From the NCBI GenBank assembly GCA_964528135.1, contig CAZGSE010000010.1:108-64107 (forward strand): a DNA stretch of 64,000 bases, read 5' to 3'. Source of the DNA: an uncultured Paraprevotella sp. (GTDB taxonomy: Bacteria > Bacteroidota > Bacteroidia > Bacteroidales > Bacteroidaceae). Numbering within the stretch: the first letter of the stretch is position 1; each line of letters starts with the position of its first letter. Position numbers and translations under genes: made by a program. This document shows, piece by piece, positions 1-64,000 of the stretch. Below the pieces are notes generated by a model. It had not been told where the DNA came from. It made no database searches and saw only the letters and a list, made by a program, of their open reading frames with translations.

Positions 1-4
1 AAAT

Positions 5-1600
5 ATGCCGACCACAAAGACCTTGCGCCCCTGCCGCGAGGAAAGCGTGGACTTCGACCATACGCAGAATCTGTATATCGAGGGTGACAACCTTGATGTA
101 CTGAAAGTGATCCGTGAAACTTATCTTGGCAAAGTCAAGATGATTTATATCGACCCGCCTTACAACACAGGGAATGACTTTGTTTACAAAGACGATTTCT
201 CGCAAAATGCTGACGAATATAAGAAAAACAGCGGCCAATATGATGAGGAAGGCAACCGCTTGGTTCCGAACCCGGAGTCAAACGGACGCTTCCATACGGA
301 CTGGCTGAATATGATTTATCCACGTCTGAAAGTGGCGAAAGACTTGCTTTCTAATGATGGATATATTTGCATATCAATAGATGATAATGAAAATGAGAAC
401 TTGAAAAAGGTTTGTAATGAAATTTTCGGAGAAACAAATTTTGTTAGTCAATTTATTGTAATACGTTCAGAAGGAGGAGGCTTGGCTAAACGTGCTGTAA
501 TAGGACATGATTATCTTTTGGTGTATTCAAAAAATATAAATCTTGCAAAGCCTTTAGGAAGGCCTAAAGACATAAGGGGTAAGGTGGAAATAAAAAATGG
601 TGAAGAATTTTGGGTTGAAACTGATTGGTTTAGGGAAGTTTTCGGAAAATATGGTACGTGCCATTATGAAGATATATTGAAATTTTACGATGAAAAGAAA
701 AAAACCGAAATTGATTTAGGCCTAAATAAAGGTATATATGTTCTTATTCCACACAAAGGAAAACACATTATTGGGCGATATAGGAAAGTTGCAGATGATA
801 CTTCAAAATTCTACACAATAGTTAAACATCTTAATAAGAATGGTGTAAAAGATTTGGCTTTATTGAAGTTAGATAAATATTTTGATTATCCCAAACCAGT
901 TTCTTTAGTAGCAGATTTTATTATGGGTTCAACAATTTTATCAAAGCGAAATGACGATATCATCCTCGACTTCTTCTCCGGTTCCGCCACAACCGCCCAT
1001 GCCGTAATGCAACTCAACGCCGAGGATGGCGGCAACCGCAAGTTCATCATGGTGCAGTTGCCAGAAAAGACCGGTGAGAAGAGCGAAGCCTGCAAGGCAG
1101 GCTACAAGAACATCTGCGAGATAGGCAAGGAACGCATCCGTCGCGCCGGGAAGAAAATCAAAGAAGAGAACGCAGACAAGGACGGTATCGACAAACTGGA
1201 CATAGGTTTCCGCGTGCTGAAGCTCGACAGCAGCAATATGGAAGACGTGTATTATTCTCCCCAGGAGTTTGACCAAGGTAAGCTGTTTGCCGACAACGTG
1301 AAGTACGGCCGCACGGCGGAAGACCTGCTCTTCCAGGTGATGCTCGACCTTGGCGTGGAGCTTTCCGCCACCATCGAGCAACGGCTGATAGACAGCAAAC
1401 AAGTGTTCTTCGTGAACGGCAACTACCTCGTGGCCAGCTTTGACGACAACATCACAGATAGCACCATCACGGCGGTAGCCAAGATGAAACCGATGTACTT
1501 CGTGATGCGCGACAGCTCGCTCGCCTCCGACAACGTGGCCGACAACTTCGACCAGCTGTTCAACATGTACAGTAAGGACACGATAAGGAAAATAATTTAA
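5..1600 (+). CDS. mod: Type III restriction-modification DNA methyltransferase (Mod), probably 5'-truncated by the window edge
   Basis: NLYIEGDNLDVLK, YIDPPYNTG (motif IV) and LDFFSGSATT (motif I); directly upstream of res; frame is open to the window start. Confidence 0.95.
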   Translation: MPTTKTLRPCREESVDFDHTQNLYIEGDNLDVLKVIRETYLGKVKMIYIDPPYNTGNDFVYKDDFSQNADEYKKNSGQYDEEGNRLVPNPESNGRFHTDWLNMIYPRLKVAKDLLSNDGYICISIDDNENENLKKVCNEIFGETNFVSQFIVIRSEGGGLAKRAVIGHDYLLVYSKNINLAKPLGRPKDIRGKVEIKNGEEFWVETDWFREVFGKYGTCHYEDILKFYDEKKKTEIDLGLNKGIYVLIPHKGKHIIGRYRKVADDTSKFYTIVKHLNKNGVKDLALLKLDKYFDYPKPVSLVADFIMGSTILSKRNDDIILDFFSGSATTAHAVMQLNAEDGGNRKFIMVQLPEKTGEKSEACKAGYKNICEIGKERIRRAGKKIKEENADKDGIDKLDIGFRVLKLDSSNMEDVYYSPQEFDQGKLFADNVKYGRTAEDLLFQVMLDLGVELSATIEQRLIDSKQVFFVNGNYLVASFDDNITDSTITAVAKMKPMYFVMRDSSLASDNVADNFDQLFNMYSKDTIRKII

Positions 1601-1782
1601 TTAATCCATATCCATACGCCTTTATGAAATAAAAAACGCATTTTTGCAGAAACGGAACAATCATACAAGATGGCTGACAAGAAGAAAAGCCAGAATACTG
1701 TTCAGACTTTCAAAAGGCGTTATGGGTAAAATGTATGTAACCGAAGTGCCCCAATGGGCACGCAACATATTACCCGGTAACA

Positions 1783-4700
1783 ATGAAATTCAAATTTAAG
1801 ATACAGCCATACCAGACAGAAGCTGTAGAAAACACCGCCGCCGTGTTTGCCGGCCAGCCGTCGCACGACCCTGCGGTTTACCGCCGTGACATGGGGAGCG
1901 GGAAACTGAAGTATGAGGAAACGGGCTACCGCAATGCGGAAGTGGAACTGGACGCAAGGCAGTTGTTGGAAAACATCCGCAAGGTGCAGCGCGGGAGCGA
2001 CATCCCGCTGTCGGACAAGTTGGCGGCGACCGACGGACTGGGCGCGTGCAGCCTCGACATCGAGATGGAAACGGGCACGGGCAAGACCTACGTCTATATC
2101 AAGACCATGTTCGAACTGAACAAACGCTACGGGTGGAGCAAGTTCATCGTGGTGGTGCCGAGCATAGCCATACGCGAGGGCGTGGCGAAGAGCTTCGCCA
2201 TGCTGGAAGACCATTTCATGGAACATTACGGACGGAAAGCCCGTCACTTCATTTACGACAGCAGCAACCTGGACAGATTAGACGGCTTTTCGAGTGACGG
2301 CGGCATCAACGTGATGATCATCAACACGCAGGCTTTTCCCGCCTCGCTGAAAGAGGACGGGCGGAGCAAGGAGAGCCGCAAAATCTATGATGAACAAGAA
2401 GACTTCGGCAGCCGGCGGCCCATAGACGTGATAGCCGCCAACCGTCCGATTGTCATCATGGACGAACCGCAGAAGATGGAGGGCGGTGCCACGCAGGCGG
2501 GACTGAAACGGTTCAATCCGCTGTTCGTGCTGAACTATTCCGCCACGCACAAGACGAGGCACAACACGGTGTATGCCCTCGACGCACTGGATGCTTACCA
2601 AAAGAAACTGGTGAAACGCATTCAGGTGAAAGGCTTTGAACTGAGAAACCTGCAAGGCACGGACACCTATCTCTACATCGACAGCATCGTCCAGTCGGGA
2701 AATAAGCCGTGGATGGTCTGGATAGAACTGGAGGTGAAGCGAGGCGGCGGCATAAGACGTGAATCGAGGAAGTTGGGCCAATCTGACGACTTGTTTGTCG
2801 AGTCCGGCCTGAACCAATACAAAGGTTATGTGGTTTCAGACATCAACCCGTACAACAACACCGTGACTTTCCACAACGGCGTGACGCTGCGCAAAGGAGA
2901 CGTGGCGGGCGATGTGAGCGAACAGGCCCTGCAACGGGTGCAGATACGCGAGACCATCCGCTCGCACTTCGAGAAAGAGCGGGCACTGTTTGAGAAAGGT
3001 ATCAAGACGCTCTCGCTGTTCTTTATAGACGAGGTGGCGAAATACAAAAGTTATGACGGACAGGGCAAAGAAGTGAAAGGCGAGTTCCAGCACATCTTCG
3101 AGGAGGAATACACCAACCTGCTGAACGAAAACCTCTCCCTGTTCGAAGATGACTATCAGGCCTACCTGCGCCGTTTCCCTGTCAGTAAAATCCACAACGG
3201 CTATTTCTCCATCGACAAGAAGAGCGGGCGCGCCATTGACAGCAAACCGGGGAGAAAGAGCGACCTGTCGGATGACATCTCCGCCTACGACCTGATACTG
3301 AAGGACAAGGAGCGGCTGCTGAGTTTCGACGAACCGACGCGCTTCATCTTTTCGCACTCCGCGTTGCGTGAGGGCTGGGACAACCCTAACGTGTTCCAAA
3401 TCTGCACGCTGCGCCACAGCAATTCGGAAGTGAACAAGCGGCAGGAGGTGGGGCGCGGACTGCGCCTGTGCGTGGACAAGGACGGCAACCGCATGGACTA
3501 CGAAACGCTGGGTGACGGCGTGCACGACATCAACAAGCTGACCGTCATTGCCAACGAGAGTTACAGCACCTTTGTGGACGACCTGCAAAAGAAAACCCGC
3601 GAGTCGTTGCGCGAGCGTCCGAGGCTGGCCACAGCTGGATACTTTAAGGATAAGACATTGTTTCTTGCGGACGGCACGAAGCACACCCTCACGGATATGG
3701 AAGCCGTGTCCATCCAAGGCTACCTTTACGATAACGGATACATTGACGAAAAAGGCGCAGTGACCCGCCGCTACAAGGACGACTTGCAGGAAAACCGCCT
3801 GGCGGCCTTGCCGCGCAAACTGGAGCCGATGGCGCAAGGCATCCATGCGCTCGTGCAGAGCACGTATGATGAGAACATCCCAATAGAGAATGGCAACAAG
3901 ACGCAGACACCCGAAAACAAGCTGAACGGGAACTTTGCAAAGAAAGAGTTCCAGGAGTTGTGGCGCAGCATCAACCACAAGTACGTCTATACCGTGCATT
4001 ACGACAGCAACGAACTGATCAGTAAAGCCATTGCCGCCATCGACAGGGAACTGCATGTGACGGAACTGAAATACATCATGACCGAAGGGATGCAGCAGGC
4101 CGCCGACCAATTCGGCGACACGCGCACCACGACCAAACGGATAGGCACGGTAAGCACCTCGACCGTGAAGTACGACCTTGTGGGCGAGATAGCCAGGGGC
4201 GCAACGCTGACCCGCCGCACGGCGGTGGCCATCCTGAAAGGCATCCGTCCGGCCAAATTCTACATGTTCCGCAACAACCCCGAAGAGTTCATCCGCAAGA
4301 CCATCCGCATCATCAAGGAACAAAAGGCCACCATGATTGTGGAACACATCAGTTACAACAAGACAGAGGAGACATACGACAACACCATCTTCACAAAGGG
4401 GGAACACACGCAGCCGTTTGAAAAAGCCTACCGGGCAAAGAGGCACATCATGGACTACCTGTTCCCCGACAGCAAGGGCGAGAGGGATTTTGCCGGAAGG
4501 CTCGACGGGGCGAAAGAGGTGTGCGTCTATGCCAAGCTGCCCCGTGCATTCCAAATCCCGACGCCTGTCGGCAACTATTCGCCCGACTGGGCCATCGTTT
4601 TCAACCAAGGCGCGGTGAAGCACATCTTCTTCATAGCCGAGACCAAAGGTTCGATGGGGTCGATGGAACTGCGCGGCGTGGAAAGGGACAAGATTGAGTG

Positions 4701-4800
4701 CGCCAAAAAGTTGTTCAACAATGTTTCAACCAGCCATGTGCGTTACCATGAAGTGACGGGCTATGATCATTTGCTGGACGTGATGGAGGATATAGATTGA
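1783..4800 (+). CDS. res: Type III restriction endonuclease (Res)
   Basis: DIEMETGTGKTY (Walker A), IMDEPQ (Walker B), SALREGWDNPNVFQIC, C-terminal SPDW...IAETK nuclease motif. Confidence 0.95.
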   Translation: MKFKFKIQPYQTEAVENTAAVFAGQPSHDPAVYRRDMGSGKLKYEETGYRNAEVELDARQLLENIRKVQRGSDIPLSDKLAATDGLGACSLDIEMETGTGKTYVYIKTMFELNKRYGWSKFIVVVPSIAIREGVAKSFAMLEDHFMEHYGRKARHFIYDSSNLDRLDGFSSDGGINVMIINTQAFPASLKEDGRSKESRKIYDEQEDFGSRRPIDVIAANRPIVIMDEPQKMEGGATQAGLKRFNPLFVLNYSATHKTRHNTVYALDALDAYQKKLVKRIQVKGFELRNLQGTDTYLYIDSIVQSGNKPWMVWIELEVKRGGGIRRESRKLGQSDDLFVESGLNQYKGYVVSDINPYNNTVTFHNGVTLRKGDVAGDVSEQALQRVQIRETIRSHFEKERALFEKGIKTLSLFFIDEVAKYKSYDGQGKEVKGEFQHIFEEEYTNLLNENLSLFEDDYQAYLRRFPVSKIHNGYFSIDKKSGRAIDSKPGRKSDLSDDISAYDLILKDKERLLSFDEPTRFIFSHSALREGWDNPNVFQICTLRHSNSEVNKRQEVGRGLRLCVDKDGNRMDYETLGDGVHDINKLTVIANESYSTFVDDLQKKTRESLRERPRLATAGYFKDKTLFLADGTKHTLTDMEAVSIQGYLYDNGYIDEKGAVTRRYKDDLQENRLAALPRKLEPMAQGIHALVQSTYDENIPIENGNKTQTPENKLNGNFAKKEFQELWRSINHKYVYTVHYDSNELISKAIAAIDRELHVTELKYIMTEGMQQAADQFGDTRTTTKRIGTVSTSTVKYDLVGEIARGATLTRRTAVAILKGIRPAKFYMFRNNPEEFIRKTIRIIKEQKATMIVEHISYNKTEETYDNTIFTKGEHTQPFEKAYRAKRHIMDYLFPDSKGERDFAGRLDGAKEVCVYAKLPRAFQIPTPVGNYSPDWAIVFNQGAVKHIFFIAETKGSMGSMELRGVERDKIECAKKLFNNVSTSHVRYHEVTGYDHLLDVMEDID

Positions 4801-4899
4801 TTTGGCAGACGGGGATGGGGTGCGTCGGATCTCAGTCCCCGGAAGCCGGTGAATCATTAAAAAACGGTAAGAGAAGTGGCGATGTAGTTTTTTTTATCG

Positions 4900-4907
4900 T
4901 ATTTTTG
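4900..4907 (+). promoter_or_regulatory. Bacteroidetes -7 promoter element (TATTTTTG) for the HD gene
   Basis: Matches TAnnTTTG 26 nt upstream of ATG 4934. Confidence 0.55.
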
Positions 4908-4933
4908 TGCCCGTAATCCGAGTGAAGACAAAG

Positions 4934-5485
4934 ATGGATGCAATCGCCCTGATAGACAAGTATTATGCCGAGACTCCCCGGCTGCGGGAGATCTTGTGGG
5001 AACACAGCCGCAAGGTGGCCGACCGATGCCTGAAGATAGCCGGACTACATCCGGAACTCAACATAGATACGGCTTTCGTGGAAGAAGCCGCGTTGGTGCA
5101 CGACATCGGCGTCCTGCGCACCGATGCTCCGGGGATTCTTTGTTTTGGCGATGCGCCTTATATCTGCCACGGTTATATCGGGGCGGAGATGATGCGGCGG
5201 GAGGGCTTCCCGCGCCATGCCAGGGTGTGCGAACGGCATACCGGCGCAGGGCTTTCGCGGGCGGAGATCATGGCAAAAGGCCTGCCCATCCCCGTGCAGG
5301 ATTATTTCCCCGAAACGCTGGAAGAACAACTGGTGTGTTATGCCGACACGTTCTATTCCAAGTCGCATCCGGACAGGGTACGGACGCCGGAACAGGCTTT
5401 GGCGAGCGTGGTTCGGTATGGCGGGGACGGTGCGGCGCGTTTCCGCCGGTGGATGGAGATTTTCGCGGAAAATATCGGGCGTTAA
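4934..5485 (+). CDS. HD-domain (HDIG-type) metal-dependent phosphohydrolase
   Basis: HSRKVA...AALVHDIG...CERHTG...YADTFY; start set at MDAIALIDKY. Confidence 0.85.
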   Translation: MDAIALIDKYYAETPRLREILWEHSRKVADRCLKIAGLHPELNIDTAFVEEAALVHDIGVLRTDAPGILCFGDAPYICHGYIGAEMMRREGFPRHARVCERHTGAGLSRAEIMAKGLPIPVQDYFPETLEEQLVCYADTFYSKSHPDRVRTPEQALASVVRYGGDGAARFRRWMEIFAENIGR

Positions 5486-5497
5486 GTGGATTTTATG

Positions 5498-5505
5498 TAA
5501 TTTTG
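5498..5505 (+). promoter_or_regulatory. -7 promoter element (TAATTTTG) for lptD
   Basis: TAnnTTTG match upstream of TTG 5543. Confidence 0.6.
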
Positions 5506-5542
5506 CGGTTGTTTACGGACTAAAGAATAAGACAGACTTCGG

Positions 5543-8398
5543 TTGAAAACAAAGATAGCGATATTCCTTTTGGTTGGCAGTTCGGTTTGTGTGCTTGCGC
5601 AGGGCGGGCGGGACGGAAGTTTTCCCGTTCCACCGGTTGATTCCGTTTCTGTCGTTGCACAGGATAGTGTTCCGCCGCAGGACGTACCGGCAGCAGAACC
5701 GGCCGTCGCGGCCGACAGCACTTCCGGGGAGGAGGCTTTCGCGGCGGCCGTTGCCGACAGTGCCATAATAACCGACAGCATCATGGTGGCCGACAGTGTC
5801 ATGGCGGCAGACAGCCTGCCGGCGGATTCCGTGGCAAAGGACACCGCCAAGGTGAGCAAGTCCGTGCTGGACCAGCCCGTGGAATATACGGCTTCAGACT
5901 CCGTGACGTTCGAGGCCGGTTTGGGGAATGCCAACCTGTATGGCAACAGTAAGGTGAACTACATGAACCTTGAGTTGCAGGCCGACTGGATAACGATGAA
6001 CCTGGACAGCAGCATCGTGCATGCCGTGGGGCGTCCCGATTCTACGGGAAAGGTGCAGAACCTGCCCGTATTCAAACAGGGCAGTGACCAGTATGAACCG
6101 GAACACATCAGTTACAACTTCAAGACCCGCAAGGCTTTTATCGACAATGTCTATACCCAGCAGGGCAACGGTTACCTCATCAGCGAGGAATCCAAGCGGG
6201 ATGCGGAAGGGGTGATGTTCTTCCGTCATGGCAAGTACACGACATGTGACGCCAAGCACCCCCATTTCTACATGGCGCTGACCCGCGGGAAGGTGCGTCC
6301 GGGAAAGGACGTGGTGTTCGGGCCGGCCTACCTCGTGGTGGAGGATGTGCCTTTGCCGCTGGCCATTCCTTATGGCTTCTTCCCTTTCAGCAAGAAATAT
6401 TCTTCGGGGTTCATTATGCCGACAATCGGTGACGAGAGCGTGCGCGGGTTCTATTTGCGCGACGGCGGCTATTACTTTGCCATCAGCGACTACATAGACC
6501 TGAAGCTCATCGGCGAAATCTATACCAAGGGCTCGTGGGGGCTGAGCACGCAGTCGAACTACACCAAGCGTTACCGCTTTTCCGGCAACTTCTATTTGAG
6601 TTATCAGAATACGGTGGAGGGTGAGAAGAACATGCCCGACTATTCCAAGTCCACCAGTTTCAAGATCCAGTGGACCCACCGCCAGGATGCCAAGGCCAAC
6701 CCCACGCAGAGTTTTTCGGCCAGCGTCAACTTCGCGACGTCGAACTATGAGCAAAACAACCTGGTGAGCATGTACAACCCGCAGAACTATACGCAGAGCA
6801 CGCGTACGTCCAGCGTGGCCTACTCCAAGTCCTTTGAAAGCATCGGGCTGACACTCTCCAGTTCTTTCAACCTGTCGCAGAGCACGCGCGACTCTTCGCT
6901 GTCCATGACCTTGCCGAGCCTTGACATCACGCTGGCCCGCTTCTATCCGTTCAAGCGCAAGAAGGCCGCCGGCAAGGAGCGTTGGTATGAAAAGATTGCG
7001 ATGAGCTACACGGGAAGCCTGAGCAACAGCATTGACACGAAAGAAAACCTGCTGTTCAAGTCGAACCTGATCAAGGACTGGCGTAACGGCATGCGCCATA
7101 GTATTCCCATCAGTGCCACTTTCTCCCTGTTCAATTACATCAACATCACCCCCCAATTCAACTTCATCGACCGCATGTACACCCACAAAGTGATGCGCCA
7201 TTGGGATGAAAAGCAACAGGTCGAGGTGAACGATACGGTATGGGGATTCCAGAACGTGTACAGCTATGACATGAGCGTGTCGGCCACCACGAAGCTCTAC
7301 GGTTTCTATACGCCTTTGATCGGAAAGAAAATTCAGACCATACGTCATGTCTTTACGCCGACCGTTAGCTTCAGTTATGCGCCCGACTTCGGTGCGAGCC
7401 GCTATGGTTATTATGCCACTTATGTGAAGACGGACGAGGACGGCAACGTTTCCACGGTGAGTTATTCGCCCTTTTCGGGAAGCCTCTACGGTGTGCCGAG
7501 CGAGGGCAAGACGGGAAGCATCACCATGGATGTTTCCAACAATATTGAGATGAAAGTGCGCACCAGGAACGACTCGCTGAAGAAAGTAAGCCTGATAGAC
7601 GAATTGGGGGCCAGCCTGAGCTACAATATGGCTGCGAGCCGCCAGCCTTGGAGCGACCTGACCATGCGGGTGCGCATCAAGACGCCGTGGAACTATACGT
7701 TCAGTATGAATGCCGTCTTTGCCACTTATGCCTATGAGTTTAACGAGAGTGGAAACGTGTACGTGGGCAACCGTACAGAGTGGTCCTATGGACGTTTCGG
7801 CCGCTTCCAAGGTATGTCGCAAAACCTGTCCTATACGTTCAATAACAGTACGTTCAGGAAACTCTTCGGTTGGGGAAAGGCTAATATCGAGGAGGTGGAG
7901 CATATAGACAATGACATGGAAGACGTGGGCGACACGAACGTGGATCCGGAACTCAAGAAGGCGGAGCAGGAAGGTGCGAAAAAAGAATCGGGGAAAGCCG
8001 AGGTGGACGAAGACGGCTATCTGAAGTTCCAGCTGCCTTGGTCGTTTACCGTTTCTTACGGCATCAGCATGTCTGAGAACACAAGCGCGCAAATCCGGGT
8101 AAAACGTATGCGTTATCCTTACCGGCTGACCCACACGCTGAACTTTTCCGGCAACATCCGTATTTCGGACGGTTGGAACCTGACCTATTCTTCCGGTTAC
8201 GACTTCAACTATCACAGCCTGTCCATGACAACAGCTTCCATCTCGCGCGACCTGCACTGCTGCTCCATGTCGGCCAGTGTGGTGTTGAGCCCTTATACTT
8301 CTTACAACTTCACTTTCTCGGCTGATGCTTCCGAACTGGCCGATGTGTTAAAATGGAAGAAACAGAGCAGTTATAGCTCAAATATCGAGTGGTATTGA
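5543..8398 (+). CDS. lptD: Bacteroidetes LptD-like LPS-assembly outer membrane protein
   Basis: Signal peptide, beta-jellyroll-like N region (YTASDSVTF...GKYTTCD), VPLPLAIPYGFFP, long aromatic beta-strand-rich C region ending in WY. Confidence 0.75.
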   Translation: MKTKIAIFLLVGSSVCVLAQGGRDGSFPVPPVDSVSVVAQDSVPPQDVPAAEPAVAADSTSGEEAFAAAVADSAIITDSIMVADSVMAADSLPADSVAKDTAKVSKSVLDQPVEYTASDSVTFEAGLGNANLYGNSKVNYMNLELQADWITMNLDSSIVHAVGRPDSTGKVQNLPVFKQGSDQYEPEHISYNFKTRKAFIDNVYTQQGNGYLISEESKRDAEGVMFFRHGKYTTCDAKHPHFYMALTRGKVRPGKDVVFGPAYLVVEDVPLPLAIPYGFFPFSKKYSSGFIMPTIGDESVRGFYLRDGGYYFAISDYIDLKLIGEIYTKGSWGLSTQSNYTKRYRFSGNFYLSYQNTVEGEKNMPDYSKSTSFKIQWTHRQDAKANPTQSFSASVNFATSNYEQNNLVSMYNPQNYTQSTRTSSVAYSKSFESIGLTLSSSFNLSQSTRDSSLSMTLPSLDITLARFYPFKRKKAAGKERWYEKIAMSYTGSLSNSIDTKENLLFKSNLIKDWRNGMRHSIPISATFSLFNYINITPQFNFIDRMYTHKVMRHWDEKQQVEVNDTVWGFQNVYSYDMSVSATTKLYGFYTPLIGKKIQTIRHVFTPTVSFSYAPDFGASRYGYYATYVKTDEDGNVSTVSYSPFSGSLYGVPSEGKTGSITMDVSNNIEMKVRTRNDSLKKVSLIDELGASLSYNMAASRQPWSDLTMRVRIKTPWNYTFSMNAVFATYAYEFNESGNVYVGNRTEWSYGRFGRFQGMSQNLSYTFNNSTFRKLFGWGKANIEEVEHIDNDMEDVGDTNVDPELKKAEQEGAKKESGKAEVDEDGYLKFQLPWSFTVSYGISMSENTSAQIRVKRMRYPYRLTHTLNFSGNIRISDGWNLTYSSGYDFNYHSLSMTTASISRDLHCCSMSASVVLSPYTSYNFTFSADASELADVLKWKKQSSYSSNIEWY

Positions 8399-8463
8399 TT
8401 ACGTATAACGCGTCGTTTGTTCGTATATATTATTGTATAGACGAATCATTAAGACCAAATACG

Positions 8464-11220
8464 ATGGAAAAGCTTTTGTTCACCCTTGCGGCTGGTTTCC
8501 TGGGAATGGGGCTGTCCGCCACGGCGGCCGTCCACTCTTCCGATGCTGCCCCGGTGCCGTCCCATCCCCGGATCGTGACCACGGCGCAGCAGAAAAGTGC
8601 CACTCTGGAACTGATAGCGGGAAACGAATGGGCGCAGAAGGTATTGGATGCCTTGAAAGAGAACGTGGACCATTATGCCGACCGCGAGGAAGATTATCTG
8701 AGTTCGCGCTTGTATATGAACTGGAAGACGCAGGCGCAGGACGTGTATGTCCGCGGGGAATGGTTCAGTCATGTAGGCGAACGGAAAGCCCCTGTTCCCA
8801 CGGTGATGTTCAGTGGGGCGAGGGCGGGCGCCACGGGATATGCCCGTCCGGGCATCGATGAGCGTTTACCCTATGCCGACGAAACGAAAGGCGTTTATAT
8901 GAGGAACCGCGCCCTTCCCGGACAACCCTTGGAATGGGTGCATCCGGAAAAGGTAGGCACGCAGATAGAGAGTGGCAACGTGGACATCATGCGCTGTGCC
9001 AGGGATGCGGCCTACCTGTGGTGGCTGACGGGCGAAGGGAAGTACGGCCGCATGGCGGCCAAGGTGCTCGACACTTACCTGCAGGGCATTTATTATCGCG
9101 ATGTGCCGGTGGATTTGAACCACGGCCACCAGCAGACACTCATCGGTATGACCTCTTTTGAGGTGATACACGAGGACATCGTCCCGGTGCTGGTGGAATG
9201 TTACGACTTCCTGCACGGTTATCTGCAGGAGCACCATGCGGATGAGATGCCGCTCTATGCCGCAGCCTTGAAAAAGATGGCCGATGTGATTGTGAGGAAC
9301 GGCGTGCCCCATAACAATTGGAACATCATACAGGCCCGTTTTGTCTTTTCCATTGCTTTGGTGCTGGACGGGAACGATGCCTATGTGGACGGCAAGGGAC
9401 GGGAACACTATATCAACATCGTGGCGAAGGACAGCACCCTGCGCCAATGGGGGCTGGAAGCATTGACCCGCTACGGTTTTGACGAGGGGACGGGCATCTG
9501 GAGTGAATGTCCGAGCTACAGTTGCAATGTGGTCAACGATTATACGGACTTTGTCTTGCTTTTCGACCGTTATCTGGACCGTGATTTGGCCAAGGAACTG
9601 CCCATTGTGGAAAAGGCCGTGGCCGCAACCCCGCAGTACTGTTTCCCCAACCGCAAGATTGTGGGCTTCGGCGACACACATCCCTACTACCTCCGCACCT
9701 CTTACTTCGGCAGCATGGTGCGTAACGCGCAGCACTACGGCAAGCGGGAACAGGAAGAGAAGTTCACGGCCATGCTGCGTTGCTTCGAGCCGGATTTTGC
9801 TGTTGCCACTTCGCGTCACAGGACGGACGCCAATCTGATGAACCTTTACCCGCAGGATGACGTGCAGATTGACACGACCATTGCGCCGGGACGTATAGAA
9901 ACGTATGTCAGTCCCACGTTTTACGTGCCTAAGGTCAGCTGGCTGGTGCAGCGCAACGGGATGGATGCCCGGAACAGCCTGATGTATTCCCTTAATGGCA
10001 GCGAGGGTAACCATCAGCATGCCAACGGCCTTTCCGTGGAGTTCTACGGCAAGGGACTGACGCTCGCTCCTGATGCCGGCATCGGGCAGTCGCTGTATTC
10101 CGGTCTGGACTATCTGGAGTATTACAGCCAGTTTCCCAGCCACAACACAGTGTGCGTGGACGGCGTGTCGTCTTATCCCGTCATGAAAAGTAACCATGCC
10201 TTCAAGTTGCTGCACTGCTATCCGGAACCATCCAATGCCGATGAATGCAACTTGGAATCGCCCGGCTACTTCCGTGGAGTCTGCTATGCCGAGGCCTATT
10301 TCCGCGAACCGGAGACGCAGGCTGACCAGACCCGTTTGCTGAGTATTGTTGACACGGAAGACGGCGGGGGGTATTATGTGGATGTGTTCCGCAGCCGCAG
10401 GAGCGAGGGGGGCGACAAAATGCACGATTATTTCTACCACAATCTGGGGCAGGAGATGGAGGTGACGGCTGCCGACGGGTCGCCCCTGGCTTTTGTCCCC
10501 ACGGAGGAACTGAGCTTTGCCGGTGCCCATTTGTATGCTTATTCTTATATATACGACCAGCAGGTGGTGCAGACGGACCGGGATATCCGGGTCGTTTTTA
10601 CCGTGCATCCGGAAAAGGGCGGAGAGGACATACGCATGACGATGTGGCAACAGGGCATGCCGGACCGCAAGATATTCCGTGCCTTGAGCCCGGAGATAGA
10701 AGGGTTGAGCCGTGACACCACCTTGCCTTATACGGTCAAAGGCCGGCCCACGCTCACCTATGTGGCGCGCCAGCAGGGAGAGGCCTGGACACGTCCGTTC
10801 GTGTCTGTGTTCGAACCTTCCTTGTCGGGTGAAGGCGGACAGGTGCGTAACGTGGAGTTCTTCACGCCGGAGAGCCGTTGTGATGATGCCGTGGGCATTA
10901 CGGTCACTTTGAAAGACGGGCGGAAAGACTTTATCCTGTCGGCTGCCGACTGCCGCAGTGAAATGGACGGTGCTGGCTTGGCGGCACAGGCATCTTACGT
11001 CTGCCTGCGCACTGCGGACGGGCAGGCGGAACGGTTGCTGATGGGCAATGGGCTTTCGTTCGCCTATCCGGGGGTGGAAATCCGTGCGGACGAGCCGTCC
11101 GATGTGTCATTGCGCCGCGAGGACGGCCGTTGGTACTACACGGCCAGCCAACCTTGTACCATAAAGATAGGAGGAAAAAGCCGCAGGGTGAAAGCCACGG
11201 ACGTTCCGGCCGGATGGTGA
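8464..11220 (+). CDS. Secreted heparinase II/III-like polysaccharide lyase (family unassigned)
   Basis: Signal peptide from ATG 8464; helical N part (HNNWN, WSECPSY); heparinase II/III-like HQHANGLSVEFYGKG...PDAG and SHNTVCVDG. Confidence 0.7.
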   Translation: MEKLLFTLAAGFLGMGLSATAAVHSSDAAPVPSHPRIVTTAQQKSATLELIAGNEWAQKVLDALKENVDHYADREEDYLSSRLYMNWKTQAQDVYVRGEWFSHVGERKAPVPTVMFSGARAGATGYARPGIDERLPYADETKGVYMRNRALPGQPLEWVHPEKVGTQIESGNVDIMRCARDAAYLWWLTGEGKYGRMAAKVLDTYLQGIYYRDVPVDLNHGHQQTLIGMTSFEVIHEDIVPVLVECYDFLHGYLQEHHADEMPLYAAALKKMADVIVRNGVPHNNWNIIQARFVFSIALVLDGNDAYVDGKGREHYINIVAKDSTLRQWGLEALTRYGFDEGTGIWSECPSYSCNVVNDYTDFVLLFDRYLDRDLAKELPIVEKAVAATPQYCFPNRKIVGFGDTHPYYLRTSYFGSMVRNAQHYGKREQEEKFTAMLRCFEPDFAVATSRHRTDANLMNLYPQDDVQIDTTIAPGRIETYVSPTFYVPKVSWLVQRNGMDARNSLMYSLNGSEGNHQHANGLSVEFYGKGLTLAPDAGIGQSLYSGLDYLEYYSQFPSHNTVCVDGVSSYPVMKSNHAFKLLHCYPEPSNADECNLESPGYFRGVCYAEAYFREPETQADQTRLLSIVDTEDGGGYYVDVFRSRRSEGGDKMHDYFYHNLGQEMEVTAADGSPLAFVPTEELSFAGAHLYAYSYIYDQQVVQTDRDIRVVFTVHPEKGGEDIRMTMWQQGMPDRKIFRALSPEIEGLSRDTTLPYTVKGRPTLTYVARQQGEAWTRPFVSVFEPSLSGEGGQVRNVEFFTPESRCDDAVGITVTLKDGRKDFILSAADCRSEMDGAGLAAQASYVCLRTADGQAERLLMGNGLSFAYPGVEIRADEPSDVSLRREDGRWYYTASQPCTIKIGGKSRRVKATDVPAGW

Positions 11221-11249
11221 CGGGGTGCTCACAGTGGGAGGGCAACAGG

Positions 11250-11597
11250 TCAGAACAGCGAAGGGCAGTCTGCCACCCGCCCGTTTTTTGCCTCGTCTTC
11301 GGTCTCCGCTTTTTCTGCATGGCGTCCGGAAAAGTCCAGCTTGGGTTGGTGGAAGGTGTTGGGTTTCAGGGCATACCATCCCCGCTTGCGTCCCGGTATG
11401 AACGGTGATGAGGCCTTTCCGGCCTGTGTCCATAAAAAGAAACGGACGTTCTGGTACACCTTCTCATAAGACAGTTCCTTGTTGAATAATCCGGCATGAC
11501 GGTTGTAAACCTGTCGGGCGATGATGCCTACGGGTAAGCCTTCTCTGCCTTTCCGTTGCAGGATTTCATAAATATCGTTATAAAAGGGAGTTCCCAT
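11250..11597 (-). CDS. Small hypothetical protein, putative winged-helix DNA-binding fold
   Basis: 115 aa ORF with its own -7 element; helix pattern (IYEILQ..GLPVGIIARQV) and a wing-like GWYALK. Confidence 0.6.
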   Translation of the reverse strand: MGTPFYNDIYEILQRKGREGLPVGIIARQVYNRHAGLFNKELSYEKVYQNVRFFLWTQAGKASSPFIPGRKRGWYALKPNTFHQPKLDFSGRHAEKAETEDEAKNGRVADCPSLF

Positions 11598-11601
11598 GTT
11601 G

Positions 11602-11649
11602 CAAAGATAAATATTAATGTGAATACTTTCAATTATTTGCTTAACTTTG
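11602..11649. promoter_or_regulatory. Divergent -7 promoter pair (TATCTTTG on minus at 11602-11609; TAACTTTG on plus at 11642-11649)
   Basis: Two TAnnTTTG matches facing the flanking divergent ORFs. Confidence 0.65.
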
Positions 11650-11675
11650 CCCGTAATTTTTAATGGAGTAATATC

Positions 11676-12356
11676 ATGAAGAAATCATTCGGAATTTTAT
11701 TGGCGTTGGCCATGGGTTTGTTCGCGAGCTGTGATAAAAAGGAAATTTCTTACAATTTTGCGCAATTCATTTACCCCAATAGTTATGCCTATGTTTACGC
11801 CGACCAGACCACCGACACGCTGAAGTTCACCACCACCTACGACTGGTCGTTGACGCTTTCGGCCGACTGGATGTCTATCAATGCCGATTCCATGCAGGGC
11901 ACTGTTCCGCAAGGATATTATGTGGTGTCGAAGCTGAATGTTTATTTCGATGTGAACAATACGGATTCCGTGCGCGGCGGTTTCGTGTACTTGCATGCTG
12001 ATGCCAATACGCTTTCGGCGGCTTTTGTGCAACTGGGTTACCTGAACGTGCAGCGGCCGACCGGCAGGAACGGGCAGTTTGAACAGGTAGATACGGCGCG
12101 ACAGGTGCGCGACAGTGTGGTGTTCCGCACTTACAGCAACGATTGGACACTGGCGTTCAGCGGCGATCCGTCGTGGGTGCGTTTGTCCGATGATGCTACC
12201 GTTTCCGGGGATGCAGGTACTTATACGGTTGCCTATCTGTTGGATGAGAACACTTCTGCCGACGAGCGTTCGGCCGTGCTGCAACTGCAAAGCCGAGGCG
12301 TGACCACGGACATCAGTATCAGGCAGCTGGGCGCGGAGGTGGACGGGCAGGAATGA
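11676..12356 (+). CDS. Lipoprotein with BACON-like domains
   Basis: Lipobox LFASC; WLS/WVR...N...ERSAVLQL...ISIRQLG pattern. Confidence 0.7.
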   Translation: MKKSFGILLALAMGLFASCDKKEISYNFAQFIYPNSYAYVYADQTTDTLKFTTTYDWSLTLSADWMSINADSMQGTVPQGYYVVSKLNVYFDVNNTDSVRGGFVYLHADANTLSAAFVQLGYLNVQRPTGRNGQFEQVDTARQVRDSVVFRTYSNDWTLAFSGDPSWVRLSDDATVSGDAGTYTVAYLLDENTSADERSAVLQLQSRGVTTDISIRQLGAEVDGQE

Positions 12357-12421
12357 CGACGGCCACGGGGAACATGACTAAGCTAATTCATTATTAATTG
12401 TCTAAACAAAATCAATCTGGT

Positions 12422-15025
12422 ATGAACAGAAGAAAAGTAGCGAACAGGGCACTGTGTGCCGTGTTGTTGGGATGGGGTGTCGCCTCCGGAACTGTCGTGA
12501 CGGCGGCGGTGCCCGATTCGGTATATGTACTTGCTTATAATGTGCATGCGCGCGGCGGGTTGAACCTGGCATGGAGTGCCAACCGCCAGCAATGGAAAGC
12601 TATCGGCCCCGGCCATGCTTTCGTCAAGAGCGATTTCAGCACATGGGGCGGAGGAAAGGAGATGTACAATCCTACGTTGGTGCAGATGCCGGACGGTACG
12701 TGGCGGTGCGTATTCCAGGTCAACGACCGTGTCAACCAGTTTGCCGTGGCCTCCAGCACGGATTTGGTGAAATGGATGCCGCAGGACTATCCCCTCATGG
12801 AGGGTGTGGGCAACTGCCTGGAGCCGGTTTTGGCGTATGATGTCCAGACGTCCACCTACAAGGTGACTTTCAAAACCAAGGAGGGCGGTGTATATGTCAC
12901 GGAGTCAAAGGACTTTTATCAGTTCAGTGCTCCCCGCCAAGTAGATGCTTCGGCCTATGACGAGGTGACGGAAACGGCCATGGTGGAAGGCCACCAGGTG
13001 CGCGGGCAGGTGTTCAGGCTTCCTTACATCGATGTGGAACGCATCGTGCAGGCCGTGGAGAGCGAGGCCTACTGGGGCGGATTGAACAGTGAACTGGCAC
13101 GCGACAATGAAACCCGTTTCAGAGGACTCAGGCCGTTGGAGGCGGATATACGCATCAATGCAGGCAACCGGAAGAAAATCAGCGACAAGTTGATTGGTAT
13201 CTTTTTTGAAGACATCAACTATTCTGCCGACGGAGGGTTGTATGCGGAGCTGGTGCAGAACCGCGACTTTGAATACTCGCCAAGTGACCACCTCGGCCAG
13301 AACCAGGACTGGAAGGCTGACTTTGGCTGGACGTTGTCGGGCGACGGAGGTTCATGGCAGATTGCAACGGACGACCCCATTCACGAGAACAATCCGCACT
13401 ATGCCGTGCTGGACGTGAACCGTGCGGGGGGCGTGGCCTTGCAGAACGCGGGATTCGACGGCATAGTGCTCCGTAAAGGAGAGAAGTATGACTTTTCCAT
13501 GTTTGCCCGGCAACTGGACGGCAAGGGAGGCAAGATAAGGGTAAGCCTTGTGCAGGACGGGAACACGATAGCCCAGACTACGGTGCGTGCCCCGAAATCC
13601 GACTGGAAGAAGCTGTCCGCCGTGCTCACGGCCGGAGCCGATGCAGACCATGCTTCGGTGCAGGTGGAGCCGTTGGGCGAAGGGCGCGTGGCGTTGGACA
13701 TGATTTCGCTCTTCCCGCAGAACACTTTCAAAGGGCGCAAGAACGGGTTACGTGCCGACCTGGCGCAGGCCTTGGCCGACATGAAACCTAAGTTCATGCG
13801 TTTCCCCGGCGGTTGCGTGGCACACGGCAACGGCCTGCACAACATTTATAATTGGAAAGAAACCATCGGCCCGTTGGAGGCCCGCAAGCCGCAGCGCAAC
13901 CTGTGGGGATACCATCAGACAAAAGGCTTGGGCTACTACGAATACTTCCAGTTCTGTGAAGACATCGGCTGCGAACCCCTGCCGGTGCTGGCCGCGGGCG
14001 TGAGCTGCCAGAATTCGAGCGATGGCGGACACGGGCAGCAGGGCGGCATCCCCATGGAACAGATGCCGGAATATGTCCAGGATGTGCTTGACCTGATAGA
14101 GTGGGCCAATGGCGACGCCAAGACCACGGAATGGGGGCGCAAGCGTGCCGAACAGGGACATCCTGCGCCGTTCAACCTGAAATATATCGGTATCGGCAAC
14201 GAAGATTTGATTTCCAAGGTGTTCGAGGAACGCTACCTGATGATTATCAAGGCCGTGAAGGAGAAATATCCCGACATCGTTGTCTGCGGCACGTCCGGGC
14301 CGTTTTCGAGCGGGAGTGACTACGAAGCCGGCTGGCGGCTGGCCAAAGACCACAACATCGACATGATTGACGAGCACTATTACCAGACGCCGGGCTGGTT
14401 TATCTATCACCAGGACTATTACGACCACTACGACCGCAATGGTTCCAAGGTCTATCTGGGTGAATATGCAGCCCATGCCCCCGGCCGGCCCAACGACATC
14501 GAGACGGCCCTGTGCGAGGCCATGCACATTTGCGGCATGGAGCGCAACGGTGATGTGGTGGCCATGAGTTCCTATGCCCCCCTGCTGGCCAAGGAAGGCC
14601 ATACGCAGTGGAACCCCGACATGATTTATTTCAACAACAAGGAGGTGAAGCCCACGGTGGGCTATTACGTGCAGCAACTCTGCGGCAACTATTCCGGCGA
14701 TGAGTACATCGAGACCACCCTGACGGTGAACGAAGGCCGTAAGGGCGTGCGCGAGCGTCTGGCGGTGAGCACGGTGCGCGATTCGGCTACCGGAAAGGTA
14801 TATATCAAAATGGTGAACCTGCTGAACCACCCCGTGAAAGGCCGCCTGGACCTGAGCGGGCTGGAAGACTGTTTTAACGGGGCGCAGAGTGTGGCCGCAC
14901 GGTTGCACCTCCTGACGGGGAACTACGATGACCGCGATGCCCGTCCGCAGGAAAGCGACCTGCAACTGACACCCGATTTTGAATACGAACTCCCGGCTTA
15001 CTCGTTCAGCCTGATAGAGATATAG
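12422..15025 (+). CDS. GH51 alpha-L-arabinofuranosidase with N-terminal GH43-like propeller fragment
   Basis: GIFFEDINYSADGGLYAELVQNRDFE, RFPGGC, IGIGNE, YLGEYA, SYAPL; signal peptide. Confidence 0.9.
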   Translation: MNRRKVANRALCAVLLGWGVASGTVVTAAVPDSVYVLAYNVHARGGLNLAWSANRQQWKAIGPGHAFVKSDFSTWGGGKEMYNPTLVQMPDGTWRCVFQVNDRVNQFAVASSTDLVKWMPQDYPLMEGVGNCLEPVLAYDVQTSTYKVTFKTKEGGVYVTESKDFYQFSAPRQVDASAYDEVTETAMVEGHQVRGQVFRLPYIDVERIVQAVESEAYWGGLNSELARDNETRFRGLRPLEADIRINAGNRKKISDKLIGIFFEDINYSADGGLYAELVQNRDFEYSPSDHLGQNQDWKADFGWTLSGDGGSWQIATDDPIHENNPHYAVLDVNRAGGVALQNAGFDGIVLRKGEKYDFSMFARQLDGKGGKIRVSLVQDGNTIAQTTVRAPKSDWKKLSAVLTAGADADHASVQVEPLGEGRVALDMISLFPQNTFKGRKNGLRADLAQALADMKPKFMRFPGGCVAHGNGLHNIYNWKETIGPLEARKPQRNLWGYHQTKGLGYYEYFQFCEDIGCEPLPVLAAGVSCQNSSDGGHGQQGGIPMEQMPEYVQDVLDLIEWANGDAKTTEWGRKRAEQGHPAPFNLKYIGIGNEDLISKVFEERYLMIIKAVKEKYPDIVVCGTSGPFSSGSDYEAGWRLAKDHNIDMIDEHYYQTPGWFIYHQDYYDHYDRNGSKVYLGEYAAHAPGRPNDIETALCEAMHICGMERNGDVVAMSSYAPLLAKEGHTQWNPDMIYFNNKEVKPTVGYYVQQLCGNYSGDEYIETTLTVNEGRKGVRERLAVSTVRDSATGKVYIKMVNLLNHPVKGRLDLSGLEDCFNGAQSVAARLHLLTGNYDDRDARPQESDLQLTPDFEYELPAYSFSLIEI

Positions 15026-15045
15026 GCTACGCGGATGCCAGTGTG

Positions 15046-15090
15046 AAAAACCTTGTAAGAAACGGATTAGTTTTTTACAAGGTTTTTTTG
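15046..15090 (+). terminator. Intrinsic terminator after GH51
   Basis: AAAAACCTTGTAA / TTACAAGGTTTTT 13-bp stem followed by a T run. Confidence 0.7.
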
Positions 15091-15179
15091 TTCTTTTTAG
15101 TTGAGGGAAACTTCTTGTTCGTTCGTATATATATAAACAAGGTACATTTGTGTAACATTATAAATGCTCAAGGAAGAGA

Positions 15180-16874
15180 ATGAAGTTATCAAGAAGTTCG
15201 GGGCGGGCCGCCTGGTGCGGTCTGGCTTTTTGTTTTACGGTCTCCCTGTGGGGGCAGCAGGCGGACTATGTGTCGGCCGTCTGGAACCCTGACCAAGGAG
15301 ATGGCACGTATAAGAATCCTGTCATCCATGCCGATTATTCCGACCCCGATGTGTGTGTCGTGGGCAACGATTTCTATCTCACGGCCTCCAGTTTTGCCAG
15401 TGTGCCCGGTCTGCCCATCCTGCATTCCCGCGACTTGGTGAACTGGAAAATCGTGAACCATGCACTGGACCGGCTTGTGCCGGAGGATTATTACAATGTG
15501 GCGCGCCACGGCAAGGGAGTATGGGCGCCCAGTATCCGTTACCACAACGGGGAGTTTTATATTTATTGGGGCGACCCCGATTTCGGTGTCTATATGGTGA
15601 AAGCCAAGGATCCGGCCGGGAAATGGTCGGAACCCGTCCTGGTCAAGGCGGCCAAGGGCATCATCGACCCTTGCCCCCTGTGGGATGATGACGGCCGGTG
15701 CTATCTGGCGTATGCCTACGCAGGAAGCCGCGCCCAGATTAATTCCGTGATTTGCGTGGCCGAAATGAATGCCGAGGGGACGGAAGTCATCGGGGCGGGG
15801 CGTATCGTCTATGACGGGAACGACGACGTGAACCACACGGCCGAAGGCCCCAAGTTCTACAAGCGCAACGGCTATTATTATCTCATGTTTCCGGCCGGAG
15901 GGGTGCAGATGGGCTGGCAGATGGTGGCCCGCAGCCGCCAGGTGTACGGGCCTTACGAAGCCCGCCGCGTGATGGAGCAGGGCGAGACGCCCGTGAATGG
16001 CCCCCACCAGGGCGGCTGGGTGCATACGGCATCCGGGGAGGACTGGTTCATTCATTTTCAGGACAAAGAGTGCTATGGGCGCGTGGTGTGGCTTGAGCCG
16101 ATGACGTGGGTGGGCGATTGGCCCGTGATTGGTGCGGACATCGACAACGATGGTTGCGGAAATCCCGTGCCGTCTTTCCGCAAGCCGGACGTACCACAGG
16201 CTGCACCGGTCAATCCGGTGGAGAGCGACGAATTCGACAGCGTAGATTTGGGACTGCAGTGGCAGTGGAGTTCAAATTACCAGGATTTGTACGGATTCAC
16301 CACTCCTTATGGTTTTATGCGCCTTTATTCTTGGCCGTTGTCCGAAAAGCACATAAATTTGTGGGAAGCACCGAACATGCTGCTCCAAAAGTTCCCGGCC
16401 GAGTCGTTCACGGCCACAACCAAAGTAAAGATGGTGAGCAAGGAGGACGGGCAGGAAGGCGGCCTGATAGTCATGGGTTGGGATTATGCCGCGCTCACCG
16501 TCTGCCGGGAGGGTGACCGTTTCATCTTGCGCCAGCGGGTCTGCCGCGATGCCGAACAAGGGGGGCGCGAGGCCGTGCGCGGGCTGGCGGACTTCGAGCC
16601 GTCTGAGCGGCAAACCATCATTTGGTCGCCCACGGTGAGCCTTTCCGTCTTTTTGCGCGTGCAGGTGGAGCCGGGCGGCCTTTGCCGTTTTTCCTACAGC
16701 CTTGACGGTTCCCGGTTCACCCCTTGCGGTGAGGAATTCCGTGCGCGGCAGGGCAAGTGGGTTGGTGCCAAGATGGGATTTATATGTATGGAACCCTATG
16801 CGGAGCCTGCGGTCAACCGCGGTTGGCTGGACGTGGACTGGTTCCGTGTGACACCCTGGGAAAAGAGGCAATAA
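15180..16874 (+). CDS. GH43 glycoside hydrolase (beta-xylosidase/arabinofuranosidase-like) with C-terminal beta-sandwich
   Basis: NPVIHADYSDPD, WAPSIRYH, IDPCPLWDDDG, AEGPKFYK, GPHQG, SDEFD. Confidence 0.9.
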   Translation: MKLSRSSGRAAWCGLAFCFTVSLWGQQADYVSAVWNPDQGDGTYKNPVIHADYSDPDVCVVGNDFYLTASSFASVPGLPILHSRDLVNWKIVNHALDRLVPEDYYNVARHGKGVWAPSIRYHNGEFYIYWGDPDFGVYMVKAKDPAGKWSEPVLVKAAKGIIDPCPLWDDDGRCYLAYAYAGSRAQINSVICVAEMNAEGTEVIGAGRIVYDGNDDVNHTAEGPKFYKRNGYYYLMFPAGGVQMGWQMVARSRQVYGPYEARRVMEQGETPVNGPHQGGWVHTASGEDWFIHFQDKECYGRVVWLEPMTWVGDWPVIGADIDNDGCGNPVPSFRKPDVPQAAPVNPVESDEFDSVDLGLQWQWSSNYQDLYGFTTPYGFMRLYSWPLSEKHINLWEAPNMLLQKFPAESFTATTKVKMVSKEDGQEGGLIVMGWDYAALTVCREGDRFILRQRVCRDAEQGGREAVRGLADFEPSERQTIIWSPTVSLSVFLRVQVEPGGLCRFSYSLDGSRFTPCGEEFRARQGKWVGAKMGFICMEPYAEPAVNRGWLDVDWFRVTPWEKRQ

Positions 16875-16895
16875 TCATTTAATACCAAGACAAAT

Positions 16896-18071
16896 ATGAA
16901 AAGACAAACATCAATGCTTGCTATCCTGCCCGTCCTGTTCGGGTTCTTTGTGATGGGATTTTGTGACATAGTCGGCATCTCGTCCGACTATGCGCGCGAG
17001 GCGTTCGGCTGGAGCCATACGATGGCCGGTTTCGTGCCCTCCATGGTGTTCATCTGGTTCCTGTTTTTCAGTATTCCCGTGGGGATAAAGATGAACCGTT
17101 GGGGGCGGAAGAACACGGTGATGCTCAGTATGCTGGTCACTCTGGTGGGCATGGCCATACCTCTGTTGCAGACCCCTTGGGCGTGCCTCACGGGCTATGC
17201 CCTGCTGGGCATCGGTAACACCATCCTGCAGGTGTCGCTCAATCCGCTGCTGAACAATGTGGTGACCGACAAGAAACTGCTCACCAGCAGCCTGACGGCC
17301 GGCCAGGTGGTGAAGGCCGTCTCTTCGTTCTGCGGGCCGTTCATCATGCTGTTTGCCGTGAACGTGCTGGGAGGCGGCGATAAGGAAAACTGGTATTTGG
17401 CGTTCCCCGTTCTGGGGGGCATTACGTTGGTGTCGGCCCTGTGGCTCTATTTCACGGACATACCCCGCGAGGAGGAGACAATGACCGGTGTCACGGTGGA
17501 CCGTGTGTGGGGCCTGCTGTCCGACCGCACCATCCTGCTGCTTTTCCTGGGCATCTTTTTTGTGGTGGGCATCGATGTGGCCACCAACTTCATCAGTTCC
17601 AAAGTGATGATCCTGCGTTTCGGCTGGGCCACTGATGAGGCCGGCATTGCTCCCCAGGTGTATTTCATTTGCCGTACGGTGGGTGCTTTCCTGGGCGTGT
17701 TCTTCATGACCCGCATTTCCGAGATGAAATATTTCCGCGCCAACATCCTGGCAGCCATTGCCGCCATTCTGGCGTTGGCTTTCTGTGAGGACCCAATGGT
17801 GGATTTGGCCTGTGTCGGCGGTGTGGGGTTCTTTTGCTCCTGTGTCTTTTCCATCATTTATTCCATGGCGGTGCAGCGCATGCCCGATAAGGCCAACCTG
17901 ATTTCCGGACTGATGATTACGGCTGTGGCCGGCGGCGGGGCCGTCACGCCCCTGATAGGCGCGGCCACGGACGCGGCCGGCATCACGGCGGGTGTTTGCG
18001 TGTTGCTCATCTGTGCTTTCTATCTCACATTCTGTGCTTTCGGGGTGAAGGCTGCGCGCCGGCCCGCATAG
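16896..18071 (+). CDS. MFS sugar transporter (FucP/glucose-galactose type)
   Basis: About 12 hydrophobic segments; RWGRK loop; GNTILQVSLNP. Confidence 0.85.
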   Translation: MKRQTSMLAILPVLFGFFVMGFCDIVGISSDYAREAFGWSHTMAGFVPSMVFIWFLFFSIPVGIKMNRWGRKNTVMLSMLVTLVGMAIPLLQTPWACLTGYALLGIGNTILQVSLNPLLNNVVTDKKLLTSSLTAGQVVKAVSSFCGPFIMLFAVNVLGGGDKENWYLAFPVLGGITLVSALWLYFTDIPREEETMTGVTVDRVWGLLSDRTILLLFLGIFFVVGIDVATNFISSKVMILRFGWATDEAGIAPQVYFICRTVGAFLGVFFMTRISEMKYFRANILAAIAAILALAFCEDPMVDLACVGGVGFFCSCVFSIIYSMAVQRMPDKANLISGLMITAVAGGGAVTPLIGAATDAAGITAGVCVLLICAFYLTFCAFGVKAARRPA

Positions 18072-18094
18072 CATGGAAAAAACAATATGGACCA

Positions 18095-19345
18095 ATGAAA
18101 AGGATAATATGCAGGATAGGCTTTTGCCTATGGATGGGGCTTGGTGCGCCCTGTGTGTCTGCCCAAAACCGTGTCGATGTTGAGGCAGACCTGGACTACT
18201 GCCACCGTCAGGTGGAGCGTGCCCTGGCCGGATTGAAACAAGACGGCGGCTGGGATTATACCCGCATGCCGCGTAATATCCTGTCTTCCGACCTGGAGGC
18301 CGGCCGCACAGGATGGAACTGCCGCCCGGCGACACCCGAAGAGTGGTGCGGCGGTTTTTGGCCGGGCATCCTCTGGTATGACTATGAGTACAGCCGCGAT
18401 GCTTATATCGGCCGGCAGGCGCGCAATTACACTGCCTCGCTGGCCTACCTGGCCGACCGCGACCCTTACGACCACGATTTGGGTTTTCTGGTATATTGCA
18501 GTTTCGGCAACGGCATGCGCATCGAACCGGATGCGGCCTGTCGCGATGTCATCGTGGGCACGGCACGGCAGTTGGCCCGGCTTTTCAATCCCCGTGTGGG
18601 CACCATCCTGAGCTGGCCCCGTGAGGTGGAAAAACAAGGCTGGCCGCACAACACCATCATGGACAACATGATGAACCTGGAGATGCTCTTCTGGGCTTCG
18701 CGCAACGGTGGGGAGCCGGAACTGTACGACATAGCCGTGCGCCATGCCGAGACCACGATGGAAAACCATTTCCGTGCGGACGGCTCGTGCTACCACGTGG
18801 CCGTTTACGACACACTGACGGGCAAGTTCATCAAGGGGGTCACCCATCAGGGCTACTCCGATGGCTCGATGTGGGCGCGCGGACAGGCGTGGGCCATCTA
18901 TGGCTACACGATGGTTTACCGCGAGACCCGTGACCGCCGTTTCCTGGACTTCGCACAGAAAGTGGCTGATATTTACCTGAAACGCCTGCCGGAACGCACG
19001 GACGACTTCGTGCCCCTGTGGGATTTCGATGACCCTTCGCCCACGGCGCCCAAAGACGCTTCGGCGGCTTGTGTGGTGGCCTCCGCTTTGTTGGAACTGG
19101 GGGGCTATGTGGACGCGGAAAAGGGACGGCAGTACCGCCATGCGGCGGAAAACATGCTGGCTTCGCTTTCCGCCGGTTACCGGAGTGGCGGCCGCTGTGT
19201 GTCTTTTTTGTTGCATAGCACGGGGCACCATCCGGCAGGTAGTGAGATTGACGCGTCCATCATCTATGCCGATTATTACTATTATGAAGCATTGCTCCGC
19301 CTGCGGCGTTTGTATCATGGACGTCCTGTGCTGGGCAACGGTTGA
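18095..19345 (+). CDS. GH88 unsaturated glucuronyl hydrolase
   Basis: WCGGFWPGILW, DHDLGF, IMDNMMNL, WARGQAW, KDASAA, YADYYYYEAL; start set at MKRIICR. Confidence 0.9.
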   Translation: MKRIICRIGFCLWMGLGAPCVSAQNRVDVEADLDYCHRQVERALAGLKQDGGWDYTRMPRNILSSDLEAGRTGWNCRPATPEEWCGGFWPGILWYDYEYSRDAYIGRQARNYTASLAYLADRDPYDHDLGFLVYCSFGNGMRIEPDAACRDVIVGTARQLARLFNPRVGTILSWPREVEKQGWPHNTIMDNMMNLEMLFWASRNGGEPELYDIAVRHAETTMENHFRADGSCYHVAVYDTLTGKFIKGVTHQGYSDGSMWARGQAWAIYGYTMVYRETRDRRFLDFAQKVADIYLKRLPERTDDFVPLWDFDDPSPTAPKDASAACVVASALLELGGYVDAEKGRQYRHAAENMLASLSAGYRSGGRCVSFLLHSTGHHPAGSEIDASIIYADYYYYEALLRLRRLYHGRPVLGNG

Positions 19346-19355
19346 CACCGGATTG

Positions 19356-19404
19356 AGGGAGGCGGCGCATACGGTTGGCAGGTAACCGTGTGCGCCGCCT
19401 CCCT
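19356..19404. terminator. Long GC-rich hairpin after GH88 (terminator-like)
   Basis: AGGGAGGCGGCGCATACGGTT / AACCGTGTGCGCCGCCTCCCT 21-bp stem with one G-T pair; no T tract. Confidence 0.5.
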
Positions 19405-19501
19405 GTTGCATGTCCGTGCCCGGATGATTCCCCGGAGCCGTGGCATCCGTTTTTTTAGGCACATATCGTCCATGTCTTTTGGGAGAAACTGCGGGTTTTC
19501 G

Positions 19502-19509
19502 TATCTTTG
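19502..19509 (+). promoter_or_regulatory. -7 promoter element (TATCTTTG) for miaA
   Basis: TAnnTTTG match upstream of ATG 19561. Confidence 0.6.
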
Positions 19510-19560
19510 CTCGTAGGGCACAAAGAAAAAAAGAATCGCTTCAGTTAAGTGGCAGTGTTT

Positions 19561-20478
19561 ATGGAATACGACATGATTACGGTATTGGGGCCTACGGCAT
19601 CGGGGAAGACCTCGCTGGCGGTGGCGTTGGCCCATGAGTTGGGTACGGAAATCATCAGCGGTGACAGCCGCCAGGTGTATCGCCGGATGGATTTGGGGAC
19701 GGGGAAAGACCTAGCGGATTATGTGGTGGAGGGAACCGCTGTTCCTTATCATCTGATTGACATCGTAGAACCGGGGACAAAGTACAACGTGTTCGAGTAC
19801 CAGCGTGATTTCCTGGCCGTGTATCAGGAGATGCGCGGCCGTGGTCTGCTGCCTGTGCTTTGCGGTGGCACGGGGATGTACATGGAAGCGGTGCTTCGCG
19901 GCTATGGCTTGCGTCCTGTCCCGGAGAATCCCGCTTTGCGTGCCGCCCTGTCCGGCAAGTCCCTGCCGGAACTGACAGAAATACTGAAAGGATACAAGCG
20001 GTTGCATAACACGACGGATGTGGATACGGTGAAACGTGCCGTGCGTGCCATAGAGATAGAAGAGTTTTGCCGTGCCCATCCGGTGGAAGAACCGGCTTTC
20101 CCGCAGATCCGTTCTCTGGTGGTCGGCATCCGCATCGACCGCGAATTACGCCGCCGGCGAATCAGCGAACGGCTGGAACGGCGGCTGGAGGAGGGAATGG
20201 CGAACGAGGTGAGGGGGCTGCTGCAAGAGGGGATTCCTGCCGAGAACCTGATATATTATGGTCTGGAATACAAGTATCTGACCTTGTATGTTACGGGCAG
20301 GATGGGATATGACGAGATGTTCCACCGGTTGGAAGTGGCTATCCACCAGTTTGCCAAGCGGCAGATGACCTGGTTCCGCGGCATGGAGCGGAGGGGGATT
20401 CCCATCCGTTGGCTGGATGCTTTGCTGCCGCAACAGGAAAAAGTAAGGCAGGTGAAACTTTGGCTCTCCGGACAATAA
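19561..20478 (+). CDS. miaA: tRNA dimethylallyltransferase
   Basis: GPTASGKT, SGDSRQVY..MDLGTGK, HLID, CGGTGMY, FAKRQMTWFR. Confidence 0.95.
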   Translation: MEYDMITVLGPTASGKTSLAVALAHELGTEIISGDSRQVYRRMDLGTGKDLADYVVEGTAVPYHLIDIVEPGTKYNVFEYQRDFLAVYQEMRGRGLLPVLCGGTGMYMEAVLRGYGLRPVPENPALRAALSGKSLPELTEILKGYKRLHNTTDVDTVKRAVRAIEIEEFCRAHPVEEPAFPQIRSLVVGIRIDRELRRRRISERLERRLEEGMANEVRGLLQEGIPAENLIYYGLEYKYLTLYVTGRMGYDEMFHRLEVAIHQFAKRQMTWFRGMERRGIPIRWLDALLPQQEKVRQVKLWLSGQ

Positions 20479-20549
20479 TATTGCGGAAGGTTGTGCACAG
20501 ACTGGATTGTTTTGTGTATATTTGTGTGTTTGTTTAACGTTTCTGTTTT

Positions 20550-21476
20550 ATGGAACCATCAAGATGGGGTATCATATACTGTCCGAAAGACGGTGTCCGC
20601 CATATACACAAGGAATGGGAAGCCATACGTTCCTATCTGGCGGAGAAAGAGGTATTGTACGACTTTGTGCAGAGCGAGGGGCCGAAGTCGGTGGAACGTC
20701 TGGCCGGCATGCTGGCAGCCAACGGTTACCGTACGATAATCGTCGTGGGGGGGGATGCCGCTTTGAACCGTGCCTTGAATGGAATCCTGTCGCAGGGTGA
20801 GGACGTGCGCCACCGGGTGGCACTGGGGGTGATACCCAATGGATGGGGGAATGATTTCGCACATTTCTGGGGTTTTGAGGAAGACAACTACAAACAAACG
20901 ATAGACTGGCTCGTGGCGCGGCGTGTCCGCAAGGTGGACGTGGGCTACTGCCTGCCCGGAAAACCGCAAGGTGGTGCGCCCCGTTATTTCTTGAATTGCG
21001 TCAATGTGGGGCTGGTGGCCAACATCATGAACATAAAACATAAAACGAGGCGTTTTTGGGGAATGCTGACCTTGTCCCATCTGGCTTCGATGTTTCTCCT
21101 GCTGTTCCAGCGCATGGAACATAAGATGCACTTTAAGGTGAACCTGGATGATATTGAAAAAAGTGTGATGACGGTATGTGTGAGCAGCGCCAGGGGATAT
21201 GGGCAGACGCCGAGCGGAGTGCCTTACAATGGGTTGTTGGATGTGTCCGTGGTATATCACCCGGAAATGGGGCAGATGGTAGAGGCCTTGTGGATGTTAT
21301 TCCGCGGGCGTTTCCTGAACCATAAGGCCGTGAAGTCCTACCGGACGAAAAAAGTGGATTTCTATGACAGCGGGAAAGCGATGGTCAGCCTCGACGGTGC
21401 GGTGTGGGACGGTGCTGCGGCCCCGATGCGGATCGGCATCCATCAGGAATGGCTGGATTTCATCATCCCGGCCTGA
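20550..21476 (+). CDS. Diacylglycerol kinase family (YegS-like) lipid kinase
   Basis: VVGGDAALN, GVIPNGWGNDFA, YFLNCVNVG; -7 element TATATTTG at 20517-20524. Confidence 0.85.
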   Translation: MEPSRWGIIYCPKDGVRHIHKEWEAIRSYLAEKEVLYDFVQSEGPKSVERLAGMLAANGYRTIIVVGGDAALNRALNGILSQGEDVRHRVALGVIPNGWGNDFAHFWGFEEDNYKQTIDWLVARRVRKVDVGYCLPGKPQGGAPRYFLNCVNVGLVANIMNIKHKTRRFWGMLTLSHLASMFLLLFQRMEHKMHFKVNLDDIEKSVMTVCVSSARGYGQTPSGVPYNGLLDVSVVYHPEMGQMVEALWMLFRGRFLNHKAVKSYRTKKVDFYDSGKAMVSLDGAVWDGAAAPMRIGIHQEWLDFIIPA

Positions 21477-21497
21477 TGTGCAGGCCGTAGCCCGTGT

Positions 21498-22199
21498 TTA
21501 TCCTATCTTGGAGATTTTTTCCAGCTTGTCCTCTGCTATGATTTTTATCTTCCGCCCGTCTATGGCTATGATTTTTTCGGCCGCGAAGTTTGAAAGGGTC
21601 CGGATGGCGTTTGAGGTGGTCATGTTCGACAAGTTGGCCAAGTCCTCCCTCGACAGGTAGATGCTGAGCGTGCACCCGTCTTCTTCCACGCCATAACTCT
21701 CTTTCAGGAAGAGGAGGGATTCGGCTAACCTTCCCCGTATGTGTTTCTGGGTCAGATTGACGGTCCTTTCGTCCGCGATACCCAGATCCACAGACAGTTG
21801 TTTGATGAAGAACCATGCCAGGTCGTTGTTTTCGCTCACCAGGCGGGAGATGGTGCTCATGGGTATCATCCCGATGGTCGATGTTTCGAAAGCAGCAGCA
21901 GCGGTCACGTATTCCTGATGGGCAAAGTAGGCACGGTAGGCGAAATATTCCACGGGCTTGATGACCCGTATGATTTGGTTACGGCCTCCCACACCGTTCT
22001 TGAAAATCTTGACTTTTCCGGAAAACAGGCACATCAATTGGGTCGGAAAATCCCCCTCACTGTAGATAGGTTCGTTCTTCTTGAACGTATGTATTGTGAG
22101 GTTCTTTGTCAATTGTTCGCGTTGCTCCGCGGAAAGAGGATTCCATAAGTCAGAGATCTTTTCCAGAATCTCTTCTTTATCTGCTTCCTTTCTGACCAT
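21498..22199 (-). CDS. Crp/Fnr family transcriptional regulator
   Basis: cNMP-binding domain (IYSEGD..SGKVKIFK) plus HTH (LSREDLANLSNMTTSNAIRTLS). Confidence 0.92.
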   Translation of the reverse strand: MVRKEADKEEILEKISDLWNPLSAEQREQLTKNLTIHTFKKNEPIYSEGDFPTQLMCLFSGKVKIFKNGVGGRNQIIRVIKPVEYFAYRAYFAHQEYVTAAAAFETSTIGMIPMSTISRLVSENNDLAWFFIKQLSVDLGIADERTVNLTQKHIRGRLAESLLFLKESYGVEEDGCTLSIYLSREDLANLSNMTTSNAIRTLSNFAAEKIIAIDGRKIKIIAEDKLEKISKIG

Positions 22200-22216
22200 A
22201 AATTCAAAGTATGTCG

Positions 22217-22369
22217 CAAAATTATGTTTTACGACACAAAATTACTAAATCTGGGTTAATCCGGGTAATGTTCGGGTTACAAAAAACATATTCTATAGCA
22301 TATTTTTATTTTTCTTGAAAAATATGTTATTGATTTATTTCGTCAGTAATTTGTTTTTTGTTAATTTTG
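22217..22369. promoter_or_regulatory. Divergent promoter region for crp and the glycogen operon
   Basis: TAATTTTG on minus at 22217-22224 and 22237-22244, and on plus at 22362-22369. Confidence 0.55.
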
Positions 22370-22439
22370 GGTGGAATAAAGACAAAGAAAAAAAATAAAA
22401 CAGAGAGAATAATAACCTTTAATATTGAGTTTCTAGACT

Positions 22440-24389
22440 ATGAGTTACATTCATTTTGATAAGATTTTGATGACTAACTTAGAGGAGGCTTTGCAGAAAG
22501 AAATTCTACGGTCTAATCGTTCCGGGGCTTATTCCTGTTCTACCATTGTGGACTGTAACACGCGGAAATACCATGGTTTGCTGGTCGTTCCCATACCGGA
22601 ACTCGGAGATGAGAATTACGTTCTGCTGTCTTCTCTGGATGAAACGGTGGTGCAATACGGGGCAGAATTCAATTTGGGCTTGCACAAATATCAGGGAAAT
22701 AAATTCAGTCCTAACGGCCACAAGTACATTCGTGAGTTTAATTGTGACCAAGTGCCGACGACAATTTACCGCGTGGGTGGGGTGATCCTGAAAAAAGAGA
22801 AAGTCTTTCAACACTATGAAAACCGTATCATTATCCGTTATACTTTGTTGGATGCCCATTCTGAAACGATACTGAGGCTCCGCCCTTTCCTGGCTTTCCG
22901 TTGCGTGCGGGAGTACACGTATGAGAATGCACGGGTGAACCGCGATTATCAGGAGGTCTCCAATGGTATTAAGACCTGCATGTATGACGGTTATCCGGAA
23001 CTGTATATGCAGCTGAACAAAAAGAATAATTTCGTGTTCCAGCCGGACTGGTACCGTGGGGTGGAGTATCCCAAAGAACAGGAGCGGGGATATGCTTTCA
23101 ATGAAGACCTGTATGTGCCGGGTTATTTTGAGCTAAAGATAAAAAAAGGGGAGAGCGTGGTGTTTTCGGCCGGCCTGTCGGAAATCAAGACCAGCCAGCT
23201 GAAACAGATGGCCGATTTTGAAGTGAATATCCGTACGCCGCGCAACAATTTCTACCATTGTCTGGTGAATTCAGCCCATCAGTTCTATTATCATGTGGAT
23301 GGCGAGAACTATATTCTGGCCGGATATCCTTGGTTCAAATGCCGTGCCCGCGACATGCTGATAGCCTTGCCGGGGCTGACGCTGGCCAATGAGGAGGTGG
23401 AGCAGTTTGAACTGTGTATGAAGACGATGGAGAAAGGTCTGCGGCAGTTCATGTCGGGGGAAGCGTTGACCGTAAAGATTCATGAAATGGAACAGCCGGA
23501 CGTGCTGTTGTGGGCGGTAAGCTGCATACAGCAGTATGCCAAGAATGTGTCCATGCAGGCTTGTGTGGAGAAGTACGGACTTTTGGTGAATGACATCATG
23601 TCCTATTTGAGTTCCGGTTCCCATCCTAACCTAAAGGTGAAGGAGAACGGTTTGGTCTATGCCGAGGGTAAGACCAAAGCCATAACCTGGATGAACTCCA
23701 CAGCCAACGGGCGGCCGATTGTGCCCCGGAGCGGCTATATCGTTGAATTTAATGCCTTATGGTACAATGCTCTGAAGTTCTGCGAAGAAATCTGTCACTG
23801 GACCGGTAGCAAGGCGGACGAAGAGAACTTCGGTGCAATGGCCCTCAAGGCCGGGGAGGCTTTCAGGGAGGTGTTCCTGAACCAATATGGCTATCTGTAT
23901 GACTATGTGGATGAAACGAACGATGCTCCCGACTGGAGCGTACGCCCGAATATGATTTTTGCCGTAGCCTTGGAATACTCTCCGTTGGGCCTGTCTGAAA
24001 GGAAGCAAGTCTTTGACATCTGCACCAAGGAATTGCTCACGCCGAAAGGCTTGCGTTCACTCAGCCCCAAGAGCGGCGGTTACAATCCCATGTATGTCGG
24101 CCCGCAGATCCAGCGCGACTATGCCTACCATCAGGGCACGGCCTGGCCTTGGTTGGCGGGATTCTACATGGAGGCTTGCCTGCGCCTGTACAAGCAGAGC
24201 CGTGTGACGTTCATCGAGCGTGTGCTCGTGGGGTTTGAGGAAGAAATGTTCTCGCATTGTGTGGGGACTATTCCGGAGATGTTCGACGGCAACCCGCCGT
24301 TCCACGCCCGTGGTGCCATCTCCTTTGCCGTCAATGTTGCGGAGATATTGCGTGTCGTGAAGTTAATAGAAAAATATACCATACAATAA
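22440..24389 (+). CDS. Glycogen debranching enzyme (amylo-alpha-1,6-glucosidase, archaeal-type)
   Basis: NTRKYHGLLV, LAGYPWF..RARD, ITWMN, RPNMIFA, YHQGTAWPWL. Confidence 0.9.
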   Translation: MSYIHFDKILMTNLEEALQKEILRSNRSGAYSCSTIVDCNTRKYHGLLVVPIPELGDENYVLLSSLDETVVQYGAEFNLGLHKYQGNKFSPNGHKYIREFNCDQVPTTIYRVGGVILKKEKVFQHYENRIIIRYTLLDAHSETILRLRPFLAFRCVREYTYENARVNRDYQEVSNGIKTCMYDGYPELYMQLNKKNNFVFQPDWYRGVEYPKEQERGYAFNEDLYVPGYFELKIKKGESVVFSAGLSEIKTSQLKQMADFEVNIRTPRNNFYHCLVNSAHQFYYHVDGENYILAGYPWFKCRARDMLIALPGLTLANEEVEQFELCMKTMEKGLRQFMSGEALTVKIHEMEQPDVLLWAVSCIQQYAKNVSMQACVEKYGLLVNDIMSYLSSGSHPNLKVKENGLVYAEGKTKAITWMNSTANGRPIVPRSGYIVEFNALWYNALKFCEEICHWTGSKADEENFGAMALKAGEAFREVFLNQYGYLYDYVDETNDAPDWSVRPNMIFAVALEYSPLGLSERKQVFDICTKELLTPKGLRSLSPKSGGYNPMYVGPQIQRDYAYHQGTAWPWLAGFYMEACLRLYKQSRVTFIERVLVGFEEEMFSHCVGTIPEMFDGNPPFHARGAISFAVNVAEILRVVKLIEKYTIQ

Positions 24390-24407
24390 AAATAAGGGGA
24401 ACCGGAT

Positions 24408-25691
24408 ATGAAAGTGTTAATGTTTGGATGGGAGTTTCCTCCTCATATTCTTGGAGGACTCGGAACCGCCAGCTATGGTTTGACCAAAGGACTTTCCCTG
24501 CAACCGGACATGGAGATTACCTTTTGCCTGCCCAAACCGTGGGGGGACGAGGATCAAAGTTTCATGCGTATCATCGGGATGAACAACGTGCCAATCGTGT
24601 GGCGGGATGTGGACTGGAATTATGTGAATAGCCGTGTGGGGAGTTACATGGATCCCCAGTTGTATTTCGATTTGCGCAATCACATTTATGCAGATTTCTC
24701 ATACAGGTTTGTGAACGACTTGGGATGTATCGAGTTTTCCGGTCGTTATCCGGACAACCTGCATGAGGAAATCAACAACTATTCCATTGTGGCCGGAGTT
24801 GTGGCCCGGCAGCAGCAATTTGACATTATACATGCGCACGACTGGCTGACCTATCCGGCCGGCATACATGCCAAGCAAATCAGCGGGAAGCCTTTGGTGA
24901 TTCATGTGCATGCCACGGATTTCGATCGCAGCCGCGGGAATGTCAATCCCACGGTGTACGGCATAGAGAAGGACGGGATGGACCATGCCGACTGCATCAT
25001 GTGTGTGAGCGAACTGACGCGGCAGACGGTCATCAACCATTATCATCAGAATCCGGCCAAATGCTTTGCCATGCACAATGCCGTTTATCCCTTGCCTCCC
25101 GAACTTCAAGCCATTGTGGACCAACGCAAGCCAAGCAGCGAGCGCAAGGAAAAGGTGGTGACGTTTTTGGGACGTATCACGATGCAGAAAGGGCCGGAGT
25201 ACTTCATAGAAGCCGCCAAGCGTGTGCTGGACAGGACGCGGAACGTGCGTTTCTGTTTTGCGGGGAGCGGAGACATGATGAATTCCATGATAGAGATGGC
25301 CGCTGCCTACGGCATTGCCGACCGTTGCCATTTTCCGGGATTCATGAAAGGCAAGCAGGTGTTTGAATGTTTCCGTGACAGTGATGTTTATGTGATGCCC
25401 TCGGTTTCAGAACCTTTCGGCATTTCACCGCTGGAGGCCATGCAGAGCGGCGTGCCTTCCATTATCAGCAAGCAGTCCGGTTGTGGGGAGATTCTCACCA
25501 AGTGCATCAAGGTTGACTATTGGGACATCGACGCCATGTCTGACGCCATGTATGCCCTGTGCATGTATCCCTCGCTGCACGACTATCTCCAAAAGGAAGG
25601 AAAGAAAGAGGTGGACGGCATCACATGGGAGAAAGTGGGCCAGCGCATCCGAAGGCTTTATGATGAGACAATCCAGAAGTGTAAATCATAA
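24408..25691 (+). CDS. GT4 glycosyltransferase (candidate glycogen synthase)
   Basis: GWEFPPHILGGLG, HAHDWLT, FLGRITMQKGPEYF, SEPFGISPLEAM. Confidence 0.9.
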   Translation: MKVLMFGWEFPPHILGGLGTASYGLTKGLSLQPDMEITFCLPKPWGDEDQSFMRIIGMNNVPIVWRDVDWNYVNSRVGSYMDPQLYFDLRNHIYADFSYRFVNDLGCIEFSGRYPDNLHEEINNYSIVAGVVARQQQFDIIHAHDWLTYPAGIHAKQISGKPLVIHVHATDFDRSRGNVNPTVYGIEKDGMDHADCIMCVSELTRQTVINHYHQNPAKCFAMHNAVYPLPPELQAIVDQRKPSSERKEKVVTFLGRITMQKGPEYFIEAAKRVLDRTRNVRFCFAGSGDMMNSMIEMAAAYGIADRCHFPGFMKGKQVFECFRDSDVYVMPSVSEPFGISPLEAMQSGVPSIISKQSGCGEILTKCIKVDYWDIDAMSDAMYALCMYPSLHDYLQKEGKKEVDGITWEKVGQRIRRLYDETIQKCKS

Positions 25692-25698
25692 AAATAAC

Positions 25699-27057
25699 AT
25701 GAAAAATATGAAAACCATTTGCCTGTATTTTGAGATTCACCAGAACATACATTTGAAACGCTATCGTTTCTTTGACATCGGTACGGATCACTATTACTAT
25801 GATGATTATGAGAACGAGCGGAGCATTACGGACACGGTGGAGAGGTCTTATCTGCCGACACTTCGCACTTTGCTCCAGATGATACGGGAGAATCCCGGTT
25901 TCTTCAAGGTTGCCTTCTCCATTTCCGGTTGTGCCATCGAGTTGCTGGAAAACTATGCCCCAGCGGTTATCGAACTCCTGCAGGAACTGAACGATACCGG
26001 CCAGGTGGAGTTCCTGGCAGAGCCTTATTCCCATGGCTTGTCTTCGCTGGCCAATGAAGAGTCGTTCAAGGAAGAGACGTTCCGGATGGCCCGCAAGGTG
26101 AAGGAACTTTTCGGAAAGCAGCCCCAGGTGTTCCGCAATTCGTCCCTGATTTATTCCGACGACATCGGCAGCACGGTGGCGTCCATGGGATTCAAGGGCA
26201 TACTGACGGAAGGGGCGCGGCACATCTTGGGTTGGAAAAGTCCGCACTTCGTCTATCACTGCGTGCAGAATCCCAACCTGAAGGTGCTGTTGCGCGACTA
26301 TAAGTTGTCGGACGACATATCCCTGCGTTTCAGCAATTCCACGTGGAACGAATATCCGTTGTTTGCGGATACGTACATAAACTGGATTGCTTCTGTTCCA
26401 GAAGAGGAGCAGGTAATCAACATTTTCATGGAGCTGTGTGCTCTGGGAATGTTCCAACCCCTGTCTTCCAACATCCTGGATTTCCTCAGGGCATTGCCGG
26501 GATATGCCCGCCAGAGCGGCATCTCGTTTTCCACGCCTTCTGAGGTTATCGACAATTATAAGTCGGTAGATTCGCTGAATGTGCCTTATCCGTTGTCGTG
26601 GACAGACGAGGAAAGGGACATCAGTTGCTGGCTGGGCAACGACATGCAGCGCGAGGCTTTCAACAAGCTCTACAGTGTGGCCGACCGTGTGCGTATCTGT
26701 ACAGACAGCAGGATCAAGCAGGACTGGGACTACCTGCAGGCCAGCAACAACTTCCGTTTCATGACCACGAAGGCCGGCAGCTGGAATATGTACCGCGGTA
26801 TCTATGATTCCCCCTATGATGCTTTCACCAACTACATGAACATCCTGGGCGACTTCATCAACAGGGTGAACAGCATGTATCCCAGCGATGTGGATAACGA
26901 TGAGCTGAACGCCCTGCTCACCCTGATTAAAAACCAGAATGAGGAGCTGGAGGTGAAGGATAAAGAGATTGCCCGTCTGACCACCCGCCTGAAGAAACTG
27001 ACCCCGGATGGTGAAGCCAAGGCGGCAACACCCCGCGGTGCGTCCAAGAAACGGTAA
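25699..27057 (+). CDS. GH57 alpha-amylase-like protein with substituted catalytic residues
   Basis: YFEIHQ, FRNSSLIY, FMELCALG, SWTDEERDISCWLGN; coiled-coil C tail. Confidence 0.85.
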   Translation: MKNMKTICLYFEIHQNIHLKRYRFFDIGTDHYYYDDYENERSITDTVERSYLPTLRTLLQMIRENPGFFKVAFSISGCAIELLENYAPAVIELLQELNDTGQVEFLAEPYSHGLSSLANEESFKEETFRMARKVKELFGKQPQVFRNSSLIYSDDIGSTVASMGFKGILTEGARHILGWKSPHFVYHCVQNPNLKVLLRDYKLSDDISLRFSNSTWNEYPLFADTYINWIASVPEEEQVINIFMELCALGMFQPLSSNILDFLRALPGYARQSGISFSTPSEVIDNYKSVDSLNVPYPLSWTDEERDISCWLGNDMQREAFNKLYSVADRVRICTDSRIKQDWDYLQASNNFRFMTTKAGSWNMYRGIYDSPYDAFTNYMNILGDFINRVNSMYPSDVDNDELNALLTLIKNQNEELEVKDKEIARLTTRLKKLTPDGEAKAATPRGASKKR

Positions 27058-27083
27058 GTACGCGTTTGTGGAGGACTTGCATA

Positions 27084-27127
27084 AAAGATAACGGCTTCCT
27101 GCCTGCGGGCGGGGAGCCGTTATCTTT
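27084..27127. terminator. Bidirectional terminator between convergent GH57 and DUF4270-like genes
   Basis: AAAGATAACGGCTTCC / GGAGCCGTTATCTTT stem. Confidence 0.7.
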
Positions 27128-27155
27128 ATCGTATGGAGCGCGGGCAACCGCGTCC

Positions 27156-28571
27156 TTATTTGAAGGTGCTGTAAATCACCTGCATCTGTATCCGGTCTGT
27201 GTCACCTCCCACCAGACGGGCACTGCTCAGGCCCATATCGTGTGTCACGCTGACAATGTTGCTGCTGTTGTCTTCGCTGGTTTCCACGGGTATGAGCACC
27301 ACCTTGTTCCAGTCTTCATTCTGCTGTGTCCATTCTTCTGTCGTGATGCCGGCCTCGGCCGCTTCTTTGTTGCGCTCTTTCCGGCAATAGGACACCAGGT
27401 TGCTGATGTTGGAGAACGTATAAGTGTTGTAGCTGCTGTTGAACGACGTGACGTAAGACGTTTCGCTGTCCGGGACATTCCGTTCTTCAAAGAACGTGTA
27501 AATATCCTTTTTGCGTATCATCAGCAGGGTTTGCGGCACATCATAAGCCTCTTCCAACGAGGCTTGCGTGTTGTAGCGGTACAGCGACAACTGTGTCTGG
27601 CTGATGCTGTCGTTGTCGTGCCCCTCGTAAATCTCGTCGATGGGGAGGGTCATTTCCGTGAATACTCCGGCCGGGGTCTTCAGGTAGGTGCACGAGGTTT
27701 CGCCTTCCAGCCACGACTGGAGGGAGTTGTCGTTTTCAATGTAAGTGTTCTGCAACACTTCGGGCGTGGCGGCAAAGCGGCTCATGCCCACATATACCGT
27801 GTCGAGGTCCACATCCTTGTATTTGAAGTAAACGTTCATCGCTCCCACCCACATCTTCACCATCGTGCCGTAGCCGTCGGCCAGCTTGAAATAGAAGCCG
27901 GGGCATACGTGGCGGATAAAGTTGTAGGAGTTTTTGAAGAATTTGCTGTTCTCATAATATTTCCGCATGATGAACGAACCGTATTCCTTGGGCAGCATGA
28001 TGCGGATGTTCGGCGTATAGTCGTCGCTTTCCAGTTCGTCGTCCGAGAGGGTGAAGTCCGTGGCCGTGAACACCTTTTGGGCAATGGGGCCGCTGGCCTG
28101 GCTGTTGATGTAGTACGTCAGGTCGGCGTTGCTGTAATAATTGGAGTCCTCGCGGATGACATTGGCCGTGTCCAGCTCATAGACATCCACCTTCATGGGG
28201 TTGTTGTCGTCCCCGTAATATGTGTCATAGTAGAGCCTGATTTCTATGGAGTCGGCCTGCACTTCTCCGTTCTCATCCTTGATTATCAGGTCATAGTCCG
28301 GAAATTCATAATCTTCCAGCGTGCTGAATTGTGCCAGGAATTCGGCTTTCACCACCAGTTGCGTCTCAGGGTCTGTCATGCGCCCCAGGTAAGAACTGTA
28401 GCTGTTGCTCAGCACCGAGTCTGCCAGTATCGACTGCGTGGAGGCTTCGAAAATGGCCGTGGTGGAACTGATGTTGTCGGAATCCATGTAGATGCCGATG
28501 CTGTTTGTCGTGTCGTCGCATGCCGCAAGGCAGATGCCCAGCAGGGCACAGAGTGGTAGTCGGGTCTTCAT
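27156..28571 (-). CDS. DUF4270-like lipoprotein
   Basis: Lipobox CLAAC after MKTRLPL; YLKTPAG, WNKVVLIPV; follows glgA, an arrangement I recall from other Bacteroidales. Confidence 0.75.
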   Translation of the reverse strand: MKTRLPLCALLGICLAACDDTTNSIGIYMDSDNISSTTAIFEASTQSILADSVLSNSYSSYLGRMTDPETQLVVKAEFLAQFSTLEDYEFPDYDLIIKDENGEVQADSIEIRLYYDTYYGDDNNPMKVDVYELDTANVIREDSNYYSNADLTYYINSQASGPIAQKVFTATDFTLSDDELESDDYTPNIRIMLPKEYGSFIMRKYYENSKFFKNSYNFIRHVCPGFYFKLADGYGTMVKMWVGAMNVYFKYKDVDLDTVYVGMSRFAATPEVLQNTYIENDNSLQSWLEGETSCTYLKTPAGVFTEMTLPIDEIYEGHDNDSISQTQLSLYRYNTQASLEEAYDVPQTLLMIRKKDIYTFFEERNVPDSETSYVTSFNSSYNTYTFSNISNLVSYCRKERNKEAAEAGITTEEWTQQNEDWNKVVLIPVETSEDNSSNIVSVTHDMGLSSARLVGGDTDRIQMQVIYSTFK

Positions 28572-28605
28572 TGTCAGACTGGTAAATGCAGTGTAATATT
28601 GGATT

Positions 28606-29427
28606 TTATTCGTCTTTACCGGCACTCCATACTTTGTCATAGAAGTTGGCGAACGCGTCTGCATCGTTTACGCCGATGTCCCCCAGCACGGGTATGTTCT
28701 TTTCCTGTGCATATTCCACGAAGTCATGGAACCTGTCGGAGTCGGGCACGGTCAGCCCGTCGGAATAGTTGATGGCCAGTTTGTTCAGCTCCTCGAAGGT
28801 TATTTCCGGGCTGAACCCTTCCAGCACCGAACTATCTACCTCGCGGAAAGCCACGCAGTTGCCGAAATTGGCCCCCATGGGGCGTTTCAGGTTTTCTGAT
28901 GATATGGAGTACACGATTTTGCTGTCGCGGAAAGAAGGCTCTTCCTTATAGGCGGTTTTGACGTAAAGGGGGACCAGCGCCGACATCCAGCTCTGGCAGT
29001 GGATTACATCCGGTGTCCACCTCAGCTTTTTTACGGTTTCCAGCACACCGCGTGCGTAGAATATGGCCCGTTCGCCATTGTCTTCATATTCGTTGCCCTC
29101 TTCGTCCGTCGCCATCTGGCGCTTCAGGAAATAGTCGTCGTTGTCGATGAAATATACCTGCATGCGTGCGGACTGTATGGAGGCCACCTTGATGATCAGC
29201 GGGTGGTCCGTGTCGTCGATGATCAGGTTCATTCCGGAGAGGCGGATGACCTCATGCAGTTGGTTGCGGCGTTCGTTGATGTTTCCCCATTTGGGCATGA
29301 ATGTCCTGATTTCCCGTCCTTTCTCTTGTATTGCCTGGGGCAGTTTCCGGCCTAAGGCGGCCAGTCCCGAATCAGGAACGTAAGGCGTCATCTCCTGGGT
29401 GATGAATAGAATTTTTTTAGCCTTCAT
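28606..29427 (-). CDS. glgA: Glycogen/starch synthase N-terminal-domain-only protein (GT5 half)
   Basis: ILFITQEM.PY, IRTFMPKW, VYFIDNDDYF, DVIHCQSW; ends at about 273 aa; -7 element at 29452-29459. Confidence 0.8.
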   Translation of the reverse strand: MKAKKILFITQEMTPYVPDSGLAALGRKLPQAIQEKGREIRTFMPKWGNINERRNQLHEVIRLSGMNLIIDDTDHPLIIKVASIQSARMQVYFIDNDDYFLKRQMATDEEGNEYEDNGERAIFYARGVLETVKKLRWTPDVIHCQSWMSALVPLYVKTAYKEEPSFRDSKIVYSISSENLKRPMGANFGNCVAFREVDSSVLEGFSPEITFEELNKLAINYSDGLTVPDSDRFHDFVEYAQEKNIPVLGDIGVNDADAFANFYDKVWSAGKDE

Positions 29428-29613
29428 TGTCATGTTCGCTTTTTCAGGAGACAAAGATACAAAATAAAGTTGGCATTCATGTCTTTTGGGGCGGTTCAGC
29501 CACTAAACTTTCACATAAATTTTACTATTTATTTGGGGAATGTTTTTGTCATGTGGCATTTTATATGTTATTTTGCAATGTTTTTAGGAATGTTGTTTTA
29601 AAATCAACCAGAC

Positions 29614-30471
29614 ATGAAGTTAATTCATACGATTGAGGATTTGCGACGTGAATTGGCCGTGCTGCGCACGGAAGGTAAAAAGATTGGATTGGTGCCCACG
29701 ATGGGGGCGTTGCACGACGGTCATGCTTCGTTGGTAAGGCGCAGCGTGGCGGAGAACGGCGCGACGGTGGTCAGTGTGTTCCTGAACCCCACACAGTTTA
29801 ACGACAAGACAGATTTGGAGAAATATCCGCGCACGCTCGATGCGGACTGCGCGTTGCTGGAAGCATGTGGGGCGGATGTCGCTTTCGCCCCTTCGGTGGA
29901 CGAGATGTACCCGGAGCCGGACACGCGCGTGTTCAGTTATCCCCCGTTGGACACGGTGATGGAGGGGGCCTACCGTCCCGGCCATTTCAATGGCGTGTGC
30001 CAGATCGTGAGCAAGCTCTTTGCGGCCGTGGAGCCGGACCGGGCCTATTTCGGCGAGAAAGACTTCCAGCAGGTGGCGGTGGTCCGTGCCATGGTGAAGG
30101 ACTTGAAGATGCGGGTGGAGATTGTGCCCTGCCCCGTGGTGAGGGAACAGAGCGGGCTGGCCATGAGCAGCCGCAACGCGCTGCTCACCGATGCCGAGCG
30201 TGCCGTGGCGGCCAACATATACAAGGTGCTTTCGAAGAGCCTCAACTTTGCCACGAACCACACGTTGAAAGAAACACAGCGCTATGTGAAAGACGCGTTG
30301 AACGCCATTGTGGGGCTGGAGGTGCAGTATTTTTCCATCGTGGACGGCGACACGCTGCAGGAAGTGGGGCAGTGGTCGGATGCTGATTATATCGTGGGGT
30401 GCATCACCGTGTTCTGCGGAAGCCAGCCCGTCCGGCTGATAGACCATATAAAATATAAAGGACAGGAATAG
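29614..30471 (+). CDS. panC: Pantoate-beta-alanine ligase
   Basis: VPTMGALHDGH, FLNPTQF, RPGHFNGV, FGEKDFQQ, GLAMSSRN, RLIDH. Confidence 0.97.
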   Translation: MKLIHTIEDLRRELAVLRTEGKKIGLVPTMGALHDGHASLVRRSVAENGATVVSVFLNPTQFNDKTDLEKYPRTLDADCALLEACGADVAFAPSVDEMYPEPDTRVFSYPPLDTVMEGAYRPGHFNGVCQIVSKLFAAVEPDRAYFGEKDFQQVAVVRAMVKDLKMRVEIVPCPVVREQSGLAMSSRNALLTDAERAVAANIYKVLSKSLNFATNHTLKETQRYVKDALNAIVGLEVQYFSIVDGDTLQEVGQWSDADYIVGCITVFCGSQPVRLIDHIKYKGQE

Positions 30472-30489
30472 AAGCAAAAAGAGAAGATT

Positions 30490-30843
30490 ATGATGATTCA
30501 AGTGTTGAAGTCGAAGTTGCACTGCGTACGTGTGACGGAGGCCAATCTGAATTACATGGGGAGCATCACCATCGACGAGGAGTTGATGGAAGCCGCCAAC
30601 CTGATTGTCGGCGAAAAGGTGCAAATCGTGAACAACAACAACGGCGAGCGTTTTGAAACCTATGTCATCAAGGGCGAGCGCGGGTCGGGGTGCATCTGCC
30701 TGAATGGAGCGGCAGCCCGTAAGGTGCAGGTGGGCGACATTTGCATCATCATCTCGTATGCCCTGATGGATTTTGAGGAAGCCCGTACTTTCAAGCCCGT
30801 TGTGGTGTTCCCCGACATGCTGACCAACCGGCTCGTGCGCTGA
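30490..30843 (+). CDS. panD: Aspartate 1-decarboxylase
   Basis: [13 protein letters not shown] (G-S cleavage site), [15 protein letters not shown]. Confidence 0.97.
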
Positions 30844-30917
30844 GCGGTTGCCGCGCACGGGGTGTTGCGGGGCGTGGGTGCAGGCGGTTTTTCCCCTTTC
30901 CGGAAACGTGGGGGCGT

Positions 30918-30976
30918 AATGCGCAAGGCGGTGGCCGTCCTTGCGCATTGCGCCCTCTCTTTTTGCGCAAGGCCGG
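30918..30976. repeat. GC-rich TGCGCA-core palindromic element, copy 1
   Basis: AATGCGCAAGG...CCTTGCGCATT inverted repeat plus TTTGCGCAAGG. Confidence 0.6.
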
Positions 30977-31100
30977 AGGGCCGCATCCGGAGGGCGTCCG
31001 TGCGGGAGCCTGCCTGCGGGGAATACAGGGGGATAAGGCAAGAGCCGCCTCCGGGGAGCATCCTCCGGAAGCGGCTCTTGCCTGTGCGGTGTGAGACGGC

Positions 31101-31556
31101 TTATCTCAGCCTGTCCAGCGAACGGACGATGAATTCATCCTTCAGGATGGCCCGGAACGCCAGGTATTCCAGAATCAGGGCCACGGCCGGGAAAGCCGTT
31201 GTCCAGTTGAGGGTGAAGTCTGCACCGTAGCGGCCCTTGAAGTTGTGTACGAATATTGCCAGCACGATGTAGTAGCCTATCAGGACCAGTCCGCCGAACA
31301 CGGTGAAACGCACTTGCAGCATGCGGCGTTTGAACAGGAATATACCCCCCAGCGCAGAGGCCGTGACCAGCATCAGCATGGCGAACAACGCCCAGGGCGA
31401 GAACACATGTTTCCCGTTGGCCAAAGTGAGCCACAGGTTGTAGAACTCTGCCGTCGTGGTGCCGTCCTGGTGGAAGTGGCCCACGGGCGTGCACAGCCCG
31501 ACAACCGCACATACCGCTACCAGCAGGAGGTAAACCGTTTGGATTCTTTGAATCAT
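31101..31556 (-). CDS. DUF4293-like membrane protein
   Basis: MIQRIQTVYLLL start, four hydrophobic segments, ILKDEFIVRSLDRLR end. Confidence 0.85.
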   Translation of the reverse strand: MIQRIQTVYLLLVAVCAVVGLCTPVGHFHQDGTTTAEFYNLWLTLANGKHVFSPWALFAMLMLVTASALGGIFLFKRRMLQVRFTVFGGLVLIGYYIVLAIFVHNFKGRYGADFTLNWTTAFPAVALILEYLAFRAILKDEFIVRSLDRLR

Positions 31557-31582
31557 GGGATTATACTGAATGCCGTTGGGGA

Positions 31583-31927
31583 TTATCCGCCGATCTCGAC
31601 GTCGTCTTTCTCTTTCAGCGGGTTGCGGAAGTAGATTTTGTCTTCGATGAATTCCTGCGTGGCGATCAGCGTGGGCTTGGGCAGCTTTTCATAGAAACGC
31701 GAGATTTCTATCTGCTCGCGGTTTTCGAACACCTCGTCCAGGTTGTCGCTCACGGAGGCGAACTCCTGCAGTTTCTTGGACAGTTCGTTCTTGATTTCCT
31801 GCGAAATCTGGTTGGCCCGCTTGCCGATGATGGCCACGCTCTCGTAGATGTTGCCGGTCCTGTCGCAAAGGTCCATGATGTTGCGGGTCACGGTGTTCGT
31901 AGGTGCATTCGTTTTCTTGTAATCCAT
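31583..31927 (-). CDS. rpoZ: RNA polymerase omega subunit (Bacteroidetes type)
   Basis: TGNIYESVAIIGKRANQI...YEKLPKPTLIA; lies between bamD and the DUF4293-like gene. Confidence 0.85.
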   Translation of the reverse strand: MDYKKTNAPTNTVTRNIMDLCDRTGNIYESVAIIGKRANQISQEIKNELSKKLQEFASVSDNLDEVFENREQIEISRFYEKLPKPTLIATQEFIEDKIYFRNPLKEKDDVEIGG

Positions 31928-31962
31928 AATTATACGATAGTTGTTTTGTTTGTTTCCTGTGC

Positions 31963-32796
31963 TTATGATTTTCCGTTGACAAACTTCTCTGATTGCACGA
32001 AGATGCGCTGGGCATCTTTCAGGTATTTCGACTCCGGGTATTCGTTCACAAAGCCGTAATACTCGTCGATGGTGTCCCTGTAGCGTTCCAGCCGTTTGGC
32101 TTCCACGCTCTGTTGCGCCAGCTGGAATTTGGCACGCAGTATCATGATGGAAAATTCCTCCCGGCGCTGCGGGCTGGCATAGGGGAAGTCCAGCAGGGCG
32201 TTGCGCGCGGTGGTGATGCAAGCCTCATAGTTGCTGCCCCCGAAGGAACAGTTGTTCATGTAGGAACCCAGCTCGAAATACAGCTTGGCGGCGTTGTATT
32301 CCTTCTCCACCAACTTGTCCTGCAGGTTGAAAATCATCTCCTGTGCGCGGTCTTTCAGGCTGGTGTAGGGGTAATAGTCCAGGAAATCCTGGAACTCTTT
32401 CACGGCCGTCAGCGTGTTGCTCTGGTCCAGCCGCGTGTCGGGCACGCTTTCATACAGGGCACGGCCTGCATAGAAACGTGCGTATTCCACATAAGTGCCC
32501 TTGGGATAGGACTGGTAATATTTCTTGAAATAAGAATAGGCCGCATCGTAGTGCCCGTTGCTGAATTCGGACATGGCCAGCATGTACAGCGACTCTTCGG
32601 CGCGCAATGTCCCTTTCAGGATGGTGACCAAGTCTGTCAGCAGGGTGGCCGCACGGGTATATTGCCCCTTGACGAAATATTCTTTTGCCGCTTCGTACTT
32701 GTATTCATAGTCTGCGGTTTTCAATACGTTGTTGTACTGGTTGCAGGAAGCCAGCAGCAAAAGTGTGCCCGACAGCATTACAGGAATCCGTTTCAT
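31963..32796 (-). CDS. bamD: Outer membrane assembly lipoprotein BamD
   Basis: Lipobox LLASC, TPR helices, LDQSNT..A..FQ.FLDYYP; -7 element at 32814-32821. Confidence 0.9.
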   Translation of the reverse strand: MKRIPVMLSGTLLLLASCNQYNNVLKTADYEYKYEAAKEYFVKGQYTRAATLLTDLVTILKGTLRAEESLYMLAMSEFSNGHYDAAYSYFKKYYQSYPKGTYVEYARFYAGRALYESVPDTRLDQSNTLTAVKEFQDFLDYYPYTSLKDRAQEMIFNLQDKLVEKEYNAAKLYFELGSYMNNCSFGGSNYEACITTARNALLDFPYASPQRREEFSIMILRAKFQLAQQSVEAKRLERYRDTIDEYYGFVNEYPESKYLKDAQRIFVQSEKFVNGKS

Positions 32797-32945
32797 ATTG
32801 TGCGATTGAATTGCAAAAGTATGGATTTTCGGTGAGTCCTGCAAAGGTAAAAGCGTTTTTTTAATGTGAAAAAGCGTCATAAGTCCTCATGTTATAGATA
32901 AAAGCTGTATTTTTGTATCCCGAAGTGTTTTTGGCTCATACCATC

Positions 32946-34967
<2,022 letters not shown>

Positions 34968-34977
34968 GGCTCCCGCT

Positions 34978-35715
34978 TCAGAACTCCCATTTGCAGGCTA
35001 TGGTGGGAATGGCGTAGAAACGGTTGTTCTGCCCGGTTTCGGTATATACGAAGTTGTTGCTGATTTCCACCTCTGTGCCGATGCTCAGCTTGAAGTCATC
35101 GCTCACCTTCCTGAGCGGGGCCAAGTGGAACCAGAACTGCGGTTCGGACAGCAGGATGAGGTTACCGTTGACCGTATTGTCGTACCACAAGTCTATGAAG
35201 CCGCTGAACGTGCACAGTCCTTTGGCGAAATGGTTCCGCCACACGCCGGTCAGCTGCCAGCTGTGGCAGTAGGCACCTTTCTTGGCCAGATACTTGTACA
35301 TGGCCTGCGCGGAGAAGCCCTTGCCGAAGTCCGTGCTGTTCCAGTTGTAGGCCGCTCCGGCCAGATAGGCGTCCCCGAAGGCATAGCCGTCCCCCTTGCC
35401 TGTGCCGTAACTCAGGCCGCCGTTGTATTCTACGTGCAGGGCCACGGGCATCCTGCGGGTCTGGATTTCCCGCGAAAACTCCCCGTAGGCTCCCCGCAGG
35501 GCATTGTCGCCGAAGTCGGCGTCGATGAAGAAATAAGTGCTTCCCCACTTGTCGGCGGAGAAATTCTCAACGGTTGCTGTCAGGTGCTGGCGTGAGGAAA
35601 TCTGGTTGCCATACATCCCATGACCCAGGTCGTAATGTAACTGGACGTTGAGTTGCGCAAGGCATCTGCCTGCCATCAGGCACAGTGCCCCGGCATAAAA
35701 AAATCTTTTATCCAT
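34978..35715 (-). CDS. DUF5020-like / Tsx-like outer membrane channel
   Basis: Signal peptide; NVQLHYD, DKWGSTYFFID, EPQFW; ends KWEF; -7 element at 35742-35749. Confidence 0.75.
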   Translation of the reverse strand: MDKRFFYAGALCLMAGRCLAQLNVQLHYDLGHGMYGNQISSRQHLTATVENFSADKWGSTYFFIDADFGDNALRGAYGEFSREIQTRRMPVALHVEYNGGLSYGTGKGDGYAFGDAYLAGAAYNWNSTDFGKGFSAQAMYKYLAKKGAYCHSWQLTGVWRNHFAKGLCTFSGFIDLWYDNTVNGNLILLSEPQFWFHLAPLRKVSDDFKLSIGTEVEISNNFVYTETGQNNRFYAIPTIACKWEF

Positions 35716-35877
35716 TACTTTTGATTTTAGAAAAACGCCTGCAAATTTAAGCAAAAACCTTTGCTTCCGGGAGTGTGCACCCGAAGAAAGGATAGCCCGG
35801 TGGCGGACCTTCCGTCAGGATCCCGGATTTGCTGGCTTTTTCTGCTCATGACGGAGCAGGGGAGGGCGGGAGTAAAG

Positions 35878-35914
35878 CCCTGAAAGGCCGGGTTGTATGG
35901 CCGGGCCTTTCAGG
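35878..35914 (-). terminator. Hairpin at the 3' end of the DUF4738-like gene
   Basis: CCTGAAAGGCC / GGCCTTTCAGG stem. Confidence 0.5.
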
Positions 35915-36485
35915 CGGCAGGTTCTGCGTGGGTGTCGGACGCGGTGCTGTCTTCTTCCACCACATTGTCCAGTATCTCGTCTTTTGCCACGCTATATGTG
36001 CCATTGTGGTGCACGGTGAGCAGCAGGGGGACGTAGAGGTCCGATGTGGGATAACCCACGCTGACGGAGAAGCGCAACCCTTCGGGGGTGGCACGGTCGA
36101 ATGCCATGCCGTCCAGTATGGCATGTGGCAGGAACTTGGAGTCCACCCATTCCCTGAAATCATTTTTCGTGAATGCCCGGTTGAAAATCTGTTGTCCCTC
36201 GCGGTTCACGCGCAGGCGGATATAATTGTCGGCAAAGCGTTCGTTGCCGTCGCCTTTTACGGGCGGCAGGGTGTCGTTGGCTTCGCGCACGATGTCATAG
36301 GCATACGACACGCCGTCCGTTTTCACTTCTGCACTGTAGTGGTAGTCTTTCATTTCCTGTATGGCACTTGTTGTGTCCGGCTTTTCGTATTCGGCATAGC
36401 CTTGGGCCTGTTGTGTCTTCTGTTGGCAACCGCAACATAAAAGCAGGCAACCGATAAGTCCGAATGTTTTGATGTGTGTTTGCAT
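35910..36485 (-). CDS. DUF4738-like lipoprotein
   Basis: Lipobox LCCGC; FADNYIRLRV..IF.RAFTKNDF, ILDGMAFD. Confidence 0.7.
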   Translation of the reverse strand: MQTHIKTFGLIGCLLLCCGCQQKTQQAQGYAEYEKPDTTSAIQEMKDYHYSAEVKTDGVSYAYDIVREANDTLPPVKGDGNERFADNYIRLRVNREGQQIFNRAFTKNDFREWVDSKFLPHAILDGMAFDRATPEGLRFSVSVGYPTSDLYVPLLLTVHHNGTYSVAKDEILDNVVEEDSTASDTHAEPAA

Positions 36486-36870
36486 GTCTTTTACCATAAG
36501 TGTTACACAAAGGAATAAAAAAAAGACGAGTTGGCCAAGGAAGTTTATTTATAATTTCATCTGTTTTTTATTGTGGGTTAAGGGGCAAATGTTTATCTTT
36601 GGATGGTTCGAAGCCCGGAGACGTGAGGAGCGGTTCCTTGCGGGGCCGCTGCAGCCACCCTGTTTGGGGCATGCGTTTGCCGTGGCGGTGCAGGGGAGGA
36701 GGGACGGCTTTTTCCGTCGTGGACGCCTTGCCGCCCGTCGTGCGGGCGGGAGAGTGTGCGCGGCCTGCACGGCCGGAGAGTGTGCGCAGGCCGCTGTTCC
36801 GGACTTGGCTTGCGCATGGCGGAGGCACATTTGTGGGATGGACAGTTCTTTAAATCTGATTTCAATAATT

Positions 36871-39800
36871 ATGGTGAAACGTTTCTTTTACTTCAAGACA
36901 TGGCTGTGGGCGGCCGCTTTGGGCGTCTGCGGCACAACGGCGGCGGCAGAAACCGGTCCGCTGGTGAGTTATTCATTCGAGATGTCCGGACAGACCGATG
37001 ACAGCGGGACCTATCCGTTCAAACTGGTGGACGGCGCAATGGTGCTGTCCACGGACGACGGCAACCGTGTGCTCTCCACCGGCACGGCCAACGGCTACCT
37101 GGATTTGGGGGCCGCGCTGGGGGCGGATGTCCTTTCGTCCCTCAACGGGGACTACACCATTTCCCTGGACCTTTGCATCGGGCAGGACAACGCCCTGGAC
37201 AGCTATGCGTGGGCGTGGGCCTTCACCGACGGGACCGACCGTTACCTGGGACTGGTCAATGCGGCCGGCAATGGCGACTGGTACTACGAGATCAAGGATG
37301 GCAGCGCGCAGAGCGTGCACTCTTATTGCGGGCTTTCGGCCGACGAGTGGCATACGGTGACCGTGGTGCAGCAGGACGGTACCTGCACCTACTATCTGGA
37401 CGGAGAGGCGGTGGGAACCTATGCGCTCACGTTGCAGCCGTCGGATTTCGCCTCGTCCCTGCAGGACAACTACCTGGGGCGTTCGCCGTTTGCGGCGGAT
37501 GCCTACATGCAGAACACGCTGATGGACAACTTCCGGGTTTACGGCCACGCGCTGACGGCCGATGAGGTGGCCGGGCTGTATGACGCACGTCCGGCGTCTG
37601 CCACCGTGGTGATGGGCGTGGCAGACATGCTGGAGGTGGACCGCAACGACCTCTATCTGGCGCAGGCGGCGCGCTATATCCACAGGCAGCTGGAGCTGCC
37701 CACGGCCTGTACGTACGGGACGGTGGAATGGGAGTTCACGCCAAACGGGGACAACAGCGTGCAGTTCACGTATGCGGACGGCGTGTTCACGGTGGAGAGC
37801 CGCACGGACCAGCCGGTGGCGGTGGGTGAGCTGAACGGCCGGATAACCTATGACGGGACGACCTGTATGCTCTTCGACGAGCCGGTGACGGTGACGGTGG
37901 CACCGGACGATGAGGCCTATGGCTATCTGTATTGCCACATGCCGAACCTGGTGCCGCAGACCGGCGAGGGCACGCTCGTCTCGCAAGTCATCACCTATGC
38001 CCTGGGGACGGAAGAAGACCTGGGGCTGGTGTTCAACGAACTGAACCGGGGAGCCAGCATCATCGACGGCATAGGCACGGAGCTGCCCTGGTGCCGCGAC
38101 GCCTTCATGGCCAAGGACAAGAAACGCAAATGCTATTATATCGTGACCACAGACCTTTATGGCTCGCGCGACGGGGGGACGAGCATGCTGGAGAATTATT
38201 CCATCGGCATGTTCCGCAGTTACGACCTGATAAACTGGACCTATACCCGCTGCGACATGAAGGAGTATCTGTCCGCCAATCCCGTGACGGACATCTATGA
38301 CAACACGGGCACGCAGCTGCTCACGGCCGACAAGGTGAGCCGTGTGTGGGCGCCGCAGGTGATTTTCCTCGACGGCGACCCCTACATCTACTACGCCATG
38401 GGGAACACGGACAACGGGGACTGCGACCACTTCTACATCTCGAAAGCCAACGAGGACTTTACGGGCATCACGTCTTTCCAGATGCTTTACGGCGCCAACC
38501 GGCAGGACAACGTGCTGGATGCCGACATCAACTATCTGGAGACCGACGGGCTGTACCACATGTCCTACCGCGACTATGCGGCCGGCGGCATACTGGACAT
38601 CACGACGGAAGACCTGCTGAACCCGGAGTGGAGCACGCCTGTGTCGTCATTCCAGGACGGAAACGGGTATGAGGCATCCAGCGTGTTCCGGCGTATCAAC
38701 GATGACGTGTGGAACGTGGGCAACGTCAATTACGGCGACAACATCGGTTATCATTTCCATACGGCCGATGCCCTGTTGCGCAACCTGCAGACGGCACCGG
38801 ACATGTCGGGCCACCTGTCGCCGCAGCACGGTTCGTTCGTGCATGTGACGCAGACGGAATACGAACTGTTGCAGACGTGGAGCGACCTGAAAGCCCTGAT
38901 AGCCGACGGCAGTACGCTGGCCTTGTCTGCGCCGGACGGCGGCGAAGCCCTGAATGCCCTGATAGAAAAGGCCGAGGGTGACATCACGGCTGACCGTGGC
39001 GCGGAAACCGACCTGTCAGCCCTGCTGGCCTTGTTGCAGGAAGATTTTGTCCGCCTGCGGGCGCGGGTGCGCCTGGAGCGTGCCTTGGCCGAGGCGCGTG
39101 CCGCCAACCTGTGTGGCGACGAGGGACGCGAAGGCCTGATGGACGCCCATTACAATGACGGGAAACTGACAGCGGCCCTGTCCGATGCGCTGGAGGCCGG
39201 CGAGGGGGACGATGAGGCTTTGTGGGCCACGTCGGCAACGGCCTTGTCGGAGGCCACGGCATCCTATTTCCGCACGCTGGTGGGACGGGGGACGGCTGTG
39301 GAGGTCAGGAACGGCACCTTCGACAACGGCACGACGCGCTGGACGGTGAACGGCACGGTGAACACGTCCGACGGCGTGGCCGAGTTCTTCGCCCTGCGTA
39401 CCGTGGACTATTCCGCGTCTATCCGCCAGGTGCAGCGCAGCTTGTCCGAAGGCTATTATGTGGTGAAGTGCCAGGCCTTTGAGCGCAACGGGGAGAACGA
39501 CCATACGGGGCGCGACTGCAGCGAGGGCGTGGAGCAGATACACTATGAGTTTGTGGCCAATGATGCCGCCGTTCCGGTGCGTTCCCTGTACGAACTGCCT
39601 TATGAGGGTGACGGCGCGCTGTATGGGTTCGCCAACACGATGGCGGCTGCCAATGCGCTGTTCTCGGCATCGGAGGACAATTACGCCTGCTGGCTGCTGG
39701 TGTATGTCGATGGCACGCGCATCAACCTCGGTTTGCAGCGTACGGAGGAGTCCACCGTCACTTCCTCCGAGTGGTGCTGTTTCGACAATTTCGAGGTTTA

Positions 39801-39978
39801 CTTCCTGGACGACCCCACGGGAGTGGGCGCGGTGGAAACGGACCGTGAAAAGGAAGCCCTGCCCGTATATGACCTCTCCGGCGTGCGCAGGGGGCTGACG
39901 GACGAGGAAGGCCGTTTGCCCCAGCATCTGCAGAAAGGGGTTTATGTCATCGAAAACCGCAAGGTGCTGAAACCCTGA
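36871..39978 (+). CDS. Large secreted modular protein: LamG-like domain, GH43-like propeller, helical region, CBM-like domain and T9SS-like C tail
   Basis: Signal peptide from ATG 36871; WHTVTV..YYLDG..MDNFRVY (LamG); RDA, WAPQ, DADI, YEAS (GH43-like); YDLSG..KGVYVIENRKV tail. Confidence 0.7.
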   Translation: MVKRFFYFKTWLWAAALGVCGTTAAAETGPLVSYSFEMSGQTDDSGTYPFKLVDGAMVLSTDDGNRVLSTGTANGYLDLGAALGADVLSSLNGDYTISLDLCIGQDNALDSYAWAWAFTDGTDRYLGLVNAAGNGDWYYEIKDGSAQSVHSYCGLSADEWHTVTVVQQDGTCTYYLDGEAVGTYALTLQPSDFASSLQDNYLGRSPFAADAYMQNTLMDNFRVYGHALTADEVAGLYDARPASATVVMGVADMLEVDRNDLYLAQAARYIHRQLELPTACTYGTVEWEFTPNGDNSVQFTYADGVFTVESRTDQPVAVGELNGRITYDGTTCMLFDEPVTVTVAPDDEAYGYLYCHMPNLVPQTGEGTLVSQVITYALGTEEDLGLVFNELNRGASIIDGIGTELPWCRDAFMAKDKKRKCYYIVTTDLYGSRDGGTSMLENYSIGMFRSYDLINWTYTRCDMKEYLSANPVTDIYDNTGTQLLTADKVSRVWAPQVIFLDGDPYIYYAMGNTDNGDCDHFYISKANEDFTGITSFQMLYGANRQDNVLDADINYLETDGLYHMSYRDYAAGGILDITTEDLLNPEWSTPVSSFQDGNGYEASSVFRRINDDVWNVGNVNYGDNIGYHFHTADALLRNLQTAPDMSGHLSPQHGSFVHVTQTEYELLQTWSDLKALIADGSTLALSAPDGGEALNALIEKAEGDITADRGAETDLSALLALLQEDFVRLRARVRLERALAEARAANLCGDEGREGLMDAHYNDGKLTAALSDALEAGEGDDEALWATSATALSEATASYFRTLVGRGTAVEVRNGTFDNGTTRWTVNGTVNTSDGVAEFFALRTVDYSASIRQVQRSLSEGYYVVKCQAFERNGENDHTGRDCSEGVEQIHYEFVANDAAVPVRSLYELPYEGDGALYGFANTMAAANALFSASEDNYACWLLVYVDGTRINLGLQRTEESTVTSSEWCCFDNFEVYFLDDPTGVGAVETDREKEALPVYDLSGVRRGLTDEEGRLPQHLQKGVYVIENRKVLKP

Positions 39979-40013
39979 GCCCCGGCGGTTGCCGGGCAGG
40001 GTCGTGGATACCG

Positions 40014-40075
40014 TCTCCGCCTTGTGCGCAATGCCGCGTGGCATTGTGCGCAAGGCGGAGATGTTTTTTGCGCAT
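40014..40075. repeat. GC-rich TGCGCA-core palindromic element, copy 2
   Basis: TCTCCGCCTTG-TGCGCAATGCC / GGCATTGTGCG-CAAGGCGGAGA long stem between convergent genes; may also act as a terminator. Confidence 0.6.
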
Positions 40076-40117
40076 GTTCCCCGTGCCGCAAGGGGAGGGT
40101 TGCCGGGGGCGTGGTGC

Positions 40118-41026
40118 TCAGTTGATGTCCCGGTATTTGTTGGGCGTGCAGCCCACCAGCTTTTTGAACAGCCGCGTGAAGTGCTGTGGATACCGGAATC
40201 CCAGCCTGTAGGCTATTTCGCTGATGGTGTCGCCGGAGCCCAGCACGCGTTCCTTGGCCGTGTCGATGAGCTTCATCTGGATGTGTTCCTGCGGGGTCTT
40301 CCCGGTTTCTTTCTTTACGAGGTCGCCGAAATAGTTGGCCGAGAGGTGCAGGCATTCGGCGCAATAGCCCACGGTGAGCAAGCCCTTGGTTTGCGGTAGG
40401 TCGGAGTCGAAGTAGGAGTTGAGCAGATGCTCGAAACCCACCAGCAGGTCCTTGTTCGTGTTTTCGCGGGTGATGAACTGGCGGTCGTAGAAACGCACGC
40501 AGTAGTTCAGCAGCAGTTCGATGTTGGACGCAATCAGCGTTTTGCTGTGGCGGTCGATGGAGTGGTGCAGTTCGTTGGAGATGTTCTGCAGGCAGTCCAG
40601 CACCAGTGTGCGCTCGCTGTCCGACAGGTGCAGGGCCTCGTTGGCTTCGTAGGAGAAGAATGTGTAGCGTTTGATGTTCCTGCCCAGCGTAGTGCCTTTT
40701 ATCAGGTCCGGTTGGAACACCAGTGCCTTGCCCTTGGGCTGGTACGGTTTCCCGTCGTCTTCCACTCCGGAAATCTGCCCTGGGGCGATGCACACCAGTG
40801 TGCCCTCCTGGTAGTCGTAGTATTGGCGGCCGTAGCGCAGGTCGCCGCATTTCACCTCTTTCAGGAATATGGCATAGAAACCGAAGTTGCACAGGGAATG
40901 CCGCATGGGCGGGAGTTGCGACAGGTCGATGACGTTCACCAGCGGATGGGGCGTCTCGATGCCCAGCAGGTTGTTGTATTCCGTTACGGAGGCAATGTTC
41001 TTGATGCTCTTGTTCTTCGTTCTCAT
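40118..41026 (-). CDS. AraC family transcriptional regulator
   Basis: YGRQYYDYQEGTL, FYDRQF, LSANYFGDLVKKETG, AYRLGFRYPQHFTRLFKK..GCTP. Confidence 0.93.
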   Translation of the reverse strand: MRTKNKSIKNIASVTEYNNLLGIETPHPLVNVIDLSQLPPMRHSLCNFGFYAIFLKEVKCGDLRYGRQYYDYQEGTLVCIAPGQISGVEDDGKPYQPKGKALVFQPDLIKGTTLGRNIKRYTFFSYEANEALHLSDSERTLVLDCLQNISNELHHSIDRHSKTLIASNIELLLNYCVRFYDRQFITRENTNKDLLVGFEHLLNSYFDSDLPQTKGLLTVGYCAECLHLSANYFGDLVKKETGKTPQEHIQMKLIDTAKERVLGSGDTISEIAYRLGFRYPQHFTRLFKKLVGCTPNKYRDIN

Positions 41027-41070
41027 GTTTGTCGGTATGAAAGGTGGCGGGATGCCCCGCGGCGGCCGGC

Positions 41071-42444
41071 CTACACCGTATTGTCCTCAGGGTCGGCCGT
41101 GTCGTCCAGCCGGTTGTTCCACAGGTATTTTTGTGTCTCCGCCGCCACTACGCCCGACAGGCATACCAGGGCAATCAGGTTCGGGATGGCCATCAGGGCG
41201 TTGGTCAGGTCGGCCAGGTTCCACACCACGGCCAACTGGGTGACGGCGCCGAAGAAGGAGCAAACGATGAACGCGCCGCGGTAAACGAGCGTCCAGCGTT
41301 TCCCGCTCAGGTATTCCATGGCTTTCTCGCCATAGTAGCACCATCCCAGGATGGTGGAGAAGGCAAAGGTGATGATGCCGAAGGTGAGCAGCGGGCGTCC
41401 CAGGTAGGGGATTTTGTCGAATGCCACTTTGGTGAGTGTCGGCCCGTTGTCGTAGCTGATGTCGGGGTAGGCCAGTATGCTGGACACCAGCACCAGCCCC
41501 GTGAGGGCGCAGATGACGACCGTGTCCCAGAAGGTGCCGGTGGACGACACGAGTGCCTGGCGCACCGGGTTGCGGGTCTGTGCGGCCGCGGCCACGATGG
41601 GGGCCGACCCCATACCGCTCTCGTTGCTGAACAACCCGCGGGCAATGCCGTAGCGTGCCGTCATGATGATGGAGCCGCCCACAAAGCCTCCGCCCGCCGC
41701 CTCAGGATTGAAGGCGGATACGAGGATGAGTTTCACGGTGTCCCACAGGTAGGCGCCGTTGACCCACAGGATGTAGCAGCAGCCCAGCACATAGAGCACC
41801 GCCATCATGGGCACGAACGCGCTGCACACACGGGCAATGCCTTTCACGCCGAACACCACCACCAGTGCCACGCAGACGGCTATGACGGTGCCCGTGAGCG
41901 CCTGCGGGATGCGGTAGTTCTCATAGCAGAGCAGCGAGATGGCGTTGCCCTGCACCAGGTTGCCGATGCCGAACGAGGCGACGACCGTGAAGATGCAGAA
42001 CAGCACGGCCAGCCACTTCACTCCCATCCCCCTTTCCAAGGCATACATCGGGCCGCCCAGCATCTTGCCTTGGGGGGTGCGGATGCGGTATTTCACGGCC
42101 AGCAGCCCCTCGGCATATTTGGTGGCGATGCCGAACACGCCCGTCAGCCAGCACCAGAACACGGCACCCGGCCCGCCCAGCGTGATGGCCGTGGCCACGC
42201 CGATGATGTTGCCCGTGCCGATGGTGGCGGCCAGTGCCGTGGCCAGCGCGCCGAACTGGCTGACGTCGCCCGTGGCCGCCTTGTCCGGCGTGACGGACAG
42301 CCGTATGGCCTTGAGCAGTTTGCGCTGCGGGCATTTCAGCCGCAGGGTCAGGAACAGGTGGGTGCCCAGCAGGGCGATGATCATGGGCCATCCCCAGAGG
42401 AAGTCGCTGCAGGTCTTGATGAGTGAGCCGATAGTCTCTGTCAT
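41071..42444 (-). CDS. Sodium:alanine/glycine symporter (AlsT/AgcS family)
   Basis: LAATIGTGNI, GGPGAVFW, GGPMY, RGLFSNESGMGS, DTVVIC, LMAIPNLIAL. Confidence 0.93.
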   Translation of the reverse strand: MTETIGSLIKTCSDFLWGWPMIIALLGTHLFLTLRLKCPQRKLLKAIRLSVTPDKAATGDVSQFGALATALAATIGTGNIIGVATAITLGGPGAVFWCWLTGVFGIATKYAEGLLAVKYRIRTPQGKMLGGPMYALERGMGVKWLAVLFCIFTVVASFGIGNLVQGNAISLLCYENYRIPQALTGTVIAVCVALVVVFGVKGIARVCSAFVPMMAVLYVLGCCYILWVNGAYLWDTVKLILVSAFNPEAAGGGFVGGSIIMTARYGIARGLFSNESGMGSAPIVAAAAQTRNPVRQALVSSTGTFWDTVVICALTGLVLVSSILAYPDISYDNGPTLTKVAFDKIPYLGRPLLTFGIITFAFSTILGWCYYGEKAMEYLSGKRWTLVYRGAFIVCSFFGAVTQLAVVWNLADLTNALMAIPNLIALVCLSGVVAAETQKYLWNNRLDDTADPEDNTV

Positions 42445-42457
42445 GTCTGTCTTGTCT

Positions 42458-43012
42458 TTAGTCGTTGATAGGGTCGAGAGGTTTGTCCAGCCCGTAGATG
42501 CGGGTATGGATTTCGCGCACCACACGGTCGAAGTCCTTGTCCTCGTCGATGTCGCCGCAGGCCATGAGCATCAGCCGCACGGCCGGCAGGTGCGGGGCAT
42601 AGGGCGGTTGCAGGTAGGCGCGTTTCTGCCAGAGCGTGAACCCGCAGCGGCGGTAGAAGCCAATCCGTCGGGCGGCGATGCCGCTGGCGGGCGGTTCCAC
42701 TTCCAGCACGATGGGCTGTGCGGCCTGCGTGCATACCTGTTCCAGGATGCGCCTGCCCAGTCCGCCGCCCCGCACGGACGGGCAGGTGGCCAGATGTTCA
42801 AGGTAGAGGAAACCGTCCAGCTGCCAATAGTTGACAAGGCCGGCAAACCGTCCGTTTTCCGTTACGGCGTGCGGGTGGAACAACGGATGGCGGTCGGCAT
42901 ATTCGCGTTGCTGTCCCGCCGGCCGCCTCTCTTCCGGGGGGAAGGCTTCGGCCATGAGCTGTTCGGCCTCTGCATAGTACGGCGCGGCGGTGTGGATGGG
43001 AATCAGTTCCAT
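42458..43012 (-). CDS. GNAT family N-acetyltransferase
   Basis: AFPPEERR, YLEHLAT..VRGGGLG, LEVEPP..RRIGFY; -7 element at 43045-43052. Confidence 0.85.
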   Translation of the reverse strand: MELIPIHTAAPYYAEAEQLMAEAFPPEERRPAGQQREYADRHPLFHPHAVTENGRFAGLVNYWQLDGFLYLEHLATCPSVRGGGLGRRILEQVCTQAAQPIVLEVEPPASGIAARRIGFYRRCGFTLWQKRAYLQPPYAPHLPAVRLMLMACGDIDEDKDFDRVVREIHTRIYGLDKPLDPIND

Positions 43013-43122
43013 AGCTACCTCTTGTCGTGCTGGTAATTGTTGGACAAAAGTACAGGTTTTATTTGTAAAATCCGGTGAAATGACGTATTTTTGTTTGATT
43101 TTAAATAAAAAATAAGCAAACA

Positions 43123-44511
43123 ATGTTCCTTTTATGGCTATTGGTCGGCTGCCTTGCGGGGGCGCTGTGTGTGTTCTTGTGGATGAAGGCCCGTTTGTCT
43201 TCCCTCCAGACGCTGTTGCAGGTCCGGACTGAAGAAGTGGAGAAACAACGTTCCGCGCATGCGGAAGAATTGGGGCGCCTGTCCCGCGAAGCGGAGGAGC
43301 GCAACGCACAATGGGAGAAAACCGGGGCAGACTTGCGCGAAAGGTGGGAGGAGCTGAATCGGGAGAACAAGGCACTGTCCGGCGAAAAACAGGCTGCGGA
43401 GAAGGAGCTGCAACTGTTGCGGGAGCAGGTGGAACGGGAGACGGAGGAGCGCGACCGCCGGTTCGGGCAACAGATGCAGCTGATGCAGGAGCAGCTGCAG
43501 AACGCCACCCGTGAGATGCTGGGGCGGCGCACGCAGGAGCTGTCGCAGCAGAACACGGTGCAGATGGCCGCCATCATAGACCCCCTGAAAGACACCATAC
43601 GGGAGATGCGCGTGGCCATGGACAACAGCCGCGACTCGCACAACAAAAACACGGCCTCGCTGGAGAAGGCCATAGAAGAGATGATGAAGCGTACGGTGGA
43701 AATAGGGACGGAGGCCGACAAGCTGGCCAATGCCCTGCGCAATGAGAACAAGGTGCAGGGCAACTGGGGGGAAATGATTCTGGACGAACTGCTCGCCGGC
43801 CAGGGGCTGAAAGAGGGCATACATTATGAAAAGCAGTCCGTTTTGCGCGACAGCGACGGGAAGGCCCTGCTGAACGAGGAGACCGGCAAGCGGATGATAC
43901 CGGACACCATCTTGCATTACCCGGATGGCAAGGACGCCATCATCGACTCAAAAGTGTCGCTGGCGGCCTTTGTGGACTATCAGAATGCCGATACGGAGCA
44001 GGCGAAAGGCGCGGCCCTGCAACGCCATGTGAAGAGCGTGCGCCAGCATGTGGCCGAGCTGGCGAAGAAGGACTACAGCGCCTATGTCAAGCCGCCGCGG
44101 CAGACGCTGAACTATGTGATGATGTTCGTGCCCAACGAGGGGGCGCTCCAGTTGGCCCTGGCCGAGGACCCCGTCCTGTGGCGGGAGGCTTTTGCCAGGG
44201 GGGTGTTCATCACGGGCGAGCAGAACCTCACGGCTGCGCTCCGCATCATCCAGATAGCCTGGACGCAGATGCAGCAGGCGCAGAACCAGGAGGCCATTTA
44301 CGACACGGCGCGCATGCTGCTGGACCGTGTGGCCGATTTCATCGCCCATTTCGAGGATGTGGGCAGGAAGCTGCAGGATGCCTCCTTGTGCTACACCAAG
44401 GCTGCCGACAAGCTCAGGGACGGCAGGCTGAGCGTGGTGGGCGCGGCCAACAAACTTATCCGGCTGGGGGCCAAGACCAGCGGCAAGAAAGCCATTCCGG
44501 ATGAAAAATGA
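43123..44511 (+). CDS. rmuC: DNA recombination protein RmuC
   Basis: N-terminal TM and coiled coil; QGNWGEMIL, PD..IIDSK, MFVPNE. Confidence 0.93.
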   Translation: MFLLWLLVGCLAGALCVFLWMKARLSSLQTLLQVRTEEVEKQRSAHAEELGRLSREAEERNAQWEKTGADLRERWEELNRENKALSGEKQAAEKELQLLREQVERETEERDRRFGQQMQLMQEQLQNATREMLGRRTQELSQQNTVQMAAIIDPLKDTIREMRVAMDNSRDSHNKNTASLEKAIEEMMKRTVEIGTEADKLANALRNENKVQGNWGEMILDELLAGQGLKEGIHYEKQSVLRDSDGKALLNEETGKRMIPDTILHYPDGKDAIIDSKVSLAAFVDYQNADTEQAKGAALQRHVKSVRQHVAELAKKDYSAYVKPPRQTLNYVMMFVPNEGALQLALAEDPVLWREAFARGVFITGEQNLTAALRIIQIAWTQMQQAQNQEAIYDTARMLLDRVADFIAHFEDVGRKLQDASLCYTKAADKLRDGRLSVVGAANKLIRLGAKTSGKKAIPDEK

Positions 44512-44798
44512 GGGCGGGGCAGGGTTTCCCCTTGCCCGCTTGCGCCGCGGGGCTGCCAAAATGTCGTGCCACCGGCAGGATTGGCAGACCTTCCGGCCGT
44601 GGAAATGAAAAATGGTTTGCGATTGTTTAAATATGCCGGCTGATGTATTAAAGAAGCTTTCCGAAGTTTAAACCTGTCGGCTCACGGATGCCCCGGTATG
44701 CACTTTGTTTGTTATATGGGTGAACGGCGCAACCGAAAGGAAGCCCGTCCGGGAGTTAATAAATTCAATGTAGGACTTTTAAAATAGGAGATTAGATT

Positions 44799-45233
44799 AT
44801 GTCAGCTATTAGAAGGTACAACGGTCAGAATTGGTTACCCAGTTTGTTCAACGATTTCTTTGACAACGACTGGATGATGAAAGCAAATTCCACGGCTCCG
44901 GCCATCAATGTGATAGAGAGCGAAAAGGATTACAAGATTGAGGTTGCGGCCGCAGGCTTGAAGAAGGAGGACTTCTCCATCCATTTGGGTGAAGACGGTG
45001 AGTTGTTCATCTGCATGGAGAAGAAGACGGACAACAAGGACGAGGACAAGAACAAGAAATACCTGCGTCGCGAGTTCTCGTATGCCAAGTTCCAGCAGTC
45101 GCTGATTCTGCCGGAGGATGTGGACAAAGAGAAGATTTCCGCCAGCGTGAGCGACGGCGTGTTGACCATCGATTTGCCGAAGCGTGCCCCGGAAGAGAAA
45201 ACCAAGGTGAACCGTATGATTGAAATCAAGTAA
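44799..45233 (+). CDS. Small heat shock protein (Hsp20)
   Basis: PAINVIE..YKIEVAAAG, RREFSY..F..LPEDVD..I.A...DGVL.I.LPK. Confidence 0.95.
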   Translation: MSAIRRYNGQNWLPSLFNDFFDNDWMMKANSTAPAINVIESEKDYKIEVAAAGLKKEDFSIHLGEDGELFICMEKKTDNKDEDKNKKYLRREFSYAKFQQSLILPEDVDKEKISASVSDGVLTIDLPKRAPEEKTKVNRMIEIK

Positions 45234-45270
45234 GAATGTGCCGGAGGGTTCCGGCCGTGGGACTAAAAGT

Positions 45271-45303
45271 ATCCCCCTGCAGCGGTTGGCGTCGCAGGGG
45301 GAT
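45271..45303. terminator. Bidirectional terminator between hsp20 and the OMP gene
   Basis: ATCCCCCTGC / GCAGGGGGAT stem flanked by A and T runs. Confidence 0.65.
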
Positions 45304-45326
45304 TTTCCGTCAGCAGGGCTGTTTTT

Positions 45327-46052
45327 TTAGAAATTGTATCCCAGGGTTACAGAGAACTTGCTTGTCTTTAGGTCTTTTGCTAATTCGTTGAAGTCGAGCG
45401 CGTAGCTGATGCCTACGTTGAAATTGTTAATGTCGAACATGGTGCCGATTTGCCAGCCGAACTGGCAGCGTTTCCATTTGTATTTGTTTCCTCCCATGTC
45501 GTCCTTATCGAAGTAGTTTATAGAGGTATCCTCATCTTCTTCATCCAAAATATCTTGTATGTCATCATCGCTGGAACTCAATTTACCTTTTCCCAACAGG
45601 TTTACCCTGAGGAAGAAACCCGTATAGGGCTTTATGGTCAGGTTTTCGTTGACCTTAACGCCATAAACGAAATTGAGGGGGATGGTTAGTCCCAAGAATG
45701 TGGAAGAGTAGTCTAAATCATCCACATCGAGCCAATCTTTGAATTTAAATCTCCCAAAATTGATGCCGGCTCCCGTTTCAAAGAATATGGGGAGCTTTGG
45801 GGCAATCTTGATCGATTGTACATAACCGAAGGAGAAACCGTTATAGTTCTTCCAAAGGTCATCGCCATAAGTGTCATCATCATAGCTCATAAATGTGCAG
45901 TCATACGAAAAGCGCAGCCCTTTCCAAGTTTCCACATCGGATGACGAGGAAGAGGACGAAGAACGCCCGCTCCCGCTGTTCATGAACTGCGCGAAAGACA
46001 TTGTGGAGCAACCCAACAACATCACGGCCAATAAATACTTGATTTTTTTCAT
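45327..46052 (-). CDS. Outer membrane beta-barrel protein (PorT-like), paralog 1
   Basis: Signal peptide MKKIKYLL; alternating aromatic strands; C terminus SVTLGYNF. Confidence 0.8.
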   Translation of the reverse strand: MKKIKYLLAVMLLGCSTMSFAQFMNSGSGRSSSSSSSSDVETWKGLRFSYDCTFMSYDDDTYGDDLWKNYNGFSFGYVQSIKIAPKLPIFFETGAGINFGRFKFKDWLDVDDLDYSSTFLGLTIPLNFVYGVKVNENLTIKPYTGFFLRVNLLGKGKLSSSDDDIQDILDEEDEDTSINYFDKDDMGGNKYKWKRCQFGWQIGTMFDINNFNVGISYALDFNELAKDLKTSKFSVTLGYNF

Positions 46053-46099
46053 AAAGTTGTGATTTTGGTTGATAATATATTTGTTGATAAACTCAGTCA

Positions 46100-47086
46100 T
46101 CAGTGGTTGAAGGTCATGCGCCAGATGTTGGCCTTGCCCTCCTTGTTGCCACGTTGCGACACGAAGTAGATGTATCGCCCGTCCTTGCTCCACACGGGGC
46201 TGAGGTCATCCGCCGCGTGGTAGGTGAGTTGGCTGAATCCCGTCCCGTCCATGCGCGACACGAACAGGTCCGTATTATAATAGGTGATGTTCCCCGTTTC
46301 AATCTTTGTGCTGCCCACAAACAGGAGCCATTGCCCGTCCGGCGAGATGACGGGCGAGGTGAAATTATGGTCGGGGTGCGACACGATGCACTCTTCCACT
46401 CCCGTGTCGTAGTTGATTTTCCATATCTCGCTGTTGCCGGACGAGTTGGGACGCACGCAGACAAATGCCTTCTCGCCTTTCACGGGACAGGGGTTGAGGC
46501 CTTGCGAATAATTGGCCAGGAAGTTGTTCTTCATGTCATAACTCCAGATGCCGGTGCCGTTGTTCTCCTGCCGTGCGAAGAAAATCAGGTTCATGTCGTC
46601 CGAGTAGATAGGCGAGTAATCTTGGTTGCCCATCGTGATTTGGCGGCATACGAACCCCTTATCCGCCGATGTCTGGAATATCTGGTTGGTCTTGCCGCGT
46701 GCTTCCGAGAACACAATCTGTTTCCCGTCGGGCGAATAGGAGAAGTCCAGCACGGCCGTGCGGTTGGTCTTCTGTATGGAAGAGCCTTGTTTGGCCAGGT
46801 CTTTGATGAAGATGTTTGTGGTGGTGTTGCGGAACGACAGGTAGGCTATCTGGCTCCCGTCTTTCGAAATGTCCAGTATCCGGTTGGAGAACCAGCCGAT
46901 GCCCCGCGCACTGCGTCTCACTTCGGGCATGCACACATAGTCCGTACTGAGTGAAATCTGTGTGAACTCTGTTCCCGACTCTTCCGGTACGGAAACAACC
47001 GAATAATCAACTTTTTGTGCCTGTGCGTTACCAGTGGACAGGCAGAGCAGCAATAGCGTGCCGCAGGACAACATAAGGCCTTTCAT
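46100..47086 (-). CDS. Secreted TolB-like beta-propeller (PD40 repeats)
   Basis: Repeated SKDG/SPDG/SPVWSKDG..IYFVS motifs; signal peptide. Confidence 0.85.
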   Translation of the reverse strand: MKGLMLSCGTLLLLCLSTGNAQAQKVDYSVVSVPEESGTEFTQISLSTDYVCMPEVRRSARGIGWFSNRILDISKDGSQIAYLSFRNTTTNIFIKDLAKQGSSIQKTNRTAVLDFSYSPDGKQIVFSEARGKTNQIFQTSADKGFVCRQITMGNQDYSPIYSDDMNLIFFARQENNGTGIWSYDMKNNFLANYSQGLNPCPVKGEKAFVCVRPNSSGNSEIWKINYDTGVEECIVSHPDHNFTSPVISPDGQWLLFVGSTKIETGNITYYNTDLFVSRMDGTGFSQLTYHAADDLSPVWSKDGRYIYFVSQRGNKEGKANIWRMTFNH

Positions 47087-47156
47087 TGGCGTAACTCCTG
47101 TTTTTGTTTGTTCTTTATGATGAAAACTTTTTCAGCCGCAGCCTTTGCCTTGTAAT

Positions 47157-47178
47157 GTTTATCTCTTCATAAGAGAGC
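47157..47178 (+). repeat. Left arm of perfect 22-bp inverted repeat (GTTTATCTCTTCATAAGAGAGC)
   Basis: Exact reverse complement of 47337-47358, checked base by base. Confidence 0.95.
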
Positions 47179-47315
47179 AACTTATTGATGCAAAGCCCTG
47201 CAAATGAGAAAGAAAAAGAAACATTTGTTTCAAATTCCGGTAAACAATCCGTTGCAAATTCAGCAATCACGCGATTTTTTTTGCCTTTTTGCTTGGTCTT
47301 TTACAATCTTTTAGA

Positions 47316-47323
47316 TACATTTG
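47316..47323 (+). promoter_or_regulatory. -7 promoter element (TACATTTG) inside the IR-bounded segment
   Basis: The only TAnnTTTG match I found between the arms; 13 nt before the right arm. Confidence 0.7.
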
Positions 47324-47336
47324 CATCATTACAGTC

Positions 47337-47358
47337 GCTCTCTTATGAAGAGATAAAC
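47337..47358 (-). repeat. Right arm of perfect 22-bp inverted repeat (plus strand GCTCTCTTATGAAGAGATAAAC)
   Basis: Exact reverse complement of 47157-47178. Confidence 0.95.
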
Positions 47359-47446
47359 CGGAAGATGTCAAAGATGAACCGGAAAACTTTCCGGATGGAT
47401 TGGCAGGCGGTACGGTTAATACACATGGTAATATAAAACGTAAAAT

Positions 47447-47926
47447 ATGAAAAAAAGTAAGTATTTCATTCTGTCCGCTTGTCTGATGGCGGCAGGAGTG
47501 GGGCAGCTTAACGCCCAGCAGAAAACGGAGTACCGTGAGTCGCAGGCACGATTGGCAGAGCCGGTCATGGGGGTTTATATCAAACCGCTGATAGCCGAAC
47601 TGAAGATCGATGCGGCCAAGGGCAAAGTGAGCGACAAGTGGGAATTTTCCAACAAGGAAGTGAATGCCTTGGGCGGAGAGGTGCCCAACTTGAAAGCGCG
47701 TGCCCTGTTCAAGAGTGTGGAAAAGCACAATGCGGATGTCATCGTGGCCGCCTCTTTCGACATTGAATCCAAGGAAGACCAGAGCGGTTATTACGTCACG
47801 GTCATCGGCTATCCGGCTCAATATGTGAATTGGCGGACCGCCACGACGGAGGACAATGAGTGGATACGCAACGAGAAAATCACGCCCAACAAGTCGCAGG
47901 AGCAGACGCAGGCCATCTCGAAGTGA
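47447..47926 (+). CDS. Secreted hypothetical protein, possibly YbjQ/RcsF-like fold
   Basis: Signal peptide; ARALFKSVEKHNADVIV..VTVIGYPA pattern; fold call is inference. Confidence 0.65.
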   Translation: MKKSKYFILSACLMAAGVGQLNAQQKTEYRESQARLAEPVMGVYIKPLIAELKIDAAKGKVSDKWEFSNKEVNALGGEVPNLKARALFKSVEKHNADVIVAASFDIESKEDQSGYYVTVIGYPAQYVNWRTATTEDNEWIRNEKITPNKSQEQTQAISK

Positions 47927-48000
47927 TGCCGCCGGGTTGTTTCCGCGGTGGAAAGACAAGCATCTACTACTACTAACATTAATAAACCGATAAAAAGACA

Positions 48001-48648
48001 ATGAAGAAGATTTTTTCTTTCGTATGCGCTGCCGTGTTGGGATTGTCGGCGCAGGCGCAACTGGTGACTTCGCGCAGTATAACTAAGGTGGCGACACCGG
48101 TGGAAAACCGCACTACGTGGATGGTACGCGTGGGTGTGGGAACCAACAAGTTCGTGGGCGATGATTTCAAAGACTTCGGGACCAAGGCGGGTTATTGGCT
48201 CGGTGCCGAGTTTAACAAGACTTTAGGCAAACGCGGTGCCTACTGGGGTATGGATTTTGCATTGGCCAGCCGTGGATATAGCTATGAAGATGAATACGAA
48301 AAGATGAAGCTCGCGGCCCATAACATCCACTGGTCGCCTTTTATCTTTGGTTGGAAGATTGACGTGGCCGACTCCGACTTTTCCATCGACCCGCACATCG
48401 GCCTTTTTATGTCTTTAGATTACGCCGGTAAATATAAGTACGAAAGCAATAATAGAGAAGAGACTGTGAAGATCGGTGATGCTACAGACTATAATCGTTT
48501 TGATGTAGGCCTGAAGGTGGGTGTAGGCGTATGGTATAAAAAACGCTACAACCTGGATCTCACTTTCCAGCGTGGTTTCCTGGCTGATGACACGGACTAC
48601 GACGGGGGTACGAGCAATTTCATGGTGCGTTTGGGATACGCTTTCTGA
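48001..48648 (+). CDS. Outer membrane beta-barrel protein (PorT-like), paralog 2
   Basis: Signal peptide; YNRFDVGLKVGVG; C terminus VRLGYAF. Confidence 0.85.
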   Translation: MKKIFSFVCAAVLGLSAQAQLVTSRSITKVATPVENRTTWMVRVGVGTNKFVGDDFKDFGTKAGYWLGAEFNKTLGKRGAYWGMDFALASRGYSYEDEYEKMKLAAHNIHWSPFIFGWKIDVADSDFSIDPHIGLFMSLDYAGKYKYESNNREETVKIGDATDYNRFDVGLKVGVGVWYKKRYNLDLTFQRGFLADDTDYDGGTSNFMVRLGYAF

Positions 48649-48880
48649 TTTTTGCCGCGCCTGCGGAAGAGGATATGCGGGGTGTCCGTTTTGCGGATGC
48701 CCCGTTTCGTTGTGCCCGTATGTACGGGTGGCGGACGGCCGGACTTCGGGGCGGAACGCTGTCTTGGATGGGGTGATTTGTGTTTTTTTCATCTTCAATG
48801 TGCCTGCGATTGGAAATATTTGCCTATTTTTGTGGAAAAGGCCGGCGGTTGTCCGGCGATGTGTAACTTAAAGACATAGG

Positions 48881-49465
48881 ATGATGAAAAAGGTATTGTG
48901 CATGCTGGTGGGCATACTGTTTTCCGCCATGGGCGTCTTGCAGGCGCAGACCGAGGGCGGGCTGCTGGTCCTCCGCGGCGGGTTTGCCACAAATAATTTC
49001 AAGGGGAGGCATATACGGGCCGATATTTTGCCGAGTTATGACGTGTCGTTGGATTTCAACCGTTTCTTTTATAAGAAATGCTATTGGAATACGGGAGTGA
49101 TGTTTTCCACGCGCGGTTTCGACAGTGAGCATAGGGGAAAGCTCCGTGCGCATACGTTCGGCATTCCCCTCACGTTGGGACACTATCATAAGGTGACGGG
49201 CAATCTGGCCGTGGATATCCGTTTGGGCGGCTTTTTCACGGTAGATATGGCCGGCCAATATGAGGAAAACCACCACAAGAAAACCAAGATTCGCGACATC
49301 GAGGATTACAGGCGCTGCGATGGCGGCTTCGTGCTGGGCTTCGGCATCTGGTACAGGAAAATCAATCTGGACTATTCTTTCCGCCGCGGCTTCGGGCGGG
49401 TTTGGCATGACGACGGCCCGAAGAACTCAATCAACCACGTCGTTCGTCTGGGCTATGCTTTCTGA
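48881..49465 (+). CDS. Outer membrane beta-barrel protein (PorT-like), paralog 3
   Basis: Signal peptide; YRRCDGGFVLGFG; C terminus VRLGYAF; own -7 element at 48825-48832. Confidence 0.8.
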   Translation: MMKKVLCMLVGILFSAMGVLQAQTEGGLLVLRGGFATNNFKGRHIRADILPSYDVSLDFNRFFYKKCYWNTGVMFSTRGFDSEHRGKLRAHTFGIPLTLGHYHKVTGNLAVDIRLGGFFTVDMAGQYEENHHKKTKIRDIEDYRRCDGGFVLGFGIWYRKINLDYSFRRGFGRVWHDDGPKNSINHVVRLGYAF

Positions 49466-49551
49466 TATGGCCGGATGGGGTCGGCGCTTGGTGCCACGCC
49501 GTGTACCCCTTGCCGGTAACGCTTGTGTGACAAAACCGGGGAGAGAGAGGC

Positions 49552-50430
49552 ATGGATGAATTTGTCGTGGGGCTGGGAGAGGTGTTGTGGGATATGCTTC
49601 CCGAAGGAAAGAAACTGGGCGGCGCCCCGGCCAATTTCGCTTGGCATGTCTCGCGGTTCGGTTGGAAAAGCGTGGTGGCCAGTGCTGTGGGGCAGGACAG
49701 GCTGGGCGATGAGATACTGGACAGTTTCCGCGCCAGGGGATTGGCGGGACAGGTCAGCGTTGTGCCCTATTCCACGGGTACGGTACGGGTGGAGCTGGAT
49801 GCCGGCGGCGTGCCGCGTTACGACATAGCGGAGGGGGTGGCTTGGGACAATATCCCTTACACACCGGCTTTGGCAGAATTGGCCGGGCGCACCAAGGCAG
49901 TCTGTTTCGGGTCGCTGGCCCAACGCAGCGCGCAGTCGCGTGCCACGCTCCTGCGTTTTCTGGATGACATGCCCGGCGGAGACGGATGCTACAAGGTCTT
50001 TGACATCAACCTGCGCCAGCATTTCTATACCCGTGAGGTTGTACATACTTCCCTGCAGAAATGCAATGTATTGAAAGTTAATGACGAAGAACTGGCGGTG
50101 GTTGGCCGGATGTTCGGCCTGCCGGACGCGGGAGTGCAGGGACAGTGCCGCGCGCTGCTGTCGGCCTACGGGTTGAAAGCGCTGGTGCTCACTTGCGGTG
50201 TATCCGGGAGCTATGTGTTCACCGCGGACAGGGTGTCGTTTATGGAAACGCCGGGAGTGGAAGTGGCCGATACGGTCGGTGCCGGCGATGCGTTTACGGC
50301 GGCCTTTGTGTCGGGCATGCTCCGTGGCCTGCCGTTGGAAGAGGCGCACCGTCTGGCCGTGGACGTGTCGGCTTTTGTCTGCACGCAGAACGGGGCCATG
50401 CCCGTGTTGCCGTCCCGGTTGTTGCAGTGA
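49552..50430 (+). CDS. PfkB family carbohydrate kinase (fructokinase-like)
   Basis: GLGEVLWD, GGAPANFA, FDINLR, LKVNDEE, DTVGAGDAF. Confidence 0.93.
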   Translation: MDEFVVGLGEVLWDMLPEGKKLGGAPANFAWHVSRFGWKSVVASAVGQDRLGDEILDSFRARGLAGQVSVVPYSTGTVRVELDAGGVPRYDIAEGVAWDNIPYTPALAELAGRTKAVCFGSLAQRSAQSRATLLRFLDDMPGGDGCYKVFDINLRQHFYTREVVHTSLQKCNVLKVNDEELAVVGRMFGLPDAGVQGQCRALLSAYGLKALVLTCGVSGSYVFTADRVSFMETPGVEVADTVGAGDAFTAAFVSGMLRGLPLEEAHRLAVDVSAFVCTQNGAMPVLPSRLLQ

Positions 50431-50564
50431 TGGCGAAGCCGGGCCTGCACCGGGATTCCGCGGGGAATGCCCGGTCGTGGTTCATGTGCGTGAGAGCCGT
50501 CCCGGCTGTCTCGTGTGCAGGAGGCTTGTAGTTGGGGCAACGGAGCTTGTAGCGGAGGCGGACA

Positions 50565-50940
50565 GTGTATCCTTCCGGGCGGCAACCCGCTTCTTGCTTG
50601 AACAGTAAGTTGGGCGGACCGGGATATTGCAGCCCGGACTCGGCCGCAATGTATTCCACGGGGCGCAGCCCCTTTCGGATTTCCTTTTTGATGTGTCCTG
50701 TCATTTTCAGGCGCAGATATTCTCCGAAGCTCTTGCCGGTTTCGGCCGGTACCAGGTTGTCCAGGTAGGCCGGGGAAAGGTCCGGCACAGCCTGTTGCAG
50801 GAATTTTGTCCGATTTCCGCCCGCTTTGCCTGAAGTAGGTCTGCGCGGCGGCAGACAACTGCGACAGGATTTTCCGGTTGGTATTGGTGCGCATGATGAA
50901 CTGCCGTTCGTTGAAACGGCGGCAGTAGTCGGGTGGGAGG
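50565..50940 (-). pseudogene. Decayed, frameshifted AraC C-terminal fragment
   Basis: One frame DYCRRFNERQFIMRTNTNRK, another LSPAYLDNLV.AETGK..LLFKQEAGC.P; collinear with the intact AraC at 40118-41026; frameshift near 50780-50790; no N domain. Confidence 0.75.
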
Positions 50941-51072
50941 TGTGATAGTTTGAAATAAAAGCCGTGCGAATTGTTACGGTTTTTATGTCTGATTGCACGG
51001 TTCTTGTTCGTGTTTTTTATGGCCCGCTTCAAAATTGTGCCCTAAACCTTTGTCCAATATGAAAAAAGGGGC

Positions 51073-51080
51073 TAATTTTG
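51073..51080 (+). promoter_or_regulatory. -7 promoter element (TAATTTTG) for ilvD
   Basis: TAnnTTTG 38 nt upstream of ATG 51119. Confidence 0.6.
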
Positions 51081-51118
51081 CATTTATTAAAAAGAAAAGG
51101 AGTAAAAACGTTATAAAG

Positions 51119-52921
51119 ATGGAACACAAGTTGAGGAGTGCGCAAAGCACTGAAGGCCGCCGTATGGCGGGAGCCCGTGCATTGTGGGTGGCCAATGGCA
51201 TGAAGCGTGAACAGTTTGGCAAACCCATCATCGCGATAGTCAATTCATTCACCCAGTTCGTGCCCGGCCATACCCATCTGCACGAGATCGGACAGCGGGT
51301 GAAGGCGGAAATTGAGAAGCTGGGTTGCTATGCGGCCGAATTCAACACCATAGCCATCGATGATGGCATTGCCATGGGGCATGACGGGATGCTGTATTCC
51401 CTGCCCTCGCGCGACATCATTGCCGACAGCGTGGAGTATATGGTGAATGCCCACAAAGCCGATGCGATGGTGTGCATTTCCAATTGCGATAAGGTCACGC
51501 CGGGCATGCTCATGGCGGCCATGCGGTTGAATATTCCCACGGTGTTCGTGTCGGGCGGCCCGATGGAGGCACATAAAATCAATGGAGAGAATGCCGACTT
51601 GATTACGGCGATGATAAAGGCTGCCGACACATCGGTTTCCGATGACGAGATAGCGCGCATAGAAAACTGTGCCTGTCCAGGTTGCGGGAGCTGTTCGGGC
51701 ATGTTCACGGCCAACTCGATGAACAGCCTGACAGAGGCCATCGGCCTGTCATTGCCCGGCAACGGAACGGTGCTGGCCACCCATGTCAACCGCCTGCGGC
51801 TCTTTGAGGATGCCGCACGGCTTATTGTGGAGAACGCTTTCAAATATTACAGGGACGGCGATGACAGCGTGTTGCCCCGCAGCATTGCCACGCGCCAGGC
51901 TTTCCTGAACGCCATGACTTTGGACATTGCCATGGGCGGTTCCTCCAACACGGTGCTCCACCTGTTGGCCGTGGCACACGAGGCCGGAGTGGATTTCCGC
52001 ATGGCGGACATCGATGCCTTGAGCCGCAGGGTGCCTTGTCTGTGCAAACTGGCACCGAACACGCAGAAATATTCCATCCAGGAATGCAACCGTGCGGGCG
52101 GCATCCTGAACATCCTGGGCGAACTGGACAAGGCCGGGCTGCTGGACACGTCGTGCAAGCGCGTGAACGGCCATACGCTGGGCGAGGACATCCGGAAATA
52201 CAGCATCCTGAACACACCGGTGGATGCTGAGGCATTGCGTATCTACAGCAGTGCGCCGGGCGGGGTGTTCAGCACCCGGATGGGGTCGCAGGACAAGACA
52301 TACGACACGCTGGACACCGACCGGGCCACGGGTTGCATCCGCGATGTGGAACATGCCTATAGCAAAGACGGCGGGCTGGCCGTGCTGTTCGGCAACATCG
52401 CCCAGGACGGCTGTGTGGTCAAGACCGCCGGTGTGGACGAGAGCATCTGGCATTTCAGCGGCCCGGCCAAAGTGTTCGACTCGCAGGAAGATGCCTGCGA
52501 GGGCATCTTGGACGGCACGGTGGTGAGTGGCGATGTGGTGGTCATCACCCACGAGGGACCCAAGGGCGGCCCCGGCATGCAGGAGATGCTCTATCCCACG
52601 TCGTACCTGAAGAGCCGCCATCTGGGCAAGGAATGCGCCCTGATTACGGACGGCCGTTTCTCCGGCGGCACATCGGGGCTGAGCATCGGGCATATCTCGC
52701 CTGAGGCTGCTGCCGGGGGCAACATCGGAAAGATTGTAGATGGCGACATCATAGAGATTGATATTCCCGGACGGTCCATCAACGTGAAACTGACGGACGA
52801 GGAACTGGCTGCCCGTCCGCAGCGTCCGATGACGCGCAAGCGGGTGGTGCCCCGTTCGCTGAAGGCCTACGCCTCCATGGTAAGTTCGGCCGACAAGGGC
52901 GGGGTACGTATCATTGAATAA
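51119..52921 (+). CDS. ilvD: Dihydroxy-acid dehydratase
   Basis: [56 protein letters not shown]. Confidence 0.97.
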
Positions 52922-52939
52922 AAAACGACAGGAAAGAAT

Positions 52940-54637
52940 ATGGCAAAAGAAAAGATAACGGGTGCAGAGGCTTTGATGCGCTCTTTGGTTTACGAAGGGG
53001 TGACCACGCTTTTCGGTTATCCCGGCGGATCCATCATGCCGGTTTACGATGCCTTGTATGGCTATCGTGACCGTTTGAATCATATCTTGGTGCGCCACGA
53101 ACAGGCGGCCGCCCATGCGGCGCAGGGCTATGCCCGTGTGTCGGGGAAGGTGGGTGTCTGTCTGGTGACCAGCGGGCCGGGGGCGACAAACACCGTGACG
53201 GGCATTGCGGATGCCCTGATGGACAGTACGCCCATCGTGGTGATTGCCGGGCAGGTCGGCACGTCCATGTTAGGTTCGGACGCTTTCCAAGAGTGCGACT
53301 TGTTGGGGGTTACGCAACCCATCAGCAAGTGGTCTTATCAAATCCGCCGTCCGGAGGATGTGGCATGGGCCGTGAGCCGTGCCTTCTACATCGCGCGGAG
53401 CGGGCGTCCCGGTCCGGTGGTGTTGGATTTTGCCAAGAATGCCCAGGTGGGCATGGTGGAATACGAACCCTGTGACATCAATTTCATCCGGAGTTACGTG
53501 CCGGTGCCGAAGACCGCTCCCGATGCCGTGCACCGGGCGGCCGACTTGATAAACAACGCCCGCCGGCCTTTCCTGCTCGTGGGTCATGGCGTGGAGATTG
53601 GCAATGCGCAGGATGAGGTGCGACGGCTGATGGAGACGGCGCACATCCCGGTGGGATGCACCCTGCTGGGCTTGTCGGCCCTGCCTTCGGACCATCCCCT
53701 GAACATGGGCATGCTGGGCATGCACGGCAGTCTGGCCAACAACGTGAAGACACAGGAATGCGACGTGTTAATCGCCGTGGGCATGCGGTTCGACGACCGT
53801 ATCACGGGCAAACTGAGCACGTATGCCACAAAGGCGAAGAAGATACATTTCGAGATAGATCCCAGCGAAGTCAATAAGAATGTCCCGGTGGATGTGGCGG
53901 TGCTGGGCGACTGTAAACAGACGCTGGCCGAGTTGCTGGCACTGGTGAAGCCCAACCGCCACGATGAGTGGGTGCAGAGCTTCGGTGAATATCTTGACAA
54001 GGAAAAGGAAGTGGTGGTAGAACCCGAAATCCATCCGGCCGATGGACCGGTCAAGATGGGCGAAGTGGTGCGCAGGGTGACGGAACTGACCGGCAACAAG
54101 GCCGTGCTGGTGACCGATGTGGGACAGAACCAGATGATGGCCGCGCGCTATTTCAAGTTCACCGAACCCCGCAGCATTGTCACCTCCGGTGGTATGGGTA
54201 CGATGGGATTCGGCCTCCCGGCCGCCATAGGTGCCACGTTCGGTGTGCCCGGCCGCATGGTTTGTCTTTTCTTGGGCGACGGCGGCATGCAGATGACGCT
54301 CCAGGAACTGGGTACGATTATGGAGCAGCGTTGCCCGGTGAAGATTATCCTGCTGAACAACAATTATCTGGGCAATGTGCGCCAGTGGCAGGAGATGTTC
54401 TTCGGCCGCCGCTATTCCTTCACACCGATGATGAACCCCGATTACAACAAGATAGCTTCGGCTTATGGCATCCCCAACCGTACGGTGGTGGACCGTGCCG
54501 ACTTGGATGACGCCATCTGCGAGATGGCCTCTACCGACGGCCCTTATTTGCTCCAGGTGGCCGTCATTGAGGAAGGGCGCGTGCTGCCGATGTGCTGTCC
54601 CGGAAACGACGTGGACAATATGGTGTTGGACTATTAA
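52940..54637 (+). CDS. ilvB: Acetolactate synthase large subunit
   Basis: FGYPGG, RHEQ, TSGPGATN, RFDDR, GGMGTMGFGLP, GDGG..NN. Confidence 0.97.
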   Translation: MAKEKITGAEALMRSLVYEGVTTLFGYPGGSIMPVYDALYGYRDRLNHILVRHEQAAAHAAQGYARVSGKVGVCLVTSGPGATNTVTGIADALMDSTPIVVIAGQVGTSMLGSDAFQECDLLGVTQPISKWSYQIRRPEDVAWAVSRAFYIARSGRPGPVVLDFAKNAQVGMVEYEPCDINFIRSYVPVPKTAPDAVHRAADLINNARRPFLLVGHGVEIGNAQDEVRRLMETAHIPVGCTLLGLSALPSDHPLNMGMLGMHGSLANNVKTQECDVLIAVGMRFDDRITGKLSTYATKAKKIHFEIDPSEVNKNVPVDVAVLGDCKQTLAELLALVKPNRHDEWVQSFGEYLDKEKEVVVEPEIHPADGPVKMGEVVRRVTELTGNKAVLVTDVGQNQMMAARYFKFTEPRSIVTSGGMGTMGFGLPAAIGATFGVPGRMVCLFLGDGGMQMTLQELGTIMEQRCPVKIILLNNNYLGNVRQWQEMFFGRRYSFTPMMNPDYNKIASAYGIPNRTVVDRADLDDAICEMASTDGPYLLQVAVIEEGRVLPMCCPGNDVDNMVLDY

Positions 54638-54652
54638 AGCGGAGGACAAAAA

Positions 54653-55219
54653 ATGGAACAAGAAAGGAAATTCTATACACTGATTGTTTTTTCAGAGAAC
54701 TTTGCGGGGCTGCTCAACCAGGTCACGGCGGTGTTTACACGCCGCCAGGTGAATATCGAGAGCCTGAACGTGTCGGCCTCCAGCATACAGGGAGTGCACA
54801 AATACACCATCACCTGCTGGAGTACGGAAGGGCAGATACAGATTATCACCAAACAAATCGAGAAACGCGTTGACGTGCTTCAGGCACATTATTTCACGGA
54901 CGACGAGATTTTTATCCAGGAAGTGGCCCTTTACAAACTCTCTACGCCCAAGGTGCTGGACAATCCGGACATCTCGTCGGCCGTGCGCCATCATGGCGCG
55001 CAGATTGTGGAGGTGAACCCCACTTATACGGTGGTGAGCAAGAAGGGTGTAACAGATGACATACTGTCGCTCTATGATGCGCTTGACAAATACCGTTGCG
55101 TGCTGCAATACGTGCGTTCGGGGCGCATCGCCATCACCAGGAGCCATACGGAATATCTGGACGAGTTCCTGGAAGAACGGCGCCACACGTATGAGGATTT
55201 GCAGCGGAAGGAGGACTGA
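54653..55219 (+). CDS. ilvN: Acetolactate synthase small subunit
   Basis: ACT domain EN.AGLLNQVTAVF.RRQVNIESL; YVRSGRIA. Confidence 0.95.
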   Translation: MEQERKFYTLIVFSENFAGLLNQVTAVFTRRQVNIESLNVSASSIQGVHKYTITCWSTEGQIQIITKQIEKRVDVLQAHYFTDDEIFIQEVALYKLSTPKVLDNPDISSAVRHHGAQIVEVNPTYTVVSKKGVTDDILSLYDALDKYRCVLQYVRSGRIAITRSHTEYLDEFLEERRHTYEDLQRKED

Positions 55220-55996
55220 GTGGCGTTGAAGAAGGACAAGATTGGGATCTATTCCTTTGTGGTAGAGCCATGCCACTTGGATTTCAGGGGGCGGTTGCGC
55301 TGGGGAGTGCTGGGCAACTGCCTGCTGGACTGTGCCGGATTCCACGCCACGGAGCGCGGCTTCGGCATTGCCGACGTGAACGAAAGCAACTATACGTGGG
55401 TGCTTTCGCGGCTGGGCATAGAGATGGAGGAAATGCCGGCGCAGCACGAGGAGTTCTGCATCGACACGTGGGTGGAGAATGTTTACCGCCTCTTCACCGA
55501 CCGCAACTTCGCCATCTACGGCAAGTCGGACGGCCGGGTCTATGGCTACGCGCGTTCCGTGTGGGCCATCATCAACATGGACACCCGCAAGCCTGCGGAC
55601 CTGCTGGAACTGTATGGCAACGACCTGCTGGATTTCATCGAGACGGAAAGGTCCTGCCCCATAGAGAAACTCGGACACATACGCGTGGGGGAGAGCATGC
55701 CCGTGCGCATGCAGGAGGTCCGTTACAGCGACATCGACTTCAACGGCCATGTGAACAGCATCAAGTATATGGAACACATCGCCGACCTCTATCCTCCGCA
55801 ATGGTATGCTTCCCATGACATCCGCCGCTTTGAGATGGCCTATGTGGCGGAAAGTTGCGCCGGCGACACGCTTGGTTTTTTCCGCAAGGAGAATGCCGAC
55901 GGCAGTTGCGACATCGAGGTGCGCAAGAACGCCGGGGGCGACAACCCCGAAGGCGAAGTGGTGTGCCGCAGCAAACTTAAATTTGATAACAAATAG
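55220..55996 (+). CDS. Acyl-ACP thioesterase
   Basis: WVLSRL, IDTWVE, RYSDIDFNGHVNSIKY; GTG start abutting the ilvN stop. Confidence 0.9.
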   Translation: MALKKDKIGIYSFVVEPCHLDFRGRLRWGVLGNCLLDCAGFHATERGFGIADVNESNYTWVLSRLGIEMEEMPAQHEEFCIDTWVENVYRLFTDRNFAIYGKSDGRVYGYARSVWAIINMDTRKPADLLELYGNDLLDFIETERSCPIEKLGHIRVGESMPVRMQEVRYSDIDFNGHVNSIKYMEHIADLYPPQWYASHDIRRFEMAYVAESCAGDTLGFFRKENADGSCDIEVRKNAGGDNPEGEVVCRSKLKFDNK

Positions 55997-56020
55997 CAGT
56001 TTTTCCTGTTTGGTTAGGAA

Positions 56021-56036
56021 TAATTTTGTAACTTTG
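56021..56036 (+). promoter_or_regulatory. Tandem -7 elements (TAATTTTG, TAACTTTG) for ilvC
   Basis: Two adjacent TAnnTTTG matches upstream of ATG 56123. Confidence 0.6.
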
Positions 56037-56122
56037 CCGTCAGGTTTGATTTGAATTGAACAAACGATAATATTATTGAGAAACGCAGCCTGCAGGGCTG
56101 CATAAAAAAACAGACATAAGAA

Positions 56123-57166
56123 ATGGCAGAAATGAATTTTGGCGGCGTCATCGAGAATGTGATGACCCGCGAAGAGTTTCCTTTGGAAAAGGCTCGTGAG
56201 ATTTTGAAGGACGAGACGATAGCAGTTTTGGGCTACGGAGTGCAGGGACCCGGCCAGGCCTGCAACCTGCGTGACAACGGTTTCAATGTGATTGTGGGCC
56301 AGCGCCAGGGCAAGACCTACGACAAGGCCGTGGCCGACGGATGGGTTCCGGGCGAAACGCTGTTCTCTTTGGAAGAGGCTGCCCAGAAGGGCACCATCGT
56401 CTGCATGCTGCTCTCCGATGCGGCGCAGATGCAGTTGTGGCCCACCATCAAGCCCTATCTTACGCCGGGCAAGACGCTGTATTTCTCGCATGGTTTCGCC
56501 ATTACATGGAGCGACCGCACGGGCGTGGTGCCGCCCAAGGATATTGATGTAATCATGGTGGCCCCGAAAGGTTCCGGCACTTCGCTGCGCACCATGTTCT
56601 TGGAAGGCCGTGGCCTGAACTCTTCCTATGCCATCTACCAGGATGCCAGCGGCAAAGCCCTGGACAAGGTGCTGGCTTTCGGCATCGGCATCGGTTCGGG
56701 TTATCTGTTTGAAACCACTTTCAAGCGCGAGGCCACCTCTGACCTGACGGGCGAGCGCGGCTCGCTGATGGGTGCCATCCAAGGCCTGCTGCTGGCGCAG
56801 TATGAAGTGTTGCGCGAGAACGGCCACACACCCTCCGAGGCTTTCAACGAAACAGTAGAAGAGCTGACCCAGTCGCTGATGCCCCTGTTCGCCAAGAACG
56901 GCATGGACTGGATGTATGCCAACTGTTCCACGACCGCGCAGCGCGGTGCGCTGGATTGGATGGGTCCGTTCCACGATGCCATTAAGCCGGTGGTGCAGAA
57001 ACTTTACCAGAGCGTGGTGAGCGGCAACGAAGCCCAGATTTCTATCGACTCCAACTCCAAGCCCGACTACCGTGTGAAACTGCAGGCAGAGTTGCAGGCG
57101 TTGCACGACAGCGAGATGTGGCGCACGGCCGAGACGGTGCGCAAGTTGCGTCCGGAGAACAGCTGA
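56123..57166 (+). CDS. ilvC: Ketol-acid reductoisomerase
   Basis: LGYGVQG, LYFSHGF, MVAPKG, SDLTGERG, FNETVEE, CSTTAQRGA. Confidence 0.97.
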   Translation: MAEMNFGGVIENVMTREEFPLEKAREILKDETIAVLGYGVQGPGQACNLRDNGFNVIVGQRQGKTYDKAVADGWVPGETLFSLEEAAQKGTIVCMLLSDAAQMQLWPTIKPYLTPGKTLYFSHGFAITWSDRTGVVPPKDIDVIMVAPKGSGTSLRTMFLEGRGLNSSYAIYQDASGKALDKVLAFGIGIGSGYLFETTFKREATSDLTGERGSLMGAIQGLLLAQYEVLRENGHTPSEAFNETVEELTQSLMPLFAKNGMDWMYANCSTTAQRGALDWMGPFHDAIKPVVQKLYQSVVSGNEAQISIDSNSKPDYRVKLQAELQALHDSEMWRTAETVRKLRPENS

Positions 57167-57211
57167 TCCGGTTCATAAGGATTTATTTGTGTTTTACTGC
57201 ATATTGCAGGA

Positions 57212-57247
57212 AGGCGTGTCCCGCGAAAGCCGGGCACGCCTTTTTTG
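57212..57247 (+). terminator. Intrinsic terminator after ilvC
   Basis: AAGGCGTGTCC / GGGCACGCCTT stem plus T tract. Confidence 0.8.
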
Positions 57248-57377
57248 ATGCCTTCCGCTTGTATGCCGGCGGGTTGTTCCCGGCTTGCGGAAGAGGGGGG
57301 GACCCTTGTCACAAGCCCGCCCCGGCTTCCGGTACGGGCGGTGGTGCGGCACGGTCGTGGGCGGTGTCGGACGGGCA

Positions 57378-57421
57378 GAAAAAGGGGAGGCGTCCTGATG
57401 GTGTTTCAAGACGCCTCCCTT
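57378..57421 (-). terminator. Intrinsic terminator after ppiD
   Basis: GGGAGGCGTC / GACGCCTCCC stem preceded by an A run on plus (U tail on minus). Confidence 0.7.
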
Positions 57422-57482
57422 GTTATTGCTTGGAACGGCCGCCCGGAGCGTGTAGCCGGGGCGCGGCCTTTCCCTGTCTGGG

Positions 57483-59633
57483 TCAGAAGAACAGATAGCG
57501 GTTGTCTTTCACCTCTGCGTCCTCATACAGTTCGTTGATGAAACGGCTGGCGGCACGCAGGTTGAGCGCTTCCTGCTGGCTTTCTTCGTTCTTTTCGTCG
57601 AACTTCTCGGACGATTTGCCCTTGTTGGTTACCTGAAGCGTGTAAACGGCGTTGTTGCCTTTGAACGCACCGGCAAATTTGCCTGTTTCGGTCATGCTGG
57701 CTACGGCACTCAGCACCGGTTCGCTGGCTCCCGTCTTCATCACAAAGGCCGGGGCGGTGAACGTGATGCGCCTGATGGTGTCGCTCACGGCTCCTTCCAC
57801 CTTCATCACATCGTCGATGCTCTTGGCCGCGGCCAGTTGCTCTTTCAGCATTTGGGCTTTCTTGTCCTTTATTACTTCCTGTGTCAGCAGGTCCTTCACG
57901 TCTTCCAGCGGACGGTAGCCGGCCGGGTGTATGCCCGTGAGCACCACAACGAGCATGCGGTCGTTTTCGCCGCACTCATACAGGGGCGACACACTGCCCG
58001 GCTTTGTGTCTTCATTGAAAATCCAGCGCATGGCATCGCGCGTGTTGCTGATGCCGCCCACGTAGTGTTCGTTGCTGTACAGGTCTTTGCGCTCCTGCAC
58101 GTTGTAGCCGCTCCTCAGGGCTTTGGCCTCAAGGTCTTTCTGCGTGGGGTTGGAGGCAACGAAATGGCTGAAGTCGTTGTAAGCCTTTGTATATGTGTCT
58201 TTGCTGAACTCCACCGGACACTTGACAACGGCCGCATCATACTTGCTGATCATGGCGCGCCGGTCCGTCACCTGCGCGATGACGCATCCCTGCGTGAAGT
58301 CTATCTTCTCTATGGCATTGGTCGGCATGGTGGTGATGGTCCTGATGTACCTCAGGTTTTCCTCGTCCATCGTGGCACCCTCATAGTTGCGTGATGTAAT
58401 CCACGTCTTTTCGCCCGTCTGGTTGTATTTTTTCGCGATGGAGTCGAACGGCACGCCGCTGTTCAGGGCGGTCATGATGCTGTCGGCCGTTTTCTGCGTG
58501 GCTTCGGCATCTGCGCCCACCACCTGGATCTGGCGCAGCTCGATGGAGTCGGGGGCCGTCACCTTGCCGAGCAGTTTGATGATGTTCATCGTGTTGTCGC
58601 CGGCATAATAGTAGGGGGCTTTCATTTCCCCTACGGCCAGTGAATCCAGCTGCGATGCTATGTCATAGGGGAAATAGTTCTTGCTCACCGGTATTTTGCT
58701 GTAGGCCACCGTCGATCTGCTTTCGCGCACAATCTTGGCCATGTCGCCGCCGGCGGACAGGGCCTGTGCCGTTTCGTCCATGTCCTTGTCCAGGGCGGCC
58801 TTGTCTGCCGCGCTGGCCTTCACCTGCACGGAGATGTATTTGATGTCGCGGCTTTCGGTGGTCTGTTTGAACCTTTCTTTCAGTTCTTCGTATTTGGCTT
58901 TCAGTTCACTGTCCTCCACCTTGATGTCCAGGTCGTTGATGGTGGAATAGGGCAGGGCGGCCATCACCACGTTGCTTTCGTTGGTGCGTTCTTCAAAGGC
59001 TGCCTTGTTGCCGGTTTTGTTGCTGATCAAGGCCTTGCTCAGCAGGGTCTGGTACTTCTGCGCCAAGCTTTCCTGCCGGAGGGATTTCTCGATGAACATC
59101 CAGAAACGGTAGAGGCTGTTGTAGTATTCCACGTATTCTGCCGGCATCTGGCTGCTGTTGTTCCTTATGCTTTCGTAATCACTCAGGAATTTTTTCAGCA
59201 CGTTGGCGTCGAAACGTCCGGTCTGCTCGTTGCGGAAGGGCGTCTGCATCAGGAGCGTGCTGTTGCCTGCGATGATGATATCCTGTATTTCCGCATCCGT
59301 CACGGTGAGGCCGAGCTTTTCCGCTTCGTGTTCAATCAGCTTGTTGTTCACGTAGGTGTTCCACACCTGGTCGCGCACCTGGGTGAGCTGCGCGTCGTTC
59401 AGCGAGGTGTTCCCGCTTGTGAACTTGACGATTCCGGCGTATTCGTCCACCATGTTCTGGAATTCGTGCACGGAAATCTTTTCCCCGTAAACCTTGCCTA
59501 CTTGTTGTCTGCTTTCATTGGAGGCCGACTGGATGGATCGCATGGCTTCTTCCGCGATGAATGCAAAGAGGGCCACGCCAATCACAATGACCAGCAATGG
59601 GCCTTTAGCTCTGATCTTTTGTAATGCTGCCAT
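57483..59633 (-). CDS. ppiD: PpiD-like peptidyl-prolyl isomerase/chaperone (SurA N-terminal domain)
   Basis: MAALQKIR..LVIVIGVALFAF; VYGEKIS; rotamase-like F..IAKKYN segment. Confidence 0.85.
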   Translation of the reverse strand: MAALQKIRAKGPLLVIVIGVALFAFIAEEAMRSIQSASNESRQQVGKVYGEKISVHEFQNMVDEYAGIVKFTSGNTSLNDAQLTQVRDQVWNTYVNNKLIEHEAEKLGLTVTDAEIQDIIIAGNSTLLMQTPFRNEQTGRFDANVLKKFLSDYESIRNNSSQMPAEYVEYYNSLYRFWMFIEKSLRQESLAQKYQTLLSKALISNKTGNKAAFEERTNESNVVMAALPYSTINDLDIKVEDSELKAKYEELKERFKQTTESRDIKYISVQVKASAADKAALDKDMDETAQALSAGGDMAKIVRESRSTVAYSKIPVSKNYFPYDIASQLDSLAVGEMKAPYYYAGDNTMNIIKLLGKVTAPDSIELRQIQVVGADAEATQKTADSIMTALNSGVPFDSIAKKYNQTGEKTWITSRNYEGATMDEENLRYIRTITTMPTNAIEKIDFTQGCVIAQVTDRRAMISKYDAAVVKCPVEFSKDTYTKAYNDFSHFVASNPTQKDLEAKALRSGYNVQERKDLYSNEHYVGGISNTRDAMRWIFNEDTKPGSVSPLYECGENDRMLVVVLTGIHPAGYRPLEDVKDLLTQEVIKDKKAQMLKEQLAAAKSIDDVMKVEGAVSDTIRRITFTAPAFVMKTGASEPVLSAVASMTETGKFAGAFKGNNAVYTLQVTNKGKSSEKFDEKNEESQQEALNLRAASRFINELYEDAEVKDNRYLFF

Positions 59634-59737
59634 TGGTCTTTTAATGTTTTGTTTTTATAATTTCCTTTGTCCGATTTAAGCGCACGAAGATACGAAAATA
59701 TTCGCACATAACGCTTTGTTGCGGAGATAAAATTTAG

Positions 59738-61006
59738 CTATTCGGTGATTCTCAGCCTTACGAGTTCTATTTTGGTCGTGGTGCTTTTGAGGATTTTGAA
59801 TTCAAACCGGCCGGATCGGATTACTTCGTTTACCTTGGGGAAGTTCTGGTACCAGTGGAGGATGAGTCCGCTCACGGTGATGTATTCCTCCGATTCCGGC
59901 AGGTGCAGCCCCAGCAGTTCGTTTGCCTTTTCTATTTCGAGGCGTCCGGAAAGCACGAACTCGTTCTCCCCGGTTTTCTGGGCCACGTAGTTGTTGTTGT
60001 CGTGTTCGTCTTCTATGTCGCCGAAGATTTCCTCCACCAGGTCTTCCATGGTGACAAGCCCGGAGGTGCCCCCGAATTCGTCCACCACGATGGCCAGCGA
60101 CTTTTTTTGCTGCATGAACTTCTTCAGGAGCTTTTGGGCCGACATCGTTTCCGGCACTATGGGGATTTCCTTGATGTGCCGTGACCAGTCGGAGGGGTTG
60201 CGGAACATTTCGGAGGAGTGGATGAAGCCCAGGATGTGGTCGATGTCCTCCTTATAGACAATGATTTTGGACTTCCCGCTTTCGATGAAGCGGTTCTTCA
60301 GGTTTTCTATGGACGATGTGATTTCCACCGCTTCTATTTCCGTGCGCGGCACCATGCAGTCCTTTACTTTCACCTCGGAGAAGTAGAGCGCGTTCTGGAA
60401 TATCTTTATTTCGTCCGTGATGCCCTCCTCGTCCGGCGTGGACTCGATGCTCGACTGTATCAGGTTGTCCAGGTCTATTTTTGTGAAGGCGTGTTCGGAG
60501 GCCTTCTTGTTCACCCTCACCCCCACGAGCCGCAGGATGCCGCGTGACAGTGCGCTGGTGAACCTGGCGATGGGGTAGAGCACCACGTAGGCGATGAAAG
60601 CCGGCAGGGCGAACACGTGCATCATCCTGTTGGGGTTGATGCCGAAGAGCGTCTTGGGCATGAACGTCCCCACAAACAGGGCGGCAAGGGTGGCGATGAG
60701 GATTTGCAACAGTACCTGCACCCCGCCGTTCCCCGCCAAGTGGAGTGCCGGGAGCACGAAACGGTCCGCGATGCCCGCCGTCAGCAGGCCGAAAGCCACC
60801 AAGGCTATGATGTTCCCCACCAACATGGTGGAGATGAAGTCGTTGGGATGGCTGTAGAACACGTCCAGTATCCTGGAGGTCAGCCCGGTGTGGCTGCGGT
60901 CCAGCTCCACGCGGAGCTTGTCGGAGGCCACGAAGGCTACTTCCATTCCGGAGAAGAAAGCGGAACACAACAGGATGATGGCGATGTATGTGAGGGGGTG
61001 CGTCAT
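59738..61006 (-). CDS. Hemolysin-family CNNM/CBS/CorC protein
   Basis: AFFSGMEVAF, MLVGN, MVPRTEI, VVDEFGGTSGLVTMEDLVEEIFGDIEDEHD. Confidence 0.92.
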   Translation of the reverse strand: MTHPLTYIAIILLCSAFFSGMEVAFVASDKLRVELDRSHTGLTSRILDVFYSHPNDFISTMLVGNIIALVAFGLLTAGIADRFVLPALHLAGNGGVQVLLQILIATLAALFVGTFMPKTLFGINPNRMMHVFALPAFIAYVVLYPIARFTSALSRGILRLVGVRVNKKASEHAFTKIDLDNLIQSSIESTPDEEGITDEIKIFQNALYFSEVKVKDCMVPRTEIEAVEITSSIENLKNRFIESGKSKIIVYKEDIDHILGFIHSSEMFRNPSDWSRHIKEIPIVPETMSAQKLLKKFMQQKKSLAIVVDEFGGTSGLVTMEDLVEEIFGDIEDEHDNNNYVAQKTGENEFVLSGRLEIEKANELLGLHLPESEEYITVSGLILHWYQNFPKVNEVIRSGRFEFKILKSTTTKIELVRLRITE

Positions 61007-61668
61007 GGCCGGGTGGTTTGGGTGGGGGTTGTCCGGGCCAGTGTGTCGCCCGGTTCCTGCGGATTGTCTTCGTTGAACGGCGTTTCGCCGTTGGCATTGA
61101 CCACCGAATAGCGGGTCATTTGTTCGTTGGAACGGAAATTATAGCCCTGCAGGAACTCGTCCGGCTTGCGGATGGTCATGAACAGCGTGGAGTACAATTC
61201 GTGCCGGTTCATGTCCCAGAAGAGTTCCTCGCTGGTGAACACCGTGCCCTCTAGGTTGCGGATGATTACCCGTCCGCGCAGTTCCCACAGCTGTTGGTTG
61301 TAGCAATAGGCGGTGTCGGACTGTACGAACCAGTTGATGTGGAACGTGGAGTCGAACTTCTCCAACAGAATGCCTTTGAGGAAGGTCCAGCGTGGAGGGC
61401 GTGTGTTGTTGTAGATGTCCCACTCCTCGGCCACAATCTTGTAGCGGATGATGCCGGAGTCGGATATGAACGTGGACACTCCCCACGACCGCATGGACGG
61501 GAACGAGTCGTTTTTGTCCACGGCCGGGGCCAGGTGACTTTCTTCCTGCCCGCAGGCGGCCGTGAGGACGATGGCGGCGGCCGTCCAGAGCGCGGTTCCC
61601 GTGCGGGTGAAGCGCGTGAGCGGGGTATTTGGCTGGTGTTTGCCGTGTGGCCGCTGTCTTTGCGTCAT
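61003..61668 (-). CDS. lptC: LPS export protein LptC
   Basis: SDSGIIRYKI, WELRGRV, FTSEELFWD, GYNFRSN; ATG overlaps the upstream TGA. Confidence 0.8.
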   Translation of the reverse strand: MTQRQRPHGKHQPNTPLTRFTRTGTALWTAAAIVLTAACGQEESHLAPAVDKNDSFPSMRSWGVSTFISDSGIIRYKIVAEEWDIYNNTRPPRWTFLKGILLEKFDSTFHINWFVQSDTAYCYNQQLWELRGRVIIRNLEGTVFTSEELFWDMNRHELYSTLFMTIRKPDEFLQGYNFRSNEQMTRYSVVNANGETPFNEDNPQEPGDTLARTTPTQTTRP

Positions 61669-62975
61669 TGAATCTTCCACTTCATGAACCATCTTTCATT
61701 GAACGTGATGCCGACGCTCAGGCGCAGGTAGTTTTCGGTAATCAGCGAGGGGTCGTCGGAAACCACTTTCAGCCATTGGAACGAGACGTTGACCACGGAG
61801 CGGTTGTTGATGTTGCCGGACACCGGCAGCCCGAAGCCGGCAGTGATGCCGATTTCCTTGGGACCGTCCTTCCCGTTCACCTTATAATATGGTGTGGCGA
61901 AAGAGGCTCCGATGCGGTATTGTATGCGGCGGTAATACTTGTTGCTGTAGCGGTCCGGCTGCCATTCCCCGCCGGCGGCTATTTTCGTGCGGTTCCGGTA
62001 GTTCTCGTTCGTGCTGACAAAGTTGTTGTCGATGATTTGCGGTATGTTGGCCTCTCCCCACCGTTGGTGGGTGACGTCCACGCCCGCCCTCCATTGTTCT
62101 TTGTGCCTCCATGACACGCCCACGCCGAAGGAGGTGGGGAGGTCGAAAGCCTTCCCGATGGTGGTGGAGGTCGTGTCGCCGCCGGTCAGGTAGTTGTAGT
62201 AATAGGCTGTCGAGTTGATGGTGTGCCCTATCCCGTATGTCGCGCCGAGCGTCATCACGTCGTCCTGCCCGATGCGGACGGGGTATTGCAGGCCGATGTC
62301 GATTTTGTAGGTGGACAGGTCGGCCGTGACCACCCGGTTCAGCCCGTTGCTGGTGCTGGTGGCCGTACCGTCCTCGTAGAACGTCTGTGCGACGCTCATG
62401 TCGTAGTTGCCCCACAGGTAGCCGGCATTGACGCCTATCGACAGGCCGGCAAACGGGTTCCAGCCCAGTCCCACGAACACCTCATGCAGGCCGCCGTCGC
62501 CGGAATAGGCGTTGGTGTAGCTCATGGCCGCGCCGCTGTTGAAATGGCTGCCCAGCGAATAGCTCTCCGAGAAGTCGTAGCCGATGGTGGAATAGGGGAC
62601 GAAACCGAATGCGAACCCCACCTTCGGTGCCAGCCGGAAACCGGCGTTGAGGTAGTCCATGGTGGTGTTATGCGCGTTGACGCTGCTCCCGCCGCTTTTG
62701 AAGTTGGCGTTCTGGAAACTGATGCCCACATCGAAGATGACGGCCAGCGAATCTATGGAAGAATAAGAGGCCGGGTTTTGTATGTTGATGCGGTTGCTTT
62801 CGCGAAAGCCCAAGGCTACCCCGCTCATGGCTTTGTTGAATCCCTGTGACTGGTCGGACAGGTTTCCCAAGCCGAAACGGGAATAGGGTGAGTTTGAACC
62901 GTTGGTCTGGGCAGAGACGCTGCATAGCATTGACCATGAGGCCAACACGCAGGATATAAGTTTACGACTGCTCAT
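61665..62975 (-). CDS. Outer membrane beta-barrel protein (conserved Bacteroidetes, FadL-like)
   Basis: TNGSNSPYSRFGLG, NPASY; ends GITFNERWF.KWKIQ. Confidence 0.75.
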   Translation of the reverse strand: MSSRKLISCVLASWSMLCSVSAQTNGSNSPYSRFGLGNLSDQSQGFNKAMSGVALGFRESNRINIQNPASYSSIDSLAVIFDVGISFQNANFKSGGSSVNAHNTTMDYLNAGFRLAPKVGFAFGFVPYSTIGYDFSESYSLGSHFNSGAAMSYTNAYSGDGGLHEVFVGLGWNPFAGLSIGVNAGYLWGNYDMSVAQTFYEDGTATSTSNGLNRVVTADLSTYKIDIGLQYPVRIGQDDVMTLGATYGIGHTINSTAYYYNYLTGGDTTSTTIGKAFDLPTSFGVGVSWRHKEQWRAGVDVTHQRWGEANIPQIIDNNFVSTNENYRNRTKIAAGGEWQPDRYSNKYYRRIQYRIGASFATPYYKVNGKDGPKEIGITAGFGLPVSGNINNRSVVNVSFQWLKVVSDDPSLITENYLRLSVGITFNERWFMKWKIQ

Positions 62976-63693
62976 TATTAAATGTTAATATTCGATTTAG
63001 TCCTCTGGGGACGATATATTTGTCTGCAAAGATGAGGTTTTTTATTTTACTGTCAAAGTTAAAAATATCTCCCCCGGTTAAAAAAACCAAAAGCGACGGG
63101 TGTTTCTGCCGGAAATATCTGATGTGTCCTTCTATTTCGAATTTCATGCCTTGGATGACGCCCGTGCGGATGGAGGTTTCGGTGTCGTAGCCCAGCTCCG
63201 GCAGGGGGCCTTCGCTGTCGATGAGGGGCAGCCTGGCCGTGAAGGCGCGCAGGCCCTTCAGCCGCATTTGCAGTCCCGGCGAGATGCACCCGCCCTTGTA
63301 GTGCCCGTGTTTGTCGATGAACTCATACGTGAGGCAGGTCCCCGCGTCCACAATCAGGATGTCCCTGCCCGGATATTGCGTGTATGCGCCCACGGCCGCG
63401 GCCAAGCGGTCGGCGCCGAGGGTTTCCGGTGTGCGGTAGTCGTTGACAATCGGGGTCGGGGTGGAGGCGTTCAGGTAGAGCAGCGGGAAGGGGAGCCGTT
63501 TCAACTGCCGTTCGGCCTCTGCGGTGATGCCGAACACCGTTCCCACAATGCCTTGCTTGAACGGGTATTTCCCGGTGAAGTGGGGGAGGTGTTCCAGGGT
63601 TTCGTTGGATGTTTTGATTTCTTCAATCGGGGTGTCGCCGTCGAACGCCACCAGTTTGGCCAACGTATTTCCTATGTCGATAATCAGATTCAC
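62962..63693 (-). CDS. coaX: Type III pantothenate kinase
   Basis: LIIDIGNT, LGADR, VDAGTCLT, GGCISPG, LTGGD; GTG start inferred; -7 element at 63714-63721. Confidence 0.93.
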   Translation of the reverse strand: MNLIIDIGNTLAKLVAFDGDTPIEEIKTSNETLEHLPHFTGKYPFKQGIVGTVFGITAEAERQLKRLPFPLLYLNASTPTPIVNDYRTPETLGADRLAAAVGAYTQYPGRDILIVDAGTCLTYEFIDKHGHYKGGCISPGLQMRLKGLRAFTARLPLIDSEGPLPELGYDTETSIRTGVIQGMKFEIEGHIRYFRQKHPSLLVFLTGGDIFNFDSKIKNLIFADKYIVPRGLNRILTFNNEQS

Positions 63694-63816
63694 GTGTTCA
63701 TGCTTTGCGGCTGCAAAGTTAATCAAAAATCACCATGTTGCATGTTTTCTTTGTCAAAAAGATGCTCCGCCCGTTTTTTTCTTGCAAGGGGGTGTCGCGG
63801 CTGTGGCATGCGGCGG

Positions 63817-63876
63817 CGTCCTTGCGCAAGGCGCGCCCCGTCCTTGCGCCAAAACGGCCCGCGCTTTGCGCAAAGC
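63817..63876. repeat. GC-rich TGCGCA-core palindromic element, copy 3
   Basis: Perfect palindromes CCTTGCGCAAGG (63820-63831) and GCTTTGCGCAAAGC (63863-63876); CGTCCTTGCGC occurs twice. Confidence 0.6.
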
Positions 63877-64000
63877 CGGTGGCCGCCCTGCGGAGGGCGG
63901 AAAGGGGACAGGGCGGGGACGGCGGTGCGATGTGCAAAAGAATGTTATTTTTAAGTTAAAATAAACCAATCGGGGGGGGTAAAATATTTTCTTCGTATCT

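Follow-up and report, generated by a model that had tools for sequence, protein, structure and literature searches.

The question raised by this locus is whether a 202-bp element (47157-47358), which has two perfect 22-bp inverted repeats at its ends and lies between two divergent operons for envelope proteins, is an invertible promoter and, if so, whether its inversion would turn one operon on and off or would exchange one operon for the other. The window (the whole 64,000-nt stretch that was analyzed) belongs to contig C10 of G000, a 2.5-Mb, 54.7% GC genome of an uncultured Paraprevotella sp. that is assembled into 104 contigs and is 99.7% complete. The element and its surroundings comprise the following features.

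45327-46052, minus strand: left operon gene 2, OMP1, an OMP_b-brl_2 beta-barrel of 241 aa from the ATG at 46052 (PF13568, 3.7e-10)
46100-47086, minus strand: left operon gene 1, a secreted TolB-like PD40 beta-propeller of 328 aa (PF07676, 3.5e-27; TolB model below cut-off)
47121-47134: short, weak palindrome TGAAAACTTTTTCA (-1.8 kcal/mol), within the left leader and separated from the left arm by 22 nt
47157-47178: left arm, GTTTATCTCTTCATAAGAGAGC = GTTTATCTCTT-CAT-AAGAGAGC, putative recombination site
47179-47336: enclosed segment of 158 bp, proposed to be invertible; its interior outside the promoter module is not conserved between species
47192-47199, minus strand: mirror pseudo-box GGGCTTTG, which belongs to the extended repeat and lacks the TA found in the -7 consensus
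47293-47323, plus strand: predicted promoter module, TTGG at 47293-47296, a 19-nt spacer and the -7 box TACATTTG at 47316-47323
47337-47358: right arm, GCTCTCTTATGAAGAGATAAAC, the exact reverse complement of the left arm, with central ATG, putative recombination site
47379-47394: palindrome CCGGAAAACTTTCCGG (-8.3 kcal/mol), within the right leader and separated from the right arm by 20 nt
47447-47926, plus strand: right operon gene 1, a 159-aa secreted protein of no known family
48001-48648, plus strand: right operon gene 2, OMP2, an OMP_b-brl_2 beta-barrel of 215 aa, with a hairpin after the gene
48881-49465: OMP3, a third barrel, with its own TATTTTTG box at 48825

An earlier, sequence-only reading of this DNA had described a perfect 22-bp repeat enclosing 158 bp, with an internal dyad TCTCTT-CAT-AAGAGA in each arm, and both are present exactly as described. 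When the window was shuffled 100 times with its dinucleotides preserved, no inverted-repeat match arose, even with up to 3 mismatches, and a chance origin of the repeat is excluded. The left arm has near-symmetrical half-sites on both sides of the non-palindromic CAT; the half-sites of the window arms are TTATCTCTT / TTGCTCTCTT, the arms read ATCTCTT-N3-AAGAGAG, and a weaker repeat extends them to about 38 nt (47157-47194 vs. 47320-47358, 92%, one indel). Inverted half-sites around a matching asymmetric spacer are the arrangement of lox- and FRT-like core sites, and inverted repeats around an intergenic segment of ~150-300 bp, as found here, are a mark of Tsr-type promoters. In the proposed mechanism, each arm would be a recombination site, the central trinucleotide CAT would give the site its polarity and, because the arms are inverted, recombination within their shared core would flip the 158-bp segment. 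As assembled, the left junction reads CCTTGTAAT-GTTTATCTCTTCATAAGAGAGC-AACTTATTGATGC and the right junction GCATCATTACAGTC-GCTCTCTTATGAAGAGATAAAC-CGGAAGATG, whereas a flipped cassette would give CCTTGTAAT-arm-GACTGTAATGATGC and GCATCAATAAGTT-arm-CGGAAGATG.

The Bacteroidetes promoter consensus is -33 TTTG / -7 TAnnTTTGY (quoted in PMC8748976), and the segment is predicted to carry one promoter of this type, TTGG-N19-TACATTTG, directed outward as in the Tsr-type class. Its -7 box lies on the plus strand, 13 nt inside the right arm, and its -33 element is imperfect, TTGG vs. the TTTG of most family members. We predict a transcription start near 47330, from which transcription in the assembled state would read through the right arm into the 159-aa/OMP2 operon, whose ATG (47447) is 88 nt beyond the arm. 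In an inverted cassette, transcription would instead start near 47185 and pass out through the left arm toward the propeller/OMP1 operon, which begins with the ATG at 47086; the 70 nt between this arm and the ATG agree with the distance given before. The earlier description of a single canonical -7 element at 47316-47323 aimed rightward was accurate, as was that of a mirror position lacking the TA, which reads GGGCTTTG on the minus strand and is probably not a promoter. TAnnTTTG is absent from the minus strand throughout 44500-49600, and from both leaders; therefore, the left operon has no canonical promoter in the assembled orientation, in keeping with the earlier claim that it lacks an obvious housekeeping promoter. 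The two modules had also been called paralogous, which overstates their likeness, since OMP1 and OMP2, although of the same Pfam family, are distant relatives that share only 24% identity (E = 0.007). The 159-aa protein has no Pfam or NCBIfam match, and an NCBIfam search of the flanking proteins and of the recombinase discussed below returned nothing over cut-off.

Further copies of the arms were sought in the same genome, and the window cassette proved to be one of at least eight paired copies of a family with the arm pattern GTnTATCTCTT-NNN-AAGAGAGC, in which partners lie about 175-190 nt apart; single arms were also found, at the very ends of C20, C39, C87, and C101, and the arm-ended contigs further include C98, C36, and C51/C7. 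Genome-wide, the dyad occurs 26 times, vs. 5 times for a reversed control pattern. The other paired arms are listed below.

C1:82383-82584: segmental paralogue of the window locus, with an identical cassette, an OMP1 paralogue, a propeller of which 103 aa remain in frame, and a degraded gene on the right
C7:67912-68110: variant with arms ATCTCCT-CAT-AGGAGAT, facing a NusG/UpxY-like capsule leader gene
C8:3303-3493: paired arms
C13:9297-9496: cassette 83% identical to that of the window, in unrelated flanks, facing a hybrid two-component sensor
C36:284-491: facing a GT11 fucosyltransferase
C51:14385-14606: facing a large lipoprotein
C84:41-274: paired arms

The central CAT of the window arms is common to the C13 cassette and to the C7 cassette, which adjoins a recombinase gene. 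The arms also coincide with breaks in the assembly, as 7 of the 26 lie within 60 nt of a contig end, compared with 0.13 expected (P = 4.7e-11). Contigs in this assembly overlap by 55 nt, and the overlap between C51 and C7 starts exactly at the 17-nt shared arm core of that cassette. A 17-nt repeat alone cannot break a k = 55 graph, so a branch at this point fits two predecessors, that is, the presence of both orientations in the reads. Judged from cassettes other than those of C10 and C1, each of which was assembled through in a single orientation, the inversion system looks active in this genome.

The sequence-only reading had named the Mpi and Tsr recombinases as the kinds of enzyme that flip such promoters in trans, and a genome search for invertases separates the two. 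The serine recombinase (Resolvase) domain PF00239 is absent from this 99.7%-complete genome, while it was found in 12 of 14 control genomes; a serine invertase of the Mpi type is thereby excluded, and the cassettes do not form an Mpi-type serine-invertase regulon. By contrast, the genome has several tyrosine recombinases, which fits the Tsr-type route, and two of these adjoin family cassettes. One (C7:66672-67883, 404 aa) combines Arm-DNA-bind_5 (PF17293), SAM_5 (PF13102), and Phage_integrase (PF00589) domains and is directly followed by the cassette that shares the central CAT, beyond which lies the UpxY-like gene. The C84 cassette likewise has a homologue of this enzyme next to it, and further homologues are encoded on C29 and C77. 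The earlier statement that no recombinase lies in the window extends to its whole contig, on which no recombinase gene was found. Therefore, any action on the window cassette must be in trans, as had been supposed, and a tyrosine recombinase acting from elsewhere would perform the flip. We infer that the 404-aa enzyme of C7 is the best candidate. Across the genus, recombinase homologues are present in 27 of 31 genomes, including all 16 with arms, and the four genomes without a homologue carry no arms.

Those 16 genomes (among the 31) have the pattern ATCTCTT-NNN-AAGAGA(G/T)(A/C) in up to 21 copies each, whereas the backwards control pattern gave 1 match in total. In an alignment of 13 cassettes from 9 species, all turned so that their -7 boxes point the same way, conservation was confined to the arms and a single module, TTTG-N19-(CAATCTTTTA..)TAnnTTTG, and the module ended about 13 nt from one arm, at the same spacing in all 13. 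Since nothing else is conserved, such a cassette amounts to two recombination sites plus one outward promoter. The central trinucleotide falls into 18 classes between loci while the half-sites are constant, and it is reverse-complementary between partner arms in all 30 pairs in the genus and direct in none. In site-specific recombinases with an asymmetric overlap region, the spacer sets the polarity of the site and must match between partners. The variable yet partner-matched centre of these arms behaves as expected of such a crossover region.

This matching bears on the reading in which nothing moves, and the arms serve a dimeric DNA-binding protein as operators through which a fixed promoter is looped or repressed, or else are what is left of a leader that was duplicated in inverted form long ago, the alternative to inversion that had been offered before. 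Each arm is indeed an operator-like dyad (TCTCTT-N3-AAGAGA), and small palindromes lie outside both arms. However, a static reading gives no reason why the central triplet should vary freely and yet be inverted-matched in every pair, why contigs should end at the arms, why tyrosine recombinase genes should directly adjoin members of the family, or why the interior should occur in both orientations at orthologous loci, as described below. The region also matches no known RNA family, an Rfam search returning only plant miRNA hairpins far under threshold. We reject the old duplication and regard static palindromes in general as the least credible of the explanations that we weighed.

An invertible promoter should be found in both orientations, and orthologous loci were compared for this. 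Orthologues of the 159-aa gene (50-76% identity) occur in five other species of the genus, and all have a family cassette 29-89 nt upstream. The P0064 and P0065 loci were set aside, as they come from a different organism and have a fixed promoter and no arms. The six loci are arranged as follows.

G000 (window): promoter toward the 159-aa gene; on the left, propeller and OMP1, leader without a -7 box
G003: promoter away from it, to the left; on the left, propeller and OMP, leader without a -7 box
G044: promoter away from it, to the left; on the left, propeller, leader without a -7 box
G014: promoter toward the 159-aa gene; on the left, a divergent OMP gene, leader without a -7 box
G023: promoter toward the 159-aa gene; on the left, an OMP gene that has a separate fixed box, outside the arm
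G009: promoter toward the 159-aa gene; on the left, an OMP gene that has a separate fixed box, outside the arm

G003 and G044 have the full synteny of the window, with propeller and OMP genes reading leftward from the cassette and 159-aa and OMP genes reading rightward, and their arms lie within a few nt of those of the window; their right leaders have no -7 box while the promoter points left. In G017, G016, and G005, which have no cassette, the propeller gene lies behind a fixed promoter of the same build.

A direct flip was found in the G009 lineage, for which the sister set consisted of 14 metagenome contigs that span the intergenic region and encode 159-aa orthologues of one 90% protein cluster. 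The promoter faces the gene in 13 of the 14. Contigs L085 (Logan SRR33263637) and L080 encode an identical 159-aa protein (P0043), and their inter-arm segments are identical at 172 of 176 positions as reverse complements, compared with 112 of 176 in the forward direction, while their flanks are collinear (193/203 and 45/45), the arms are intact, and the exchange point lies inside the 17-nt core. The orthologous cassette of the sister lineage is thus caught as an exact inversion.

This pair also bears on a transposon origin, in which the cassette would be a MITE-like, 200-bp non-autonomous element that ends in inverted repeats of 22 bp and has a promoter directed outward, and the orientations would stem from independent insertions. 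In favour of this origin, the element is multi-copy and dispersed and has terminal inverted repeats, and the C13 cassette, 83% identical, lies in unrelated flanks. However, there is no target-site duplication (the flanks end in GTAAT on the left and begin with CGGAA on the right), the position is kept in six species while the interior has diverged to about 65%, a locus-variable and pair-matched central triplet is not expected of a transposon family, and the difference between L085 and L080 is an inversion in place, with flanks and arms unchanged. We consider this origin very improbable.

Taken together, the anatomy of the family, the covariation of the arm centres, the contig breaks, and the two orientations at orthologous loci give good support to the earlier reading of the element as an invertible promoter, and it is likely, judging from these sequence comparisons, that the 202-bp element is a functional one of the Tsr type. 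Comparison of assemblies gave a divided answer: both states occur between species, and in the sister lineage, but the window's own species shows a single state, the only independent same-species contig that spans the cassette (L038) having the orientation of the window and no flip. The locus is also present in the runs SRR7039256-62 and ERZ25039390/91. Look-ups of same-species contigs by exact protein (propeller, OMP1, and the OMP of C1) gave no matches, and a scan of a metagenome contig collection gave distant homologues only. In seven Logan assemblies with the 159-aa protein or three variants of its cluster, contigs stop 68 nt upstream of the gene; we rejected these stops as a signal of inversion and attribute them to the paralogy of C1 and C10, because C1 and C10 first differ at 47409, exactly 30 nt past the stop at 47379, which is the spacing that k = 31 would produce. 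The flipping of the window cassette in this species is what we infer from its relatives and from the rest of the genome.

A switch that has become locked should accordingly be weighed, in which the cassette descends from an active family and is now the fixed promoter of the 159-aa/OMP2 operon, the propeller operon being silent or served by an unrecognized promoter. Every sequence of this species (the window, its C1 paralogue, and L038) is single-oriented, and the G003 species has one orientation in all four assemblies among the matches listed. In the sister lineage, strains with a decayed right arm (AAGAGA to GGGAGA, or the centre deleted) are all gene-facing, so arm decay has left the promoter directed at the gene, which is also consistent with the arms being required for inversion. 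However, where decay has occurred it is visible in the arms, and the window arms have none: they are perfect over 22 nt, match the family consensus, and share their CAT centre with C13 and C7, and the assembly breaks at the arms of other cassettes suggest that the machinery of this genome is active. A locked switch is therefore unlikely in our view, and a functional invertible promoter remains the preferred reading; the single orientation in the G003 assemblies and in this species indicates that switching may be rare or strongly biased.

If the promoter does invert, the alternatives that it would select are the module of the TolB-like propeller and OMP1 and the module of the 159-aa protein and OMP2. 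Since both leaders lack a canonical promoter, the switch would more likely be of the either/or than of the on/off kind. Divergent operons without canonical promoters, together with species of the same synteny in opposite states, make a toggle between the two operons the most economical reading, and a plausible one, to which we would assign roughly an even chance. The dependence of both operons on the cassette promoter, a separate matter, seems to us evenly balanced; either operon may have a non-canonical promoter. We would put forward somewhat more tentatively the fuller version, a true two-way toggle in which the modules are mutually exclusive in single cells, in at least three species, and partner specificity is set by the 18-class trinucleotide code. 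In that version, the freely evolving central trinucleotide would keep dozens of cassettes from cross-recombining.

The closest known systems are the BT1927-type loci of B. thetaiotaomicron, whose 22-bp inverted repeats are imperfect palindromes that differ only in their central trinucleotide, and which have tyrosine recombinases and lipoprotein/OmpA operons (PMC4611039; 10.1101/521070). Our cassettes have in common with the BT1927-type S-layer/OmpA loci and with the Tsr26/BF4087 locus of B. fragilis a promoter element of about 200-300 bp with 22-bp repeats, palindromic arms that differ in the central trinucleotide, several near-identical cassettes per genome, the tyrosine type of recombinase, which here is represented by a gene adjoining a cassette of the same class, and the combination of a small secreted or lipoprotein gene with an outer-membrane beta-barrel. 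The arms themselves differ, being ATCTCTT-N3-AAGAGAT here and GTTAC-N7-GTAAC in BT1927/Tsr26 (PMC4611039); the latter core is absent from our repeats, which have the same architecture and belong to a different sequence class. For the controlled proteins, no homology to those of the BT1927 type was evident, the 159-aa protein matching no Pfam or NCBIfam family. Moreover, the B. thetaiotaomicron loci are described as ON/OFF switches, mostly with a recombinase gene directly upstream, whereas our cassette has no such gene beside it and is followed, past its other arm, by a second, divergent operon.

Action at a distance is known from the BF2766/Tsr19 system of B. fragilis, in which one local and one distant promoter with shared repeats are inverted, and the distant promoter controls a cluster for an outer-membrane protein and a lipoprotein (PMC4747536). 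The promoter IVp-II was reported to have no effect on the divergent upstream groES/EL operon and is thus of the ON/OFF kind (PMC4747536). Trans action is a feature that the window cassette would share, putatively, while the gene on its other side differs in having no canonical promoter of its own. Mpi of B. fragilis is a trans-acting global serine invertase of many dispersed capsule promoters (PMC4611039, PMC4747536); dispersed promoter cassettes for surface structures are alike in the two cases, but the serine recombinase domain is absent here.

In the literature that we searched for an inverton that toggles two divergent operons, no clear case was found. In the sap locus of Campylobacter fetus, studied by Dworkin and Blaser in the 1990s, a single promoter reportedly lies on a segment that inverts between genes of opposite orientation, so that inversion selects which surface-protein gene is expressed, in an either/or manner; the segment reportedly measures kilobases, and its inversion depends on RecA and on homologous recombination at the 5' ends of the genes. 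The sap locus resembles ours in the either/or logic proposed here and differs in that the element here is a 200-bp cassette with a proposed site-specific tyrosine recombinase. The mechanism is that of established gut-bacterial phase variation, and what we describe is a new sequence class, in a new genus, of a well-known switch.

Phase-variable surface structures govern the interactions of gut Bacteroidales with phages, complement, and the host. To these, the present family contributes a clearly defined class of repeats, ATCTCTT-N3-AAGAGAT, from a genus that has received little study, and it provides a natural data set on the diversification of recombination sites, with conserved half-sites and a central triplet that is free but partner-matched. 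If the toggle is true, one inversion would exchange two outer-membrane modules instead of switching one off, and an either/or switch of surface modules would have been built from an ordinary ON/OFF inverton, a compact design that would be useful for envelope heterogeneity and for synthetic two-state switches.

The small hairpins outside both arms, noted in the sequence-only reading, are present, the left one weak and the right one moderate. We considered them as terminators or insulators and rejected this role, since both lack a U-tract, the left hairpin is weak, and neither can be seen in the G003 orthologue sequence on inspection by eye. Next to the right-leader palindrome, the outer half of the right arm (47344-47364) is repeated in tandem as a degenerate copy of 21 nt (47365-47385), and in G044 a sequence similar to that palindrome, CCGGAAAATTTTCGG, abuts the left arm.

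Across the genus, the distances between the centres of paired family arms fall into discrete classes (153-154, 174-178, 185-189, 198-199 and 209-210 nt), several of which are separated by approximately one helical turn, and these steps might indicate that synapsis is constrained by phasing. Next to the right arm of the window's cassette, we found the following feature:

Window 47344-47385: outer half of the right arm, duplicated in tandem in degenerate form (21 nt), AGATAAACCGGAA / AGATGAACCGGAA

The duplication continues into a palindrome, CCGGAAAACTTTCCGG, and in another genome of the genus (G044, locus L048), a comparable sequence, CCGGAAAATTTTCGG, lies directly against the left arm. One possibility is that the Arm-DNA-bind_5 domain uses these elements as accessory or arm-type binding sites; alternatively, they might be relics of an extra repeat.

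In natural variants from the G009-like sister lineage (L081-L084, L087 and L046), the right arm is decayed, either reading GCTCTGTTATGGGGAGAG or with its centre deleted. The promoter points toward the 159-aa gene in all of these variants, and therefore they look, from their sequences, like naturally locked-ON alleles. Three species (G017, G016 and G005; loci L018, L021 and L020, respectively) lack the cassette and carry a fixed promoter upstream of the propeller gene. Because this fixed promoter and the cassette promoter module have a part in common (TTTTATTTTTG..ACAATCTTTTACGTACTTTTGCA), the comparison suggests that the invertible cassette arose when a resident promoter was captured between arms, or the reverse.

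A segmental duplicate of window 45324-47529 is present on a second contig of the same genome (C1, 81270-82753). It encodes an OMP1 paralogue of 229 aa (85% nucleotide identity) and a propeller shrunk to a 103-aa in-frame remnant, and its 202-bp cassette, identical to the window copy, is aimed at a copy, now degraded, of the start of the 159-aa gene, beyond which lies an unrelated, convergent gene. As judged from this layout, the duplicate would in effect be an ON/OFF switch for one OMP, in the OFF state. The identical arms on the two contigs (C1 and C10) could also mediate large rearrangements.

Two further loci with family arms in this genome are as follows:

C7, 66672-68884: gene for a tyrosine recombinase of 404 aa, followed by a family cassette of 200 bp and a NusG/UpxY-like gene
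C36, 1-1523, with C98, C101 and C87: apparent multi-cassette locus

The gene order on C7 is a canonical capsule-type arrangement; the cassette arms are ATCTCCT-CAT-AGGAGAT, and the promoter currently points back toward the recombinase. What looks like a multi-cassette locus on the other four contigs has arms whose central triplets differ (CCC, ACC and GAT), and these arms flank a GT11 fucosyltransferase gene, small MGDSITYK... genes and MDTLVKII... genes. Since several of the short contigs start or stop exactly at arms, this glycan-modification locus is suggested to be undergoing active inversion or shuffling.

The following gene adjoins the envelope module in the window:

Window 44799-45233: Hsp20 gene

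In G023 and G009, two other genomes of the genus, hsp20 is the gene directly downstream of OMP2 and is encoded on the other strand; therefore, judging by gene order, the neighbourhood is conserved but rearranged.
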